Of a stretch of 64,000 nt of DNA, positions 1-64,000 are shown one piece after another. The DNA comes from Verrucomicrobiota bacterium. Its GTDB lineage: Bacteria > Verrucomicrobiota > Verrucomicrobiia > Limisphaerales > CANJSG01. The notes under the pieces were generated by a model that was not told where the DNA came from, ran no database searches, and saw only the letters and a program-made list of their open reading frames with translations. Position numbers and translations under genes: made by a program. Position 1 is the first letter of the stretch. Every line of letters begins with the position of its first letter. The stretch is from positions 4,462 to 68,461 of the forward strand of contig JAYTUE010000088.1 of NCBI GenBank assembly GCA_043744715.1. The letters run 5' to 3'.

Positions 1-1176
1 GGCAACGGCTTCAAGTATTGCCGGCAGGTGAAGGAGAACCGGCTCCGAGTGCCCTTGACCAAGGTGGTGGTCACCACGGGCAGCGGCTACATGGCAGACC
101 GCATCGAAGCGGAAGAGGCCGGGGCCGATGCCTATCTGGTCAAGCCCCTTGAGATGGAGTCGTTGCAGACACTCCTCGCCGGTCTGGCCGACGGACCCGA
201 TGGCGGCGAGATCCAGCGGGACACGGTCGGGGTCATCGCGCCCGGGGTCACCCTGCGGTTCTGGGGCGTCCGAGGTTCCGTTCCCGTGCCTGGGGCTTCC
301 ACGGTCGAGTTCGGCGGCAACACGTCCTGCGTGGAAGTCCGCGCCGACGGCCAGCTGATCATCCTCGATGCCGGCACCGGCATCCGGCCCCTGGGCAACT
401 CCCTGGAGAAGGAGTTCCCCGGGCAGTCGCTCGATTTCACGATCCTGATCACGCACACCCACTGGGACCACATCCAGGGCTTCCCCTTTTTCCTGCCGGC
501 CTATTTCCCGAGCAACACCGTCCGAATCGTCGGGTTCGAGGGCGCGCGCCGCGGTCTTGAGCGCACCCTACTTTCCCAGATGGAGAGCCCGTATTTCCCG
601 GTCAGCATGCGGGAGATGCCCGGCAACATCGCCATCCGCGAACTCGGGGATCTGGACTTCAGCGTCGGACCGGTTCGCGTCCGCGCGGAGTTTCTCAACC
701 ACCCCGGCATCTGCACCGGCTACCGGCTCTTCACCAGCGCGGGATCGATCAGCTATCTTCCCGACGTGGAGCTCTTCCGCCGCTTCCGCGAGAACGTGGG
801 CGCGGGCCAGAACGACCTGGCCTATGCGGTGGAGAAGGATGAACGCCTCCGGGAGTTCATCGCCGGATCGGAGATCCTCATCTTCGACGGCCAATACGAC
901 GTGGAGGAATACCGTTCCCACGTCGGCTGGGGCCACAGCTGCTACGAGGACGTCGTCGAACTCGCCATCCAGGCCGGAGTAAAGCGTCTCTTCATCTTCC
1001 ACCATGATCCGGCCCATGATGACGCCTGGGTCCGGGCAATGGTCGATCACAGCCGGGAAATGGTTCGGGCCGCCGGCAGCCCGCTCCTGGTCGAGGCCGC
1101 GCGCGAGGGGCTGGCGGTCGAGCTTTCGGCGTCTACGATCACAGCCTGGGGCAAAGCCGCCGGGGCCTCCGCCTGA
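1..1176 (+). CDS. Response-regulator receiver domain (5' end outside window) fused to MBL-fold metallo-hydrolase
   Basis: Frame 1 is open from nt 1. GNGFKYCRQVKEN...AGADAYLVKPLEMESL matches the C-terminal half of a CheY-like receiver. It is followed by the beta-lactamase-fold motif ITHTHWDHIQG and a late HHD. Confidence 0.75.
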   Translation, partial: GNGFKYCRQVKENRLRVPLTKVVVTTGSGYMADRIEAEEAGADAYLVKPLEMESLQTLLAGLADGPDGGEIQRDTVGVIAPGVTLRFWGVRGSVPVPGASTVEFGGNTSCVEVRADGQLIILDAGTGIRPLGNSLEKEFPGQSLDFTILITHTHWDHIQGFPFFLPAYFPSNTVRIVGFEGARRGLERTLLSQMESPYFPVSMREMPGNIAIRELGDLDFSVGPVRVRAEFLNHPGICTGYRLFTSAGSISYLPDVELFRRFRENVGAGQNDLAYAVEKDERLREFIAGSEILIFDGQYDVEEYRSHVGWGHSCYEDVVELAIQAGVKRLFIFHHDPAHDDAWVRAMVDHSREMVRAAGSPLLVEAAREGLAVELSASTITAWGKAAGASA

Positions 1177-1213
1177 ATAAACCGCCCGGTCGGGGAGTCT
1201 CTTCCAGTTCGTA

Positions 1214-1230
1214 AGTATTCTCGAAATACT
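1214..1230. promoter_or_regulatory. AT-rich 17-nt palindrome AGTATT-CTCGA-AATACT upstream of the efflux operon (candidate operator)
   Basis: Perfect 6-bp arms read directly from the sequence. It sits in the 63-nt gap between the MBL gene stop and the tolC-like start. No T-tract follows, so it is unlikely to be a terminator. Confidence 0.3.
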
Positions 1231-1239
1231 GAAGCCGTT

Positions 1240-2976
1240 TTGAGACACATTCCACGTCATCGGATCCCTTCGCACCGCCGGAACCGCCTGCGGGCATTCC
1301 GGTGGCTCCCCGTCCTTGCCGGGATGCTCCTGCTCGCCGGCTGCACCTCCTCGTATCAGCGCAAGGCGGCCGACAAGGAAGCCTACGGCATCATCCAGCA
1401 GAAACAGCGGGCGGCCACCGGCTCCACCAACGCCTTCACCATCGACACGCCCTACTCCTCGCGGAAGCCCGGGGACATCAAGGCCGACGACATCCTCGCC
1501 CAGCGCTCCGGCGGCACCCCCCGGAAGATCAACCTCACCGATGCGCTCGATCTCGCACTGAAGAACAACCGCAGCTACCAATCGCGTAAGGAAACGGTCT
1601 ACCTCACCGCGCTGCAGCTCACGCGCGACCGCGACGAGTTCAAGCCCCGCCTCTTCGGATCCAGCTCCGCCCAGGCCATCCGCGACACCGCCGGCGTCCG
1701 CTACGGCACGATCGACAACCGCGTCAGCGCGTCCGCCCTGCTCAAGACGGGCGGACGCGTCGGCATCTCCGTGGCCAACGACTTCCTCCGCTACTTCACG
1801 GGCGATCCGAGGCCATCGGCGGCCTCCCGCGTTTCCGTCGACCTGTTCCAACCGCTCCTCCGCGGCGCCGGCCCGGCCATCGCGGCGGAAAGCCTCACCC
1901 AGTCCGAGCGCAACGTCGTCTACGAGGTCCGCAGCTTTTCCCAATACCAGATGCAGTTCGCGGTCGACATCGTCTCCGCCTACTTCCGCCTGCTCCAGCA
2001 GAAGGACGCCGTCCGCAACGAATACAACAACTACAACAACCTCGTCCTGGCCCGCGAACGCGCCGAAGCCCTGTCCCTCGACCGCCTGCCCGCCTTCCAG
2101 GTGGACCAGGCACGGCAGGACGAGCTCCGTGCCAAGATCCGCTACATCTCCACCGCCGAAAACTACGTCGCCGCCGTCGACCGGCTGAAGCTGCTGCTCG
2201 CCCTGCCTCTCGGCGAGGGGTTGATGCTTGAGGACGCCGATCTGGACGACCTCAAGAAACTCGGCCTGGAAGACATCCGGCTGTCCGACACCGAGGCCTT
2301 CACCTTCACCGTCCAGAAACGCCTCGACCTGTTGAACGAGATCGACCGCTTCGAGGATTCCAAGCGGCGCATCAAGGTGGCCGCCAATGCGCTGAAGGCC
2401 GACCTCAACTTCCTTGCCAGCGCCTCGCTGTCCTCGGACGAGGACTACAATCGTTTCGACATCAATAAATACAGGGCCAGCGCCGGGCTTGAACTGAACC
2501 TGCCCTTCTGGCGCCTCCGCGAACGCAACAGCTTCCGCTCGGCCCTGGTCTCCTTCGAGCGCCAGGTGCGTTCCCTGTCCCAGACCTTCGACGACACGAA
2601 GAACGAACTGCGGCAGGATCTCCGCGCCGTGCAGCAGGCCCGGCAGAATTTCGACATCCAGAAGCTCGCCGTCGAACTGGCGGACAAGCGCGTTGAATCC
2701 GTGGGCCTTCTGCTGCTTGCGGGACGGGCCCAGATCCGCGATCAGTTGGAGGCGGCAGCGGCGCAGGTCCAGGCCCGGAACGCCCTCACCCAGGCGCTGG
2801 TGGACTTCCATCTCGCCCGTTTGAATCTCCTGGTCGGCCTCGGCATCCTCGACACGGGCCCGGAAAAATTCTGGCTGGCCGATCAGAAAATCCCCGCATC
2901 TTCCGGCGATGTTCCGGGCCGGGCCAAACTGGATGCGGACGCCGTGATCCCGCCGGACAAGCTGTTCGGCAATTGA
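1240..2976 (+). CDS. TolC-family outer membrane efflux protein (lipoprotein-type signal LLLAGC)
   Basis: The lipobox LLAGC is followed by paired coiled-coil/beta repeats typical of OEP/TolC proteins (LTDALDLALKNNRSYQ..., LVDFHLARLNLLVGLG). It heads a MacAB-type operon. The start is uncertain: TTG at 1240 or ATG at 1324. Confidence 0.8.
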   Translation: MRHIPRHRIPSHRRNRLRAFRWLPVLAGMLLLAGCTSSYQRKAADKEAYGIIQQKQRAATGSTNAFTIDTPYSSRKPGDIKADDILAQRSGGTPRKINLTDALDLALKNNRSYQSRKETVYLTALQLTRDRDEFKPRLFGSSSAQAIRDTAGVRYGTIDNRVSASALLKTGGRVGISVANDFLRYFTGDPRPSAASRVSVDLFQPLLRGAGPAIAAESLTQSERNVVYEVRSFSQYQMQFAVDIVSAYFRLLQQKDAVRNEYNNYNNLVLARERAEALSLDRLPAFQVDQARQDELRAKIRYISTAENYVAAVDRLKLLLALPLGEGLMLEDADLDDLKKLGLEDIRLSDTEAFTFTVQKRLDLLNEIDRFEDSKRRIKVAANALKADLNFLASASLSSDEDYNRFDINKYRASAGLELNLPFWRLRERNSFRSALVSFERQVRSLSQTFDDTKNELRQDLRAVQQARQNFDIQKLAVELADKRVESVGLLLLAGRAQIRDQLEAAAAQVQARNALTQALVDFHLARLNLLVGLGILDTGPEKFWLADQKIPASSGDVPGRAKLDADAVIPPDKLFGN

Positions 2977-2979
2977 AGA

Positions 2980-4725
2980 ATGAGCATGAACCCATTGCTG
3001 CCCAAGCCCGCCGACCTGCGCCGTCGCGCGGCCGAACTTTTCACCCGGGCATGCGCGTGGTCGAAGCTGCATCCGCGCAGGGCCGCGGGCATCGGCGCCG
3101 GCCTTCTCCTGCTGCTGTTCGTCGTCTTCCGCAGTTTCGGCACCCGCGAACTTCCGGCCACGGCGTATTACACGGTCAAGAGGTCCGACTTCCTCATCTC
3201 CATCGTCGAGGGCGGCACCATCAAGTCCGTCCGCGAGCAGAGCGTCCGCAACGAGATGGAGGGCACCGCCCGCATCATCAGCATCGTCCCCGAAGGCACG
3301 ACCGTGAAACAGGGCGACCTGCTGGTGGAGCTGGATTCCTCGGACCTCCGCGAACGCGTCACCGCGCAGGAAGTGACCCTGCAGAACAGCCAGTTCGTCT
3401 TCGTCCAGGCCAAGGAAGCCGTCGGCATCCAGCGCAGCCTTGCCGACAGCAACATCAAGGAGGCCGAGCTGAAGGTGGAGTTCGCCAAGTCCGACCTCGA
3501 AAAATACAAGGAAGGCGACTACCCGCAGCAGACCAACGTCGTCTCGGCCAAGATCAAGATCGCCGGCGAAGAACTCGCCCGCGCCAAGGACCGCCTCAAC
3601 TGGACGCAGGAGCTCGCCAAGAAGGGCTACGCCACCAAGTCCGAGCTCGAGGCCGACCAGCTCGCCGTCCAGCGGAAGGAGATCGAAGTCGGTCAGACCT
3701 CCGAGGACCTGCGGCTGCTGGACAAGTATGACTATCCGAAACGCCTTCGCCTGCTCCAGTCCAACGTCGAACAGGCCGCCAAGGAACTGGAGCGCCTCAA
3801 GGCCCGCGTGGCTTCGCAGAAGGCCCAGGCCGACGCCGATCTCGAAGCGCGCCAGAAGACCCTGAACCTCCAAAACGAGCGCCTCGAACAGCTCAAGCAG
3901 CAGCTGGAGCTCACCAAAATCTACGCCCCGGACGAGGGCCTCGTCATCTACGCCTCCAGCCTGAATCCCGGCAACAGCGTGCTCATCGAGGAAGGCGCGA
4001 CCGTTCGCCAACGCCAGGAACTCATCAAGCTGCCGGATGTTTCCCAGATGATGGTCGAGGTGCGCGTCCACGAATCCCACGTCCAGAAGATCAAGCCGGG
4101 ACTCGACGCGTGGATCACCATCGACTCGATCCCCGACCGGCAGTTCCGTGGCAGCGTCCGCAAGGTCGCCGTCCTGCCCGATTCGAGCAGCCGCTGGTCG
4201 AACCCCAACCTCAAGGTCTACGCCACCGAGGTCCTCATCGAAGACCAGCTGCCCGACATCAAGCCCGGCGTCAGCGGCCGCGCAGAGATCATCATCACCA
4301 ATCTCCAGTCCGCCCTGACCATCCCGATCCAGGCCGTCACCACCGTGCGCGGGAAGCAGGTCTGTTTGGTGAAACGGGGTTCCAGCACGGAGCCCGTCCC
4401 CGTAGAAGTCGGCCTCTTCAACGACCGCCTCATCGAGGTGAAGGCCGGCCTGGTCGAAGGCGACCAGGTGCTGCTCTCGCCCTTGTCGGCCAGCGACAAC
4501 GTCGACATGAGCGGTTCCCTCTTCTCCGACGATGGCGACACCAACAGCCGCCCCGCCTTCAAGCGCGACGCCGAAGGCACGAACGGCGAGCCTGCCCGGG
4601 TCCATCCCGTCGCCCACGAACCCGCACGCACCAACCGTCGCCCGTCCTATTCGACCGCCCCGGACCCGGGTCAGGACAGCGGCTCGAAGAAACGTGAGCG
4701 CGGTCCGCGTTTGCCCCAGCCATGA
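2980..4725 (+). CDS. HlyD/MacA-family periplasmic adaptor (membrane fusion protein) with Pro/Arg-rich C-terminal tail
   Basis: N-terminal TM, a long coiled-coil hairpin (EAELKVEFAKSDLEKYKEG...LERLKARVASQKAQADADLEARQ) and a beta-barrel region (LTKIYAPDEGLVIY). Its stop overlaps the ATPase start by 4 nt. Confidence 0.85.
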   Translation: MSMNPLLPKPADLRRRAAELFTRACAWSKLHPRRAAGIGAGLLLLLFVVFRSFGTRELPATAYYTVKRSDFLISIVEGGTIKSVREQSVRNEMEGTARIISIVPEGTTVKQGDLLVELDSSDLRERVTAQEVTLQNSQFVFVQAKEAVGIQRSLADSNIKEAELKVEFAKSDLEKYKEGDYPQQTNVVSAKIKIAGEELARAKDRLNWTQELAKKGYATKSELEADQLAVQRKEIEVGQTSEDLRLLDKYDYPKRLRLLQSNVEQAAKELERLKARVASQKAQADADLEARQKTLNLQNERLEQLKQQLELTKIYAPDEGLVIYASSLNPGNSVLIEEGATVRQRQELIKLPDVSQMMVEVRVHESHVQKIKPGLDAWITIDSIPDRQFRGSVRKVAVLPDSSSRWSNPNLKVYATEVLIEDQLPDIKPGVSGRAEIIITNLQSALTIPIQAVTTVRGKQVCLVKRGSSTEPVPVEVGLFNDRLIEVKAGLVEGDQVLLSPLSASDNVDMSGSLFSDDGDTNSRPAFKRDAEGTNGEPARVHPVAHEPARTNRRPSYSTAPDPGQDSGSKKRERGPRLPQP

Positions 4726-5417
4726 GCCGCAGCGCCATCATCAGCATCAAAGGCCTCACCAAGGTCTTCAAGATGGGCGACTCCGAGGTCCATGCCCTGG
4801 CCGGCGTCGACCTCGACATCGAGGAAGGATCCTACGTCGCCATCATGGGGCCGTCGGGCTCCGGCAAATCCACGATGCTGAACATCCTCGGCTGCCTCGA
4901 CCGGCCGACGGCCGGCACCTACCACATCGGCGGCAAGGACGTCACGCATCTCAACGACGACGAACTCTCCAGCGTCCGCGGCGAACGCATCGGCTTCATC
5001 TTCCAATCCTACAACCTCATCGACCAGCTCACCGTCATCGAGAACATCCACGTCCCGCTCTTCTACCAGGGCAAGGACCTCGTCGAGTGCTGGAACCACT
5101 GCGAGGATCTCGCGAAACTCGTCGGGCTCGGGCAGCGCCTCGACCACCGGCCCAAGCAGCTTTCCGGCGGCCAACAGCAGCGCGTGGCCATCGCCCGTTC
5201 GCTGGTCAACGACCCGCTCATGATCCTCGGCGACGAGCCCACGGGTAACCTCGATTCCAAGACCGGCGCCGAAGTCCTCGATCTCATGGACCGCCTTCAT
5301 GCCGCCGGCAAAACCATCGTGATGGTCACCCACGGCGACGAGGTGGCCGGCCGCGCCCAGCGCGTCATCCACATGAAGGACGGAGCCATCGACCGCGAGG
5401 TCGTCAACCGCCGATGA
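4722..5417 (+). CDS. ABC transporter ATP-binding protein, MacB/LolD type
   Basis: Walker [10 protein letters not shown], signature [15 protein letters not shown] and Walker [13 protein letters not shown]. Confidence 0.93.
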
Positions 5418-6709
5418 GAGCCACCGTCCCACTCCGCCGGATCGTCGAGCTCGGCATCAAGAGCCTCCTGCTCCACAAGATGCGCTCCATCCTCACGATG
5501 CTGGGCATCATCTTCGGCGTGTGCAGCGTCATCGCCATGCTCGCGATCGGCGAAGGCGCCTCCTACGAGGCCCAGCAGGCCATCAAGCAGCAGGGCAGCG
5601 CCAACATCATCATCCGCAGCGTCAAGCCGGCCGAAGGCGGCAGCTCCTCCGGCTCCAGCGGCCGCAGCACGGCCATGGAATACGGCATCACCTACAAGGA
5701 CGCCGGCCGCATCCAGAACACCCTGCCCGGCATCCGCCGCGTGCTCGCGGCGCGCATCATCCGCGATGAGATCCGGGCCGGTGAAGTGGCCTTTCCCTGC
5801 CAGATCATCGGCACCCATCCCATTTACCAGGAGATCAGCAATCTCGAGATCCTCCGCGGCCGCTTCCTCGGCCAGATCGACGAGACCTACATGAACAACG
5901 TCGGCGTCATCACCGCCAGCCTCGCGGAACGACTCTTCCCCTCGACCGATCCCTTGACCCAGCAGGTGAAGGTCGGCGCCGACTATTACCAGGTCATCGG
6001 CATCGTCCGTGAACGCGGCCTGGAGCAGAAACGCACCCAGTCCGGCGGCGGCAACGAAGGCCAGCCGCTCGACAGCAACCTCTACATCCCGCTCTCCACC
6101 GCCCGGTCTCGCTTCGGCGAAACCATCATCCGCCGCAGCGCCGGCAGCTTCCAGGCCGAGCGCGTCCAGCTCCACCAGCTCACCGTGCAGATGGACGACC
6201 CGGATCTCGTCGAGAGCGCCGCCGACCAGATCAACGCGATCCTCGTGAAATTCCACGAGAAGAAGGACTACGAGATGATCGTTCCGCTCCTCCTGCTCAA
6301 ACAGGCCGAGGAGGCGAAGCGCCGGTCCAACATCGTCCTCGGCTCCATCGCCGCCATCTCCCTCATCGTCGGCGGCATCGGTATCATGAACATCATGCTC
6401 GCCACCGTGACCGAACGCACCCGCGAGATCGGCATCCGCCGCGCGCTCGGCGCCCGCAAGCGCGACATCGTCACCCAGTTCCTCGTCGAGACCGTCGTCC
6501 TCTCCGTCGGCGGCGGACTCATCGGCGTCGTGCTGGGGATCATCCTGCCCTTCGTCGTCACAGCGCTCTACGGCATGAAGGCCATCATCACCTGGTGGTC
6601 ACCCCTGCTCGCCTTCGGCATCTCCGCGCTCGTCGGCGTCGTCTTCGGCCTCTACCCCGCCAGCCGCGCCGCCGAGCTCAGCCCCATCGAAGCCCTCCGC
6701 CGCGACTAA
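5414..6709 (+). CDS. ABC transporter permease, MacB/FtsX family
   Basis: N-terminal TM, a large periplasmic domain and a C-terminal FtsX-type 3-TM bundle (TERTREIGIRRALGARKRDI). 4-nt overlap with the ATPase gene. Confidence 0.9.
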   Translation: MRATVPLRRIVELGIKSLLLHKMRSILTMLGIIFGVCSVIAMLAIGEGASYEAQQAIKQQGSANIIIRSVKPAEGGSSSGSSGRSTAMEYGITYKDAGRIQNTLPGIRRVLAARIIRDEIRAGEVAFPCQIIGTHPIYQEISNLEILRGRFLGQIDETYMNNVGVITASLAERLFPSTDPLTQQVKVGADYYQVIGIVRERGLEQKRTQSGGGNEGQPLDSNLYIPLSTARSRFGETIIRRSAGSFQAERVQLHQLTVQMDDPDLVESAADQINAILVKFHEKKDYEMIVPLLLLKQAEEAKRRSNIVLGSIAAISLIVGGIGIMNIMLATVTERTREIGIRRALGARKRDIVTQFLVETVVLSVGGGLIGVVLGIILPFVVTALYGMKAIITWWSPLLAFGISALVGVVFGLYPASRAAELSPIEALRRD

Positions 6710-6839
6710 GCGGAAATCCTGCCGGGCAAAGTCGCGACGGGTCCGAGGTTCAGGTGGCAGCGCGAAGGCTCCGGCCGAGCCGCCTCTTTATAGAAATCTG
6801 ACATCCAGCAGCACGGGATGGCCGTCGAGGTGGCGCGGC

Positions 6840-7580
6840 CTACCGGCGGCCGTCATACCACATGGAGCATTCGTCGCGGCTGGAGGCGGTCTTCATCGGG
6901 CGGAAGATGGACTTGATGAAGAAGCGGCCCATCTCGCCCTTGCTGTATAGCTTCAGCTTGCGGGCGGAGGTGCGGAGGGGATGGCGATGCAGGATGACCG
7001 TCCGCTGGTTCTCGCGCCGGCCCACCCGCTTCTGGAGACGCAGGGCCAGGTCGAGTTCCTCACCGGCGAAAAACTTCAGGTCGAACCCGCCCACTTCGCG
7101 GAACGCCGCCGTGCGGACGAGGATGAACGATCCGGCCACGAGCCGCCGGATGCGGCTGACGGTGTTCCACACGCCGCACACCGCCCTTGCGGCCAGGCCT
7201 CCGTCGTCGAGAGCCACGGTGGCTCCGGCCAGGAGCACATCGCGACGGCGGGTCAGCTCGACCACGTCGGCCAGCAGCTCGCGGGACGGCTGGGAATCGG
7301 CGTCGATGAAGAGGAGCCATTCGCCTGAGGCGGCGGCGGCGCCGGTGTTGCGCGCGCGGCCGATCTGGTTGACGGACTCGAAGACGACCTTGGCACCCTC
7401 GCTGCGGGCGATCTCGGCGGTGCGGTCGGTGGAGTTGTTGTCGCAGACGACGAGTTCCCAACCGAGCCCGGCTTCGCAAATGGCCCCCGCCGCCGCCTTC
7501 ACAGCCCGGAGCGAGTCGGCGATGAGCCGTTCCTCGTTGAAGGCGGGGACAACGATGGAGATGGCCAACGGCTGCGACAT
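6840..7580 (-). CDS. Family 2 glycosyltransferase
   Basis: ISIVVPAFNEE...VVCDNNSTDRT...FIDADS is a GT-A/GT2 signature. The start was trimmed to the ATG at 7580 (MSQPLAIS), because the upstream 29 codons look non-coding. Confidence 0.85.
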   Translation of the reverse strand: MSQPLAISIVVPAFNEERLIADSLRAVKAAAGAICEAGLGWELVVCDNNSTDRTAEIARSEGAKVVFESVNQIGRARNTGAAAASGEWLLFIDADSQPSRELLADVVELTRRRDVLLAGATVALDDGGLAARAVCGVWNTVSRIRRLVAGSFILVRTAAFREVGGFDLKFFAGEELDLALRLQKRVGRRENQRTVILHRHPLRTSARKLKLYSKGEMGRFFIKSIFRPMKTASSRDECSMWYDGRR

Positions 7581-7697
7581 GGACCGAAGGGTTCGCCCCA
7601 GCGGAGGGAAGTCAACCGCCGGGCATTGCCGCGGCCATGAATTCATCCACGAGGACACGAAGATCACCAGGTGCGGCGGAGCTTGGGATGAGTGCCC

Positions 7698-7753
7698 CTT
7701 CGTGTTCTTCGTGGATGAACACCCTCTGGCCGGGCGAGGACGCCCGGCCTACG
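7698..7753. repeat. 56-nt REP-like direct repeat, copy A, containing hairpin GGCCGGGCG-agga-CGCCCGGCC
   Basis: Identical to 7831..7886 except for one C/T difference. It carries a perfect internal 9-bp stem. It lies in the divergent GT2/hldD intergenic region. Confidence 0.85.
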
Positions 7754-7830
7754 GCGGCTCGGCAGGAGTCATCGCCCTACCGGTGCTGCCTCAGCGTTGG
7801 TCTGCGTGCTTTGCGTCATCTGCGGTCGGG

Positions 7831-7886
7831 CTTCGTGTTCTTCGTGGATGAACATCCTCTGGCCGGGCGAGGACGCCCGGCCTACG
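7831..7886. repeat. 56-nt REP-like direct repeat, copy B
   Basis: cttcgtgttcttcgtggatgaacaTcctctggccgggcgaggacgcccggcctacg matches copy A at 55 of 56 positions. It lies 77 nt downstream of copy A. Confidence 0.85.
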
Positions 7887-7949
7887 AATGCTCAGGCCAC
7901 TTCCCGCTTTCGCCGATCCCGGCGGGGACCGTAATCTCTTCCCACTGAC

Positions 7950-8888
7950 ATGAAGAACATCCTCGTGACCGGCGCCGCCGGGTTCATCGGCTCGAACCTC
8001 ACCCTCAAGCTCCAGGAGCTCCATCCCGATGCCCGCATCGTGGCGATGGACGACTTCCGCTCCGGCAGCTTCAAGAACCTCCAGGGCTTCAAGGGCGACT
8101 TCGTGGCGGCGGACCTGTCGAGGCTGGATTGGCAGAAGCAGTTCAAGGACATCGCCTTCGACGCCATCTTCCACGAGGCCTCGATCACCGACACGACCGA
8201 GCACGACCAGTTCCTCCAGTCGCACGACAACATCGAGGCCTTCCGCCGGCTGCTGGAATTCGCCGAACCGCATCTCACCCCGATCGTCTATGCGTCCTCC
8301 GCCGCGACCTACGGCATTTCCTCCACGGCCGAGGTGAACCGCGAGGACCAGCCGCCCGCCCCCGCCAACGTCTACGCCTTCACCAAAGTGCAGCTCGACA
8401 ACCTCGGCCGCGCCGCCGCCCGGAAGAGCCCCGCCTGGCGCATCGTCGGCCTGCGCTACTTCAACGTCTACGGACCGCGCGAGCCGCACAAGAAGGCGGC
8501 CGCGAGCATGATCTACCAGCTCTACACCCAGATGAAGATGGGCAAGCGCCCGCGCGTGTTCCGCGGCGGCGAACACAAGCGCGACTTCGTCTACGTGAAG
8601 GACGTGGTGGCCCTAACCATCCGCGCCGCGAGCGCGCCCAAGGCCGCCATCTACAACTGCGGTTCCGGCGTCGCATTCTCGTTCAACGAGATGATCGCCG
8701 AGCTGAACAGGAATCTCGGAACGAACCTCGAACCCGATTACATCGACAATCCCTACGCCTTCTACCAGCCGCACACCGAGGCGGACATGACGAAGGCCCG
8801 GGTCGAGCTCGGCCATGTGCCCGCGTTCCCGCCGGTCAAGGGCATCGCCGACTACGTGGGCATCCTCGAAGGCAAACAGGCGGCTTAG
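7950..8888 (+). CDS. hldD: ADP-L-glycero-D-manno-heptose 6-epimerase-like SDR (NAD-dependent epimerase)
   Basis: VTGAAGFIGSN, FHEASITDTTE, YASSAATYG, RYFNVYGPREPHK and KRDFVYVKDV are collinear with E. coli HldD/RfaD as I recall it. Confidence 0.7.
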   Translation: MKNILVTGAAGFIGSNLTLKLQELHPDARIVAMDDFRSGSFKNLQGFKGDFVAADLSRLDWQKQFKDIAFDAIFHEASITDTTEHDQFLQSHDNIEAFRRLLEFAEPHLTPIVYASSAATYGISSTAEVNREDQPPAPANVYAFTKVQLDNLGRAAARKSPAWRIVGLRYFNVYGPREPHKKAAASMIYQLYTQMKMGKRPRVFRGGEHKRDFVYVKDVVALTIRAASAPKAAIYNCGSGVAFSFNEMIAELNRNLGTNLEPDYIDNPYAFYQPHTEADMTKARVELGHVPAFPPVKGIADYVGILEGKQAA

Positions 8889-8949
8889 GGAAGGCGGGGG
8901 CATTCCGGCTCTGGACCTCTGCCGCGCGTCCGTTAAGATTCCACAACTT

Positions 8950-11673
8950 ATGAGCGGAACAGCGGAACAGTCCCCCAGGAAAACCGGCAGGAACCGGCTC
9001 AGGATCGGCGGCATCACGGCAGCCGCATTGGTCCTCCTGCTGGTCCTCGCCTACTTCGTCGGAACCAGCGGCGCGTTCATCAAGGGCGTCGTCCTGCCCA
9101 AGGTCGGCACGGCCATGGGCGGCAAGGTGACCGCCGATGAAGTGGCCCTGAGCCCCTTCTCCAGCCTCAACCTCACCGGCTTCAAACTCGAGACCACCGG
9201 CCCCGAGCCGCTCGTCGCCGTGAAGGAAGTCCGCGTGCGCTACAGCCTCTGGTCGATCATCGGCGGCAAGATCGCCGTCGACGAGGTCACGGTCGAATCG
9301 CCCGTGATCAAGGTGGTCTTCAACGCCGACGGCACCAGCAACCTCCCTAAGCCTCCCGCGTCCGAACCTTCAAAACCTTCCTCCCCGTCGTCCTCGTCCA
9401 CGCCCGATCTCGCCATCAAGAACGTCTCGCTGAAAAACGCCACCGTCCTCGTCACGCTCAAGGCCAGGGACGGTTCGCAGGCCACGCATGAAATCTCCGG
9501 GCTCAACCTCACGCTCGACCAGCTCGTCAACGGCGCCCGCAGCGCGCTCAAGATCGACGCCGCGCTCAAGTCGCAGCAGACCGGCGGCACCAACGCCTTC
9601 AGCGCCGCCGGCTCGGTCAACGGCGACATCCAGTTCGAGCTGACCCAGGCGCTGCTGCCCAAGGAGGCCAAGGGCGGCATCAAGGCCAGCCTCGTCGACG
9701 CCACGGGATCGCTCGCCCCGCTCAAGGGATTCCAGGTCGCCCTCGACACGGAAGTCTCGCCCACAGAGCTGAAGAACGTCGGCCTCTCGGTCACGCGCTC
9801 CGGCACGGATCTGGCCCGGGTGAAACTTTCGGGGCCGTTCGACGCCGCCAAGTCCGAAGGAAAACTGAAGCTCGAACTCACAGACATCGACAGGAACCTC
9901 CTCGGCATCGTCGGGCCGATCCTTGGACTCGATTTCGCCGACACGTCGCTCTCCGGCAACGCCGACATCACCCTGGCGAACGCGGGCAAAGAGATCGCCC
10001 TGGCCGGAGTCTTCAGCGGCAAGTCGATCAGCGTGAAACCCGCCGGGGGCGTCGCAACGCCGGTGCTCGACGGCACCGTCGCGTTTTCTCTCCAGCTCAA
10101 GGACAACGTCGCCACCATCGAGAAGTTCACCGTCGAACCGGTGCTCGGGGGGAAATCCGGCGGCACCGTTTCAGCCAGCGGCACCGTCAACCTGAACGAC
10201 ACCACCGGCTCGATCACCGTGCAGTTCGCCAACCTGAACCAGTATCTCGTGAATCCCTTCACCGGCGGCAAGCTCGGCGGTCGCGACCTGATCACGCTGA
10301 CGCTGAACGGCGACGCCAAGGTCCAGCTCGGTTCCGGTGGCAGCATCTCCACCCAGTCGCAGCTGAACGTATCCAATCTCGTCACCAAGGCGCCCGAAGC
10401 CGCCAATCCGGATGCGCCGTTGAAGCTCTCGCTCAATGCCGACATCGCCAAAGCCGGCAGCGTGATCGACTTGAAGAGCGTCCGTGTCCAGCTCCCACCG
10501 ACGGCGCGCGCGAACAATGAACTCCGTGTCACCGGCAAGGCCGACCTGACCAGTCCCGAGGCCGTTTCCGGCAACGTCTCCATCGCGGCCGATGCGCTCG
10601 ACCTGACTGATCTTTACGCCATCGCCACCGGCGGTCCCGCAACGGCTCCCACCCCTCCCTCGCCTGCTCCCGCTTCGACCAACTCGGGTGCGGCGATCAA
10701 GCTCCCCGTCGGCAAGTTCGACCTCTCCGTCGCCATCGGCCACGTCTTCCTCCGCGAGCTGGACGTCGCCGGACTCAAGCTCAACACCCAGGTCGTCGGC
10801 AGCCGCGTCACCGTCAAGCCGCTCGAACTTTCGCTCAACGGCGCGCCCGTCACGGCCTCGGCCGACATCGATCTCGGCGTGCCCGGCTACCGCTACGACG
10901 TCGCCTTCAAGGCGGACAAGGTCCCCACCGGCCCTGCGATCAACTCCTTCGCGCCGGAGCGCAAGGGCCAGTTCGACGGCGTCATCCTCGCCTCCGCCAA
11001 CATCAAGGGCGCGGGCGTCGACGGCTTGGCGTTCAAGAAAAACCTCTCCGGCCAGCTCGCCTTCAGCCTGACCAACGTCAACATCCAGATCGTCTCCGCC
11101 AAATGGAAACCGATCCTGACCGGGATCGGTTTGGCCCTGCGCATCACCGACATCGCCCAGTCGCCGATCAACGCCCTCTATTCGCAGGTCGCGCTCGGCA
11201 ACGGCCAGATCGACCTCAAGTCCACCGTCGTCGAGAGCGAGGCCTTCCGCGCCCACGTCACCGGCGTGATCCACATGGACGACGTGCTGACCAACTCGCT
11301 CCTCACCGGCCTCAGCCCGAAGATGGAGCTACGCCGTTCGCTCGCGAAAAAATCCAACCTGCTTCCCGACAACACGCCCGAGGACGTGAAGTATGTCGCC
11401 CTGCCCGATTTCATGAAGATGAAGGGCACCATCGGCAAACCCGACGTCTCCCTCGACGCCGTCACAGTCACCATGATGGTCCTGAAGTCCACGCCCCTCG
11501 GCAACGCCGCGAACCTCGGCGGCGGCATCCTCAAAGGCGGTGCCGGAGCCGTCGGCAACGTGGTTGGCGGACTTGGCGGACTCTTCGGAGGCAACAAGAC
11601 CAACACCCCTTCAACCAACAAGCCTCCAGCCAATCCGCTCGATGGCCTGCTCAATCCCTTCCGCAAGAAATAA
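8950..11673 (+). CDS. AsmA-family / DUF748-like large envelope protein (N-terminal TM anchor, beta-rich body, Gly-rich C-terminus)
   Basis: The ATG at 8950 gives MSGTAEQSPRKTGRNRLRIGGITAAALVLLLVLAYFV (a TM anchor). There is a long repetitive beta-strand-like body and a C-terminal GGGILKGGAGAVGNVVGGLGGLFGG tail. Family assignment is by overall architecture only. Confidence 0.5.
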   Translation: MSGTAEQSPRKTGRNRLRIGGITAAALVLLLVLAYFVGTSGAFIKGVVLPKVGTAMGGKVTADEVALSPFSSLNLTGFKLETTGPEPLVAVKEVRVRYSLWSIIGGKIAVDEVTVESPVIKVVFNADGTSNLPKPPASEPSKPSSPSSSSTPDLAIKNVSLKNATVLVTLKARDGSQATHEISGLNLTLDQLVNGARSALKIDAALKSQQTGGTNAFSAAGSVNGDIQFELTQALLPKEAKGGIKASLVDATGSLAPLKGFQVALDTEVSPTELKNVGLSVTRSGTDLARVKLSGPFDAAKSEGKLKLELTDIDRNLLGIVGPILGLDFADTSLSGNADITLANAGKEIALAGVFSGKSISVKPAGGVATPVLDGTVAFSLQLKDNVATIEKFTVEPVLGGKSGGTVSASGTVNLNDTTGSITVQFANLNQYLVNPFTGGKLGGRDLITLTLNGDAKVQLGSGGSISTQSQLNVSNLVTKAPEAANPDAPLKLSLNADIAKAGSVIDLKSVRVQLPPTARANNELRVTGKADLTSPEAVSGNVSIAADALDLTDLYAIATGGPATAPTPPSPAPASTNSGAAIKLPVGKFDLSVAIGHVFLRELDVAGLKLNTQVVGSRVTVKPLELSLNGAPVTASADIDLGVPGYRYDVAFKADKVPTGPAINSFAPERKGQFDGVILASANIKGAGVDGLAFKKNLSGQLAFSLTNVNIQIVSAKWKPILTGIGLALRITDIAQSPINALYSQVALGNGQIDLKSTVVESEAFRAHVTGVIHMDDVLTNSLLTGLSPKMELRRSLAKKSNLLPDNTPEDVKYVALPDFMKMKGTIGKPDVSLDAVTVTMMVLKSTPLGNAANLGGGILKGGAGAVGNVVGGLGGLFGGNKTNTPSTNKPPANPLDGLLNPFRKK

Positions 11674-11683
11674 CTCCCAAGCG

Positions 11684-13057
11684 ATGCAAGCCGTCCTCGA
11701 CTACCTCGACGCGAACTACGACCGGTTCCTGAAGGAACTCTGCGACTACCTCCGCTTCCCCAGCGTGTCCGCCCAGCCGGAACACGCGAAGGACATGGCG
11801 GCCTGCGCCGAATGGCTGCTGAAGCATTGCCGCGCCATCGGACTGGAAGCCGAGCTGCATCCGACCAAGGGCAACCCCATCCTCGTGGCCCGCACGCCGC
11901 GCAAGGCCGGCACGAAGAAGCCGCACTACATGGTCTATGGCCACTACGATGTGCAGCCGGCCGAGCCGTTCGAGCTGTGGAAGACGCCGCCCTTCGAGCC
12001 GCGCATCCAGGGCTGCAATCTCTTTGCCCGCGGTTCCTGCGACAACAAGGGCCAGAACTTCGCCCACCTGAAGGCCGTCGAGGCCTACCTCAAGACCGGC
12101 ACCGAGCTGCCCTGCGACCTCACCTTCGTCATCGAGGGCGAGGAAGAGGTCGGCAGCAAAAACCTGATGCCCTTCATCAAGGCGCAGAAAGCCGCGTTGA
12201 AGTGCGACAACGTGGTCATCTCCGACAACGGCATTCCCCAGAAGAACCTCCCCGCCCTGACCTACGCGCTGCGCGGCATCATGGCCATCGAGGTGAAGCT
12301 GACGGGTCCGAACCGCGACCTGCACTCCGGCCTCTTCGGCGGCACGGTCGACAATCCCGCGATGGTCCTGAGCCAGATGCTGGCTTCGCTCCGCGACAAG
12401 GACGGCCGCATCACCATTCCCGGCTACTACAAGGACGTGCTGCCCCTCTCGAAGTCCGAGCGGGAATCCTTCAAACGGCTGCCGCAGGACGACTCGAAGT
12501 ATGCGAAGTTCCTCGGGGTGAACGCGCTCTTCGGTGAGAAGGGTTTCACGACCATCGAACGCAAGAGCGCGCGGCCCACGGTGGAGATCAACGGACTGAC
12601 CAGCGGCTACCAGGGCAAGGGCAGCAAGACGATCGTGCCTTCATGGGCCAGCGCGAAGCTCACCTTCCGCCTCGTTCCCGGCCAGTCGGCGAAGAAAGCC
12701 CACAAGACGATCCTCGCCCACCTAAAGAAGATTTGTCCGCCCACGGTGAAGATCGAGTTCGGCGACTATCACGGCGGCGAACCCTATCTCGTCTCGCCCA
12801 CCAGCCCTGCGGCGCTGGCGGCGCTCCGCACACTCAGGCTGGCCTTCGGCAAGGAGCCGGCGGTGATGCGCGAAGGCGGCTCCATCCCCATCGTCGTGGA
12901 CTTCAAGAAGGTGCTCGGCGCGGACACGCTGCTGCTGGGGCTTTCGCTGCCCGACGACAATCCGCATTCGCCCAACGAGAAGTTCGACCTCGATCTGTTC
13001 AAGGCCGGGATACGGATGGGGGCGTATCTCTGGCAGGAACTGCCGAAGGCGAAGTGA
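11684..13057 (+). CDS. M20-family metallopeptidase (dipeptidase / ArgE-DapE-CPG2 family)
   Basis: Start at ATG 11684 (MQAVLDYLDANYDRFLKELCDYLRFPSVS). GHYDVQP, SCDNKGQ and IEGEEEVGS metal-ligand blocks, plus C-terminal PDDNPHSPNEKF. Confidence 0.85.
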   Translation: MQAVLDYLDANYDRFLKELCDYLRFPSVSAQPEHAKDMAACAEWLLKHCRAIGLEAELHPTKGNPILVARTPRKAGTKKPHYMVYGHYDVQPAEPFELWKTPPFEPRIQGCNLFARGSCDNKGQNFAHLKAVEAYLKTGTELPCDLTFVIEGEEEVGSKNLMPFIKAQKAALKCDNVVISDNGIPQKNLPALTYALRGIMAIEVKLTGPNRDLHSGLFGGTVDNPAMVLSQMLASLRDKDGRITIPGYYKDVLPLSKSERESFKRLPQDDSKYAKFLGVNALFGEKGFTTIERKSARPTVEINGLTSGYQGKGSKTIVPSWASAKLTFRLVPGQSAKKAHKTILAHLKKICPPTVKIEFGDYHGGEPYLVSPTSPAALAALRTLRLAFGKEPAVMREGGSIPIVVDFKKVLGADTLLLGLSLPDDNPHSPNEKFDLDLFKAGIRMGAYLWQELPKAK

Positions 13058-13071
13058 GCGGCTCACCAACC

Positions 13072-14139
13072 ATGACCCTCGAAGACTTCGGCTGGAATGC
13101 GTTTCATGCGGACGCCTTCAAGGCCTACGCGAAACCTGGCATCGTGCCGGCGCGTGTGGCCATCGAACACCGGGGCGGCTACCAGATCGTGACGCCCGAG
13201 CTCGGACTCGTTCCGGCCACGGTCACCGGCCGGCTCCGCCATGCGCTGCGGAACAATGCCGAGCGTCCCGTCGTCGGGGATTGGGTGGCGGTGCAGCTGC
13301 CCAAGGGAGAAAAGAAGGCGGTCATCCATTACGTCACCAAAAGGCGGACCCGGCTTTCCCGCAATTCCGCCGGCAACGAAACCAACGAACAGATCCTCGC
13401 CAGCAACATCGACGTCGTGTTCGTGCTCGCGTCGCTCGCCTCCGAACTGAACGTCCGTCGGATAGAACGCTACGTGGCCGTGGCGGCGGATTCCGGGGCC
13501 AAGGTCGTCCTGCTGCTGACCAAGGCGGATCTCGTGGAGGACACCGAATCGGGGGCCGCCTTGTTGCGGGCCGCGATTCCCAATCTTCCGATCATCGTCA
13601 TCAGCACGGTGCGCAAGCGCGGCTACAAGGAAGTCCTCACCCACCTGAATCCCAGGGACACCACGGTGCTGATCGGTCCGTCGGGCGTGGGGAAATCGTC
13701 GTTGATCAACCGCATCTGCAGCGAGGAGCTGCTGCCCGTGCAGGAAGTCCGCGAGGACGACCAGAAGGGCCGCCACACCACGACCCAACGCGAGCTGATG
13801 CCGTTGCCGAACGGCGCGCTCGCCATCGACACTCCGGGCATCCGCGAGCTCCAGATCTGGATCACAGAAGCGGAGCTGGCCGAAGCCTTCGCGGACATCG
13901 AGGCGCTTTCGCTCCGCTGCAAATTCACCACCTGCCGTCATGCGAACGATCCGGGCTGTGCCGTTCGCGGTGCCCTGGAAGCGGGAACGCTCCCGGCGGA
14001 TCGCTTGGAGCACTATTTCAAGCTCAAGGGAGAAGCGGTCCAACTCCGCGAGCGCCAGCTGGGAAGAGCCTCCGTGCAGGAACGTCGCGTCAAGAAACGG
14101 CTGGTCTTCGAGCGGGACGATCCCTGGAGCAAGACGTGA
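13072..14139 (+). CDS. rsgA: Ribosome small-subunit-dependent GTPase A
   Basis: OB-fold N-terminus, circularly permuted GTPase (LLLTKADL ... GPSGVGKSSLIN ... DTPG) and C-terminal zinc knuckle CKFTTCRHANDPGC. Confidence 0.9.
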   Translation: MTLEDFGWNAFHADAFKAYAKPGIVPARVAIEHRGGYQIVTPELGLVPATVTGRLRHALRNNAERPVVGDWVAVQLPKGEKKAVIHYVTKRRTRLSRNSAGNETNEQILASNIDVVFVLASLASELNVRRIERYVAVAADSGAKVVLLLTKADLVEDTESGAALLRAAIPNLPIIVISTVRKRGYKEVLTHLNPRDTTVLIGPSGVGKSSLINRICSEELLPVQEVREDDQKGRHTTTQRELMPLPNGALAIDTPGIRELQIWITEAELAEAFADIEALSLRCKFTTCRHANDPGCAVRGALEAGTLPADRLEHYFKLKGEAVQLRERQLGRASVQERRVKKRLVFERDDPWSKT

Positions 14140-14165
14140 AAAAAGGCAGCCGTGGCCGGGCTGCC
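14139..14165 (-). terminator. Rho-independent terminator of the ACIII/cco operon (minus strand)
   Basis: GGCAGCC-gtggccg-GGCTGCC is a 7-bp GC stem. On the minus strand it is followed by TTTTTT (A-run 14139..14144). It sits 28 nt downstream of the cytochrome c stop. Confidence 0.6.
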
Positions 14166-14192
14166 TCTCACAACTACAGTCGAGGACCGGGC

Positions 14193-14801
14193 CTACTTGA
14201 CGGGGATCTGCAGGAGCTGCGGGGCGGCCCACTGCTCGCCCTTGTCCTTGGTCACGTCACGGATGGTCTTCACCTCGGCGGCGGTCACAGCCGAACCCTT
14301 GTTGCCCCATTCGTTGCGGACGTAGCTGATGACGTTCGCGATGTCTTCGTCCGTCAACTGGTCACGCCAGGCCATCATCGCGTTGTTGTATTCGACGCCG
14401 TTGACCGTCATGGGCCCCTGAACGCCGTTCAGAACAATCCGGACCATGCGGTTGGGCCCTTCGACATTCACCCAGTCGGACTTGGCCAAAGGGGGGAACT
14501 GCCCGGGAGCACCGGCACCGTTGCCTTGATGGCAACCCACGCAGTAGGTGCCGTAGACTTTGCGACCTGGGATAAACCAAGGAGGCAACTCCGGCTTCGG
14601 AGTCGCATCATCGACTTCCTTGAAGCTCTCGAAACGTCCGTAGACATTCGGATCGAAGTCCGCACCCGAGTTGATCGAGCGGACAATCAGGGCGTAGACA
14701 AGAATGCCAAGCGCGGTCACGGCCCAGAGCGGCGCCGGGTTCAGCCGAACCTTGGGCTCGGTCCCGTTTTCCATCGCTGGCTTGTTGGAGAGATCGCTCA
14801 T
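14193..14801 (-). CDS. Membrane-anchored monoheme class I cytochrome c (CcoP-like position)
   Basis: N-terminal TM (LWAVTALGILVYALIV), a single CVGCH heme motif and the distal Met region NNAMMAW. It is the last gene of the operon. Confidence 0.8.
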   Translation of the reverse strand: MSDLSNKPAMENGTEPKVRLNPAPLWAVTALGILVYALIVRSINSGADFDPNVYGRFESFKEVDDATPKPELPPWFIPGRKVYGTYCVGCHQGNGAGAPGQFPPLAKSDWVNVEGPNRMVRIVLNGVQGPMTVNGVEYNNAMMAWRDQLTDEDIANVISYVRNEWGNKGSAVTAAEVKTIRDVTKDKGEQWAAPQLLQIPVK

Positions 14802-14810
14802 GGCTCGGCG

Positions 14811-15539
14811 TTACTTCGCAGCTCCATTCGTCACGGTCTGGCTGACCGCGTTGGTCTTGGCTTTGGGCCGATAGATCGGCGCCTCGAAGAGGTTCACGTC
14901 CTGGCGCAGGCTCTTCAGGTAGGCCACCAGGGCGCGGGCCTCCGAGTTCGGGACCACCTCGTAGCCGGTCTGGTATTTCTTCGGGAGAACGACGGACTCC
15001 GGCAGCTTCAAGGCCGAGGTGGAGCCGCCCTGCGGCATGACCTTCCGATAATCGAAGAGGTGCAGATACGGCGGCATGGTCGACTTGTTGCCGGCTTTGC
15101 CGTCCATGAACGCGTTGGGCGCGAACAGGTGGACGAAGTGCCAGTTCTCGTCCGGCTGACGCAGTCCGATGTTGGAGAGATCGGGTCCCAGCCGCTGCAC
15201 GCCGAACATGGCGGGCTGGTCGAAAAGATAGTCGCGATGGACGCTGAAGCGGTTCAGCTGGGTCCACCGGGCATCGGCCGGATGCGGCGAAACCTGCTGG
15301 CTGTGGCAGTAGTAGCAGCCTTCGCGCTGGTAGATCTCACGGCCTTGGGAGGCGAGGCCCGCGCGGGCCTGGGGATAGATTTCCCCGACATCCCCTTCGG
15401 CAGCGGGGCGGTTCAAAGGCTGGAGCTGGACGTCCGGCTGTTGACGTCCGATCTGGACCTGCGGGGCAAGGACCATCCCCGACCACGAGCCGAGAAATGT
15501 GAGCAGCAATCCGAGAAAGATGAGCGTGCCGTGGTTCAT
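14811..15539 (-). CDS. ccoO: cbb3-type cytochrome c oxidase subunit II (monoheme CcoO)
   Basis: Start trimmed to MNHGTLIFLGLLLTF (TM). CYYCHSQ heme motif, GPDLSNIG and WHFVHLFAPN blocks typical of CcoO. 4-nt overlap with the upstream gene. Confidence 0.8.
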   Translation of the reverse strand: MNHGTLIFLGLLLTFLGSWSGMVLAPQVQIGRQQPDVQLQPLNRPAAEGDVGEIYPQARAGLASQGREIYQREGCYYCHSQQVSPHPADARWTQLNRFSVHRDYLFDQPAMFGVQRLGPDLSNIGLRQPDENWHFVHLFAPNAFMDGKAGNKSTMPPYLHLFDYRKVMPQGGSTSALKLPESVVLPKKYQTGYEVVPNSEARALVAYLKSLRQDVNLFEAPIYRPKAKTNAVSQTVTNGAAK

Positions 15540-16987
15540 TGCTTCGCCTTCGATCCGGTGGTTTCGGCGGCCCACGTGGTGCAGCCGCAATCCTCGACGG
15601 CGACCGTCTTAAGCATGCGGATGATCTGGGAGAGCACCAGAAGCGCGGAGATGAGCAGGAAAAGGAAGCCAAGGGTGCTCATGCCCATGAAGGGGACGAG
15701 GCCTTTGACGACATCGGCCGGGGCCTTGGTTTCATCCGCCCAGATCGACGCCTGCTTCAGTCCTCCCAGGATCAGGGGGATGCTGGTCATGAACAAAGCC
15801 ACCAGCGACGCCGCGATGCTGCCGATCTTGAAGCTGCGTCCGAGCAGGCCCGGGAGCATCAGGTTGTAGCCGGCCAGGATGGAGAAGCCCACGAAGCCGA
15901 AGAGGAGCATGAATGTGAGTCCGGGGCTGAACAGCGTCAGCTGTAGCGTCAGGTTCCGGCTGCGGAGATAGAACGAAGCGCTCAACAGGGCGTAGGAGAC
16001 CAGGGCCGTCAGCGCAAACCGTGCGAAGCGCAGGGACAACGAATCCTTCTCGGAAACCGCCTCGCCATCGGTCGAGTTCCAGAGGTTGTGGACGATGAGC
16101 GCGATGGGAACGAGGAAGATCAAGTTGGCCGACTCGCTGATGGTGATGATCCAGCGGGGAAGCGGCGCACCCGAATGCACTCCACCCCAGCCCGCGAGGA
16201 TCGCCAGGGTCCAAAAAGCGAACGTGGCGGACGAGCGGCTGTGGAGATCCGTCTTGGAGGTCTTGGGAATGACGTAGAACAGGGCACCCAGCCCAAGGAA
16301 TCCGAACCACAGCCAGGTCATGCTGTTGATGAACCAACCGTTGACGGAGAGCTGGACCGCACCGCGCACAGTCTGACCAAGCAGCGTCCAACTGGCCGTC
16401 CCGAGCATCCAGGGCAGCGTCAGAAGCGCACCGATGATGAACCACGCCGCCGGATACAACGTCCGCTCGGTCCGGGAAGCGATGGTGAGAAGACCGCACA
16501 CCGAAATCACGATCGACGCGACGAACAACATCGCCTGCGCGCCGGCGGGCATTTCCAGCCAGGGCAGCCCGGTGTTGTAGCCGGCGAGAATCCCGAGGGT
16601 GCCGATCAGGACCGTGCCGTTCCAAAGCACTCCGCCAAAGGTGAGCACGGCCGGCAGGGCCACTTTGGTCCGGCCAGTCCGGGCCAGAATCCAGATGCCT
16701 AACGCCGCTCCCGACTGGCTGAGAAACCCGTAGAGGAAGGCGTTCATCGCGGCCGGTTGGAGCCGGCCATAGGAAAGAAACGGAAATGAGGCACCCAAGT
16801 TGGGTCCGTGCATCTTCATCGCCGAAAGGAAGAACAGGAACGCGGCGAAGGCGAACCAGAGGGCGCCAAACACCGAAAGGAACAACAGCGGGATCTTGGC
16901 TCCGGAATCCTGATCGGACCGGACGCTGGCCTCGCGGGCTACTTCCGCCTGGATGGAGGGTGAAGCGGGCATGGAGGCGCGGCTCAC
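15536..16987 (-). CDS. CcoN-like heme-copper-oxidase subunit I homologue apparently lacking the heme/CuB histidine ligands
   Basis: About 12 TM segments, located in the ccoN position. By eye it is collinear with CcoN (YGRLQPAAMNAFLYGF; NGWFINSMTWLWFGFLGLGALFYVIPK; GWGGVHSGAPLPRW). Only 4 His occur in 483 aa and the canonical His positions are substituted. Confidence 0.65.
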   Translation of the reverse strand: MSRASMPASPSIQAEVAREASVRSDQDSGAKIPLLFLSVFGALWFAFAAFLFFLSAMKMHGPNLGASFPFLSYGRLQPAAMNAFLYGFLSQSGAALGIWILARTGRTKVALPAVLTFGGVLWNGTVLIGTLGILAGYNTGLPWLEMPAGAQAMLFVASIVISVCGLLTIASRTERTLYPAAWFIIGALLTLPWMLGTASWTLLGQTVRGAVQLSVNGWFINSMTWLWFGFLGLGALFYVIPKTSKTDLHSRSSATFAFWTLAILAGWGGVHSGAPLPRWIITISESANLIFLVPIALIVHNLWNSTDGEAVSEKDSLSLRFARFALTALVSYALLSASFYLRSRNLTLQLTLFSPGLTFMLLFGFVGFSILAGYNLMLPGLLGRSFKIGSIAASLVALFMTSIPLILGGLKQASIWADETKAPADVVKGLVPFMGMSTLGFLFLLISALLVLSQIIRMLKTVAVEDCGCTTWAAETTGSKAKQ

Positions 16988-17343
16988 TCGAAGGCGTTGG
17001 GCTTCTCCGGCAGCTTCGCCGTGGCGGTTTCCAACCGTTCAAGCAGGACCTTGCGGGCCGCCACGGGATCCTGCCATTCGCGGAGGGTGAGCTCCATGGC
17101 GGAGTTGATGGGCAAGCGATAGATACCGCGCTGCGGATCGATGACCGCGGCGTTGGTCAGTGTCGCGGTCGTGGCAGCCGTCACTTCCTGGCGGAACTTG
17201 AGGCGCTCGGCCGAACGCTGGGCCGCGATGTCGGGCGGGGTCACCTGGCGGGTCGCGAGACGGACGGTGCCGTAACCGATGGCTATCGCGCCGACGATAC
17301 CGATGAGGTAGATGCCGCAGGGCTTCCTGGTTTCGCTGCTCAT
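16984..17343 (-). CDS. Small single-TM membrane protein of unknown function linking actF and the ccoN-like gene
   Basis: 119 aa. It has an N-terminal TM (CGIYLIGIVGAIAIGYGTV) and a soluble tail. It starts 12 nt after the actF stop and overlaps the next gene by 4 nt. I recognise no motif. Confidence 0.55.
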   Translation of the reverse strand: MSSETRKPCGIYLIGIVGAIAIGYGTVRLATRQVTPPDIAAQRSAERLKFRQEVTAATTATLTNAAVIDPQRGIYRLPINSAMELTLREWQDPVAARKVLLERLETATAKLPEKPNAFE

Positions 17344-17355
17344 GGTTTCAAAGGG

Positions 17356-18627
17356 TTACTTGATGCCAAGGTGGGCGGCTGTGATGGAGCCCTTGGCCGG
17401 AGGGACGTAGATCCCGAGGCACTCCGCCATGCGCGGATCCCTCTGCGGATAGGGCGGATTGGCCTTGTAGAGTTTCAGCCAGGCCATCGTGGTGATGCCG
17501 CCGATGAAGGCCATGCAGGCCAGGTCCGCGTAGTGCAGGACAAAACCTTCCTTGTGAAGGACGGGCATAATGTTGAACTGCATGTCCATGTAATGGACCA
17601 CCCAAGCGAGGGCGACCACCGGACCCATGATGGCGATGCTCCTCTTGGCGTCCTGGCGCAGCATGATGAGAAAGGGCACGAAGAAATGGCCGAAGATCAT
17701 CAACATGCCGACGCCATACCAGGAACCAGCCTCACGGCGGATGAACCAGAAGGTCTCTTCCGGCATGTTGGCGTTCCAGATGAGGAAGTATTGGGAGAAG
17801 GTGATGTAGGCGTAGAAGACGGTGAACGCGAAGAACATCGTGCCGATGTCATGGAACGTCTTCTTAGTGACCACTGCGCGAAGAGGCCCAGTGCGCTGCA
17901 GCAGCATTGTGATGATATAGAGCGTGCCGTAGGTCAGCCAGACGCTGCCGGCGAAGTAGAAGACGCCATACATGGTGCTGAAGAACTGGTGCATCAGCGA
18001 CTTCATCAGCATGAAGCAGAGGAACGTTCCCGAGAAGGCGAAGGCGAAGATGCCCCAACCGGCATGGACCCGGTTGCTGAAGGTCCACTTGGCGGCTCCG
18101 TCCTTGTCCTGGCCGGTCGTGTTGGACCGGAACTTCCAGGCAAGGAAGGTCCAGACCGCGAAGCAGGCGGTGATCATGATGACCCATCCCGCCCTGGTGA
18201 ACAAAGGCTGCTTGGCCTCAAGGGCGTGGTCGGTGTGGACATCGGCGAAGAGCCAGGGATAGAGCTGGATCTTGTCGCTCAGGGCGAAGCCGACGATGGG
18301 AAGCCAGAGGAGGAACATCACCGGGGCCAGCATCGCGATGTTTTCGATGATGCGCCGCAGCGGAACCGTCCAATAGGCGTCGAAGAGGTGATGGATCAGG
18401 ACCAAGAACAAGCCCCCGAACACGAGGCTCAGGAAGAACATGTAGGCGGTGAGGTAGGAGTAGGCGAGCTGCTTGCCGTGGTCCGCGACATCGGTGCCCG
18501 GCACCTTCGTCGCGAAAAACGCGACCACGCCGAGGATGAGGCCGACGACGGTCAGGATGAGCGGCAGCTTGCCCCAGATCGGAGCGAGCTTCAGCGTTGC
18601 GACTTCTTCTTTGGCGTGGGAGGCCAT
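17356..18627 (-). CDS. actF: Alternative complex III subunit ActF (NrfD/PsrC-like integral membrane subunit)
   Basis: Polytopic membrane protein with a composition similar to ActC. Its position after actE matches the canonical actABCDEF order. Confidence 0.75.
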   Translation of the reverse strand: MASHAKEEVATLKLAPIWGKLPLILTVVGLILGVVAFFATKVPGTDVADHGKQLAYSYLTAYMFFLSLVFGGLFLVLIHHLFDAYWTVPLRRIIENIAMLAPVMFLLWLPIVGFALSDKIQLYPWLFADVHTDHALEAKQPLFTRAGWVIMITACFAVWTFLAWKFRSNTTGQDKDGAAKWTFSNRVHAGWGIFAFAFSGTFLCFMLMKSLMHQFFSTMYGVFYFAGSVWLTYGTLYIITMLLQRTGPLRAVVTKKTFHDIGTMFFAFTVFYAYITFSQYFLIWNANMPEETFWFIRREAGSWYGVGMLMIFGHFFVPFLIMLRQDAKRSIAIMGPVVALAWVVHYMDMQFNIMPVLHKEGFVLHYADLACMAFIGGITTMAWLKLYKANPPYPQRDPRMAECLGIYVPPAKGSITAAHLGIK

Positions 18628-18640
18628 AGTTCTCGAAATA

Positions 18641-19285
18641 TTACTTCTTCAGGGTGGCCATGATGTCCGCCGGGACTTCGTCCTTCGTGGCCAGACGGGC
18701 GCGTTGTAGGGCGCGGACGTAGACGATGACGGCCCAGCGGTCGGCGGGTTCCAGCTTGTCGGCATAACCCATCATCGTGTTCTTGCCGACGCTGATCGTG
18801 TGGAATATCTCGCCGTCCGCCATCCTCACGATGCGGGGGTCATGGAGACTGGCCGTGGCGGTCATGCCATACTTCGAGGTCACGCCCTTGCCATCGCCGA
18901 CCGAGCTGTGGCAGGGGGAGCAGTAGATGTTGTAGCGCTGCTGGCCCCGTTCCATGAACTGGGCTGTGACCGGAGCGGGAATGAGCTCAACGAAGTTCGT
19001 CTTACCGGAGATTTTGCCGGTGTTGAAGGGGTGGGACTGGTGGCCGAATACCTTCTCGGCACCCACCTGCACTGCGGACGCGTGAGCCACCGTGCCTTCA
19101 ACGGGCAGGCGGGACGAGAGCCCGTCGGGAAAGAAGTTGTTCGGAGCCTGGGGACGCAGCTTGGGCTGGCGATCCATGTCGGGGAACAGCTCGATCGGCG
19201 TGTTCCTGGTGAAGCTGCCGCGGAAGCCGGCCACGGCCACGACTCCGACCACGAGAACGAAAAATCCAACAAGGAAGTAGCGCAT
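18641..19285 (-). CDS. actE: Alternative complex III subunit ActE (monoheme cytochrome c)
   Basis: N-terminal TM/signal sequence and a single CSPCH motif. 1-nt overlap (TAATG) with actD. Confidence 0.8.
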   Translation of the reverse strand: MRYFLVGFFVLVVGVVAVAGFRGSFTRNTPIELFPDMDRQPKLRPQAPNNFFPDGLSSRLPVEGTVAHASAVQVGAEKVFGHQSHPFNTGKISGKTNFVELIPAPVTAQFMERGQQRYNIYCSPCHSSVGDGKGVTSKYGMTATASLHDPRIVRMADGEIFHTISVGKNTMMGYADKLEPADRWAVIVYVRALQRARLATKDEVPADIMATLKK

Positions 19286-19866
19286 TATTCCTCCACCTGC
19301 TCGATGTGCTTGCCGCCTGTGGATTCGAGCAGCTTGCGGGTTTCAGTCTCGGAATAACGCGGATCGGTCACTTCGACCGCGATGAAGAACTTGTCGTTCT
19401 GGGCGCCCGCGTGGAACCTCTTATTTTTGAAGAGCGGGTTATACCAGCGGGGCAGCTTGTTGAGGACCGCCATGCCGAAGAGCGTTCCGAACGCCGAGAG
19501 CAGGATCGTCAACTCGTAGCTCACCGGGAAAGCGTAGAGCGGGCTGAAGAGCGGTTTGCCGCCCACCACGATCGGATAGTCATACTGGCTCATCCACCAG
19601 ATCATGCCCATGCCGATGGTGAAACCGGCGCAGCCGCCAATGAAGCTGAAGTATCCAACCTTGGATTCGCCCAGGCCCATCGCGTCGTCCATGCCGTGGA
19701 TCGGGAACGGGGAATACACGTCCCAATACTTGTAGCCGGCGTCGCGCACCACTTCGGCGGCGTGCATCAGGTCGGCCGGAGTGTCGTATTCGGCGAGGAT
19801 GGAGTGGGGACGGTTGAAGGTGCCGACCTGGCCCGTCGCCCCCGTGGATTGAGTCGCGTTACTCAT
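19285..19866 (-). CDS. actD: Alternative complex III subunit ActD (DUF3341-type)
   Basis: Start trimmed to MSNATQSTG at 19866, forming a TGATG junction with the actC stop. A soluble N-domain (ILAEYDTPADLMHAAEVVRDAGY) is followed by two TM helices. The 5' part of the 372-aa ORF in the track overlaps actC in another frame. Confidence 0.75.
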   Translation of the reverse strand: MSNATQSTGATGQVGTFNRPHSILAEYDTPADLMHAAEVVRDAGYKYWDVYSPFPIHGMDDAMGLGESKVGYFSFIGGCAGFTIGMGMIWWMSQYDYPIVVGGKPLFSPLYAFPVSYELTILLSAFGTLFGMAVLNKLPRWYNPLFKNKRFHAGAQNDKFFIAVEVTDPRYSETETRKLLESTGGKHIEQVEE

Positions 19867-21346
19867 CAGTGATGCCCTCCCTTGGCTCCGCCGAGCGGAT
19901 GGTGCGGATCGGCCTGCGGCGTCACGCCCTTGACTTCGGAGATGGCGATGACCGGCAGGAACTTCATGAACAGCAGGAACAGCGTCAGGAACAAGCCGAA
20001 CGATCCGGTGAACGTCATGATGTCCACCCAGGTCGGACTGAACATGCCCCAGTTCGACGGGAGGAAATCGCGGTGCAACGAGGTCACGATGATGTTGAAG
20101 CGCTCGAACCACATGCCGACGTTGACGAAGCCGGCGATGATCCAGACGAAGACCAGGTTGGTCCTGAGCTTCTTGGACCAGAAGAAGTGCGGGCTGATGA
20201 CGTTGCAGATCATCATGCTCCAGTAGGCCCACCAGTAGGGCGCGGGATCGACCCCGAACATCGGCCCGAAGATCCACGGATCCGCAGCGCGGTTCTTGAT
20301 GAACACGTCCAGCTCGTAGGGATTGCCTCCATACCATGCGACGAAGAACTCCATGATGTAGGCGTAGCCGACGATCGAGCCCGTCGCGAGGAGCACCTTG
20401 CACATCAGTTCGACGTGCCGAACGGTGATGAGGTCCTCAAGTTTGCAGAGCGTCCGCAGGGGGATCATGAGGGTCAGAACCATGCCGAAACCGGAGAAGA
20501 TCGCGCCGGCCACGAAGTAGGGCGGGAAGATCGTCGCGTGCCATCCCGGGAGCTGGGAAACGGCGAAGTCGAAGGAAACGATCGAGTGGACGGAGAGAAC
20601 CAACGGCGTGCTCAATCCGGCCAGGATCAGATAGGCCTTCTCGTAGTTGCTCCAGTTCCGGTTGGAACCGCTCCAGCCGAGGGCGAAGAGGCCGTAGAAG
20701 AACTTGCGGAGCTTGGTCTTGGCGCGATCACGCATCGTCGCGAGATCGGGAACCAGTCCGGTATACCAGAAGAGCGTCGAAACCGTCGCATAGGTCGAAA
20801 CGGCGAACACGTCCCAGAGCAGCGGTGAACGGAACTGGGGCCAGATGCCGTTCGAATTGGGGAACGGGATCAGATAGCCGGGCAGCGTGGCGAACCAGAC
20901 GCGGCCGGTATGGATGACCGGGAAGATGCCGGCGCAGACGACGGCGAAGATGGTCATCGCTTCGGCGGCACGGTTGATCGAGGTCCGCCATTTCTGCCGG
21001 AGCAGGAAGAGCACGGCCGAGATCAGCGTTCCGGCGTGGCCGATGCCGATCCAGAAGACGAAGTTCGTGATGTCCCAGGCCCAGGCGTTGGGCTGGTTCA
21101 GGCCCCAGACACCGACACCGGTCGAGATCAGGTAGGTCACCATCGTGAACAGCATCAATGTTCCGAGAGCGCTGATGAGGAAAGCCGGCCACCACCACTT
21201 GGGCGTCTTGCCCTCGGCCACACTTGCGACCTGGTCGGTGATCCACGCCAAAGAGCGGTTGTGATGGACCAACGGCTCGCGCACGAGTTCGGGCGGCGGA
21301 CCCTGAACCTTTGGAAGTCCGGATGAAACTGCGACGTCCGAGGCCA

Positions 21347-21347
<1 letters not shown>
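19866..21347 (-). CDS. actC: Alternative complex III subunit ActC (NrfD/PsrC-like quinol-interacting membrane subunit)
   Basis: 493-aa polytopic NrfD-family-like protein immediately after the Fe-S subunit. Confidence 0.8.
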
Positions 21348-24777
<3,430 letters not shown>

Positions 24778-24790
<13 letters not shown>

Positions 24791-25428
24791 GCGGAGCAGT
24801 TCTGGGACGCGTTCACCTTCCAGTCGTGGGCCAGCTTCAGGCCGCTCTTCAACTGCTTCTCGGAGTCGACCTTCAGGTCGAGGTTGTAGACGTCCTTGGG
24901 ATCACGCAGCGCCTGCTCGGGGTTCCGGTGGCAGTCCAGGCAGAAGGACATGCTGAGAGACTTGGCATGGTAGACCTCGTCCATGTGGTTGATCTGGCCA
25001 TGGCACTCGACACACGAGATGCCGCGGCTCACATGGACGGAATGGTTGAAATAGACGTAGTCGGGGACCTTGTGGATCTGCACCCACTCGATCGGCTTGC
25101 TCGTGGTGTAGCTCTGGCGGACTAGCTCCAGCTTGGGCGACTCCTTCAGCACGATGCTGTGGCAGTTCATGCAGGTGTTCGCCGCCGGGACATTCGAGAA
25201 CCACGACTTGTCCACGTTGTTGTGGCAGTAGCGGCAGTCGATCTGGAGCTGGTTGGCGTGAATGTCGTGCGAGAACGCCACCGGCTGCGTGGGCTTATAG
25301 CCGACGCGCGTATACTTCGGGGTGAAGTAATACCCGACGGCGCCCAGCGCGAATGTGCCAAGAAGGGCGGCACCAATGCCGACCTTCAAGGGCAGCGAAT
25401 TGGTCCATTTCGGAAAAAAGTCTGACAT
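24778..25428 (-). CDS. actA: Alternative complex III subunit ActA (pentaheme cytochrome c, NrfH/c3-like)
   Basis: N-terminal TM plus five CxxCH motifs (CRYCH, CMNCH, CVECH, CLDCH, CSACH). Confidence 0.88.
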
Positions 25429-25606
25429 TTCAGTGCTCCGGATGGCTCAAAAACGCGATGCCTTTCAGCCTGAACTGCGCTGGGATCACAGCCTCGAAAG
25501 TTCGGCGAGGCCCGGTTTTGAACGTGTCCGTCAGCAGGTGAGACAAATCACATCTCACCCGCCGCCCGCGTTTCTAAGCCGCCACTTTTTTGAAGCAAGA
25601 ATAGTT

Positions 25607-25622
25607 TGTGAAATTTTTCACT
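25607..25622. promoter_or_regulatory. CRP/FNR-family-like site TGTGA-aatttt-TCACT upstream of actA
   Basis: 9 of 10 matches to the TGTGA-N6-TCACA consensus. It lies about 180 nt upstream of the actA start, in an AT-rich patch of the 630-nt intergenic region. Confidence 0.35.
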
Positions 25623-25928
25623 AATTCAGCTTCGTAACCCTGCCCATTAGCTGGCGGCGCGCATTTTGCCCCTGAGAATCAGTGTTTCTTGCCTTGGCGA
25701 TGGTGAGGGCGGAGATCCCGCTCAGAGGAACTGCATCGACCCGACCAAGCGCACCAACGAACCCACCACCAGCCCAATCCATCCACCCAGAAGCATCAAC
25801 CGAAGTGGTTCAGGAAGCGAAAACCGGCAATAGGAAGGCTCGTTCATCGCGGAAAAGCTGGATCAACACGTCCGTCAGGACTCCCCGGAAATTGACCCGC
25901 CTCGGACGGGAGTTGCACTGAATCGATC

Positions 25929-25959
25929 AGAATCAGTTTTCTTTCCGGCAAGAATCAGT
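25929..25959. promoter_or_regulatory. Two AGAATCAGT 9-mers 22 nt apart (a third copy at 25675..25683); candidate operator between actA and usp
   Basis: Exact 9-mers at 25675, 25929 and 25951. The copies at 25675 and 25929 extend to a similar ~18-mer (GAATCAGTgTTTCTTgCC versus GAATCAGTtTTCTTTCC). Confidence 0.3.
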
Positions 25960-26061
25960 CACTCATCGTCAATCCCAGTGTAGCTGAAATCCATTCCCGG
26001 GAGCGAAATGCCCCCGGATGCAGGCCCTGTGGCTTGCGCCAGTGCAGAAAGGTCCATCGCC

Positions 26062-26616
26062 ATGAAAGTCAAACCATCGAACAAGTCAGGCAAAGTCATC
26101 ATGGAAGTCGGCTGCAAGGATACGCCCATCCTCGCCGCCAGCTCCGTCGCCACGTCGCCCATCGCACTGAAGAGCATCCTGGTCCCGGTGGATTTCTCGG
26201 AATGTTCCGAGAAGGCCCTCCTTTACGCGCGGGGTTTCGCGAAACAGTTCGGAGCCCGCATCGTCCTGCTCCACGTCGTCGAGCTGTCGTATTCCTACGC
26301 GGACATGGCCATCTTCGACTATGCGAGCCTGGAGAAGGATCTCCGACGGGGTGCCGAGATCCGGCTCCAAAACCTCGCCAAGGGAGTCGAAAAGGCCGGC
26401 ACCAAGGTCACCGTCGAGATCCGCCTTGGCCGGCCGGCGCGGGAAGTGGCCAAGATCGCCAAGGAGCTTGGCACCGATCTGATCGTCATCTCCACACACG
26501 GCTACACGGGCTTGAAGCACGCGCTGCTCGGCAGCAATGCGGAAACGATCGTGCGACATGCCCCCTGCCCCGTCCTCGTCGTGCGTCCGCAGGAACACGA
26601 GTTCTTGAAAGCGTAA
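26062..26616 (+). CDS. Universal stress protein (UspA family)
   Basis: ILVPVDFSECSEKAL...ARIVLLHVVE...DLIVISTHGYTGLKHALLGSNAETIVRHAPCPVLVV is the canonical Usp fold signature. The start was chosen at ATG 26062. Confidence 0.85.
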   Translation: MKVKPSNKSGKVIMEVGCKDTPILAASSVATSPIALKSILVPVDFSECSEKALLYARGFAKQFGARIVLLHVVELSYSYADMAIFDYASLEKDLRRGAEIRLQNLAKGVEKAGTKVTVEIRLGRPAREVAKIAKELGTDLIVISTHGYTGLKHALLGSNAETIVRHAPCPVLVVRPQEHEFLKA

Positions 26617-26620
26617 GGCC

Positions 26621-26980
26621 ATGGACGACGGCGGAAGGAGGCTTTCGGAAGGAGGCGCCCAAGGGAAATGCGGCACGACCGCCTACGGTTGCCCGCGCGA
26701 CTTCCTCGACAATCGCTTAGTCTACGTCGTCATCTCGCCGCGGACTCGGGGACTGTCCATCGGGGCCAGTCTCAACCCGGACCGCCAATGCAACTTCGAC
26801 TGCGTCTACTGCGAAGTGAACGACCTGAACGACTCCGGCGCGCAGATTCCCCTCGGCCAGATCAACTCGGCCACGCGCCAGGCCATGAACCCGGCCTGCG
26901 GCCATCTGCCCCTTCAAGCCCTGTCCGCGATCGCGCGGACGGTCCGCCATGTTTCAGGACTGAGGGCGGAAGTCTTCTGA
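26621..26980 (+). pseudogene. Truncated N-terminal remnant of a radical SAM enzyme
   Basis: Contains the CxxxCxxC cluster motif (CNFDCVYCE) about 55 residues in, but the ORF stops at 119 aa. No downstream frame continues a TIM-barrel-like sequence. Confidence 0.5.
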
Positions 26981-26984
26981 GGAT

Positions 26985-27350
26985 TTGAAATCCGCGCGTG
27001 TCCGTAACGATCCACCAGCCATGCCCTCACTCTTTCACAGCGAAGTCCTCGGAGAAATCGGGTTTGAAGGATCCGACCACCTTGTGACCGCCACGGTTGA
27101 AGGCCGTTTTGATCCGGACCATAACCGTGTCACAGTTCAATGGGATGCATTCCTCCGACCAACCGACATCAGCCAGAAAGACCTGCCATCGCGCCCGACG
27201 TGGCTGCCCGTGGCCGATCACATCGGCGAGTCGATGGACCACGAGGAGGCCGGCCCGTTTATCGCAGAAGCATTCACAAAATGGGTGCGCCACGTCCGCG
27301 CCGCCGAGCAGTCGGCGGGGGACGCCGCCCTCATTAATCACCACCACTGA
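26985..27350 (+). CDS. Hypothetical protein (His-tailed, acidic)
   Basis: ORF with coding-like composition in a tight array between the radical-SAM remnant and the cNMP gene. No recognisable motif. An alternative start is the ATG at 27021 (MPSLFHSE). Confidence 0.4.
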   Translation: MKSARVRNDPPAMPSLFHSEVLGEIGFEGSDHLVTATVEGRFDPDHNRVTVQWDAFLRPTDISQKDLPSRPTWLPVADHIGESMDHEEAGPFIAEAFTKWVRHVRAAEQSAGDAALINHHH

Positions 27351-27362
27351 TCGGATTTCGCC

Positions 27363-27866
27363 ATGACCCAAGACACCCGCAAAGAAGTCCCGCCCCTCGA
27401 GAATCCCGCGCTCGAAGCGGCGATGGCAGGTCATCCGTTCCTCAAGGATCTGCCGCCGCCCATCTTAAAGAAGCTGGCGGACTCCGGCATGGTCATGCGC
27501 TTTCCGGCGGGCCAGCGGATCTTCATCGAAGGCGATCCCGCGAACCGCTTCTACCTCATCGTCACGGGAACCGTCGTCCTCTCCGCACCCGCGTCGGAAG
27601 GCCGCTCCGTCACGCTCCAAACGATCGGGGCGGGCGACGTCCTGGGATGGTCCTGGCTCATCCCTCCCTACTCCTGGCTCTTCGACGCCACCGCCGAAAC
27701 CGACGTGGAGGCCATCTTCTTCTACGGAACCCGTCTGCGGGAGGAGTGCGAGAGCGACCACGACCTCGGCTACGAGCTGATGAAACGCATGGGCACCATC
27801 GTCGTGCATCGGCTCCAATCCGTGCGGCACAAGCTCGTGGCGCTTGCCTCCGCCAAGGACCGCTGA
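27363..27866 (+). CDS. Stand-alone cyclic-nucleotide-binding domain protein (no HTH)
   Basis: FLKDLPPPILKKLADSGMVMRFPAGQRIFIEGDPANRFYLIVTGTVVL...GAGDVLGWSWL is a CAP-effector-type beta-roll. At 167 aa it ends right after the C-helix. Confidence 0.8.
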   Translation: MTQDTRKEVPPLENPALEAAMAGHPFLKDLPPPILKKLADSGMVMRFPAGQRIFIEGDPANRFYLIVTGTVVLSAPASEGRSVTLQTIGAGDVLGWSWLIPPYSWLFDATAETDVEAIFFYGTRLREECESDHDLGYELMKRMGTIVVHRLQSVRHKLVALASAKDR

Positions 27867-27913
27867 GCCGACGGTGAGGTGTTTGTCCGGCTAGGTTCCG
27901 TGGATTCAACCGT

Positions 27914-28588
27914 TCAGACGCCCAGGCCCTTTTTGGCCAGCAGATTCACGATCTTTACCGCGATGAAGCCCGCCCAGATCAGCATCATCGCGCCCGACAC
28001 CCGAATCGTCACGATGAGCGTCCGGTCGGTCAGGCGCTTGCGCAGCCGCCCTACCACATAGGCAAGGAGGGTGAACCAAACGCTCACCCCGATCGTCACG
28101 CCCGTGATGAACGCGGCCTTGCTCTCCAGCGTGGGCTTCACATAGCCGCGCGACATGAAGAAGACCGCGATGGCGATCCAGAACGGCAGGATGCCCAAGT
28201 TGCCCATCGTGCGCACGAATCCGATCATGAAGGCCGAATGCGGGTGCAGTTTTTCCTGCACCACCTCGACGCTGTGCGGTTCCTTCGGCACCCCCGGCGC
28301 GAGCAGGTATTTGAGGCCCAGAAAAAACATCAGGCAGAAGCTACCCAGTTCCATGATCGCCACGATCTTCGGACTGGTGAAGAAGGCGGCGAAGCTCGCG
28401 AAGGCCATCGCGCAGTAGATCATCTCCATCGACGTGGCGCCCAGGCCGATCATCAGCGCCCAGAAGAACCCGCGGCGCGCGCCTTCCTTGACGATGGATG
28501 CGTTGATCGGGCCGACCGGGATGCAGATGGCGAAGCCCACGGCGAGGCCGATGCCCCAGGTGGTCAGGAGTTGCTGGAAATGATCCAT
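27914..28588 (-). CDS. LysE/RhtB-family amino-acid exporter
   Basis: About 6 TM segments and the N-terminal PVGPINASIVKEG motif typical of LysE-type translocators. Confidence 0.75.
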   Translation of the reverse strand: MDHFQQLLTTWGIGLAVGFAICIPVGPINASIVKEGARRGFFWALMIGLGATSMEMIYCAMAFASFAAFFTSPKIVAIMELGSFCLMFFLGLKYLLAPGVPKEPHSVEVVQEKLHPHSAFMIGFVRTMGNLGILPFWIAIAVFFMSRGYVKPTLESKAAFITGVTIGVSVWFTLLAYVVGRLRKRLTDRTLIVTIRVSGAMMLIWAGFIAVKIVNLLAKKGLGV

Positions 28589-28594
28589 CGGGAA

Positions 28595-29494
28595 TTACGG
28601 GTTCCTGACGGACGGACCGGCCTCGTCCGAATCCTCCTCGTCCTCGTCCTCCTCCACGTCGTCGCGCAATTTGCGGGAGACGCGGGTCCGGATGAATCCC
28701 CAGAGCAGATACACCGTGAAGGTCGCAGGCAGGACGTAGAACAGGAGCTTCTCCCGGAAGATCACCAGGCTGCCGACGACGAGAGCGCCGAGCATCGTCT
28801 TGAGAAACGTGCTGCGCGAACGAAGCCCGAGCGACTTGAAGCTCGGATACTTCACCGTGCTCACCATCATCACCGAGAGCATCACTAGGACGGCCGCGAG
28901 CATGTAGTTCCAATTGCCCAGCGAACGTTCCTTTTCGTTCATCTGGATCACCAGAAGCGTCAGCGACGACACTAGGCCGGCCGCCGCCGGGATCGGGAAC
29001 CCGAGGAACTCCTTGCCGCCGCCCCCGCCCGCCATGGTCGCGAGGCAGTTGAACCGCGCCAGGCGGAACGCCCCGCAAAGCAGGTAGGCCGATGCGATCA
29101 ACCAGCCGATCTGGGTGTGGTCTGGGAAAAGGTCGGCCAGCACCACGCGATGCACGAGAAACGCCGGCGCCACGCCGAAGGAGACCACGTCCGCCAACGA
29201 GTCGAATTCGCGGCCGAAGGGGCTCTCCACCCCGATCATCCGCGCCACCCGCCCGTCGAAGAGATCGAAGATGCAGGCCAGGAGGATGAAGCCGAGCGCC
29301 AGCTTGATGGGCATCCAGTTCACCATGCCCGCCGCGTTCGGGATCAGGTCAGCCTCGACGATCTTCGTCAACGCCACGAAGCCGCAGAAGAGGTTGCCGG
29401 CCGTGAGCAGGTTCGGGAGAAAGTAGATCCTAAGCTTCGCCTCGGGGGCGTCGCCCGGACCATCGGGGCTTGGTTGGTTGGATGGGCCTCCCAT
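28595..29494 (-). CDS. pssA: CDP-diacylglycerol--serine O-phosphatidyltransferase (CDP-alcohol phosphatidyltransferase family)
   Basis: DGRVARMIGVESPFGREFDSLADVVSFG matches D-G-x2-A-R-x8-G-x3-D-x3-D. N-terminal NLLTAGNLFCGF. Acidic C-terminal tail. Confidence 0.85.
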   Translation of the reverse strand: MGGPSNQPSPDGPGDAPEAKLRIYFLPNLLTAGNLFCGFVALTKIVEADLIPNAAGMVNWMPIKLALGFILLACIFDLFDGRVARMIGVESPFGREFDSLADVVSFGVAPAFLVHRVVLADLFPDHTQIGWLIASAYLLCGAFRLARFNCLATMAGGGGGKEFLGFPIPAAAGLVSSLTLLVIQMNEKERSLGNWNYMLAAVLVMLSVMMVSTVKYPSFKSLGLRSRSTFLKTMLGALVVGSLVIFREKLLFYVLPATFTVYLLWGFIRTRVSRKLRDDVEEDEDEEDSDEAGPSVRNP

Positions 29495-29552
29495 GGGTGT
29501 TGATCGGTTTAGCGAGAGTCAGCCACACCTGCGGCCGGCGGGGCAAGAAGCG

Positions 29553-30842
29553 TCACAGTTCCTTCACGATGTATGGCGCGAACTCGGCATGGAGATAGGG
29601 TGGAATCCGCGCACGCAGCACGGCTTTCTCCGCCCCCTCATAATCCGTTTCGATCACCTGCGCCACCTCGTGCAGGCGGGCGATGACCGCCGAGTCGCCG
29701 TAGGGCACCGCCAGTTCCACGAACTCCCGGATAGGCCGCAAGCGCGTGCCGATCTCCGCCAGCAGCGCGTCCGTCCCCTCGCCCGTCCGGGCCGAGACCA
29801 TCGCGCAGTCCGGAAAACGATCGGTGAACCGCGCCTTGAACGCGGGGTCCGACATCCGGTCGACCTTGTTGAAGACCATGAACGTCGGCTTCCCGCTCGC
29901 CCCCAGTTCTTCGAGGACGAGGTTCACGGCCACGATCTGTTCCTCGGCCTGTGGATGGCTGATGTCGACCACATGGACGAGCAGGTCCGCCTGGACGACT
30001 TCTTCAAGGGTGGCCTTGAAGGCTTCGACAAGCCCGTGTGGCAGCTTGCGGATGAACCCGACCGTGTCGCTGAGGAGCACGTTCTGGTTCGTCGGCAAAC
30101 GCAGCCGCCGCGTGGTCGGATCCAGCGTCGCGAAGAGTCTGTCCTCGGCCAGGACCGCAGCGCCCGTGAGCCGGTTGAGCAGGGTTGACTTGCCCGCGTT
30201 CGTGTAGCCGACGATGGAGGCGAGTGGCCATTGGTTGCGCTGCCGACCGGCGCGCTGCGTCTTGCGCTGGCGTTCCACCGCTCCGAGCTCGTCCTTGATC
30301 TTGTCGATGCGTTCCTGCGTCTTGCGGCGGTCGGATTCGAGCTGCGATTCGCCTTCACCACCGATGGACCCGGTAGAACCACGCTGGCGCGACAAGTGCG
30401 ACCAGAAACGGGTCAAACGGGGCAGGAGATATTCAAGCTGCGCCAGCTCGACCTGCATCTTGCCCTCCCGGGTGCGGGCCCGTTGACCGAAGATCTCCAG
30501 GATCAGGCCGGTGCGGTCCATCACCTGGCAGCCGAATATCTCCTCCAGATTACGTCCCTGCCCTGGCGACAGTTCGTCGTCGAAGATGACCGTGTCGACG
30601 CCCAGTAGCTTGCAGTTCTCGGCGAACTCCCTGGCCTTGCCGGGCCCGATGTAGGTGGCGGGCGTGATGCGTTCGATCTTCTGCACGCCCCGCTCGGCGA
30701 CCTCCAGACCGGCGGTCTTGGCCAGCTCGGCGAGTTCGTCCAACGAGTCCTGGATGTCGAACGAATCCCCGGCCTTGAGCTGGATGCCCACAAGGAAGGC
30801 GCGGTTAGTGCGGCGGACGAAGGTATCGATCAGAGCTTTCAA
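29553..30842 (-). CDS. hflX: GTPase HflX
   Basis: HflX N-domain (AFLVGIQL...LAELAKTAG...IFDDELSPGQGRNLE) and G-domain (GYTNAGKSTLLN, DTVGFI, NKVD). The start is uncertain. I place it at TTG 30842 (LKALIDTF), because the 59 upstream codons of the maximal ORF (to 31019) look non-coding. Confidence 0.85.
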   Translation of the reverse strand: MKALIDTFVRRTNRAFLVGIQLKAGDSFDIQDSLDELAELAKTAGLEVAERGVQKIERITPATYIGPGKAREFAENCKLLGVDTVIFDDELSPGQGRNLEEIFGCQVMDRTGLILEIFGQRARTREGKMQVELAQLEYLLPRLTRFWSHLSRQRGSTGSIGGEGESQLESDRRKTQERIDKIKDELGAVERQRKTQRAGRQRNQWPLASIVGYTNAGKSTLLNRLTGAAVLAEDRLFATLDPTTRRLRLPTNQNVLLSDTVGFIRKLPHGLVEAFKATLEEVVQADLLVHVVDISHPQAEEQIVAVNLVLEELGASGKPTFMVFNKVDRMSDPAFKARFTDRFPDCAMVSARTGEGTDALLAEIGTRLRPIREFVELAVPYGDSAVIARLHEVAQVIETDYEGAEKAVLRARIPPYLHAEFAPYIVKEL

Positions 30843-31070
30843 ATGAGTCCCGCAACCTAAGCACAGAATCGCCGGGGAAGAAACGTGGAAGATGCCGATG
30901 AAGCCCGGAACCACAAAGCCACCGGGCCTGTCTTCACGCCTGAGACCGCAGCGGAACCATCGAACACCTGCAAAAACCAGCCGTAGGAAGACCACCGCGC
31001 CTGCGGCGGCCGTCAACACATCATGCCGGCCTGATCAGGACTGCGGACACTGCGGACCAACCGGCCCTGA

Positions 31071-31703
31071 TCAAGCGCCGCCGTGGAGCTTCTTCAGGAT
31101 GGGACCATTGAAGCTCTGGAGGTAGCCGTCGGATGAGCGGACGCGGAGCGACTGTTTCACGATCTCCACCACGACGCCCGTGAATCCGTTGATCTCCACC
31201 TGTTCACCGAAGGCGCACTTCGGAAAGTCTTCCCGGCCGACCAGATCGCGGATCTGGACGACGGGCTTCGTGAAATCCGGTTCCTCTATGACTTCCCTGA
31301 CCGGCGCCGGCGCGATCTGCACGGAGGGAGCGGCGTCGAGCTCGGGATCCTGCCGGCGACGCGCGGTCGCCCGGGGTGAGGATTCGGCATCAACGGCGCG
31401 AGCCGGCGCCGAGGGCTGAGCCTCGATGGGGACGGGCGGGACGAACAGCGTGCGCAGGCGGTTCACGTTGAAACTCTGCGTGAGGCCCTCCGGCGGCTTG
31501 ACCTTAATGGAGTGCTTCACGATGGCGACGACGACTCCCTCATAGCCGGAGATGTCCACGTATTCGCCCAGGATGCATTCCGGAAAATCCGCGCGGCCCA
31601 CGAAATCACGAATCGGCCGGACAGCACGGGAGAAATCAGGCTCGCCGGGCACCGGGGCGGAGGTGGGGGACTCTACCGGACTGTCAGACGAATTCGATGA
31701 CAT
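31071..31703 (-). CDS. Hypothetical protein with two tandem ~65-aa repeats
   Basis: EPDFSRAVRPIRDFVGRADFPECILGEYVDISGYEGVVVAIVKHSIKVKPPEGLTQSFN and EPDFTKPVVQIRDLVGREDFPKCAFGEQVEINGFTGVVVEIVKQSLRVRSSDGYLQSFN are separated by a Pro/Ala-rich linker. Confidence 0.6.
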   Translation of the reverse strand: MSSNSSDSPVESPTSAPVPGEPDFSRAVRPIRDFVGRADFPECILGEYVDISGYEGVVVAIVKHSIKVKPPEGLTQSFNVNRLRTLFVPPVPIEAQPSAPARAVDAESSPRATARRRQDPELDAAPSVQIAPAPVREVIEEPDFTKPVVQIRDLVGREDFPKCAFGEQVEINGFTGVVVEIVKQSLRVRSSDGYLQSFNGPILKKLHGGA

Positions 31704-31793
31704 GAGCCAGATAGCATCGCGCACCCATGCTGGTTCCGACAACGCAATTCTCAGGCTATTAGCCCGCGGTTTTCCGCCGCGCACAGAAGGCGC

Positions 31794-33608
31794 TCACTCC
31801 ACCGCATCGAGCAGGGCTTCTGCCCGGGGCGCACTGCCCACACCGCGCTGCCGGACCTGGTCGCGCGGGTTCGGACGCAGCATGCGCTTCTGGCGTTCCC
31901 GGTCGCCGGCATTGCGGGTGATGGGAATCGGCAGCTCGCTGTTGATGTCGAGGCCCGTGACATACATCGCCGCCGACCCGGTCATGGGCAACGGGATGAA
32001 GTCCTGCACCTGCTGGAGGTTCCAGCCTTCCTTCTTCAGGAACTGTTCGACCGCGCCCATCTCCTTCTCCGTGCATCCGGGGAAGCTAGAGATGAAGTAG
32101 GGCACCAGATACTGCTCCTTGCCGGCTTCCTCGCTCAACTCGAAGAACTTTTCCATGAAGCCCTGGAAGTCGCCTGCGGGCTTGCGCATGCGCCTGAGGA
32201 CATCCGGATGCATGTGCTCGGGTGCGACCTTCATGTGACCGGAGACGTGGTGCTGCACGAGCTCCTTCATGTATTTCGGCGTGCGTAGCGCGACGTCCAT
32301 GCGGATGCCGGACTGGACGAAGACGTGTTTGACCCCCTTCTGCGTGCGCGCGCCCTTCAGCAGGTCGATGCCCTGTTCCTCGTTGATCTCGAACACGGGA
32401 CAGATCGATGGCCACAGGCAGCTGGGTCGATGGCATTTCTTGCACTCGTCGGCATGGCCGTTCTTCGCGGCATAGAGATTTGCCGTTGGCCCGCCGAGAT
32501 CGGAAATTGTTCCGCGGAAGTTCTCCGACTCTGCGAGCTTCCGCACTTCCTTGAGCACGGAATCCACACTGCGGCTGGAGAGGAATTTGCCCTGATGGAA
32601 TCCGAGTCCGCAGAACGTGCAGCCGCCGGCGCAACCACGCGAAACGATGATCGAATCCTTGATCGTGGCGAAACCCGGCACCGGCTCCTTGTAGCTGGGA
32701 TGCGACGCACGCTGGAACGGAAGTTCGTAAAGCGCGTCGAGGTCCGGACCGTCCACGGGGAACGTCGGGGCCTCCATGATGACGGCGCGGTTGCCGTGCA
32801 TCTGCACCATGCGTTTGCCGCAGTGCGGCGTCATCTGCGCCTCGACGACCTTGGTCAGGCGCATCAGGTGCTTCTTGTCGGCCTGCAGGTCTTCCCACGA
32901 AGGAAGCATGATGCAGTCGCTGAAGTCGGCCGCAGCGGTGGCCTTGCTGCCGAGGAAGAGCGCCGTGCCACGGATCCCGCTGAAGTCGCGGTTATCATCC
33001 CGGAGACGCTTCACGATCTCGCGCACGGGGATTTCACCCATCCCGTAGACCAGCAGATCGGCCTTGGCGTCGGCCATGATCGAAGGTTTCAGCTTGTCCT
33101 CCCAGTAGTCGTAATGCGCCACCCGGCGCATGGAGGCTTCCATCCCGCCGAGCACGACCGGCACGCCGGGGAACGCCCGCCGGCTCATCTGCGAATAGAC
33201 CACGGCCGCGTGGTTGGGCCGTTTGCCGGGCACGCCGCCTTCGCTGTAAACGTCTTCCTTCCGCTTGTGACGTGCGGCGGTGTAGTTCGACAGCATCGAG
33301 TCCAGGTTGCCGGCCGAAACACCGACGAAGAGTCTGGGAGCCCCCATGATCTGGATGGACTCGATGTTCGTCCAATCCGGCTGCGCGATGATCCCCACGC
33401 GAAGACCTTCCGCTTCCAGAACGCGGCCGATCATGGCCGCGCCGAACGAAGGATGATCCACGTAGGCGTCGCCGGTGATGATGAGGACATCAAGCTCGGT
33501 CCACCCGCGCGCTTCCATTTCCGCCCGGGACATCGGGAGGAAATCGCCGGCCTTCACCGCAGGTTTTGCCTTCGGCTTGGGCTTAAAATTGATCGAAGAG
33601 ACGGCCAT
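31794..33608 (-). CDS. ygiQ: YgiQ-family radical SAM protein (UPF0313)
   Basis: FLPMSRAEMEARGWTELDVLIITGDAYVDHPSFG is collinear with the E. coli YgiQ N-terminus. Radical-SAM cluster region SRGCAGGCTFC. Start trimmed to ATG 33608. Confidence 0.85.
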   Translation of the reverse strand: MAVSSINFKPKPKAKPAVKAGDFLPMSRAEMEARGWTELDVLIITGDAYVDHPSFGAAMIGRVLEAEGLRVGIIAQPDWTNIESIQIMGAPRLFVGVSAGNLDSMLSNYTAARHKRKEDVYSEGGVPGKRPNHAAVVYSQMSRRAFPGVPVVLGGMEASMRRVAHYDYWEDKLKPSIMADAKADLLVYGMGEIPVREIVKRLRDDNRDFSGIRGTALFLGSKATAAADFSDCIMLPSWEDLQADKKHLMRLTKVVEAQMTPHCGKRMVQMHGNRAVIMEAPTFPVDGPDLDALYELPFQRASHPSYKEPVPGFATIKDSIIVSRGCAGGCTFCGLGFHQGKFLSSRSVDSVLKEVRKLAESENFRGTISDLGGPTANLYAAKNGHADECKKCHRPSCLWPSICPVFEINEEQGIDLLKGARTQKGVKHVFVQSGIRMDVALRTPKYMKELVQHHVSGHMKVAPEHMHPDVLRRMRKPAGDFQGFMEKFFELSEEAGKEQYLVPYFISSFPGCTEKEMGAVEQFLKKEGWNLQQVQDFIPLPMTGSAAMYVTGLDINSELPIPITRNAGDRERQKRMLRPNPRDQVRQRGVGSAPRAEALLDAVE

Positions 33609-33787
33609 AACTGTGAAGGAGAATGCTTGATCGAAACCATCAAGGCAACCGGAAGCGGACAATTCTTGTCCGGTAAGATCCCGAAACGCAGTGCCGTGAG
33701 CCTGCCGATTTCAGCTCAGCTTGATTTCGGCCACATTGGGCAAAAATCTACTCGCACACGGCTCCCATGAGCATTAATAGACTCGGG

Positions 33788-34436
33788 ATGAATAAATACA
33801 AACCAACCCTGCTCGTGATCGCCATATCCGCAACACTCTTTAACCCTTTACGCAGTAGAGACCGGCTCAATTGCCAACAGAGACGGGTTCTTCGTCAGCT
33901 CGTATTACTCTAGCTTCAATGCCGGCGAAACCGGGCAAGATTACCAGGAATTCGAAGAATGCGGACTGTATGCGTATGAAACCCCCACCGCCCCCACATA
34001 CAAATACTATCATTACCAGACATACCACGGATTTGAACTTCCTATCGGGGGTAGCCCTGACACCCTTCCATGCAGCAACTATGATCTCAACTGCATCGTT
34101 GTGGAGTCCGCCAGCACAACAAAAACAGTTGCAGAAAACAACTCATGGACTGGAGGTGCCTACTACTCATTGCGTAGGTCTGTGTTTCACTGCTCTCAAG
34201 CTCGAACAGAGTATGAGACCACCCAAAACGGATTCGAACACGTCGGAGTTTACTCCCTCCTGCGCGACTGGAACTACGCCGAAGCATCGTTCACGGCTCA
34301 TTCGTTTTCCCGAACGAGGAACCTTTCGGAGTTTGTCGGTGGCACATACTATATCGAAATGTATACAGCCGAATTCGCCACCCCGGGTCACCGAATCGAA
34401 GAATCGGGAAACTCTCCCACTTCATGGTTTTTTTAA
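33788..34436 (+). pseudogene. Tyr/Thr-rich secreted protein, apparently frameshifted after its signal peptide (low-GC islet)
   Basis: The ATG at 33788 encodes MNKYKPTLLVIAISATLF, which is signal-peptide-like, then stops after 41 codons. The +1 frame is open from 33819 to 34436 but has no ATG before the GTG at 34101. The frames cross near 33830..33850. Confidence 0.4.
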
Positions 34437-34460
34437 TGGCCAATAAAAAATGATACTTTT

Positions 34461-35411
34461 ATGCCCGCTGTTAGACCAAAAATATTTGCAGGAGCTGTAT
34501 TGGGCATCCTCGTATGCGTCATCCTGATCGTGCGCGGTCGCCCTTCTGCTGAGAGAACCGAAAGTGGCCTGCTTTCGGCAAATCAGATGCCCACCCAAAA
34601 GCCTAGAAGTTCGAGAAAGGATTCAATCGAATCCCATCAGCGAACGACGCTGGAGAATGAGGCCACTCGCACACCACTGCCGCCCACGGCGTGGTCAATT
34701 AGGAATAAACCACCTCTCAGCATCTACCCGGGTCAGATCCGCAAGATTGCCGCTTCAATGAGCCTGAGAGGAAAAACACCGGCCCGTTTGGACATTCCAA
34801 ATCTGCACCCATCTGTTGTGGATTCCACTGGCCTAACAAACGAAACCAGATTGGCCGCATTCTTGGAACTTTACCGCCAAAAATCGGAGAGCCAATCAAA
34901 CCAAGACCGACTCATGCGGGCTGAGACTGATCGACAGAAGAATGATACCGAAAGTTCGACCACTGAGAAGCTGTCGCGTTACCGGCGGATTGAAGATGAC
35001 AACGATCCCAGTCGCTTCGACAACGAACTGGAGAAGATGGATACCCTCTTTGCGAAGGAAGACGGCAATACGCCACCAAACTATTTCCCGCCTAGCCGGG
35101 CTTCACAAGAGCTTGCCGATCTCCTCGGTCTTCCTTCGGAAGAAGCGATTCCTTTTGGATCAACAATGTCGTTCGGGGTCGCTGCCGCTCAGGCCGCTTT
35201 CCAAGCAGAACAGGATCCTCAACGGGCCATCGACTCTTTGCAGAGGGAACTTGGTCGGGCGTTGGGCCGCAGTCTGACTCCAGAACAAATTGAGAAGCTC
35301 TTGATCATTCCGCACGACAAACTCTTTCTAGCCATCTCCAAAGAGGAAGCGGCTCCGTTCCGTGACGAAATCAACCGACGCATCCGCGGGAAGCGCCCCG
35401 GCGAGAGGTGA
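34461..35411 (+). CDS. Membrane-anchored hypothetical protein, largely hydrophilic/disordered (low-GC islet)
   Basis: N-terminal TM (IFAGAVLGILVCVILIV) followed by about 290 aa rich in S/T/E/R/Q. No motif recognised. GC is visibly lower than in the flanks. Confidence 0.55.
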   Translation: MPAVRPKIFAGAVLGILVCVILIVRGRPSAERTESGLLSANQMPTQKPRSSRKDSIESHQRTTLENEATRTPLPPTAWSIRNKPPLSIYPGQIRKIAASMSLRGKTPARLDIPNLHPSVVDSTGLTNETRLAAFLELYRQKSESQSNQDRLMRAETDRQKNDTESSTTEKLSRYRRIEDDNDPSRFDNELEKMDTLFAKEDGNTPPNYFPPSRASQELADLLGLPSEEAIPFGSTMSFGVAAAQAAFQAEQDPQRAIDSLQRELGRALGRSLTPEQIEKLLIIPHDKLFLAISKEEAAPFRDEINRRIRGKRPGER

Positions 35412-35468
35412 GCGGGCAAACCGGTCTTCAACTCAAGCGGCGCAAGTGCAACCGTCTCCTGTAGCACC

Positions 35469-36761
35469 ATGCGCATCACACGCCTCGAAATCCGCGACAT
35501 CCGGTTCCCCACCTCACGCCAGCTCGACGGTTCCGACGCGATGAATCCGGACCCGGACTACTCATCCGCCTACGTCATCCTCCACACCGACACGGCTCTG
35601 ACGGGCCACGGCTCCACCTTCACCATCGGACGCGGCAACGACGTCGTCTGCGCGGCGATCAAGGCGCACGAGCATCTCGTCGTCGGCCTGACGCTGGAGG
35701 AGTTCATGGCCGCGCCCGGAGCCGTCTGGCATCGGCTCAACGGCGATTCGCAGCTCCGCTGGATCGGACCCGACAAGGGCGCCATCCACCTCGCGCTCGC
35801 CGCCATCGTCAACGCGCTCTGGGATCTCTACGCCAAACACGTCGGCAAACCGCTCTGGCGTTTGATCACCGACTTCACGCCCGAGCAGTTCGTCGCCTGC
35901 ATCGACTACCGCTACATCACCGACGCGCTCACGCCTGAAGATGCCCTCGCCATCCTGCGCCTCGCCGAGGTTGGCAAAGCCGAACGCGTCGCCCGCCTGC
36001 TGGCCGAGGGTTATCCCGCCTACACGACGAGCGCCGGCTGGCTGGGTTATCCCGACGACAAGATCCGCCGGCTTTGCCGCGAGGCCGTCGCCGAAGGCTG
36101 GATGCACATCAAGGTCAAGGTCGGTCGCGACCTCCGCGACGACCAACGCCGCCTCGCCATCATCCGCGAGGAGATCGGACCCGACCGCAAGCTGATGGTC
36201 GACGCCAACCAGGTTTGGGATGTCCCGCAGGCCATCACATGGATGAAGGAACTCGCCCGGTTCAACCCGTGGTGGATCGAGGAACCGACCTCGCCCGACG
36301 ACGTGCTCGGCCATGCCACCATCGCGCGCGCGATGGAGCCGCTGGGCATCGGCGTGGCCACCGGCGAACACGGCATGAACCGCGTCCTCTTCAAGCAGCT
36401 CCTCCAAGCCCGCGCCATCTCCTTCTGCCAGATCGATTCCTGCCGACTTGGCGGTGTGAATGAAAACCTCGCGGTGCTGCTGCTCGCGGCGAAATTCGGC
36501 GTGCCCGTCTGCCCTCATGCCGGCGGCGTGGGACTGTGCGAGTTCGTCCAGCACATCAGCATGATCGACTTCACCAGCGTGAGCGCGTCCTGGGACGGCC
36601 GCGTCTGCGAGTTCGTCGACCATCTCCACGAGCACTTCGTCGATCCCTGCCGCATCCGCCACGGCCGCTACCTCGCCCCTGAACTCCCCGGCTACAGCAC
36701 CGAGATGCACCCTGCGTCGTTGGCCAATCACGAGTTTCCGAACGGCTCGGTATGGCTGTGA
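35469..36761 (+). CDS. L-fuconate dehydratase-like enolase-superfamily enzyme (mandelate racemase subgroup)
   Basis: [37 protein letters not shown]-terminus. KVKVG and [14 protein letters not shown] metal-ligand blocks. The specific substrate is inferred from resemblance to FucD as I recall it. Confidence 0.7.
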
Positions 36762-36815
36762 GCCCGCGGGAACTTGAGAATCGGACGCCATGACCTCAGC
36801 GCCGGGGCACCGGCT

Positions 36816-36900
36816 CAGTCCAAAACCTTGCGAACCTCGTGGCGGACACTTCGTCGCGGCAGCGTCTTGGACTGCGTGCGCTGCTGCGCCGCTTTCCAGG
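36816..36900. repeat. REP element, left copy (CAGTCCAAAAC ... GTCTTGGACTG hairpin arms)
   Basis: The arms CAGTCCAAaAC and GTCTTGGACTG are inverted complements. The tail GCTGCTGCGCCGCTTT is shared with the right copy. Confidence 0.8.
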
Positions 36901-36937
36901 AGTTGCGAACACACCATAGCTTCCCCACGCTGAATCT

Positions 36938-37507
36938 ATGGCCACACCCAAGACGCCATGGCCGCATGCTCCGCTGCATCAGCTCTCCGAACGCGGCACC
37001 TTCTTCGTCACCGCCAGCACCTATCTCAAAGCTCACCATTTTCGCGGCAGAGACCGGCTTGCCGTCCTGCATCGTGGACTCCTCAGCGTCGCCCAGGACT
37101 TCGGGTGGACGCTGGAAGCTTGGGCAGTTTTCTCGAACCACTATCACTTCATTGGCCATTCACCGGACACGGCGCAGGACGCCTCCAGCCTGTCGCGCAT
37201 GCTCGGTGTGCTCCACACGAAGACTTCCGGCTGGGTCAACAAACTCGACAAGGCTCCGGAGCGACAGGTCTGGTTCAACTTCCGCGAAACAAAGTTGACC
37301 TATCAGAAATCGTATCTGGCCCGCTTGAACTACGTTCACCAGAACCCGGTGAAGCATGGACTCGTTCCAGTGGCCAACCAGTATCCTTGGTGCTCCGCGG
37401 CGTGGCTCGAACGAACCGCTTCCGCCGCGATGGTGAAGTCGATCTACCGGTTCAAGGTCGGCGCGGTGGCCGTGGAAGATGGATTCGAGCCGACGGGTGA
37501 ATGGTAG
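36938..37507 (+). CDS. REP-associated tyrosine transposase (IS200/IS605 Y1 HUH family, RAYT)
   Basis: HUH motif in FSNHYHFIG. Catalytic Tyr region YLARLNYVHQNPVKHGLV. The size (189 aa) and REP flanks fit RAYT. Confidence 0.8.
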   Translation: MATPKTPWPHAPLHQLSERGTFFVTASTYLKAHHFRGRDRLAVLHRGLLSVAQDFGWTLEAWAVFSNHYHFIGHSPDTAQDASSLSRMLGVLHTKTSGWVNKLDKAPERQVWFNFRETKLTYQKSYLARLNYVHQNPVKHGLVPVANQYPWCSAAWLERTASAAMVKSIYRFKVGAVAVEDGFEPTGEW

Positions 37508-37535
37508 CGATGGAAAAGCGCCGGAGCACCGGGCG

Positions 37536-37618
37536 CAGTCCAAGACCTGGCGGACCCAGCGGCGGCCACGCAGTCGCGGCAGCGTCTTGGACTGCGGTGC
37601 TGCTGCGCCGCTTTGGGG
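37536..37618. repeat. REP element, right copy
   Basis: CAGTCCAAGACCTGGCGGACCC...GCGGCAGCGTCTTGGACTGCGGTGCTGCTGCGCCGCTTTGGGG aligns with 36816..36900 over most positions. Confidence 0.8.
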
Positions 37619-37726
37619 AGGACGCGATGGAACAGAAACCGATCTGTCGGAGAAACCCTGCCTCTCCAAGGTGTCCATCAATCCAGGTTAAGACCACTCT
37701 ATCTGATGAGGTGTTTTTCTTCCGCC

Positions 37727-38995
37727 TCAGTTGAACTTGTTCTTCCGATACGCACCAATCACCGGAGCGTCCGGGTTCACTTCGGGGCCGAAATACCGCA
37801 GCGTGACGAGCGGTTCGGTCTCGCTGGTGTTCTCGAAGGTCACGCCGTTCTTCGCGCCGTCTTCGGTGCAGAAGTATTCGTCCTCGGTCAGTTCATTGAA
37901 GCGGATGAGCTTCGGCGAATTCAGCGGCTGGCCGTTGATCTTGCCGGAGCCCTGCACGCAGATGAGGCCGTAGGCGCCGGTGTCCTTGATCGTGGCTTTC
38001 ACGCCGGGTTCGACGGTGAGTTCCTTCGCGGTGAAGAGCTGTTCGCCATCGACCTTGCCGTAGACGATCCAGCGGTCGACGAAGCCTTCCTTGCGCGTGT
38101 CGGCCACCGGGACGGGTTCAAGGTAATGGTTGTCCTTGAAGTTCGGGTCCACGTTCTTCTCCCAGTCGAGCTGGTCGACGATGAAGTCGATGTCCTTGTG
38201 CTTCGATTTCGGCATGTCCTTTACGAGCAAACTCCACGGGACTTCGCGGCCTTCGACCAAGTTCTGATACATGCCGAAGACGTCCGAGCCCCATTGCGGC
38301 TCGTAGGTGCAGAGCGAACCGGGCGCGTGGAGGATGCACGGATCAATGAGCCAGCCAGTGCCGGGCTTGAGGCGGTAGGCCTTCGAGAGGTCGAGGATGC
38401 CGTTGTCGCCCTTGTTCCAATTTTCGATGCACTTGCGGACCTGCGCCTTCGTCGTGCCGGGCTCGAAGCCCATGAACGTGTAGGGGAAGTTGTTGCCGAC
38501 GTTGTTGTGCTGCGGCGGAAAGTAGTAGGACTCGGGTTTGCCTTCCTGGCCGACGAGCTTGGCCTGCGCGGCGCTCTGGTGCATGTGGTGGGGAATGGGC
38601 CCCATGTTGTCGAAGAACTTCGAGTAAACGGGCCACTTGCCATACTTCTTCCAAATCGCCTGGCCGACGAGCGTCGCGCCGCAATCCTCAACCGCCTGCT
38701 TGAGCGTGAAGCGTTCCTTGCCCACGACGCAGTAGTTCAAGCCCTCGTCCGCCGCACGGCCTTCGTTGGCCGTGACGGTGGTGGAGGCGAACCAGCGTTC
38801 GTCGATGCCGCCGCGGTTGAGGCCGTAGGCGTAGGTATCGTCGGGATGGAGCTTGATGCGCAGGCCGGGCTGAAGGAAGGAGCGCGGCACCCACGCGGGC
38901 GCGAGGCGGAGCAGGCCGCCGGTGCGGGTGAGTTCGGCGCCGACTTTCGCGGCGGTGTTCTTCTTGATGGTCTTGAGCTGGTTGACGGTGTTCAT
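37727..38995 (-). CDS. Cupin-fold class I phosphomannose-isomerase-like protein
   Basis: GKWPVYSKFFDNMGPIPHHMHQ and GKPESYYF resemble the PMI type I blocks (G.LPFLFKVL...SIQVHP; HKPE) as I recall them. A C-terminal second beta-barrel is present. The function is not assigned. Confidence 0.45.
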   Translation of the reverse strand: MNTVNQLKTIKKNTAAKVGAELTRTGGLLRLAPAWVPRSFLQPGLRIKLHPDDTYAYGLNRGGIDERWFASTTVTANEGRAADEGLNYCVVGKERFTLKQAVEDCGATLVGQAIWKKYGKWPVYSKFFDNMGPIPHHMHQSAAQAKLVGQEGKPESYYFPPQHNNVGNNFPYTFMGFEPGTTKAQVRKCIENWNKGDNGILDLSKAYRLKPGTGWLIDPCILHAPGSLCTYEPQWGSDVFGMYQNLVEGREVPWSLLVKDMPKSKHKDIDFIVDQLDWEKNVDPNFKDNHYLEPVPVADTRKEGFVDRWIVYGKVDGEQLFTAKELTVEPGVKATIKDTGAYGLICVQGSGKINGQPLNSPKLIRFNELTEDEYFCTEDGAKNGVTFENTSETEPLVTLRYFGPEVNPDAPVIGAYRKNKFN

Positions 38996-39066
38996 GAAAG
39001 CAATGTCGTGGTCGGTGCAGTCGGGAAAGCCTGAGCAAAGGGTCGAAAAGTGGGGAAGCGTTTTCG

Positions 39067-39804
39067 CTACGCTCCGCTGGCTGCTTCCTTGGTTGCGGGG
39101 GCGTGTTTGGCGTTCAACGAATCGCGGAGAGTGACCAAAGCGGCGGCGGCGGCGGCGCTTTCCGCCTCCTTCTTGCTGCGGCCGGAGCCACGGCCCAGTT
39201 CCTTGCCGCTGTGGATCACGGCGGATTCGAAGGCCCGCTCGTGGTCGGGGCCTGAGGTTCCGAGGAGCACGTATTGGGGGGCTTCGGGCGACTGGGCCTG
39301 GAAGATTTCCTGCAGCTCTCCCTTCGGGTTCTCGATGTTGGGCGTGATGCTGAGGGTGGGGAAGATGTCGTCGTAGCAGGCGCGGATGAACTTCTCCACC
39401 GGATCCAATCCGCCATCGATGAGGATCGCGCCGACGAGCGCCTCGTAGCCGTCCGCCAGCACGGACATCTTGGCCCGGCCGCCACTGCCCTCCTCGCTCC
39501 AGCTCATGATGATGTATTGGCCGAGCTCGATGCGTTTGGCGCGGTCGGCCACGCTCTTGGCGTTGATCAGGCGCGCGCGGGTCTGGGTCAGGGAACCTTC
39601 GTCGACCTTGGGAAACTTGTCGTAGAGCATCCGCGTCAAGACGAGTCCAAGCACCGAGTCGCCGAGGAATTCCAGGCGCTGGTTGTGGGGATGCGAAGGC
39701 CCGATCTCGTGGGTCATCGACGGGTGGGTCAGCGCCAGCTGGAGCAGCTCCGGCCTGCGGAACTTGTAGCCGATCTTGACCTGGAGGAGTTCGGGTTTGG
39801 CCAC
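39067..39804 (-). CDS. rnc: Ribonuclease III
   Basis: ALTHPS...NQRLEFLGDSVLG signature, followed by a dsRBD (GPDHERAFESAV...GRGSGRSKKEAE). Confidence 0.93.
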   Translation of the reverse strand: MAKPELLQVKIGYKFRRPELLQLALTHPSMTHEIGPSHPHNQRLEFLGDSVLGLVLTRMLYDKFPKVDEGSLTQTRARLINAKSVADRAKRIELGQYIIMSWSEEGSGGRAKMSVLADGYEALVGAILIDGGLDPVEKFIRACYDDIFPTLSITPNIENPKGELQEIFQAQSPEAPQYVLLGTSGPDHERAFESAVIHSGKELGRGSGRSKKEAESAAAAAALVTLRDSLNAKHAPATKEAASGA

Positions 39805-39837
39805 GATTAAGCGCGGTTGATCAGTTCGTGGAGGAGA

Positions 39838-40794
39838 TCACTTGGGCAGCCACTTCTCCCAGTTCTTGGCGAAGGCCTCGATGTTGTCCTTGCCCACGGG
39901 CGTCAGCGGCGAGTTGTCGACCGCGGCCTTCGTCGGCTGCTTGAGGTGGAGCTTGTTCACGAGATGCTCCACCGACTTGTAGCCGTAGCCGTAGACATCC
40001 TGCGACAGGAGCAGCTGGACGTGGCCGCTGCGGACGTAGCCGAGCTGCTGCGGAAGGGCGTCGACGGAGACGCATTTGACCGTGCCGGGCGGCCACTTGA
40101 GCGCGTTGTCGGTGAAGAGCGGCCAACCGCCGAGGAGTCCCCAGCCGGTGATGTCGGGATTGGCCTGCATGACCTGCTCGATCTTGGCGACTGCGTCGGC
40201 GGGCGTCTCCTTGTGGTAGTAGATGTCGAGCAGCTTGATGCCGGGATGCTTCTTGGCGGCGGCGCGGAATCCGGCCGCGCGCTGCTGGAGGTTGGCGGCG
40301 TTCGGATTGCCGTCGATCGCGGCGACGACGCCCTTTCCTTTCAAGAGTTTCGCAAGCTGCTCGAAGGTTTCTTCGCCGCACTTGAAGTCGTCGATGCCGA
40401 GGGCGACGAAGCGCTTGCTGTTCGGCGCATCGCCGGAATACGTGACCGTCGGCACTCCTTGTTCGGATGCCTTGTTGATGGCGTCGGTCAGTTTGTTCGC
40501 GTCGGAGCAGCTGACGATCAAGCCGTCGACGCCGGTGAGCAGGAGCTGCTCGATGGTCTGGGCCTGCTTCTGCGCGTCCTCCTCGTTGGGTGTGCGCCAG
40601 TCGATCTTGATCTTGATGCCGTGCTTGGCGCCCAGCTCGCGGGCGGCGTCGAGCGCGCCGACCTTGGACGCCTCGAAGAAAGGGTTGCCCTGCGACTTGG
40701 CGATCATGCCGAAGGTGTAGGACTTCTGGGCGAATGCGGCCGGCACGGCGGCGAATACGGCCAGACAGGCGAACAGGCGGAGCAGCGATTGCAT
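39838..40794 (-). CDS. Sugar ABC transporter substrate-binding protein (RbsB/type I PBP family), orphan
   Basis: Signal peptide MQSLLRLFACLAVFAAVPAAFA, then GMIAKSQGNPFFE...VDGLIVSCSD. No cognate permease or ATPase gene is adjacent. Confidence 0.75.
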   Translation of the reverse strand: MQSLLRLFACLAVFAAVPAAFAQKSYTFGMIAKSQGNPFFEASKVGALDAARELGAKHGIKIKIDWRTPNEEDAQKQAQTIEQLLLTGVDGLIVSCSDANKLTDAINKASEQGVPTVTYSGDAPNSKRFVALGIDDFKCGEETFEQLAKLLKGKGVVAAIDGNPNAANLQQRAAGFRAAAKKHPGIKLLDIYYHKETPADAVAKIEQVMQANPDITGWGLLGGWPLFTDNALKWPPGTVKCVSVDALPQQLGYVRSGHVQLLLSQDVYGYGYKSVEHLVNKLHLKQPTKAAVDNSPLTPVGKDNIEAFAKNWEKWLPK

Positions 40795-40823
40795 GGCCCG
40801 AGTAAACGCGCCGGAAGGGTTTG

Positions 40824-40849
40824 GTTCCAAGTTCCAAGTTCCAAGGAAC
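40824..40849. repeat. (GTTCCAA)x3 tandem heptamer ending in the palindrome GTTCCAAGGAAC
   Basis: Read directly: ggttccaagttccaagttccaaggaac. It lies in the 101-nt divergent region between the SBP and ROK genes. Confidence 0.7.
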
Positions 40850-40895
40850 AAGCTTCACGCTTTTCCTCCGCCGAGCGGTCTTTCACAGTCGCCGC

Positions 40896-41822
40896 ATGAC
40901 TTTCCTCGGCATTGAGATTGGTGGAACCAAGCTCCAGATCGTCCTCGGCGACGAGCGCGGAACGATCCATCAGCGCTTCCGACGCACGGTGGCCAAGGAA
41001 CTTGGTGGCGCCGGCATCCGCGCCCAGATCGAAGCGGTCTTGGCGGATGAACTTCCAAAATTCCCCGCCAGTCCGGTTGCGATCGGCGTCGGCTTCGGCG
41101 GGCCGGTGGACTGGGCGACGGGCCGGATCGCCAAGAGCCACCAGATCGAAGGCTGGTCGGGCTTTGACATCTCCGGATGGCTGACGGGCCTGACGGGGAT
41201 GCCGGTCTTCGTGGACAACGACGCCAACGTGGCCGCGCTCGGCGAAGCGCTGCACGGAGCGGGACGCGGGGCGAATCCGGTCTTCTACATCACGATGGGC
41301 AGCGGCGTCGGCGGCGGGCTCGTGGTCGACGGGAAGATTTTTCACGGAGCCAAGCCGGGTGAATCGGAGATCGGTCATGTCCGCCTGGACAAGTCGGGCG
41401 TGATCATCGAGGACCGCTGCTCCGGCTGGGCGGTGGACCGGCGCATCCGCGAGGCCGTGGCGCTCCATCCGCATGGTCCGTTGGGCATCCACGCAGCAAA
41501 TCTCACTCGCGGCGAAGCCCGTGCTCTTGCTCCCGCGCTGGCGGAGAATGATCCCCTGGCCGAAGCCATTCTCAGCGAGTTCGCGGACAACCTGGCCTTC
41601 GGTTTGTCGCATGTGGCCCAGTTGATGCACCCGGAGCGCACCGTCCTTGGTGGCGGTCTCGCGCTCGTCGGAGAACCGTTGCGCGACGCGGTTGCCAGGG
41701 CGTTGCCCCGTTACACCATGGAAGTCTTCGGTGATGGGCCGGCGGTGGTGCTGGCGGGTTTGGGTGAAGACGCGGTGCCGGTGGGCTGTTTGGCCATGGT
41801 GGCGCAGCGGATGGGGAAATAA
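40896..41822 (+). CDS. ROK-family sugar kinase (glucokinase-like, no N-terminal HTH)
   Basis: MTFLGIEIGGTKLQIV..., VDNDANVAALGE, GSGVGGGLV and GESEIGH. It begins directly with the ATPase phosphate-1 motif. Confidence 0.85.
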   Translation: MTFLGIEIGGTKLQIVLGDERGTIHQRFRRTVAKELGGAGIRAQIEAVLADELPKFPASPVAIGVGFGGPVDWATGRIAKSHQIEGWSGFDISGWLTGLTGMPVFVDNDANVAALGEALHGAGRGANPVFYITMGSGVGGGLVVDGKIFHGAKPGESEIGHVRLDKSGVIIEDRCSGWAVDRRIREAVALHPHGPLGIHAANLTRGEARALAPALAENDPLAEAILSEFADNLAFGLSHVAQLMHPERTVLGGGLALVGEPLRDAVARALPRYTMEVFGDGPAVVLAGLGEDAVPVGCLAMVAQRMGK

Positions 41823-41825
41823 TTC

Positions 41826-41887
41826 TCGTCCACGAAGGACACTTCTTGGCCGGGCACGGAGGGTTGCCACCCATGGCCCGGCCTACG
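41826..41887. repeat. REP-like hairpin element related to the 7.7-kb repeats (GGCCGGGC ... GCCCGGCC + CTACGG)
   Basis: Shares ttggccgggc...gcccggcctacgg and an inverted version of the cttcgtgg block with copies A and B. The loop is expanded to 20 nt. Confidence 0.55.
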
Positions 41888-41919
41888 GAAACAAAAAGGC
41901 CATCCGGTTCGCGGATGGC
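41888..41919 (-). terminator. Rho-independent terminator downstream of rho (minus strand)
   Basis: GGCCATCCG-gttcg-CGGATGGCC is a perfect 9-bp stem. On the minus strand it is followed by TTTTTGTTT. It sits about 25 nt after the rho stop. Confidence 0.65.
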
Positions 41920-41943
41920 CTTCGTGAGAGTTGTTGAACTGGC

Positions 41944-44010
41944 TTACGCCTGTCCGCCCATGCCGAGGAGGAACATGATGTTGCTCGGGGTTTTCTTGAG
42001 CTTGCCAAGGAGAAGTTCCATGGCCTCGACCGGGGGCACGCCGGTGAGGGCGCGGCGGAGCATGCTGACGCGGCTGAGTTCGTCCGGATGGTAGAGGAGC
42101 TCTTCCTTGCGGGTGCCGGAACGCTCGATGTTGATCGAGGGGAAGATGCGGCGATCCACGAGGCCGCGGTCGAGGTGGACCTCCATGTTGCCGGTGCCCT
42201 TGAACTCCTCGAAAATGACTTCGTCCATGCGGCTGCCGGTATCGACGAGCGCGGTGGCCATGATGGTAAGCGAACCGCCTTCCTCCAGATTGCGCGCGGC
42301 TCCGAAGAAGCGTTTGGGCTTGTGCAGCGCGTTGGCATCGACACCGCCGGAGAGGATCTTGCCGGAGTGCGGCTGGATCGTGTTGTAGGCGCGGGCGAGA
42401 CGGGTGATGGAATCGAGCAGGATGATGACATCCTTCTTGTGCTCGACCATGCGTTTGGCTTTCTCGATGACCATCTCGGCGACCTGGACGTGGCGCTCGG
42501 GCGGCTCGTCGAAGGTGGAGCTGATGACTTCGGCGCCCTTGCAGGTGCGCTCCATGTCGGTGACTTCCTCGGGGCGCTCGTCGATCAGGAGGATGAAGAG
42601 ATAGCTGTTCGAGTCGTTCTTCAGCATCGCGTTGGCGAGCTTCTGCATGAGAACGGTCTTGCCGGTGCGCGGCGGTGCGACGATGAGGCCGCGGGTGCCC
42701 TTGCCGATGGGGCAGACGAGGTCCATCACACGCGTGCTGAGCTCGGAGGCGTCGGTCTCGAGGAGGAAACGCCGGTTCGGGAAAAGCGGAGTGAGGTTCT
42801 CGAAGAGCGTCTTGTCCTTCGCCGCGTCGGGATCCGCGCCGTCGACCTTCTCGACCTTGAGCAGGGCGAAGAACTTCTCCTTCTCCTTGGGCGGACGGAT
42901 CTGGCCCTGGATGAGGTTGCCGGTCTGGAGATCGAAACGGCGGATCTGCGAGGGCGAGACGTAGATGTCCTCGGGACAGGGCAGGTAGTTGAAGCTCTGC
43001 GAACGGAGGAATCCGTAGCCCTCGCCGAGGACTTCGAGGACACCCTCGGCGTAGAGCAAGCCGCCGCGTTCGGCGTTGCGGGCGAGGATGTGGAAGATGA
43101 CCTCGTGCTTCCGCATGGTGCCGAAGTTCTCGATGTCGAACTCGCGGGCCATGTTGTTCAGGTCGCCGATGGGCATGGCCTGGAGCTTGGCGATGTTGAG
43201 GTTCACGCCCGGCTTGCGCTCGGCGCGGATGGCCTGGCGCGCCGGGAGATTCGCCTCGACCTCGGGAAGGTCGATCGGCCGGCTCGGAGCCTCCGGATGG
43301 AGCGTTTCGGGACCGTATCCGGAATCTGGCTGCGGCTGGGGGGGCGGCTGCTGGGGCTGCGGAGCCTGGCCTTGCGGGGCTGAACGGGGATCACGCGGGC
43401 CGCGTTGGTCACGTTGGTCACGGGGCTCGAAACGCCGCTGCTGGAAATTCTGGCCCCCTTGCTGCGGCTGTTGGGGTCTTCCCTGAGGTCCCTGACCCTG
43501 GGGCGGACGCGGACCTTGTTGAGGCGCGGGCTGGCCCTGGGGTTGAACCGGACGAACGGGTGCTTGGCCCGGAGCATTTCCTTGAACCGGAGCCGGTGCC
43601 GGCGGACGAACCGGAGGCGCAGGGCGCGAGGCCGGCCCCGGAGCGGGAGGAGGAAACATGGGTTCGCGGACAACCGGAGTCGACGGAGCGGGATTCGACT
43701 CGGCTTTGGCTTCCACCACAGGCGCGGTCGCACGCTCCGGCTTCGCTTCGGCAACGGGGACCGGAACGGGTTCAGGGCGCAAAACCGGGGCGGGAAGCTT
43801 TTCGGCCACGGGTGCCGCCGGCAGATCGAGCTGCTCGGTAGCTGCGGTTTTCTTGGCGGCCTTCTTGGGCTTGGCGGCCTTCTTGGGCTTAGCTGCCGCC
43901 TTGGCCGCCGGCTTCGGGGCGGCGATCGATTCTTCCGCGGCAGCATCCTCGGCTGCGTCGGCCTTGGCGGATTTGCGGGGAGCGCGTTTAATGGTGGCGC
44001 GGGCGGGCAT
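41944..44010 (-). CDS. rho: Transcription termination factor Rho with ~300-aa low-complexity N-terminal extension
   Basis: C-terminal two-thirds is canonical Rho ([15 protein letters not shown]; [17 protein letters not shown]; [11 protein letters not shown]). The N-terminus is AKP-rich and then P/Q/G/R-rich. Start chosen at ATG 44010. Confidence 0.9.
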
Positions 44011-44157
44011 AAACAAAAGGGATTTTCGGTTCTGGGGCGGGCTCGGTTGAGACGTCTTTCCAGGGATGGTGTTCAAACGCCAGCTCGTCCAGGGGGAAAA
44101 ACGGGAATGACGGCCCAAAGGCGTCTCTGCGGCTGGAGGGACAGTGCTGTCAGTCCC

Positions 44158-46308
44158 TCAATAAGGCAACGGGAACTTTGCGGTCAGCTCGCGCACGCGG
44201 CTCTTCACGGCATGGGCGGCGGCTACGTTCTTAACGTCGAGGAGGACCTCGGAGATCATGTCGGCGATGGCGGCCATTTCCTGTTCCTTCATGCCCCGCG
44301 TGGTGACTGCGGGTGTTCCCAGCCGCACGCCGCTGGCCTGGAAGGGCGATCTGGTCTCGAACGGAATGGTGTTCTTGTTCGTGGTGATGCCGGCTTCGTC
44401 GAGCACGAGCTGGCAGTCCTTGCCCGTCATGTTCTTCGCGCCCACGTCCACCAGCATGAGATGGTTCTCTGTGCCGCCGGAGACGAGGCGGAAACCGTTT
44501 CGCTTCATGCCGTCGGCCAACGCGGCGGCGTTCTTCACGATCTGCTGCTGGTAGCCCTTGAAGCTGTCCTGTAGCGCCTCCTTGAAGCAGACGGCCTTGG
44601 CCGCGATGACGTGCATGAGCGGCCCGCCCTGGATGCCGGGGAAGACGTTGGAGTCGATTTCCTTCGCATGTTTCTCGCGGCACATGATCAGGCCGCCGCG
44701 GGGACCGCGCAGGGTTTTGTGCGTGGTGGTGGTGACGAAGTCGGCGTAGGGAACGGGGCTCGGATGGATGCCGGCGGCGACGAGACCCGCGATGTGCGCG
44801 ATGTCCGCCAGCATGTAGGCGCCGACCTCTTGGGCGATCTCGCCGAGGCGCTTGAAGTCGATGATGCGCGGATAGGCGGACGCGCCGACGGTGATCATCT
44901 TCGGCCTGTGCTCACGGGCCATCTGCGCGAGCTGGTCGTAGTCGATGCGTTCGTCGTCCTTGCGGACGCCGTAGTGGACGATCTCGAAGAACTTGCCGGA
45001 GAAGTTGGCCTTGTTGCCGTGGGTCAAATGGCCGCCATGGGACAGGTCCATGGTCAGCATCTTGTCGCCGGGCTTCAGCACGGCGAAATACACGGCCATG
45101 TTCGCGCCGGAGCCGGAGTGCGGCTGGACGTTGGCGTGCTCGGCGCCGAAGAGTTTCTTCGCGCGGTCGATGGCAAGGCGTTCCGCGTCGTCGACGTGTT
45201 CGCACCCGCCATACCAGCGTTTGCCGGGATAGCCCTCGGCATACTTGTTCGTCAGGACGGAGCCCTGCGCCTCCATGACGGCGGGGCTGGTGAAGTTCTC
45301 GGAGGCGATGAGCTCGATGTTTTCAAGTTGTCGCCGACGTTCCAGCTGGACGATGTCGGCGATCTCGGAATCCACCGAGCGCAGTCGAAGCGCGGGATCG
45401 ACCTCGAACTTGACGACCCGCCGCTCGTGGCGGCCGCCGGCGAATGAGCCGCCGAGGAAGGCGTCGATGATCTCGATGGCCTGCTGGGGCGAGGTCTGCT
45501 TCGCGCCGAGGCAGAGGATGTTCGCGTTGTTGTGCTCGCGGGCGAGGGCGGCCATCTCGGCATTGAAGACGAGCGCGGCGCGGGCGCCGGGAACCTTGTT
45601 GGCGGCCATGCTCATGCCGATGCCGGAGGTGCAGACGAGAAGCCCGCATTGCGCTTTCCCGGCGACCACGGCCTCGGCGACGGCCTTGGCGTGGTCGGGA
45701 TAGTCCGTGGACTCGGTTGAATGGGCGCCCAGGTCCTCGAAGACGACGCCTTTGGACTGGAGATGGCGTTTAAGGGTTTCCTTGAGCTGGTAGCCGCCGT
45801 GGTCGCAACCGATCGAGAGCATGGTTTTCTTCAGGGATGCCGGTGAAGGATGGTTCTGTTCGATGAAACGGAGAATGGTCGAGATGCCCTGCTCTATCTG
45901 GTCGCGGCAGGCCACGTAGACGTCGAGAGCCCCCCCGATGGGATCGCTGATGTCCTTCTCATACGCGTCGAGAGTGTCGTCGAATTCGCGGAGGAGGAAC
46001 GTCTTGTCGGCCGCCTGGGGGTAGAGCAGGAGAATGGTCTCCAGATGGCCGTGGGTCATGCCGAAGATGTAGTCGGCCTCCTTGACCAGATCCCGCGTCA
46101 GCATCTGACTGCGCTGCTGGCCGATGTCGATGCCGATCTCGCGGCAGGCCCGGACGGAATTGTGGCTGGGGGACTGGCCGTCCATCGCCCCCACCCCGGC
46201 GGAAAGGACGCGGAAATCGCCGCGATCCCGGACCGCGCGACGGAAAATGCCTTCAGCCATGGGGCTGCGGCAGATGTTCCCGGTGCAGATGAAAAGGACG
46301 GTCTTCAT
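44158..46308 (-). CDS. Tri-domain fusion: LMW protein-tyrosine/arginine phosphatase + ribose-5-phosphate isomerase B + serine hydroxymethyltransferase
   Basis: A single uninterrupted 716-aa ORF. The P-loop [13 protein letters not shown] and DISDPIGG mark the LMW-PTP domain. [13 protein letters not shown]...[14 protein letters not shown] marks the RpiB/LacAB domain. [18 protein letters not shown]...[14 protein letters not shown] marks the SHMT domain with its PLP lysine. Confidence 0.85.
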
Positions 46309-46367
46309 TCCAAAAACTGAGCGGGCAAAGTGCGAGTCCGGTTCCTGAGCGTCAATTCCATTTCAGA

Positions 46368-47423
46368 TCATCGCCCGGGCTTCACGATCTGGATGGCCCG
46401 GAGAAGATCCAACGCACGCGCCAAGGCAGGATCCTGAATGACCGGCTTGTCCTGCTCAGAAACCCTGGAGGCCGGCCCGGTCGGCGCGGCAACCGGAGCA
46501 TCGAATTCATCCTCCGAATGGACTCCCTCGCGCTGCATCCGGACAAGGTCCGCCTCGTTCACACGGCGACGCGACCGGGGAGATGCCGACGGGCCGAAAC
46601 GCCGATACGGGTCTTCGAGCCATTGGGCTTCAAATTCCTTGGCCACCGGCACCGCGATGTCCGGCTCCAGCGGTCCGTCCATCAACCGCCCGGATCCCAG
46701 TTTCACGGGCTGATCAGCCACGAAGATGGATTGTCCTCCGGAAAACTTCAGCTCCTTGAAAGCACGGGCGCGGCCGGCCGTTTCCGAACCGAGCACGAGG
46801 CCGATCCGGCTGTCGCGAAGCAATCCGGCCAGCGCTTCAGCGGCTTCCCGGGTTTCTCCGTTGACCAGCGCGGTCACAGGAATGCCGATGGCGTTGGTCT
46901 TGATGCTGGAGCGGGCTTCCCCACCGGGCCATTGCAGCAAGGTCTGCTCGACCGCGAGAAACCGGTCCGCTGTCGAGGCGGCGGCGGCGAAATCACTGCC
47001 GGAGGCATTCCGCAGATCCAGCACGAGCCCTCGCACGGCTCCGTTGGTTCCCAGGATGCGGATCGTGTCGGAAAGCCGGGCCGGCAGTTCCGGGCCGACC
47101 ACCCCCACCCGCACATAGGCGAATTGTCCGTCAAACAAGCGGCTCCGCAGGATGACGGCGGAGCTGGAAGACGAGCCGATGTTGATCCCGGGCACCTGTA
47201 GGCGGCCTCGGAGTTTTTCCACCAACCCTTCAAGCGCGGCCTTGTCGAGTTCGGCCTTGGACACGCCGGGCAAGTTCTTCTGTAGTTGATCGTAAACCTC
47301 CTGGAAGGGGGGAAGGGACTTCTGCGGATCAGCCGCAGACACGTCCGCAGGCCAGCCCAAGGCCGCAAAAAGCCCCGCAGCCATGGTCAAATCCGTCACT
47401 TGCAGCTTCATCATGCGCCGCAA
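46368..47423 (-). CDS. S41 (C-terminal processing peptidase)-like secreted protein without PDZ; catalytic residues apparently substituted
   Basis: Signal peptide. GLVLDLRNASGS versus the canonical LDLRNNPGG. VNGETREAAEALAG where S41 enzymes have VN.GSASASEI.AG. GSETAGRA where they have G..TFGKG. Confidence 0.55.
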   Translation of the reverse strand: MRRMMKLQVTDLTMAAGLFAALGWPADVSAADPQKSLPPFQEVYDQLQKNLPGVSKAELDKAALEGLVEKLRGRLQVPGINIGSSSSSAVILRSRLFDGQFAYVRVGVVGPELPARLSDTIRILGTNGAVRGLVLDLRNASGSDFAAAASTADRFLAVEQTLLQWPGGEARSSIKTNAIGIPVTALVNGETREAAEALAGLLRDSRIGLVLGSETAGRARAFKELKFSGGQSIFVADQPVKLGSGRLMDGPLEPDIAVPVAKEFEAQWLEDPYRRFGPSASPRSRRRVNEADLVRMQREGVHSEDEFDAPVAAPTGPASRVSEQDKPVIQDPALARALDLLRAIQIVKPGR

Positions 47424-47636
47424 GGCTAAGGCTAAAGGGCATGGCTGCCAATTTTTCGTCGATTCCCCTCACTCGGCGGCGTTTACAAAGCAATCTTACT
47501 CATACTGAGGCGATCCTTGGGATTCCAAGTAGACCAGCGATGGGGAGGAATGGACCAACCAAGCTTTCTCTTTGCGAGGAACCATTGATGGTCGTCGTTC
47601 ACAATTTTTTGTTCTGCCATTTAAGGTCTTAGTTAA

Positions 47637-47674
47637 ATTAAAGTGTATATCTATTGATTTAATAGACATTAAAG
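47637..47674. promoter_or_regulatory. AT-rich operator-like module: ATTAAAG - N6 - TCTATTgatttAATAGA - N1 - ATTAAAG upstream of the sulfate operon
   Basis: Perfect 6-bp-arm palindrome at 47650..47666, bracketed by two ATTAAAG heptamers 31 nt apart. It lies in a sharply AT-rich ~100-nt patch about 20 to 55 nt upstream of the yezD-like start. Confidence 0.45.
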
Positions 47675-47692
47675 GTATCACTTTGTTAGCGC

Positions 47693-47875
47693 GTGACTAA
47701 GCAAGCATCTTCAACTCCGGACGACCACCCGTCGCAACGCCTGTCACATGATTGGTTCCAAGTCGTTCAGGAGCAGGTTGACGCCCTCAAGTTCGGTTCC
47801 GTCGAGATCACCGTGCACGACTCAAGGGTCGCCCAAGTCCAGCGCACCGAGAAACTGCGCCTCGATCCCACCTGA
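47693..47875 (+). CDS. YezD/DUF2292-family small protein
   Basis: 60 aa with ...LKFGSVEITVHDSRVAQVQRTEKLRL, matching the DUF2292 pattern (GSV.I.VH.G.V..IER.EK.R). GTG start. This family commonly precedes sulfate-transport genes. Confidence 0.65.
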   Translation: MTKQASSTPDDHPSQRLSHDWFQVVQEQVDALKFGSVEITVHDSRVAQVQRTEKLRLDPT

Positions 47876-47974
47876 TAATCATTTCCGCCTACCGGGCAAC
47901 CGGTGGCTTCTCCTTAACCAATTATCCAAAACCGATCGGACCACCGGAGGTTTGGCCCGAAGAAATAATCCCAG

Positions 47975-49366
47975 ATGAAAATCCGATCCAAAAGCATCCC
48001 CGCGACATTGGTAGCTGCAGGACTCTTCGGTTTCGGCCCGAAGTCCCTCGCTGCCGAGGAATCCATTGCCGAACTGAAGACACTCATCCAGCAACTCGAT
48101 CAGAAGATCAAAGTGCTCGAACGCAAGCAGGAGCTCGACAAAGAGTCCGCCACCGAGAAGTCCAAGACCACGGCGGTAGTCAGCGCCGGGCCCGGCGGCT
48201 TCCAGCTCCGTTCCGCTGACACCAATTTCGTCCTGAAGATCCGCGGCTACGTCCAAGCCGACGCGCGCTTCTATCCGGATGACAACTCCTCCGGCACCAA
48301 GAACGACACCTTCCTCCTGCGCCGGGTCCGGCCGATCTTCGAGGGCACGCTCTACGACAGATACGACTTCCGGGTGATGCTGGATTTCCCATCTGGAAAC
48401 ACCATTACCGCTAACAACAACGGCCTCGTCCAAGACGCCTATCTCAACGCGAGATTCTTCCCTGAATTCCAGCTTCAGATTGGCAAGTTCAAGGAGCCCG
48501 TCGGCCTCGAACGCCTCCAATCTGCAGCCAATCTTCTTTTCATCGAGCGTTCGTATCCGACCCAGCTTCTGCCCAACCGCGACGTGGGCATCCAGATCCA
48601 GGGCGATCTCTTCAACAACACGCTCAACTACCAGGTCGGAGCCTTCAACGGCGTGCCCGACGGCGGCAGCGGGGACACGGATGCGACCAACTTCGACGAC
48701 GAAAAGGATGTTGCCGCCCGGCTTTTTGCGGCGCCCTTCCGCAACTCCGACAACGACGCGCTGCGCGGTCTCGGTTTCGGCATCGCGGGAACCTTCGGCG
48801 ACCGTGAAGGCGCTCCGCGCGGATACGCCTCCGCCGGCCAGCAATCCTTCTTCGCCTACACCGGAACGGTTGTGGCCGATGGCCAGCATTGGCGCATCAG
48901 CCCGCAGGCCTATTACTACTGGGGGCCATTCAGACTCATCGCGGAATACGCCGTCTCCTCGCTGCACCTCCGCAACACCGTCAACGGCCGGCAGCAGGAG
49001 CTGACCCACACCGGTTGGCAGGTGGCGGCCTCGTGGTTCCTCACGGGAGAGGACAACTCCTTCAAGGCGGTCCAGCCAGCCAAACCGTTCACCGTGGGCG
49101 GCGACGGCTGGGGCGCGTGGGAAGTCGCCGTGCGCATCAGCCAGCTCGACATCGACGACGACGCATTCACGGGCGCGGGGCCGTTTGCCAGCGCCGCAAC
49201 GGCCGCCTCCGCCGCCACGTCCTATGGCGTAGGCGTGAATTGGCACCTCAACCGCAACGTGAAGTTCTCCCTCAACTACGAACTCACCGACTTCGACGGC
49301 GGCACCAGCCCGCTCCTCGCCAACGGCGAACAAGCCCTGTTCCTGCGTGCTCAAGTCGCCTTCTGA
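47975..49366 (+). CDS. OprO/OprP-family anion-selective porin
   Basis: Signal peptide, N-terminal coiled coil (EESIAELKTLIQQLDQKIKVLERKQEL), then a beta-barrel with FVLKIRGYVQADARFY, RRVRPIFEG and the C-terminal aromatic LFLRAQVAF. Confidence 0.75.
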   Translation: MKIRSKSIPATLVAAGLFGFGPKSLAAEESIAELKTLIQQLDQKIKVLERKQELDKESATEKSKTTAVVSAGPGGFQLRSADTNFVLKIRGYVQADARFYPDDNSSGTKNDTFLLRRVRPIFEGTLYDRYDFRVMLDFPSGNTITANNNGLVQDAYLNARFFPEFQLQIGKFKEPVGLERLQSAANLLFIERSYPTQLLPNRDVGIQIQGDLFNNTLNYQVGAFNGVPDGGSGDTDATNFDDEKDVAARLFAAPFRNSDNDALRGLGFGIAGTFGDREGAPRGYASAGQQSFFAYTGTVVADGQHWRISPQAYYYWGPFRLIAEYAVSSLHLRNTVNGRQQELTHTGWQVAASWFLTGEDNSFKAVQPAKPFTVGGDGWGAWEVAVRISQLDIDDDAFTGAGPFASAATAASAATSYGVGVNWHLNRNVKFSLNYELTDFDGGTSPLLANGEQALFLRAQVAF

Positions 49367-49396
49367 CCCGTCAACAAAACCTTTTTCCAGAATCCC

Positions 49397-50392
49397 ATGA
49401 ACCTCTCCCGTATCGTCCTCGTTCTGGCCCTTTCTCTGGCATCCAGCGCTTGGGCCAAGGACCTCAAGCTCCTCAACGTCTCCTACGACCCCACGCGCGA
49501 GCTCTACACCGAGTTCAATGCCGCCTTCGCCAAACACTGGAAGGCCAAAACCGGCGACAACGTCACCGTTGAACAATCCCATGGCGGTTCCAGCAAACAG
49601 GCCCGCAGCGTGATCGACGGACTCCCGGCCGACGTCGTCACCCTCGCGCTGGCCTACGACATCGACGCCATCTCGGACAAGTCGCGCCGCCTTCCGGCCG
49701 ACTGGCAGAAGAAGCTGCCCAACAACAGCGCGCCCTACACCTCCACGATCAACTTCCTCGTCCGGAAAGGAAATCCCAAGGGCATCAAGGACTGGAACGA
49801 CCTCGTGAAACCCGGCGTCTCCGTCATCACGCCCAATCCGAAGACCTCCGGCGGCGCCCGTTGGAACTACCTCGCCGCATGGGGATACGCGCTGGAGAAG
49901 TCCGGCAACGACGAGGCCAAGGCGAAGGAGTTCGTTGGCAAACTTTTCAAGAACGTGCCCGTGCTCGATTCCGGCGCGCGCGGTTCCACCTCGACCTTCG
50001 TGCAACGCGGCATCGGCGACGTCCTGTTGGCCTGGGAGAATGAAGCGTTCCTCGCGATCAAGGAATTCGGCGCGGACAAGTTCGAGATCGTCACGCCGTC
50101 CATCTCGATCCTCGCCGAACCCACCGTCACGGTCGTCGACAAGGTGGCGAAGAAGAAAGGCACCGAGGCCCTGGCCCAGGCGTATCTCGAACACCTCTAC
50201 TCGGACGAAGGCCAGGACATCGCCGGCAAACACTTCTACCGCCCGCGCAGCGAGAAGGCCGTCGCGAAATACGCTTCGCAGTTCCCCAAGCTGAAGCTCC
50301 TCTCCATCGACGCTTCGTTCGACGGCTGGCGCGCGGCGCAGAAGAAGCACTTCGATGACGGCGGAATCTTCGACGACATCTACAAGCCCTGA
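49397..50392 (+). CDS. sbp: Sulfate/thiosulfate ABC transporter substrate-binding protein
   Basis: [13 protein letters not shown]...[16 protein letters not shown]...[19 protein letters not shown]...[20 protein letters not shown] is nearly collinear with E. coli Sbp/CysP. Confidence 0.93.
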
Positions 50393-50418
50393 ACCACGGT
50401 TCCGCATTCCTTCCCTCC

Positions 50419-51246
50419 ATGAACTCCGCGATCCTTGAACCGTCCCACTCCTCCGGATCAACCATCCCACGACGACGCAGCCTGGCAGCCCTCCTCGCGC
50501 CGCTCGAACGAATGGCTTCGGTTTCCGGCAGCCTCCTGAAGCGGAGCGCCGGGCGGTTCGAGGTCGATGGAGAGGACTATGAGTTGCCGCGTTATGTGTT
50601 CCACGGACCAGCGGGTGGCGGCGATCCCCTGCGCATCGGCATCTTCGCCGCGATCCACGGCGACGAACCGGAAGGGGCCGCCGGCTTGATCTCCTTCGTC
50701 CAGCAGCTCGTCCGCAATCCCGCCATCGCCCAAGGCTACGTGCTGTTCCTCTACCCGGTCTGCAATCCCACCGGCTACGAGGACGGCACCCGCAATTCGC
50801 GCCGTGGCCACGACTTGAACCGCGAGTTCTGGAACACCACCCACGAACCCGAGGTGCTCCTGCTCCAGAACGAGCTTTGCACGCACGCATTCCACGGGCT
50901 GATCGCGCTGCACTCGGACGATACGAGCCATGGACTCTACGGTTTTGTCTCCGGCGCGACGCTGACAAAGGACCTTCTTGAGCCGGCGCTCAAGGCCTCC
51001 GAGCAGTTCCTGCCGCGCAACGACGACGCGGTGATCGACGGCTTCAACGCCCGCCACGGCATCATCCGCCAGGGCTACAAGGGCATCCTCAAGGCGCCAC
51101 CGAAAGTCCACCCGCGTCCGTTCGAGATCGTCTTCGAAACCCCGCAGCACGCGCCGCAGTTCCTCCAGGAGAAGGCCCTCGTCGTCGCGCTCCATTCGAT
51201 CCTGACCGAATACCGCAGGGTCATCAGCTACGCCGCGAACATCTAG
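50419..51246 (+). CDS. M14-like zinc hydrolase (succinylglutamate desuccinylase/aspartoacylase-type) embedded in the sulfate operon
   Basis: [12 protein letters not shown] (HxxE zinc motif), [26 protein letters not shown] and LIALHSD (third ligand). It starts 27 nt after sbp and ends 2 nt before cysT. The N-terminal ~35 codons are uncertain. Confidence 0.65.
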
Positions 51247-51248
51247 TC

Positions 51249-52082
51249 ATGTCACGCAACAGCAGACGCAGCGTCCTACCCGGCTTCGGACTGACGCTCG
51301 GCTACACGCTCCTCTATCTCGGGATCATCGTGCTCGTTCCGCTGTCGGCGGCGTTCATCAAGACGTCGTCGCTCACGTGGGAACAGTTCTGGAGCACCGT
51401 GACCGCGCCCCGCGTGCTCGCGTCCTACAAGCTGACCTTCGGCGTTTCCCTCCTGGCGGCACTGGCCAATGTCGTCTTCGGACTGCTCGTCGCCTGGGTG
51501 CTGGTGCGCTACCGTTTCTTCGGACGAAGGTTCGTTGACGCGCTCGTCGACCTGCCCTTCGCGCTTCCGACGGCCGTGGCCGGCATCGCCCTGACCACGC
51601 TCTACGCGCCGAACGGCTGGATCGGCCGGTGGTTCGAGCCGCTCGGCATCAAGATCGCCTTCACTCCCATCGGCATCTGGATCGCGCTCACCTTCATCGG
51701 ACTCCCCTTCGTTGTCCGCACGGTCCAGCCGGTCCTCGAAGACTTGGATGCCGAACTCGAAGAAGCCGCCGCCAGCCTGGGAGCCAATCGCTGGCAGACC
51801 TTCTGGCGCGTCATCCTACCGCCGCTCTATCCGCCGCTGATCACCGGCTTCGCCCTGGCCTTCGCCAGGGCCATAGGCGAATACGGCTCTGTCGTCTTCA
51901 TCTCAGGCAACATGCCGATGAAGACGGAGATCACCCCCCTGTTGATCATGACCAAGCTCGAGCAATACGACTATGCCGGCGCGACCGCGCTCGCCGTCGT
52001 CATGCTCATGCTGTCGTTCTTCCTCCTGCTCACGATCAACGTCCTCCAATGGTGGGGCAGCCGTTACCAAAACCCGCACTGA
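51249..52082 (+). CDS. cysT: Sulfate ABC transporter permease CysT
   Basis: 6-TM MalFG-type permease with EAA-loop [22 protein letters not shown]. It is the first of two paralogous permeases after sbp. Confidence 0.9.
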
Positions 52083-52085
52083 CGC

Positions 52086-52964
52086 ATGGCCTCCGCCGCA
52101 CCCAGCCGCATCGCCCGCTCCGCCGACCGTCCCGTGCGCTCGACGACGGAACCCGCGTGGGTCCGCCGTTCCCTCATCGCCGTCGCCCTGCTCTTCCTCG
52201 GCGTCTTCCTGCTGATCCCGCTCATCGCTGTTTTTGCCGAAGGCCTGGCCAAGGGATTTGAAGCCTACTTCAAGTCGTTCGCCGACGAAGCCACCCTGTC
52301 CGCGCTCAAGCTCACCTTGATCGCCGCCGCCATCGCCGTGCCGTTGAACCTCGTCTTCGGCGTGGCGGCGGCGTGGTGCATCGCCAAGTTCGACTTCCGC
52401 GGAAAAAACCTGCTCATCACCCTGATCGACCTGCCTTTTTCCGTGTCGCCGGTCATCTCGGGTTTGATCTATGTGCTGCTCTTCGGCGCGCAGGGGTTGC
52501 TCGGCCCGTGGCTGATGGACCGGGACATCCAGATCATCTTCGCCGTGCCCGGCATCGTGCTGGCCACGATCTTCGTCACCTTCCCATTCGTCGCGCGTGA
52601 ACTCATCCCGCTGATGCAGGCGCAGGGCCGAACCGAGGAGGAGGCCGCCCTCGTGCTCGGAGCCAGCGGTTGGAAAACCTTCCGGCTCGTCACGCTGCCG
52701 AACATCAAGTGGGGCCTGCTCTACGGCGTCATCCTCTGCAACGCCCGCGCCATGGGGGAATTCGGCGCCGTGTCCGTCGTCTCGGGCCACATCCGAGGCC
52801 AGACCAACACGCTCCCCCTCCACATCGAAATCCTCTACAACGAATACAACTTCGTCGCCGCCTTCGCCGTGGCCTCGCTGCTGTGCCTGCTCGCGCTCGT
52901 CACCCTCGCGTTGAAGACGTGGGTCGAGTGGAAGGGCGCGCAGCTCCGTCCCGAACACGACTGA
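52086..52964 (+). CDS. cysW: Sulfate ABC transporter permease CysW
   Basis: Second permease. EAA-loop [22 protein letters not shown]. Confidence 0.9.
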
Positions 52965-52976
52965 TCCCTTTCAAAA

Positions 52977-54074
52977 ATGAGCATCGAAGTCCGCAACATC
53001 ACCAAGACCTTCGGCACGTTCCACGCTCTCAAGTCGGTGAACCTCGAAGTCCGGCCGGGCGAGCTGCTGGCCCTGCTCGGACCGTCGGGCTCCGGCAAGA
53101 CCACCCTGCTCCGCATCATCGCGGGCCTGGAGTTCGCCGACCCGGGTTCGGCGCAGATCTTCTTCAATGGCGAGGACGTCACCCACCTCCAGGCCAGCCA
53201 GCGCAAAGCCGGATTCGCCTTCCAGCACTACGCGCTCTTCCGGCACATGACGGTGTTCGAGAACATCGCCTTCGGCCTGCGCGTGCGCCCCAAGGAGACG
53301 CGGCCGACCGATGCCGAAATCTCCCGCCGCGTGAAGGAGCTCCTCCAGCTCGTGCAGCTTGAACCGCTCGGCAACCGCTATCCCTCCCAGCTCTCCGGCG
53401 GCCAACGCCAGCGTGTCGCCCTTGCCCGCGCCCTCGCCGTCGAACCCAAGGTGCTCCTCCTCGACGAGCCCTTCGGCGCGCTCGATGCCAAGGTCCGCAG
53501 GGAACTCCGCCGTTGGCTGCGACGCCTGCATGACGACATCCATGTCACCAGCATCTTCGTCACGCATGACCAGGAGGAGGCGCTGGAAGTCGCCGACCGC
53601 GTCGTCGTGATGAACGAGGGCCGCATCGAGCAGATCGGCACGCCTTCAGAGGTCTACGACCACCCGGCCAACACGTTCGTCTTCCACTTCCTCGGCAACG
53701 TGAACCTCTTCGGCGGCCGTCTGGCCCAAGGAAAAGTCCACCTCGGCGACACGACCATCAACGTGCGGAACCCCGAGGCCTTCGACGAGAAACCCGCCTC
53801 GGTCTACTTCCGGCCGCACGACGTCCGCATCACGCGAACCCAGGAAGGAATCGACGGCATCCCGGCCATCGTTCGCCACGTCAACTCGGCCGGCCCCATT
53901 GTCCGCGTCGAATTGCAGAGGCTTGATGACCAGACAAGGTTCGAGGTGGATTTGAACCGCGAACAGGCGCGGTTGTTGAACCTCAAGACCGAGGACGAAG
54001 TCTTCGTGCACCTGGAAAAAGTCCGCATCTTCGCCGAGGACAAACAGCTCCAGTCCGACGACTACGCCATCTGA
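52977..54074 (+). CDS. cysA: Sulfate/thiosulfate import ATP-binding protein CysA
   Basis: [27 protein letters not shown] and [11 protein letters not shown], plus a C-terminal TOBE-like regulatory domain. Confidence 0.92.
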
Positions 54075-54084
54075 ACCGGGACGA

Positions 54085-54543
54085 TCAGATCGAGAAGTCG
54101 ACGGGCCGGTTCGATTCGGCCATGGCCTTGCGGTCGTCGAGCATCTTCTGGAGGGAATGGTTCTCCAAGATGGCGGCCGTCGAGTCCCGCACCTGTTTCA
54201 TGGCCAGCCGCAGGGAGCAATAGGCCTCCTGTTCGCAGTCATCACACCGCGAGTAGGCCGTCTGGCTGACGCATGGAGTCCAGGCCAGGGGGCCATCGAT
54301 GTGCCGGATGATGTCGCCGAGGCTGATCTCCGAGGCGGGCACCCGCAGCTGATAGCCGCCCTTTTTTCCGGCCCGGCTGACCACGAACCCGGCGCTTTTC
54401 AGCTCGACCAGGATGGCTTCCAAAAATTTCTGGGGTATCCGCTCCTGGACCGCGATCTCCCGGATCTGCATCGGTCCTGGGCCCGTCCACGCAGCGAGGC
54501 TCATCAGGGCGCGGATCGCATACTTGGCTTTGCTGGACAACAC
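54085..54543 (-). CDS. Rrf2-family transcriptional regulator (IscR/CymR-like), convergent with cysA
   Basis: LSSKAKYAIRALMSLA...IREIAVQERIPQKFLEAILVELKSAGFVVSRAGKKGGYQL is a winged HTH. Cys residues at CVSQTAYSRCDDCEQEAYC. The start is GTG 54543 or TTG 54540, and the upstream part of the ORF is probably non-coding. Confidence 0.85.
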   Translation of the reverse strand: MLSSKAKYAIRALMSLAAWTGPGPMQIREIAVQERIPQKFLEAILVELKSAGFVVSRAGKKGGYQLRVPASEISLGDIIRHIDGPLAWTPCVSQTAYSRCDDCEQEAYCSLRLAMKQVRDSTAAILENHSLQKMLDDRKAMAESNRPVDFSI

Positions 54544-54741
54544 GCCCGAGCATTGAACGACGCCCGCGTCGGTGCCATGGAGAAATTTTCCGTTCACTGG
54601 GAAACGGGCCCGGCATCGCCTGTCGAACTGGACACCCCGTCGGCCAGCTCATATCTCGACACCCACGCCGTGCGCTCCTAACGTCGTGCCGATTACTGAA
54701 GGCCAACACGCCGACGGGGCTGAAAAACTTCTGGAAGACCC

Positions 54742-55086
54742 ATGACCCACCTCCTGAGACCCGGCGAACGAATCCACGTCATCCATCGCCGTCTTTTCGA
54801 CAAGGACATCCGCCGGCACTTCATCGGCGAGGTCGATTTCTATGACGCCGGCCTGATCCGTGCCACCGGCTACGTCTTCGCCATCGACGAGAACCAGGGC
54901 CACAATTTCACCCGACGCCCGGACAAGCGTTCCCGCATCCTCTCGGTCAACGACGGCAGCCTCATCGTGAACGTGATCCCGCTGCTGGTGAACATCGAGG
55001 CGGTGGTCTATGAGCACCACAACGGCGGCCTCCGCGTGACCGACGGCAATTGGGCCATGGACATCAAGGAATTCGGCCTGGTCTGA
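54742..55086 (+). CDS. Hypothetical protein (114 aa)
   Basis: Clean ATG ORF with coding-like composition. No motif recognised. Confidence 0.45.
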   Translation: MTHLLRPGERIHVIHRRLFDKDIRRHFIGEVDFYDAGLIRATGYVFAIDENQGHNFTRRPDKRSRILSVNDGSLIVNVIPLLVNIEAVVYEHHNGGLRVTDGNWAMDIKEFGLV

Positions 55087-55098
55087 GCACCCGGCACC

Positions 55099-55674
55099 CT
55101 ACGCCCTCTTCGCCGCCTCTTTTGCCGCGATGCCGGCAATGAGTTTCTGGAAGTCCTCGTCCTCGCCTTGAAGCAATGACGGCAGCGCCGCCCGGAAGTC
55201 CGGCCGGCGGCACCATTCCCGCATGTAGTCCTCCCAACTGAGCCACAGACGCCGCGTCTGCTTGCTCATGTCCTCCTCGTAGACCAGCAGGTAGGACCGT
55301 TCGAAGAGTGAGACGAGAATGTTGAACAGGGCGAACTTCCGCTCCTCCTGTTCCTCCGTCAGCTTCACTTCCACCACCCCGCGCCGCAGGAGCTGGAGGT
55401 CGGCGTTGTCGAGGACCAGCTTCAAGAAGTTCGAGTATTCGTCGGACAGCCGCTGGTAGATCTCCTCCTCCTCGTTCTGCCGTTCGCGCCGTTGTTCCCA
55501 GCTGAAGACCACAATGGCGAACGGCAGGGCGACCACGGTCACGACGTAGCTCATGAACTCGAACCACTGGAGCACATCCCAGGGTTCGCCGGGCGTTCCG
55601 TTCTCCCCCGACTTGGCCAAGAGCCTGAAAGCCAGGAGGGCAGCGAGCGCCAGGATGACCGGAAGTTTCCGCAT
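55099..55674 (-). CDS. Hypothetical two-TM membrane protein with acidic helical C-terminal domain
   Basis: Signal/TM MRKLPVILALAALLAF and a second TM FMSYVVTVVALPFAIVVF. The remainder is Glu/Leu/Arg-rich and looks helical. No motif recognised. Confidence 0.5.
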   Translation of the reverse strand: MRKLPVILALAALLAFRLLAKSGENGTPGEPWDVLQWFEFMSYVVTVVALPFAIVVFSWEQRRERQNEEEEIYQRLSDEYSNFLKLVLDNADLQLLRRGVVEVKLTEEQEERKFALFNILVSLFERSYLLVYEEDMSKQTRRLWLSWEDYMREWCRRPDFRAALPSLLQGEDEDFQKLIAGIAAKEAAKRA

Positions 55675-56208
55675 GGCTCCAAGGTGCCGGTGAAGTGCCA
55701 GGCCAGCAATGCCGCAGGGAAATCCTCTTCTTTCTGGTCCCGCTTTCGTTCGTTTCCATCAAAATTCAAGCAAGAGAACGAGAAGGATTCGGACTAAGCC
55801 GGACCCATGCAGTAGAGAGCAGGGCGGGCTTCAAGCCTGCCCCGTGCTGACAAGGGTTCCCGGATTGCCCGGCATCGTGATCCGCCCGCACTGTTTGATT
55901 TCAGACCGGCAGCGCCATGGGCAGGCAAGATGCACTGCCCTACCTGGCCGAGTCCGCTTCGCGGCTCGTCCTTCCACTGCATGATCCCGGCTGAGGGCCC
56001 ATGATCCCCGCCATGTCCCGTCCGGTCGCCAGGCTTGTCGTGGAAGGGGATAAGGGTGCGTAACCGGGGGCCAAAGGGGGGCTTATACCTGAACACGGGA
56101 CGTTGACGCTTGTCCGCCCGAGCCGTTGTATGACAGGCAACTGGAAGCCCGCCGAACCGTCCCATGCCACGCATGGACCCAGTGCGTCGGTCGAAACCAA
56201 GCCAAACC

Positions 56209-57003
56209 ATGACCCTGGTCCAACAGATCTTCCAATCATCGCTCGGGAGAAAATACATCGCCGCGCTGACGGGCGCCGGACTCTTCGTCTTCCTGATCGG
56301 GCATCTCGCAGGAAACCTGCAGGTGTTCGGGCCGCCGGATCTCATCAACGGCTACGCGCATTTCCTGAAGTCGAAGCCGCTGATGGTCTGGGCTGCCCGG
56401 CTCGGTCTCCTCGCCTGTGTCGGACTGCACATCTACGCCGTCATCTCCCTGGCCATCGAGTCCAAGGCGGCCCGGCCGGTCGCCTACGCCGGTGGCGCGG
56501 CCTACGGATCGGCTTGGCGCTCGCGCTACATGCTGGTCAGCGGCTTCGTGATCCTCGCGTTCGTCGCCTACCATCTCGCTCACTTTACCGCGCTGCTGCC
56601 GGGCATCAACGGCTTCGGCGACTTCTCCAAGTTGAAGACGGAGCTGAAGGATGCCGGCGAAGTTCCCGACGTCTATGCGATGATGGTCCTCGGCTTCCGG
56701 GTCTGGTGGGTGACGCTCTTCTACCTGATCGCGCAGGCGCTACTGTTCATCCATCTCGGCCACGGTCTGTCGGCCATGTTCCAATCGCTCGGACTGCGGA
56801 ACCACGTCTGGTGGCCGCGCATCCAGACCTTCGCGAAGGTCTTCAGCACCGCACTCCTCATCGGCTACATCTCCATCCCGATCGCGATCACGCTGGGACT
56901 CGGCCGCGAGTATTCGGACAACGCGAAGACGAAGCTGAACATGCCGCTCGGACAGCGATCTGTTCCACAACACGGCTCATCGGATGGTCTCGTTTTGAAA
57001 TAG
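56209..57003 (+). CDS. sdhC: Succinate dehydrogenase/fumarate reductase diheme cytochrome b subunit (b558 family, 5 TM)
   Basis: Start at ATG 56209 ([11 protein letters not shown]). His in TM helices ([28 protein letters not shown]). It precedes sdhA. The C-terminal ~35 aa tail is atypical and lower in GC. Confidence 0.8.
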
Positions 57004-57014
57004 GGCACAAAAAT

Positions 57015-57203
57015 ATGTCGAAACAGAACCGCCCATCCAAGCCGCGTTTGCAGTCGACCATCGTTGCAATGAAGCAGATCCGAGAGATCCAAAGCCTGCT
57101 CGTTCAACTGGAGAGCATGGAAAAACAATCACAAACAGCCGGCCCGCCCTCCGCGGCGGCTTCAGGAACGATTTCCCGATCAACCGCGCAGCGAAGCACC
57201 TGA
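57015..57203 (+). CDS. Candidate 62-aa small ORF between sdhC and sdhA
   Basis: The ATG at 57015 gives [43 protein letters not shown].... It fills the sdhC-sdhA gap exactly, with its stop 2 nt before the sdhA ATG. There is no family match I can recognise and no obvious SD, so coding status is uncertain. Confidence 0.3.
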
Positions 57204-57205
57204 TC

Positions 57206-59167
<1,962 letters not shown>

Positions 59168-59180
59168 GCAGGCAGCGAGG

Positions 59181-59975
59181 ATGTCACAAACTGTGATCTC
59201 CTTGGAAACCGTCATGAGCACCGACTCCAACCTGATCCCCGCCGAGCGCATCGAGCGCCGCATCCTGCTCGTGCGGGGGCAGAAGGTGCTGCTGGATTTC
59301 CAGTTGGCGGAACTCTACGAGGTGCCAACCAAGGCCATCAACCAAGTGGTGAACCGGAACCTCGAACGCTTCTCCGAGGACTTCATGTTCCAGCTCACGG
59401 AAGCGGAGATGCTCGAAGCCGCCCTGACTCCTGGCATCGCCGTTCCGTGGCCCGTCCGGCTGTTTAGCTGCGGAGCAGCGGCAGACAGTAGCCCGCGGCG
59501 TGAGCCGTGGGTTGGCGGCAATTGGGATCAAGCCCCGGCAGGGGCGGCAGATCCGGCAGGCGCTTCTGTCGCCCCTGCCGGGGCTTGTCCATCACTCGGC
59601 CATCGGACCCACGGCTCACGCCGTGGGCTACTATCTTCCGCACCTCCGGCGCTGGAGACGGAATGGCACGCGGGAACATGGCCGCTGGCCTTCACCGAGC
59701 ACGGCGTGGCCTTGCTCTCCGGGCTGCTTCACGGCCAGCACGTTGCCCGGACCACCGTTTCCATTCTCCGAGTCTTCGCCCAGTTGACGAAGCAGGAGCA
59801 GTTGGCTGCGGACGCTCAAGACGCCATGAACGAAATCCGCACTTGGCTGGATCGGGATCGTTCCAGCGTCTTTGAAACGCCGCGTTCGCCCAGGTTTTTG
59901 CCCACAGTCCAGCGCCGCGACTGCGCTCCGCGCTTTCAATCCCACTTCGCAACTCGCAAATCGAAACTCTCATGA
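59181..59975 (+). CDS. ORF6N (KilA-N-related DNA-binding) domain protein, split by an in-frame repeat insertion, inserted between sdhA and sdhB
   Basis: [53 protein letters not shown] and [16 protein letters not shown]...ILRVFAQL are the two conserved halves of ORF6N. About 100 unrelated Ala/Pro/Gly-rich codons separate them. The stop overlaps the sdhB ATG (ATGA). An alternative start is the ATG at 59214. Confidence 0.7.
59487..59632. repeat. 146-nt nested-palindrome (REPIN/MITE-like) element inside the ORF6N gene
   Basis: The outer 26-nt arms are AGTAGCCCGCGGCGTGAGCCGTGGGT (59487..59512) and ACCCACGGCTCACGCCGTGGGCTACT (59607..59632), with 1 mismatch. The inner arms are a perfect 17 nt: AAGCCCCGGCAGGGGCG (59530..59546) and CGCCCCTGCCGGGGCTT (59570..59586). 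Confidence 0.85.
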
Positions 59976-60748
59976 AAGTGACCCTCAAAGTCTGGCGGCA
60001 GAAGAACGCGGCCTCCGCCGGCGAGTTCAAGACCTACACCTCGCCCGAGCTGAACGAGAACATGTCGTTCCTGGAGATGCTCGACGTGATAAACGAGGAA
60101 CTCGCCAACCAGGGCGAGGAGCCCATCGCCTTCGACCACGACTGCCGCGAGGGCATCTGCGGCACCTGCTCGCTGGTCATCAATGGCAAACCGCACGGCC
60201 CGCACAAGGGCGTCGCGACCTGCCAGACCTACATGCGCAGCTTCAAGCACGGCGATGAGATCGTCGTCGAGCCGTGGCGCGCGAAGCCGTTTCCGATCAT
60301 CAAAGACCTGGTCTGCGACCGGAAATCCTTCGATCGCATCCAGCACGCCGGCGGCTTCATCAGCGTGCGAACCGGGGCTGCGCCGGACGCGAACAGCATC
60401 CCCGTGCCCAAGGAGGACGCCGATCTCGCCATGGACGCCGCCCAGTGCATCGGCTGCGGCGCCTGCGTGGCGGCGTGCAAGAACGCCAGCGCCATGCTCT
60501 TCGTCGCCGCCAAGGTTTCCCACCTCGGCCTCATGCCGCAGGGCCAGCCCGAGCGCTACAAGCGCGTGAAGGCGATGGTTGACCAGATGGACACCGAAGG
60601 TTTCGGCGGTTGCACGATCACCGGGAGCTGCGAGGCCGTCTGCCCGAAGGAGATCTCCCTCGACTTCATCGCCCGCATGAACCGCGACTACGCCGTGGCG
60701 CTGCTCAAGGGCGAACCGAAGAAGATGGCCGGCGGCGGCGCGGGTTGA
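59972..60748 (+). CDS. sdhB: Succinate dehydrogenase/fumarate reductase iron-sulfur subunit
   Basis: 2Fe-2S region [11 protein letters not shown]. 4Fe-4S/3Fe-4S motifs [13 protein letters not shown] and [12 protein letters not shown]. Confidence 0.92.
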
Positions 60749-60756
60749 GCGGTTGC

Positions 60757-62070
60757 CTACCTCGCCTTCACGTCGAAGCACACCAGCTTCTCGTGGTAGC
60801 GGATGTAGAGCCGGCCGTTGAGAATGACGGGATGTGCCCAGGCGTCGTTGCGGGCTTCGGTGAAGCGGAAGTGGCCGCGAACTTCAAACTTGTCGACGGT
60901 CGGTTGCAGCAGCCGCAGCCAGCCGTCCTCCGAGTAGGCGTAGAGGCGGCTATCGGCCCAGAGTCCCGCTCCCTTCACGAACTCCGGTTCGACATAGAGC
61001 GTTTCACCGGTCTTCGCGTCGACAGCGGCCCAGCCTTTACGCCCTTGGTAGAACGATCCGTAGAGGCGGCCGTCGACGTGGACCAAACTGGCCTGACAGG
61101 TTTCGAGCTTGGACGTCCAACCTTCTTCCACATCCGGATCGCCGCCCGGTTTGGTCGGTGGCGTGAAACGGTAGAAGCGTCCCGGCGGTCCGTGCGGCGC
61201 GGTCATGAACACGCCGTCGCCGAGGAAGGCGGGCATCATGGCGAGCACGTTGTAGGTGGTGGGAATGCGTTTCGTCCAAAGCAGCCGCCCGTCGTTCGCA
61301 TCGACGGCGAACAAGTGACGAAGGGAGCAGCCGATGAGCAGGCGGCGTCCGGCATACTCGACAAGGATCGGGGAGACGTAGCTGGCATTGTCGATGGATT
61401 GCTCCGGACCCGAATCGATCAAGGGCGCGCTCTTCCAAAGCGTCCTGCCCGTAACCTTGTCGAGCGCGACGACAAGCGCGTTGCTGCCGCCCGCCACGGC
61501 GTAGACCGCCTTGTCATCGACGAGCAGGCATTCGCTCAGGCCCCAGGTGATGTTCTTCCCGCCGAAGGTTTCCAGCAGGCCGACGGCCCAAACTTCCCGG
61601 CCCGTCACCGCGTCGAAGGAGGCCACGCGACCGTGCGCATTCTGGAGAAAGACGCGTCCGTTGTTGAACGCCGCGGTGGCGCGCGCGCCGGGATAGGGAT
61701 TCTTCCACGAGGAGCCGTTGGTCGCCGTCCAAAGCGGACGTCCCGCGAGGTCGAAGGCGAAGAGGTGGAGTTCCTCGCCGACATCGCCGGTGAGGAATAT
61801 CCGGTCGGCGGAGAAGACCGGCGACGAGAAGCCCCGGCCCAGGTTGGTTGTTGCCCAGAGCGCGACCGGTCCCGACTCGGGCCAAGCCTGAAGGAGGCCG
61901 CGTTCAACGGAGACGCCATCGCGCTTCGGGCCCCGGAATTGCGGCCACCCGGATTCCACACTGGCGACGAGACGGGCTGATGGTTCCGCCGCCGCCGCGG
62001 TCGCCGGCAGGCTCAAACCCGCCGCGACGGCCAGTGCAAGGATGACGAGAAGATGTCGAAACAGTTTCAT
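60757..62070 (-). CDS. PQQ-like/BamB-like beta-propeller repeat protein, secreted
   Basis: Signal peptide MKLFRHLLVILALAVAAGLSLPATAAAA. Repeated ...G.L.A.D..TG..LW blades (AFDAVTGREVWA, ALDKVTGRTLWK, AVDANDGRLLWT, AVDAKTGETLY). Start trimmed to ATG 62070. Confidence 0.75.
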   Translation of the reverse strand: MKLFRHLLVILALAVAAGLSLPATAAAAEPSARLVASVESGWPQFRGPKRDGVSVERGLLQAWPESGPVALWATTNLGRGFSSPVFSADRIFLTGDVGEELHLFAFDLAGRPLWTATNGSSWKNPYPGARATAAFNNGRVFLQNAHGRVASFDAVTGREVWAVGLLETFGGKNITWGLSECLLVDDKAVYAVAGGSNALVVALDKVTGRTLWKSAPLIDSGPEQSIDNASYVSPILVEYAGRRLLIGCSLRHLFAVDANDGRLLWTKRIPTTYNVLAMMPAFLGDGVFMTAPHGPPGRFYRFTPPTKPGGDPDVEEGWTSKLETCQASLVHVDGRLYGSFYQGRKGWAAVDAKTGETLYVEPEFVKGAGLWADSRLYAYSEDGWLRLLQPTVDKFEVRGHFRFTEARNDAWAHPVILNGRLYIRYHEKLVCFDVKAR

Positions 62071-62141
62071 AGTGGCTACACAGGAGGATGGCAGCATTCC
62101 GCGAAGGTTCAAACACCCGTATCGAGCGCGCGGCGGCTCCG

Positions 62142-62169
62142 TGTCACCGAAATGTCACTCGCCTGTCAC
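62142..62169. promoter_or_regulatory. Pho-box-like array: three TGTCAC hexamers with exact 11-bp periodicity upstream of ppk1
   Basis: TGTCAC at 62142, 62153 and 62164. A TAGTTT -10-like hexamer lies at 62183..62188. The ppk1 ATG is at 62199. Confidence 0.5.
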
Positions 62170-62198
62170 CGGCCAGATGATCTAGTTTTCGCGTCCCT

Positions 62199-64000
62199 AT
62201 GGCCGGCTTGGTCAAAAAATTTACCTCGGTCCACTTCCTCAACCGCGAGCTCAGCTGGCTGGAATTCAACCAGCGAGTCCTCGACGAGGCGCTTGATCGG
62301 GGCTCGCCCCTGCTGGAGCGGGTGAAGTTCTTCTGCATCGTCAGCTCGAACCTCGACGAGTTCTTCGAGGTGCGCGTCGCCGGCTTGAAGCAACAGGAGG
62401 AAAGCCACGTCGTCGAGCGGTCGCCGGATGGACGGACGGCCTCAGAGACGCTGCGGGACATCCGCAAACGGGTGCTGAAAATGGTGGCGGAGCAGAACCG
62501 CTGCTGGCGCGAGGAGCTAGTGCCCGCGCTGGCGAAGAAGCGGATCCGCTTCCTCTCCGTCGCGGAACTGGGCGCGGCCGACCGCGCCTACATCGAGAAT
62601 TATTTCCGCAGGGACATCGCGCCGGTGCTCACCCCGCTGGGTGTCGCTCCCTCCCATCCTTTCCCCCAGCTGCTCAACAAGACGCTCAACCTCATCGTGC
62701 AGCTCCAGACCGTGCAGAAGGGCGAAGCCCGCAGCCGCATGGCGATCGTCCAGGTCCCGCGCGTCCTGCCCCGCTTGGTGCCGCTTCCGCGCAAGGACGG
62801 CCGTCGCGATTATGTCTTCCTCGCGAACATCGTCCGCGAAAACCTGAACGGCCTCTTCCCCGGCACTCCCATCGCGGGAGCCTGGACGTTCCGCGTCACG
62901 CGCAACAGCGAGCTCTACATCGACGAGGAGGACGTCGCGAACCTGCTCAAGGCCGTCGAAGCCGAGCTCCATAACCGCCGCCGGGGCGACGCCGTCCGGC
63001 TGGAAATCGAAGCGGACTGCCCGCCGGACATCCGGATGAACCTGCTGGAGAACCTCCAGCTTGCGCCGGAAGACCTCTACATCATCGACGGCCCGATCAA
63101 TCCCACGCGGCTGATGGCCATCTGCGAGGGGGACCATTCGCCCGAGCTGCGTGATCCGCCCTTCATCGCGCCCGTGACTCCGGCGCTGCGCGACACGGCG
63201 GACATCCTTTCCGTCATCCGCCGGCAGGACGTGCTGATGCACCATCCGTTCGAGAGCTTCTCCAGCTTCGTCGACTTCCTGAGGCAGGCCGCGACCGATC
63301 CGGACGTCCTCGCGATCAAGCAGACCCTCTACCGGACTTCGGGCGACATGCGCATCGTCGGCTCGCTCATGGAGGCGGTGAAGAACGGCAAGCAGGTCAC
63401 GGCCGTGGTCGAGTTGAAGGCGCGTTTCGACGAGGCCAACAACATCCGCTGGGCCCGGCAGCTGGAGGAGGCCGGCGTCCACGTCGTCTACGGTCTCGTG
63501 GGCTACAAGATCCACTCGAAGATGTGCCTCGTCGTGCGTAGGGACGAGGACGGCATCCGCCGCTACGTCCACCTGGGCACCGGCAACTACAACCCGACCA
63601 CGGCCCGTTTCTACACGGACATCGGCCTCTTCACCTGCAATCCCGACATCGGCGAGGATGTCGGCGACCTCTTCAACCTGCTCACGGGCGTCTGCCAGTT
63701 CCAGGGCACCCGCAAGCTGCTCGTCTCGCCGTTCACGATGCACACTCGGATCAACGAACTCATCGCCCGCGAGTCGGAGAACGCCAGGAAAGGACTGCCC
63801 GCCCGGATCATCGCCAAGATGAACGCCCTCGTTGACCGTGAGACCATCGAGTCGCTTTACCGCGCCTCCCAGGCCGGAGTTCAGATCGACCTGCTCATCC
63901 GGGGTGTTTGCTGCCTCCGTCCTGGTGTGCCCGGCCTCAGCGAGAACATCACCGTCCGCTCGATCATCGACCGCTTCCTCGAGCACTCCCGCGTCTTCCA
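62199..64000 (+). CDS. ppk1: Polyphosphate kinase 1 (3' end outside window)
   Basis: The frame is open from ATG 62199 to the window end. FLNRELSWLEFNQRVLDEA...ERVKFFCIVSSNLDEFFEVRVAGL N-terminus; KIHSKMCLVVR (PLD-like HKD); the last residues RFLEHSRVF are typical PPK1. It is absent from the ORF track because there is no stop in the window. Confidence 0.92.
   Translation, partial: MAGLVKKFTSVHFLNRELSWLEFNQRVLDEALDRGSPLLERVKFFCIVSSNLDEFFEVRVAGLKQQEESHVVERSPDGRTASETLRDIRKRVLKMVAEQNRCWREELVPALAKKRIRFLSVAELGAADRAYIENYFRRDIAPVLTPLGVAPSHPFPQLLNKTLNLIVQLQTVQKGEARSRMAIVQVPRVLPRLVPLPRKDGRRDYVFLANIVRENLNGLFPGTPIAGAWTFRVTRNSELYIDEEDVANLLKAVEAELHNRRRGDAVRLEIEADCPPDIRMNLLENLQLAPEDLYIIDGPINPTRLMAICEGDHSPELRDPPFIAPVTPALRDTADILSVIRRQDVLMHHPFESFSSFVDFLRQAATDPDVLAIKQTLYRTSGDMRIVGSLMEAVKNGKQVTAVVELKARFDEANNIRWARQLEEAGVHVVYGLVGYKIHSKMCLVVRRDEDGIRRYVHLGTGNYNPTTARFYTDIGLFTCNPDIGEDVGDLFNLLTGVCQFQGTRKLLVSPFTMHTRINELIARESENARKGLPARIIAKMNALVDRETIESLYRASQAGVQIDLLIRGVCCLRPGVPGLSENITVRSIIDRFLEHSRVF

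Follow-up and report, generated by a model that had tools for sequence, protein, structure and literature searches.

In Flavobacterium johnsoniae, as related in PMC8498564 after Sun et al. (2018), ACIII and an aa3-type oxidase form a supercomplex, which is a precedent for ACIII docking an oxidase with no soluble cytochrome c needed; the ACIII operon is followed there by heme-copper-oxidase genes. Genome papers and a review have interpreted the ACIII-adjacent gene of Verrucomicrobia and Opitutaceae as a C-type, high-affinity oxidase (PMC8498564, PMC6688271), and 'cbb3-type cytochrome c oxidase subunit I' is the name that proteins of the type described here receive from the JGI and NCBI pipelines. 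According to the most recent survey of the superfamily, gNOR is the only heme-copper-oxidase family in which the active-site His are not completely conserved (PMC11214002). In the NOR families (cNOR, qNOR, eNOR, sNOR and gNOR) the Tyr cofactor has been lost and O2 is not reduced (Murali et al. 2024, PMC11214002).

Of the intact relatives found, that closest to the protein considered here is the CcoN of Telmatocola sphagniphila (WP_213498146.1); proteobacterial CcoN is far more distant. Its operon comprises actA-F, a 153-aa gene, FixS, COX1, FixO, cytochrome c and a P-type ATPase. The ligand columns of this CcoN read HHYHHHH, i.e. are all intact, and all six His and the Tyr are also intact in 120 of 120 of its close relatives. 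The operon of the window (the whole 64-kb stretch of DNA analysed) has the same build as that of Gemmatales (Telmatocola, also Tuwongella and Gemmata), with actA-F, a small single-helix protein, CcoN, CcoO and a cytochrome c that is monoheme in the intact operon as well. The subunits are homologous, with identities to Telmatocola of 60% for ActC, 39% for ActB, 37.5% for CcoO, 40% for the cytochrome c and 25% for CcoN. The Telmatocola operon differs in carrying FixS/CcoS and a CcoI-type P-type ATPase, neither of which is encoded in the operon of the window.

The CcoN-like gene and its relationship to CcoN

The ccoN slot of the operon is occupied by an open reading frame of 483 aa (psN; 15536..16987, reverse strand) encoding a CcoN-like 12-helix membrane protein. 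It begins with GTG; an in-frame ATG at 16972, used by public gene calls, would give a protein of 478 aa. The 4-nt overlaps on both sides, pointed out in an earlier reading of this DNA made from the sequence only, are present: the 119-aa gene ends in a TGA (16986-16984) that overlaps the GTG of psN (16987-16985), and the ATG of the ccoO-like gene (15539-15537) overlaps the TGA of psN (15538-15536).

psN is a full-length CcoN homologue, and the similarity is far beyond chance. It matched Pfam PF00115 (COX1) with an E-value of 3.4e-19 and 69.5 bits (gathering score 34.8) over nearly the full profile, residues 37-440 lying on profile positions 6-433 of 436. A phmmer comparison with the CcoN chain 3mk7_A gave an E-value of 1e-9, and the family profile matched the CcoN of PDB over about 445 residues (9g6b_A, E 3.4e-46; 3mk7_A, E 8.5e-46). 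A significant relationship to heme-copper oxidases, on which the sequence-only reading depended, is thereby established, and its by-eye collinearity with cbb3 subunit I was right in every block. The ccoN equivalog model TIGR00780 (NCBIfam) gave psN 54.7 bits, about one tenth of its cut-off (583.15), which is not reached.

The AF2 model of psN (pLDDT 82, pTM 0.85) has 12 long helices in the subunit I fold. All its best Foldseek matches are cbb3 CcoN chains, including 3mk7_A, 9g6b_A and 8smr_E, with TM scores of 0.82-0.86 (0.83-0.86 for the three chains named) and rmsd of 2.5-2.8 A, whereas A-type, B-type and NOR subunits gave TM scores of 0.64-0.77 and E-values about seven orders of magnitude worse. 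Besides the 12-helix fold and the collinear sequence, psN shares with CcoN of P. stutzeri (3MK7) and P. aeruginosa (8SMR, 9G6B) the residues Trp24, Gly54, Arg55, Trp102, Glu125, Arg152, Trp162, Trp204 and Asn208, as well as Tyr224, Pro227, Lys228, Pro265, Trp267, Thr339, Tyr363 and Pro367. An assignment of psN to the NORs or another known divergent family was rejected, as NorB was only a marginal match to the family profile (E 4e-6 over 45 residues) and a weaker fold match; furthermore, NORs keep the His ligands (PMC11214002).

Metal-ligand and proton-channel positions

The ligand columns, numbered after P. stutzeri CcoN, were read in four independent alignments (phmmer, MAFFT, profile, and and gap-free BLASTP to the intact Telmatocola relative), all of which agree. 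Both His of the low-spin heme are replaced in psN: A80 (16748..16750, reverse strand, as for all positions given here) occupies the site of His60, an axial ligand of heme b. The segment L357-T-F359 (15911..15919) covers two further ligand sites: F359 takes the place of His347 (heme b) and L357 that of His345, which binds the high-spin, active-site heme (b3). The CuB ligand His207 corresponds to N221 (16325..16327), which stands between the conserved W218 and a family-conserved position equivalent to Asn208. The segment with the cross-linked Tyr and two CuB His (Tyr251...His257-His258) corresponds to A265-G-W-G-G-V-H271-S272 (16172..16195), where Tyr251 is replaced by A265 and His258 by S272, and His257 is retained as H271. 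One of the three CuB His is thus left (N221, H271 and S272 for His207, His257 and His258), and psN altogether lacks five of the six metal-ligand His, together with the cross-linked Tyr. The claim of the sequence-only reading that all heme and CuB ligands had been lost therefore stands for these five His and the Tyr, and fails for H271, the sole ligand His remaining. A His at this position was retained in only 5 of 81 sequences, namely the window and its four closest relatives.

The anchor residues bracketing the ligand columns (Trp204/Asn208, Gly255/Pro265/Trp267 and Thr339) are conserved. The profile alignment, proposed earlier as a check on a possible shift of the manual one, has no conserved His in any ligand column, and the count of only four His in the whole of psN, with no HxH in the C-terminal helices or elsewhere, was confirmed. 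Replacement ligands (Met, Cys, Lys, Tyr or a shifted His) conserved across the family were not found at or next to the ligand columns, nor was any new conserved charged or metal-binding motif found in the family. In some Opitutales the column beside His60 contains His, alternating with Arg, Lys and Gln, and Gln often, though not universally, stands in place of His345 and His347 in Opitutales and a part of Limisphaerales.

The polar residues of the single proton channel of cbb3 (Thr215, Tyr223, Ser240, His243 and Tyr317) are also replaced in psN, by G, F, A, A and L, respectively. The family majority is similar, with Ala or Gly at the Ser240 and His243 positions in most members. Polar residues common to the psN family and true CcoN are Glu125, Arg55, Asn289, Tyr224 and Thr339.

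Operon structure, distribution and selection

All genes of the operon are located on the reverse strand, and ACIII is represented in the window by six act genes in canonical order with their cofactor motifs present. These encode the pentaheme cytochrome c ActA (24778..25428; five CxxCH; Pfam Cytochrome_C7 and Cytochrom_CIII), the iron-sulfur/molybdopterin-like subunit ActB (21347..24790; Pfam Fer4_7 and Fer4_11, with the identity to Telmatocola given above), the NrfD-type quinol-interacting membrane subunit ActC (19866..21347; Pfam NrfD, E 1.1e-17), ActD (19285..19866; Pfam PF11821 ActD, E 8.6e-65), the monoheme cytochrome c ActE (18641..19285; CSPCH; Pfam Cytochrome_CBB3, E 1.1e-9), whose CxxCH is found in 68 of 68 loci, and the second large membrane subunit ActF (17356..18627), which has 33% identity to Telmatocola ActF (E 1.4e-60) and is syntenic in all loci.

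A single-helix protein of 119 aa (16984..17343) is encoded between actF and psN; a '..RLPI..AMEL..' segment is conserved between it and its relatives, and no Pfam match and no family were found for it. The gene is present in 43 Limisphaerales-type loci, with dN/dS of 0.08-0.11. The equivalent 98-aa gene of another locus (L086) had tblastn matches in 31 loci, and none in this window at E <= 1e-3.

As in cbb3 operons, psN lies directly upstream of genes for a CcoO-type monoheme cytochrome and a CcoP-like cytochrome c. The CcoO-like protein (14811..15539; Pfam FixO, E 2.1e-24; NF011055, E 3.3e-27) has an N-terminal helix, the heme motif CYYCH at 15303-15317 and a '..STMPPY' Met motif; its CxxCH is retained in 79 of 80 loci and its dN/dS is 0.035-0.06. 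The membrane-anchored cytochrome c of 202 aa (14193..14801; Cytochrom_C, E 1.8e-14; Cytochrome_CBB3, E 3.6e-12) contains a single CVGCH at 14529-14543, i.e. one CxxCH and not the two of a diheme CcoP, and it matched the ccoP model TIGR00782 with an E-value of 2.4e-10 and 40 bits, under the cut-off of 180. It has equivalents in 79 loci, and CxxCH is present in 78 of these. All the partner heme motifs listed earlier (CYYCH, CVGCH, the five CxxCH of ActA and CSPCH of ActE) are in place. The locus further differs from cbb3 operons in having no ccoS or ccoI nearby: tblastn with the Telmatocola ccoS (FixS) and ccoI queries gave no match across the 64 kb of the window, nor up to 10 kb from psN in 80 loci. 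Searches of the window for a second, intact oxidase gene, by tblastn with CcoN queries (canonical and from the family) and by A-type signature motifs, found none.

The number of species-level genomes with a relative of psN is at least 129, and Verrucomicrobiota account for almost all of them. At E <= 1e-30 the family was matched by 533 clusters, some of which hold hundreds of metagenomic copies, and a protein search seeded with an Opitutus-labelled sequence gave matches from uncultured sources only. Every locus with enough flank has the gene order actABCDEF, psN, ccoO-like gene, cytochrome c; in the loci of Opitutales an extra cytochrome c gene is located directly upstream of psN. The survey of orthologues suggested earlier thus gave an invariant gene order, and an intact ligand set occurs in none of the 80 genome loci, nor in this window. 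The residues replacing the ligands vary freely among the loci (Q, A, W, S, G, P, L, T and others), which argues against a new conserved ligand set. In a more diverse sample of 150 cluster representatives at 50% identity, the number of His in the six ligand columns was zero in 84, one in 51, two in 10 and six in 2, and ligand loss is common to 148 of the 150. Intact and half-degraded relatives exist in the same operon context. The neighbour-joining tree was star-like and was not used for counting independent losses.

psN is a full-length open frame in 79 of 80 loci belonging to at least two orders, being cut to 38 aa in the remaining one (L050). Its dN/dS (0.084-0.097) is in the same range as that of ActB, ActC and ActF. 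Thus psN is under purifying selection and is not decaying. Mean conservation is 0.48 in the periplasmic loops against 0.36 in the cytoplasmic ones, with 20 of 57 and 5 of 38 positions, respectively, highly conserved; in solved cbb3 structures CcoO sits on the periplasmic side.

Possible role of psN

Judging by its sequence, psN is a catalytically dead descendant of CcoN, and genes of this type annotated as high-affinity oxidases almost certainly encode proteins that cannot reduce O2. If psN were nevertheless a working cbb3-type oxidase, the ligand loss would have to be an artefact, with the His shifted or supplied from other positions. The CcoN fold and the CcoO partner are indeed retained and H271 stands at a CuB position, but the alignments are concordant, including the gap-free BLASTP (E 1e-51) and the profile (E 3e-46), the ligand columns are bracketed by conserved anchors, the scarcity of His leaves four residues with no HxH and none family-conserved at or next to any ligand column, and TIGR00780 gives a score of 54.7 against a cut-off of 583. 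Misalignment as the cause is ruled out by this concordance, and a functional oxidase is very improbable. Still less credible is a decaying pseudogene, i.e. a recently inactivated ccoN awaiting deletion. It would account for the lost catalytic residues and for the faster divergence of psN compared with its CcoO partner (25% against 37.5% identity to Telmatocola, CcoN and CcoO being about equal in comparisons of intact operons), but it conflicts with the frame kept at full length in 79 of 80 loci, with hundreds of diverged clusters and the hundreds of metagenomic copies in some of them, with a confidently predicted fold and with start and stop codons overlapping the neighbouring genes; dN/dS of about 0.09 and the phylum-wide conservation rule it out.

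Two explanations that accept the loss of catalysis carry more weight. The shell might have been repurposed as a proton or ion conduit coupled to ACIII, as a quinone- or lipid-binding module, or as a new non-His metal or cofactor site. Strong purifying selection over the whole 12-helix protein, the intramembrane and periplasmic polar residues retained from CcoN and the recurrent Gln at the His345 and His347 positions would fit such a change of function, and proton translocation by ACIII is treated in PMC8498564 as an unsettled question, both as to its occurrence and its mechanism. Yet the cbb3 channel residues have mostly become Ala, Gly or Phe, the residues replacing the ligands are not family-conserved, with no single new site evident, and no new conserved charged or metal-binding motif has emerged, which makes repurposing unlikely, if worth keeping in mind. 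A regulatory or assembly decoy, which would bind CcoO and the cytochrome c or ACIII to partition electrons, or act transiently in ACIII biogenesis, is a rather unlikely alternative to it. Pseudoenzymes often serve as regulators or scaffolds, and psN is apparently co-transcribed with ACIII and the cytochromes; against this, its fixed place, coupled start and stop codons and universal retention look more like a stoichiometric subunit, and psN has no regulatory domain.

It is fairly probable, on the other hand, that the dead CcoN shell is kept as a structural subunit anchoring c-type cytochromes next to ACIII. The 'pseudo-oxidase' proposed in the sequence-only reading is strengthened by ligand loss in 80 of 80 loci and 148 of 150 representatives, by purifying selection and fixed gene order, and by an intact sister that has CcoS and CcoI. 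Counted against the anchor is that keeping a 12-helix shell merely for this purpose is not obvious. Since several polar residues of real CcoN are retained, psN may have a residual ion-conducting or other role, and it may also bind heme via non-His residues.

In the history proposed here, the ancestor would have had an ACIII-cbb3 operon of the type still intact in Gemmatales planctomycetes (actABCDEF, small protein, ccoS, ccoN, ccoO, cytochrome c and ccoI). In the lineage of the window, the ligands of the hemes and copper and the polar residues of the proton channel would have disappeared from the oxidase, and the linked ccoS and ccoI from the operon, with the 12-helix shell, the CcoO partner and the CcoP-like cytochrome c retained under purifying selection. 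The shell, itself non-redox, would hold the CcoO-like and the 202-aa c-type cytochromes in the membrane beside ACIII. Electrons derived from menaquinol would pass from ActA/ActE to the hemes c of these two cytochromes and further to an acceptor encoded elsewhere, e.g. another terminal oxidase or a periplasmic reductase, with no reduction of O2 inside psN. We infer here the association of psN with ACIII, to which the gene order and the overlapping start and stop codons point indirectly, its part in the electron relay and the identity of the final acceptor. A wider and tentative proposal is that ACIII of many Verrucomicrobiota (Limisphaerales and Opitutales types) could be an obligate supercomplex built around a metal-free CcoN shell of indispensable structural and possibly ion-conducting function, the cbb3 cytochromes having possibly become a membrane-bound heme c output wire to other reductases.

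Unlike the ACIII-aa3 supercomplex of F. johnsoniae as described in PMC8498564, where the partner is an active A-type oxidase, the complex proposed here would contain a C-type shell without metal ligands. Core 1 and Core 2 of mitochondrial cytochrome bc1 offer a functional analogy, with no homology. These proteins are related to the matrix processing peptidase but inactive, and in them, too, an enzyme fold that had lost its catalytic residues was retained as a structural component of an electron-transfer complex; psN differs in that its origin is the catalytic core of complex IV, another respiratory enzyme.

Microaerobic respiration inferred from a psN-type marker gene in Verrucomicrobiota would be wrong, because the ligand-free form is present in at least 129 species-level genomes and abundant in metagenomes. 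On the wider proposal, many 'cbb3 oxidase' calls from environmental genomes of Verrucomicrobiota would wrongly indicate high-affinity aerobic respiration. No description of a ligand-free CcoN was found in the openly accessible literature searched. The large ligand-poor family, together with its intact and half-degraded relatives, would form a natural series from a complex metalloenzyme to a pseudoenzyme, and psN offers a testable handle on how ACIII hands on its electrons and on what an oxidase scaffold contributes apart from catalysis. If the wider proposal is true, heme-copper-oxidase shells free of cofactors would make up a recurrent class of respiratory-chain subunit that had not been recognised before; a similar fossilisation appears to have occurred independently in another lineage, beside a Rieske/cytochrome b complex (loci L081 and L082).

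Operon and descent of the CcoN-like protein

The CcoN-like protein, here called psN, is encoded on the minus strand (15536-16987) and has 483 aa when read from its GTG start; starting instead from an in-frame ATG at 16972, it has the 478 aa of the public gene calls. Its gene belongs to an operon of ten genes, all on the minus strand, which comprises the alternative complex III (ACIII) genes actA (24778-25428), actB (21347-24790), actC (19866-21347), actD (19285-19866), actE (18641-19285) and actF (17356-18627), a gene of a 119-aa single-helix protein with no Pfam or NCBIfam match (16984-17343), psN itself, a ccoO-like gene (14811-15539) and the gene of a 202-aa cytochrome c (14193-14801). The identities of the act genes are backed by homology to a planctomycete ACIII and by the Pfam families PF11821 (ActD, E 8.6e-65), NrfD, Fer4 and multiheme c7. 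Both 4-nt overlaps described in the sequence-only reading are present, the psN GTG (16987-16985) lying over the TGA of the 119-aa gene and the ATG of the ccoO-like gene (15539-15537) over the TGA of psN, and all heme c motifs named there were found in the window. Genes of a universal stress protein (26008-26616, plus strand) and a small protein with a cyclic-nucleotide-binding domain (27363-27866, plus strand) are located divergently, upstream of actA, and are possible regulators of the operon.

The proposed homology of psN to CcoN was borne out well above chance by Pfam, phmmer, a family profile and an AlphaFold2 model. Pfam COX1 matches psN over nearly the entire profile (E 3.4e-19, 69.5 bits, cut-off 34.8), phmmer aligns it to Pseudomonas stutzeri CcoN (3mk7_A, E 1e-9), and the family profile matches 9g6b_A (E 3.4e-46) and 3mk7_A (E 8.5e-46) in the PDB over about 445 residues. 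The model (pLDDT 82, pTM 0.85) has 12 long helices and superposes on each solved cbb3 CcoN with TM 0.82-0.86 and rmsd 2.5-2.8 A, while subunits of A-type and B-type oxidases and NOR match it more weakly (E about 1e-8). By fold and descent, psN is a C-family subunit I. The top NCBIfam match is the ccoN equivalog, at 54.7 bits against a cut-off of 583, a tenth of it. Since psN fails this and the other defining tests of cbb3 (heme ligands, CuB ligands and the tyrosine), it is not to be filed as a cbb3 oxidase.

Ligand positions in psN and its family

Four alignments were compared: phmmer to 3mk7 and 9g6b, MAFFT with the 9g6b fragment, profile-to-PDB, and BLASTP to an intact relative, the last being nearly gap-free (E 1e-51). 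All four agree on the ligand columns, including the profile alignment, which had been proposed beforehand as the way to overturn the ligand loss. In P. stutzeri numbering, the heme b ligands His60 and His347 are replaced by A80 and F359, the heme b3 ligand His345 by L357, the CuB ligands His207 and His258 by N221 and S272, and the cross-linked Tyr251 by A265. The claim that every ligand had been lost holds for these positions but not for the CuB position His257, where a histidine (H271) is kept; this residue is retained in only 5 of 81 sequences, namely that of the window and those of the four relatives closest to it. As had been noted, psN contains four His in total and no HxH. Because the ligand columns lie between anchor residues shared by the psN family and real CcoN (Trp204/Asn208, Gly255/Pro265/Trp267 and Thr339), a register shift is not credible. 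Judged from these residues, psN is very probably no oxidase and unable to bind the canonical hemes and copper; the earlier observation is thereby confirmed and its interpretation supported.

A one-genome-per-species scan gave at least 129 relatives, from which 80 loci were retrieved, almost all of them in Verrucomicrobiota MAGs of the Limisphaerales/Pedosphaera and Opitutales types. The survey of orthologues suggested earlier revealed the same loss throughout: not one of the 80 loci retains a complete ligand set, and each has His in at most two of the six His columns. The replacing residues vary, being Q, A, W or S for His60, G, S, H, Q, N or A for His207, Q, L or I for His345 and Q, T, F, E or D for His347. 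In a set of 150 diverse representatives, the six columns hold no His in 84, one His in 51, two in 10, three in two, four in one and all six in two; at Tyr251, 124 of them have Gly or Ala. The positions which we take to be those of the cbb3 proton channel (Ser240, His243 and Thr215) are mostly apolar: Ser240 is replaced by Ala in 124 of the 150, most have either Gly or Ala for His243, and for Thr215 the commonest residue is Gly. The family conservation columns show no Met, Cys, Lys or His that is newly conserved near the psN pockets.

When 1.84 billion cluster representatives were searched with the profile, 533 clusters matched at E <= 1e-30, a number that rises to 1429 at E <= 1e-10, and the Opitutales form includes clusters with up to 356 metagenomic copies. 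psN is a widespread pseudoenzyme derived from the cbb3 catalytic core, and in many Verrucomicrobiota it has a fixed place in the ACIII operon. That ACIII and cbb3 genes are linked in Verrucomicrobia was already known, and the linkage has been accepted as such; the adjacent 'cbb3' was tied to high oxygen affinity in a genome paper (PMC8498564, PMC6688271). In the latest survey of the superfamily, families without the Tyr exist and gNOR changed a single His, the active-site His being completely conserved elsewhere (PMC11214002). The openly readable full-text literature yielded no description of a ligand-free CcoN. The family matters for annotation-based ecology, for the evolution of metalloenzymes and for the understanding of ACIII.

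Some typical verrucomicrobial ACIII/psN operons lie on contigs with implausible taxon labels, such as Bifidobacterium or Bifidobacteriaceae (L010, L015, L025-L029, L034, L037), Klebsiella (L079), Polynucleobacter (L074) and Saccharimonadales (L022), among others, and these contigs are probably from mislabelled or contaminated MAG bins.

Gene neighbourhood and intact relatives

In all loci with sufficient flank, psN follows actABCDEF and precedes the ccoO-like gene and the cytochrome c. In Limisphaerales-type loci, actF and psN are separated by the 119-aa gene; Opitutales-type loci are without it and have an extra 255-aa cytochrome c in this place (L088 9215-9982, and about 20 such loci at the equivalent position, e.g. 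L054 around 9622), so that psN has cytochromes c on both sides. The CxxCH motif is present in the CcoO-like protein of 79 of 80 loci, in the cytochrome c of 78 of 79 and in ActE of all 68, and ActA has its five hemes in 50 of 52; therefore, the partners have stayed redox proteins, unlike the former catalytic subunit. The called CcoO-like ORF of L016 is without CxxCH, possibly owing to an assembly frameshift. In about 20 Limisphaerales-type loci (L007, L010, L011, L014, L018, L024 and others) the CcoO-like ORFs, of 300-340 aa, have some 90 additional aa inserted between CxxCH and the remaining FixO domain.

Of the two representatives with a full ligand set, one (P0115) is WP_213498146.1 of the planctomycete Telmatocola sphagniphila, and HHYHHHH, in the order His60, His207, Tyr251, His257, His258, His345 and His347, is found in all of its 120 closest relatives, including Tuwongella and Gemmata (mean pairwise identity 67%). 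The Telmatocola locus runs actA, actB, actCD, actE, actF, a 153-aa protein, FixS (CcoS), COX1, FixO, cytochrome c and a CcoI-like P-type ATPase; neither FixS nor the ATPase had a tblastn match in the window, and the 80 loci likewise gave none. Small proteins occupy the same position in Telmatocola (L083 9240-9701, 153 aa) and in the locus L086 (5491-5787, 98 aa), and by eye they share a '..RLPI..AMEL..' segment with the 119-aa protein. The 98-aa protein matches 31 related loci by tblastn, and neither it nor the 153-aa protein matches the window at E <= 1e-3. For ACIII-linked cbb3-type modules, the 119-aa protein may represent a subunit, or an assembly factor, that has no name yet.

Identity between the window and Telmatocola is 60% for ActC, 39% for ActB and 40% for the cytochrome c, and psN (25%) has diverged faster than its CcoO-like partner (37.5%); in intact-to-intact comparisons, CcoN and CcoO are about equally conserved. 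The protein P0072, encoded in an ACIII operon (L086 5791-7251), is half-degraded (HHAQYHH) and possibly an intermediate state: the two heme b ligands, the heme b3 ligand and His207 are still present, and the Tyr and two CuB His are replaced. Further partial states are P0060 (HHGHAIQ) and P0160 (QQAHHHN). Taken together, these comparisons point to an active ACIII-linked cbb3 ancestor, from which this lineage kept the protein but not its catalysis.

A second ligand-free CcoN-like family of 475 aa (P0017 and P0016; L081 10001-11428 and L082 2588-4015) is about 27% identical to psN, with TAGVQVF and AAGAQVF in the ligand columns. Its genes are followed by FixO and cytochrome c genes and lie divergent from a cluster of Rieske, split cytochrome b and ferredoxin genes and complex I genes, not ACIII; here a cbb3 may have been fossilised independently, next to a complex III of the bc type.

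Possible role of psN and other genes of the window

psN is a conserved CcoN shell free of cofactor ligands, co-encoded with ACIII and two or three competent c-type cytochromes. The shell would act as a stoichiometric structural subunit, holding the CcoO-like and CcoP-like cytochromes in the membrane beside ACIII, and menaquinol electrons might leave ActA/ActE via their hemes c for an acceptor encoded elsewhere. In the psN family, mean loop conservation is 0.48 on the periplasmic face, presumably the side that bears CcoO in solved cbb3 structures, and 0.36 on the cytoplasmic face, with 20 of 57 and 5 of 38 loop positions, respectively, highly conserved. This pattern, the extra Opitutales cytochrome c and the precedent of an ACIII-oxidase supercomplex in Flavobacterium, as cited in PMC8498564, are each consistent with a scaffold and relay role, and the combination of a ligand-free non-oxidase with this role is the reading that we hold to be rather probable.

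That psN has an activity of its own, such as ion conduction, seems unlikely, even with polar residues shared with CcoN remaining in the family (Glu125, Arg55, Asn289, Tyr224 and Thr339) and Gln recurring frequently at the His345 and His347 positions, both of which speak for it. A regulatory or assembly decoy is a still more doubtful explanation. Misalignment as the source of the apparent ligand loss is highly improbable in view of the concordant alignments and the anchors on either side, and the least credible of all is a pseudogene, given that the frame is open and full-length in 79 of the 80 loci (the exception, L050, having only 38 aa) and that dN/dS, taken against relatives at about 88% amino-acid identity, is 0.084-0.097. 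This is the same as for ActB, ActC and ActF (0.05-0.11); the CcoO-like gene has 0.035-0.06.

Elsewhere in the window, a 716-aa ORF (44158-46308, minus strand) joins domains of low-molecular-weight phosphotyrosine phosphatase and RpiB/LacAB isomerase to a full-length serine hydroxymethyltransferase domain. This is an unusual fusion of three domains or else a read-through of neighbouring genes in a single frame. A succinate dehydrogenase/fumarate reductase flavoprotein gene (57206-59167, plus strand) is directly followed by an ORF with a phage antirepressor-type ORF6N domain (59181-59975, plus strand), which occupies the slot expected for the iron-sulfur subunit.

Follow-up and report, generated by a model that had tools for sequence, protein, structure and literature searches.

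The locus raises two questions: whether a single gene of a verrucomicrobium encodes a phosphatase of the LMW-PTP type, a ribose 5-phosphate isomerase (RpiB) and a serine hydroxymethyltransferase (SHMT) as one polypeptide, and, if so, what the joining of the three enzymes means. The gene lies in a 64-kb stretch of DNA, here called the window, from a host with a high GC content (63%). The gene and its parts, in the order of the protein, are:

44158..46308, minus strand: whole fusion gene LMW-PTP - RpiB - SHMT, one uninterrupted ORF
45859..46308, minus strand: LMW-PTP (LMWPc) domain, aa 1-150 (Pfam PF01451, 109 bits)
45823..45858, minus strand: variable linker 1 (aa 151-162), with low conservation and low pLDDT
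45403..45822, minus strand: RpiB domain, aa 163-302 (Pfam PF02502, TIGR01120)
45385..45402, minus strand: linker 2, aa 303-308 (VDPALR), which joins the end of RpiB to the start of SHMT in about 6 residues
44161..45384, minus strand: SHMT domain, aa 309-716 (Pfam PF00464, NF000586, PDB matches)

The first-pass annotation had described one unbroken frame of 716 amino acids. This was borne out by the ORF listing, with 716 codons, an ATG start, a TGA stop at 44158-44160 and no internal stops; the frame lies on the minus strand, which had not been stated, and translation of the same segment on the plus strand yielded many stops. The GC content at third codon positions was even over the three parts of the gene (0.85 to 0.89). 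The protein was 100% identical to the database protein P0001, and no second copy of the SHMT, RpiB or PTP genes was found within the 64-kb window.

All three domains were recognized with E-values from 1e-31 to 1e-171, so that chance matches are of no concern. The phosphatase match spans aa 4-143, with 109 bits versus a cut-off of 23, and contains the two hallmarks of the LMW-PTP superfamily: an N-terminal C-X5-R-(S/T) P-loop, here C8-T-G-N-I-C-R-S15 (nt 46264-46287), and a D-P loop with the general acid, D122-P123 (nt 45940-45945). The RpiB domain matched the LacAB_rpiB family PF02502 at aa 165-300 (181 bits versus a cut-off of 25) and the rpiB equivalog model TIGR01120 (155.9 bits versus a cut-off of 138.65), and it was far under the cut-offs of the LacA and LacB models. 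Its catalytic set, D169-H170, Cys226 (nt 45631-45633), H259-N260 and R293/H294/R296, aligns with those of the Thermotoga maritima (1o1x) and Clostridium thermocellum (3he8) enzymes; Cys226 corresponds to C66 of E. coli RpiB, and the C-terminal Arg/His/Arg residues are phosphate binders. At the position following Cys+1, the window protein has Ser, and the family has Thr or Ser. The SHMT domain matched PF00464 at aa 310-685, covering profile positions 2-399 of 399 (570 bits versus a cut-off of 27), and NF000586 over profile positions 1-403 of 404 (647 bits versus a cut-off of 335); the region extended over aa 310-714 in the overall domain call. It aligned to the solved structures 3pgy and 1kkj with about 560 to 570 bits, and it contains the PLP-binding Lys531 (nt 44716-44718) in a T-T-T-H-K motif and Asp502, the aspartate that contacts PLP-N1. 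The domain models and motif positions thus uphold the earlier description of three complete enzymes with catalytic motifs, and every motif quoted at the time was present: CTGNICRS (aa 8-15) and the DP-loop Asp (aa 122-123) in the phosphatase, CDHGG (aa 168-172) and CTSGIG (aa 226-231) in RpiB, and the PLP-lysine motif in SHMT (aa 529-539).

A merger of three adjacent genes during sequencing or assembly would produce the same picture, and the source is probably a high-GC assembly of metagenome type; in other lineages, the genes do occur as separate, closely spaced neighbors. We examined 120 listed homologs with 75% to 100% identity from NCBI, JGI, ENA and Logan assemblies, some of them on contigs of more than 100 kb. 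The architecture was unbroken, with three Pfam domains, in 120 of 120 listed homologs from these four data sources. The lengths were about 713 to 726 amino acids in 118 homologs, and 675 and 700 amino acids in the remaining 2. The junctions at aa 155-165 and aa 300-315, for which a check for stops and frameshifts had been suggested, were clean in the window and in the 120 independently assembled homologs. The three-domain architecture was also present in at least 9 GTDB species-representative genomes and has been reported from the finished genome of Methylacidiphilum infernorum V4. The artifact explanation was therefore dropped, since there is practically no chance that it accounts for 120 independent assemblies and the GTDB genomes. 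The names of the homologs include Verrucomicrobiota, Akkermansiaceae and Opitutaceae, and one source MAG was assigned to Akkermansia muciniphila. Gene callers sometimes begin the ORF at Met17, whereby the catalytic cysteine is lost.

The catalytic residues indicated that each of the active sites is under purifying selection. Cys8, Arg14 and Asp122-Pro123 of the phosphatase were invariant in 119 to 120 of the 120 homologs, the RpiB catalytic set (including Asp169, His170, Cys226, His259, Arg293 and Arg296) in all 120, and His530-Lys531 of SHMT in 119. Judged by these comparisons, the fusion ORF with its three apparently catalytically competent domains is real, and it represents a conserved housekeeping gene in Verrucomicrobia.

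The implied novelty of the architecture did not hold, because a protein with SHMT, LMW-phosphatase and RpiB domains, Minf_1669, was described in M. infernorum V4 with the same functional inference (Hou et al. 2008, Biol Direct 3:26, PMC2474590), and because hundreds of database entries display the three-domain architecture. The architecture is already known and common in Verrucomicrobia. The window protein is of the Minf_1669 type in that a single ORF encodes the three domains and the genomic surroundings are verrucomicrobial, although its host is another verrucomicrobium; orthology to Minf_1669 is presumed from the shared domains and the shared phylum, since Hou et al. are silent on domain order. 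We found no published accounts of the fusion beyond Hou et al. (2008) in the literature on the PVC group, Akkermansia and ywlE-ywlF-glyA. In the PDB search, no solved structure spanned two or all of the domains; the SHMTs of Geobacillus stearothermophilus (1kkj) and Escherichia coli (1dfo) and the RpiB proteins 1o1x and 3he8 are stand-alone, single-domain proteins that matched over their full length with high scores and share the catalytic residues.

The first-pass annotation had called the product a polyprotein, and the 3 enzymes could in principle be released by proteolysis or made separately, with translation starting inside the ORF at the former rpiB and glyA starts. Met163, the first residue of the RpiB part, is aligned with the start of rpiB in Pontiella and is the vestigial rpiB start, which has been kept in the window protein. 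Furthermore, a Met is found at aa 301 in 66% of the homologs, and an S41 peptidase gene is located directly upstream. However, Met163 is shared by only 10% of the homologs, aa 301 is a Phe in the window protein, and no conserved internal Met was found at either junction in the homolog alignment, nor any Shine-Dalgarno-like sequence upstream of either junction in the window. The linkers are variable, with a mean identity of 0.22 for linker 1 and 0.35 for linker 2 compared with 0.63 to 0.86 for the domains in the 120-homolog alignment, which revealed no conserved motif in either linker. Linker 2 continues from the C-terminal helix of RpiB: solved RpiB chains stop at residues aligned to aa 305-308, approximately, and solved SHMT chains align from aa 308-313. 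With about 6 residues, it would provide little space for a protease site. Nothing suggests processing, and we consider the production of separate enzymes by either route very improbable. An AF2 model of the monomer contained 3 confident domains, with pLDDT values below 50 at aa 154-161 in linker 1 and lowered values around linker 2. The pTM was 0.58, and confident packing between the domains was absent.

The genes on both sides of the fusion gene are encoded on the same strand, as follows:

46368..47423, minus strand: S41-family peptidase gene upstream of the fusion gene (Pfam PF03572), 59-nt gap
41944..44118, minus strand: rho, the gene for the 724-aa transcription terminator and downstream neighbor of the fusion gene (Pfam Rho_N, Rho_RNA_bind, ATP-synt_ab), 39-nt gap
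41895..41923, minus strand: intrinsic-terminator-like hairpin with a 12-bp stem and a T run, just past rho (promoter/terminator scan)

The promoter and terminator scan identified no terminator between the fusion gene and rho. The S41 peptidase gene is probably the first gene of a unit that is co-transcribed with the fusion gene and rho, and the hairpin past rho is the likely end of this unit. Rho contains a long N-terminal extension, and the translated S41 peptidase starts, as judged by eye, with a putative export-signal-like sequence. The S41 neighbor recurred in the locus L002, assigned to A. muciniphila, and in L081, and rho immediately followed the fusion gene in L001, L002, L004, L005 and L006. 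Both neighbors are common to loci assigned to A. muciniphila, Pedosphaera and Verrucomicrobiales. MAG labels are sometimes wrong: the L001 locus was labeled Bifidobacteriaceae, yet is of the verrucomicrobial type.

To place the fusion in a wider context, genomes were scanned by tblastn with a junction-spanning query, and the phyletic picture is a sample consisting of the best 80 of more than 597 loci. The SHMT tree was a simple neighbor-joining tree, which carries no support values. Among the best 80 loci, single three-domain ORFs were found in loci assigned to A. muciniphila, Pedosphaera, Spartobacteria, Chthoniobacterales and Verrucomicrobiales. Loci assigned to Pontiella, Lentisphaerae and the "PVC group" in the same sample contained an RpiB-SHMT ORF with the PTP gene directly upstream, and RpiB and SHMT were also fused in an "Eisenbacteria" locus (L046). 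Three separate adjoining genes were present in Omnitrophota and Actinomycetota loci of this sample, and Roseburia had the genes in this order but spaced apart. Some Opitutales loci among the 80 had separate genes for PTP and SHMT and lacked RpiB, which means that the fusion is not obligatory even inside the phylum. An Acidimicrobiales-labeled locus of the sample (L018) encoded a three-domain fusion with a linker 1 of 125 residues; this triple fusion originated independently. Clustering at 50% identity of the protein databases, with 1.84 billion representatives, yielded 3 three-domain clusters and about 5 RpiB-SHMT clusters, and the named two-domain clusters were from Victivallales and Kiritimatiellia. 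The two-domain proteins of Kiritimatiellia and Lentisphaeria/Victivallales (MBQ6924650.1, MBR6076496.1) have the same short-linker join as the window protein, with 50% to 56% identity over aa 160-715, approximately, but they lack the N-terminal phosphatase, which in several loci is encoded by a separate ORF directly upstream.

The order and orientation of the 3 gene families are the same in Bacillus subtilis, where ywlE, ywlF (rpiB), ywlG and glyA follow each other, and likewise in the Roseburia locus L056; in this Firmicutes string, the genes are separate and others intervene, whereas the window gene is fused. The idea that a conserved neighborhood has collapsed into one gene holds, given the series of separate genes, RpiB-SHMT and triple fusions in the sampled loci and the arrangement in Pontiella, where PTP and RpiB-SHMT share one reading frame and a single TAG lies between them. 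A single in-frame stop separated PTP from RpiB-SHMT in 3 of the best 80 of the more than 597 loci. In-frame stops between rpiB and glyA in about 20 loci of other phyla were not taken as a signal; this excess was discounted as a ranking bias because a junction-spanning tblastn query favors same-frame loci among the best 80 of more than 597. The fusion very likely arose by the loss of stop codons between neighbors of a widely conserved string, (tsaC/sua5)-ywlE-rpiB-glyA. The RpiB-SHMT join is common to the Verrucomicrobiia, Kiritimatiellia and Lentisphaeria lineages, with the phosphatase joined on in Verrucomicrobiia and similar fusions arising independently elsewhere.

The identity of the phosphatase bears on the function of the fusion. 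The best PDB matches of this domain were the YwlE structures 4pic and 4kk3, with 86 to 92 bits, compared with about 61 bits for Wzb and about 51 bits for ArsC, and it was far under the cut-offs of the NCBIfam models for Wzb and ArsC. It is thus closer to YwlE than to Wzb, Ptp or ArsC. A passage in PMC7772506, citing Fuhrmann 2013, describes a Thr at position 5 of the P-loop (Thr11 in YwlE) as the determinant of phospho-arginine specificity. All solved YwlE structures have CTGNTCRS, and this Thr together with DPFGG makes YwlE an arginine phosphatase, whereas the window protein has Ile12 (CTGNICRS) and DPIGG. The 120 listed homologs had Ile in 72 cases, Val in 44 and Thr in 2, and the motif was absent in 2. 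No clean relation was found between Thr versus Ile or Val in the P-loop and the fusion state, since both residue types occurred in fused and separate forms. The earlier comparison with ywlE as an arginine/tyrosine phosphatase thus stands insofar as YwlE proteins are the nearest solved relatives, but not in the sense of a straightforward arginine phosphatase.

From the observed reading frame, domains, catalytic conservation, linkers, spread and series of gene arrangements, we infer that the product is one polypeptide with three active, independent enzyme domains that arose by stop loss in a conserved gene string. As a whole, this explanation, which includes the assignment of the phosphatase to the YwlE-like subfamily of the LMW-PTP family, is in our judgment very likely. 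Each domain would most likely run its usual reaction on its own substrate: RpiB would convert ribose-5-phosphate to ribulose-5-phosphate, SHMT would convert serine and tetrahydrofolate to glycine and 5,10-methylene-tetrahydrofolate, and the phosphatase would hydrolyze a phospho-ester or a phospho-amidate. The fusion may mainly ensure that two enzymes supplying nucleotide precursors are expressed in equimolar amounts; they would provide ribose-5-phosphate for PRPP, as well as the glycine and one-carbon units that go into purines and thymidylate.

The first-pass annotation had regarded the fusion as Rosetta-stone evidence for a functional link. Under such a coupling, the phosphatase would regulate the attached RpiB or SHMT, or a partner, by dephosphorylation, or it would have as its substrate a phosphorylated small molecule from the sphere of pentose-phosphate or folate metabolism, or the protein would have to assemble as a hetero-domain oligomer, a "nucleotide-precursor metabolon" whose kinetics are altered. 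The PTP-rpiB-glyA order is kept over distant phyla, fusions have occurred at least 2 independent times (Verrucomicrobiia and L018), RpiB-SHMT is also fused in L046, and conservation is strict at each of the three active sites. One divergent cluster of three-domain proteins (P0210/P0271) has kept the SHMT fold and intact RpiB and PTP domains but lost the PLP lysine, which hints at a structural role for the SHMT body in the fusion. McsB, the arginine kinase counteracted by YwlE in Firmicutes, is not known in Verrucomicrobia, which leaves room for another substrate of the phosphatase. On the other hand, the predicted structure has no confident packing between domains, linker 1 is variable in sequence and reaches 125 residues in L018, and the fusion has undergone fission or loss in Opitutales. 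Recurrent fusion is also expected from adjacency with tiny spacers alone. The fusion suggests rather than demonstrates a Rosetta-stone link, because translationally coupled neighbors can be joined simply by losing a stop codon, and no intermediate is common to the three reactions. Coupling is in our view unlikely, if less so than separate enzymes. In its strongest form, built on the fusions in Verrucomicrobiia and the Acidimicrobiales lineage, the Sua5/TsaC-PTP fusions beside rpiB and the pseudo-SHMT of P0210/P0271, repeated independent fusion would reflect a physical or regulatory unit with the SHMT dimer as scaffold, in which the phosphatase targets, in cis, the enzymes joined to it or else a pentose or one-carbon phosphometabolite, and not the classical phospho-Tyr or phospho-Arg proteins; this, too, we regard as unlikely.

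The fusion draws attention to the role of a YwlE-like phosphatase beside rpiB and glyA in bacteria for which arginine phosphorylation is not known. The series from separate genes to two-domain and three-domain proteins, along with independent re-invention and secondary fission, provides a tidy case of the evolution from operon to fusion through lost stop codons. The fusion is annotated after one of its domains, as "ribose 5-phosphate isomerase B" or "glycine hydroxymethyltransferase", and because of this naming, metabolic reconstructions of Verrucomicrobia, including Akkermansia, may miss glyA, rpiB or the phosphatase.

The fusion gene was read from the minus strand as a single frame of 716 codons with an ATG start and no internal stop codons in the ORF listing, and the translated plus-strand frame across the same interval contained many stops. 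Pfam assigned three essentially full-length, non-overlapping domains to the protein: a low-molecular-weight phosphatase (PTP), ribose-5-phosphate isomerase B (RpiB) and serine hydroxymethyltransferase (SHMT). The first-pass annotation of an uninterrupted 716-amino-acid frame with three complete enzymes was thus borne out, and every motif that it quoted was found.

Features of the fusion locus
46368-47423, minus strand, S41-family peptidase gene, 59 nt upstream of the fusion gene
44158-46308, minus strand, PTP-RpiB-SHMT fusion gene
aa 4-143, LMWPc (Pfam, 109 bits), with P-loop CTGNICRS (aa 8-15) and D122-P123
aa 165-300, LacAB_rpiB (Pfam, 181 bits), with CDHGG (aa 168-172) and C226TSGIG
aa 310-685, SHMT (Pfam, 570 bits), with THK531TLRGPRGG
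41944-44118, minus strand, rho, 39 nt downstream of the fusion gene
41923-41895, strong terminator-like site after rho (terminator scan)

Among the NCBIfam models, the protein exceeded the curated cut-offs for SHMT (NF000586, 647 vs 335) and for the rpiB equivalog (TIGR01120, 155.9 vs 138.65), and none of the LacA/LacB, Wzb or ArsC models reached its own cut-off. The GC3 values were even over the three parts of the gene (0.85-0.89), and no second PTP, RpiB or SHMT copy was found within the 64-kb window.

A word-indexed search of 5.8 billion proteins listed 120 matches with 75-100% identity, including an identical NCBI entry (P0001), and all 120 carried the three Pfam domains. The length was about 713-726 amino acids in 118 of them and 675 and 700 amino acids in the other two. 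Record names included "ribose 5-phosphate isomerase B" from Verrucomicrobiota, Opitutaceae and Akkermansiaceae bacteria, as well as "glycine hydroxymethyltransferase". A sequencing or assembly artefact at the domain junctions would have to recur in all 120 listed homologues, which were drawn from NCBI, JGI, ENA and Logan assemblies with some contigs longer than 100 kb, and its probability is negligible. The fusion is real, is by no means rare and is already known: the novelty implied by the first-pass annotation was not sustained, as both the finding and its interpretation were published 18 years before by Hou et al. (PMC2474590) for Minf_1669 of Methylacidiphilum infernorum. No other paper that mentions or characterises the fusion was found in the library searched.

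The chain ends of the RpiB structures from T. maritima (1o1x) and C. thermocellum (3he8) aligned at about aa 305-308 and the SHMT structures from aa 308-313, which leaves room for a linker 2 of about six residues only (VDPALR); linker 1 lies at about aa 151-162. Mean identities to the window protein across 120 full-length family members were 0.72 for PTP, 0.63 for RpiB and 0.86 for SHMT, and 0.22 and 0.35 for linkers 1 and 2. Processing or internal starts could yield separate enzymes, but Met163, the old rpiB start, was kept in only 10% of the homologues and no SD-like sequence was found before Met163 or position 301 (Met in 66% of the homologues, Phe in the window protein), which makes this very improbable. 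The AlphaFold2 model, built from a 70-sequence alignment (mean pLDDT 79.7, pTM 0.58), folded each of the three domains with confidence; pLDDT fell below 50 at aa 154-161 and dipped to about 55 at aa 291-300. That the domains are truly coupled, physically or by regulation, is unlikely, though less so than separate products, given that the model gave no confident inter-domain arrangement. No solved structure was found that spans two or all three of the domains. The best-supported reading is that of a single polypeptide in which each domain would perform its own usual chemistry.

All three active sites are maintained across the family: PTP Cys8, Arg14, Ser15, Asp122 and Pro123, RpiB Asp169, His170, Cys226, His259, Asn260, Arg293, His294 and Arg296, and SHMT Glu337, Tyr356, Asp502, His530, Lys531 and Arg534 were invariant in 119-120 of the 120 members. 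The lone exception was P0271, which belongs with P0210 to a divergent cluster that has all three domains at 36% identity. Its SHMT domain lacked the His-Lys pair and three more catalytic residues and scored 130 bits in Pfam, against 183 bits for RpiB. The two proteins read GGTGATMRGPGTG in place of the PLP-lysine motif, while PTP (P-loop CTGNSCRS) and RpiB were intact, and the SHMT domain looks like a pseudo-SHMT retained as a scaffold.

An exhaustive HMMER search of 1.84 billion representatives at 50% identity identified 3 three-domain clusters (P0121, P0123, P0210) and about 5 RpiB-SHMT clusters (P0122, P0124, P0125, P0133, P0196), the named ones from Victivallales and Kiritimatiellia. The three-domain representatives all start at Met17, the Met of CRSPMAE, and lack the catalytic Cys. 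Because P0271 starts 19 residues earlier and includes the P-loop, the short form in its cluster is a gene-caller miscall of the start codon rather than a loss of the Cys, which probably also explains P0121 and P0123; automated annotation may thus wrongly imply a dead phosphatase domain. Other SHMT fusions in this search (P0137, P0145, P0194, P0266) comprised DHFR-thymidylate kinase-SHMT (811 aa), DHFR-SHMT (608 aa), MeaB GTPase-SHMT (728 aa) and SHMT-AMP-binding enzyme (941 aa).

The closest solved relatives of the PTP domain were YwlE arginine phosphatases, namely those of Geobacillus (4pic) and B. subtilis (4kk3) and 4egs. The DP loop, DPIGG, is similar to DPFGG in YwlE and unlike the DPYY motif of classical LMW-PTPs. 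The P-loop, however, is CTGNICRS rather than the CTGNTCRS of these relatives. At position 5 the 120 listed homologues had Ile (72), Val (44) or Thr (2), and the motif was absent in 2. According to PMC7772506, citing Fuhrmann 2013, Thr at this position (YwlE Thr11) determines phospho-arginine specificity and a change to Ile moves activity towards phospho-tyrosine; the same paper gives Ile for most LMW-PTPs. Judged from these relatives and motifs, the domain belongs to the YwlE-like subfamily but lacks the sole tested determinant of arginine specificity. It was also noted that 4egs matches the LMW-PTP domain (CTGNTCRS) and not RpiB, although its deposited name is "Ribose 5-phosphate isomerase RpiB"; that name was probably inherited from how a fused or adjacent gene had been annotated.

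One genome per GTDB species was scanned with a junction-spanning profile (aa 160-420), and of the more than 597 loci confirmed the best 80 were analysed as a sample, with architectures assigned from six-frame ORFs using the three domains as queries and key ORFs checked by Pfam. Among these 80 loci, a single PTP-RpiB-SHMT ORF was present in L018 and in L001-L009, with MAG labels such as Akkermansia muciniphila, Pedosphaera, Spartobacteria, Chthoniobacterales and Verrucomicrobiales. An RpiB-SHMT ORF was found in Pontiella, Kiritimatiellae, Lentisphaeria/Victivallales, some Akkermansiaceae and one "Eisenbacteria" MAG, seven times with a PTP gene directly upstream. Three adjacent separate genes occurred in Omnitrophota, where PTP is itself joined to a Sua5/YrdC domain, in an Actinomycetota MAG and, spaced, in Roseburia; adjacent but separate rpiB and glyA genes in Acidobacteriota, Desulfobacterota, Nitrospirota, Actinomycetota, Alphaproteobacteria and Myxococcota; and adjacent PTP and SHMT genes with RpiB absent in five Opitutales loci. 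At three loci (L010 from Pontiella, L011 and L042), PTP and RpiB-SHMT lay in one frame with one stop codon between them. By comparison with the Pontiella junction, '...LFIHTGQK*KEGPIMKIAIGADHGG', linker 1 of the window protein is what was once the end of a gene, a spacer and a start codon. The separate, two-domain and three-domain forms, together with this junction, agree with the earlier proposal of a collapsed ywlE-rpiB-glyA neighbourhood. A same-frame stop at many rpiB-glyA loci was dismissed as a tblastn ranking bias. Sua5/YrdC (TsaC-like)-LMWPc fusions directly upstream of rpiB or RpiB-SHMT (L011:3744-4937, L057:3910-5001, L041, L028) are a further fusion point in the conserved tsaC-ywlE-rpiB-glyA string.

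In a rough neighbour-joining tree of SHMT domains, inferred without support values, L018 (labelled Acidimicrobiales) clustered with unfused Acidimicrobiales SHMTs, and its 866-aa protein (L018:4098-6695, plus strand), in which a Pro/Ala/Glu-rich linker of 125 residues joins PTP to RpiB, therefore appears to be an independent triple fusion. The "Eisenbacteria" fusion fell outside the PVC clade. The three-domain L008 adjoined the two-domain Pontiella, and a separate capture of the PTP domain is possible. The Opitutales SHMTs (L053, L055, L062, L065, L067) branched from within the clade of fused Verrucomicrobiia proteins, a placement that points to secondary fission with loss of RpiB; PTP and SHMT were adjoining, separate genes, no RpiB was found between them or within ±5 kb, and three of the five had a CTAN[IV]CRS P-loop. 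The contig of L001 (CAZCZP010000001.1), labelled "uncultured Bifidobacteriaceae", carried a locus of typical verrucomicrobial type, with a three-domain gene and a rho gene 72% and 86% identical to those of the window. It is probably mis-binned, and MAG labels should therefore be treated with caution.

The S41 peptidase gene, the fusion gene and rho are probably co-transcribed: the terminator scan found no terminator-like site among them, and the S41 gene is preceded by a divergent intergenic region of low GC (0.51). A rho gene directly follows the fusion gene in L001, L002, L004, L005 and L006, and L002 and L081 have an S41 gene upstream of it. The window Rho has 724 residues, of which about 300 form a Pro/Gln/Ala-rich, low-complexity extension at the N-terminus, with Rho_N beginning only at aa 312. 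Two candidate ORFs near rho and RNase III (40704-41870, minus strand, 388 aa; 37613-39034, plus strand, 473 aa) had no Pfam match at E<=1e-3. A 1029-aa ORF (47879-50968, minus strand), antisense to genes for a phosphate-selective porin (47975-49366, plus strand) and a solute-binding protein (49397-50392, plus strand), is almost certainly spurious, a long open frame of the kind that high-GC DNA typically produces.

Our additions to the published finding are modest: the comparative series, the apparently independent actinobacterial fusion, the suggested Opitutales fission and the Ile-for-Thr P-loop. Loss of stop codons within a conserved operon whose genes lie close together would have produced the fusion, and it would have been retained because it carries no cost and locks the enzymes into a fixed ratio. 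The PurR purine regulon of E. coli includes glyA, which is coupled to the use of R5P (PMC12651746). A plausible metabolic logic would be the supply of nucleotide precursors, with RpiB providing ribose-5-phosphate for PRPP and SHMT feeding purine and thymidylate synthesis with glycine and one-carbon units.
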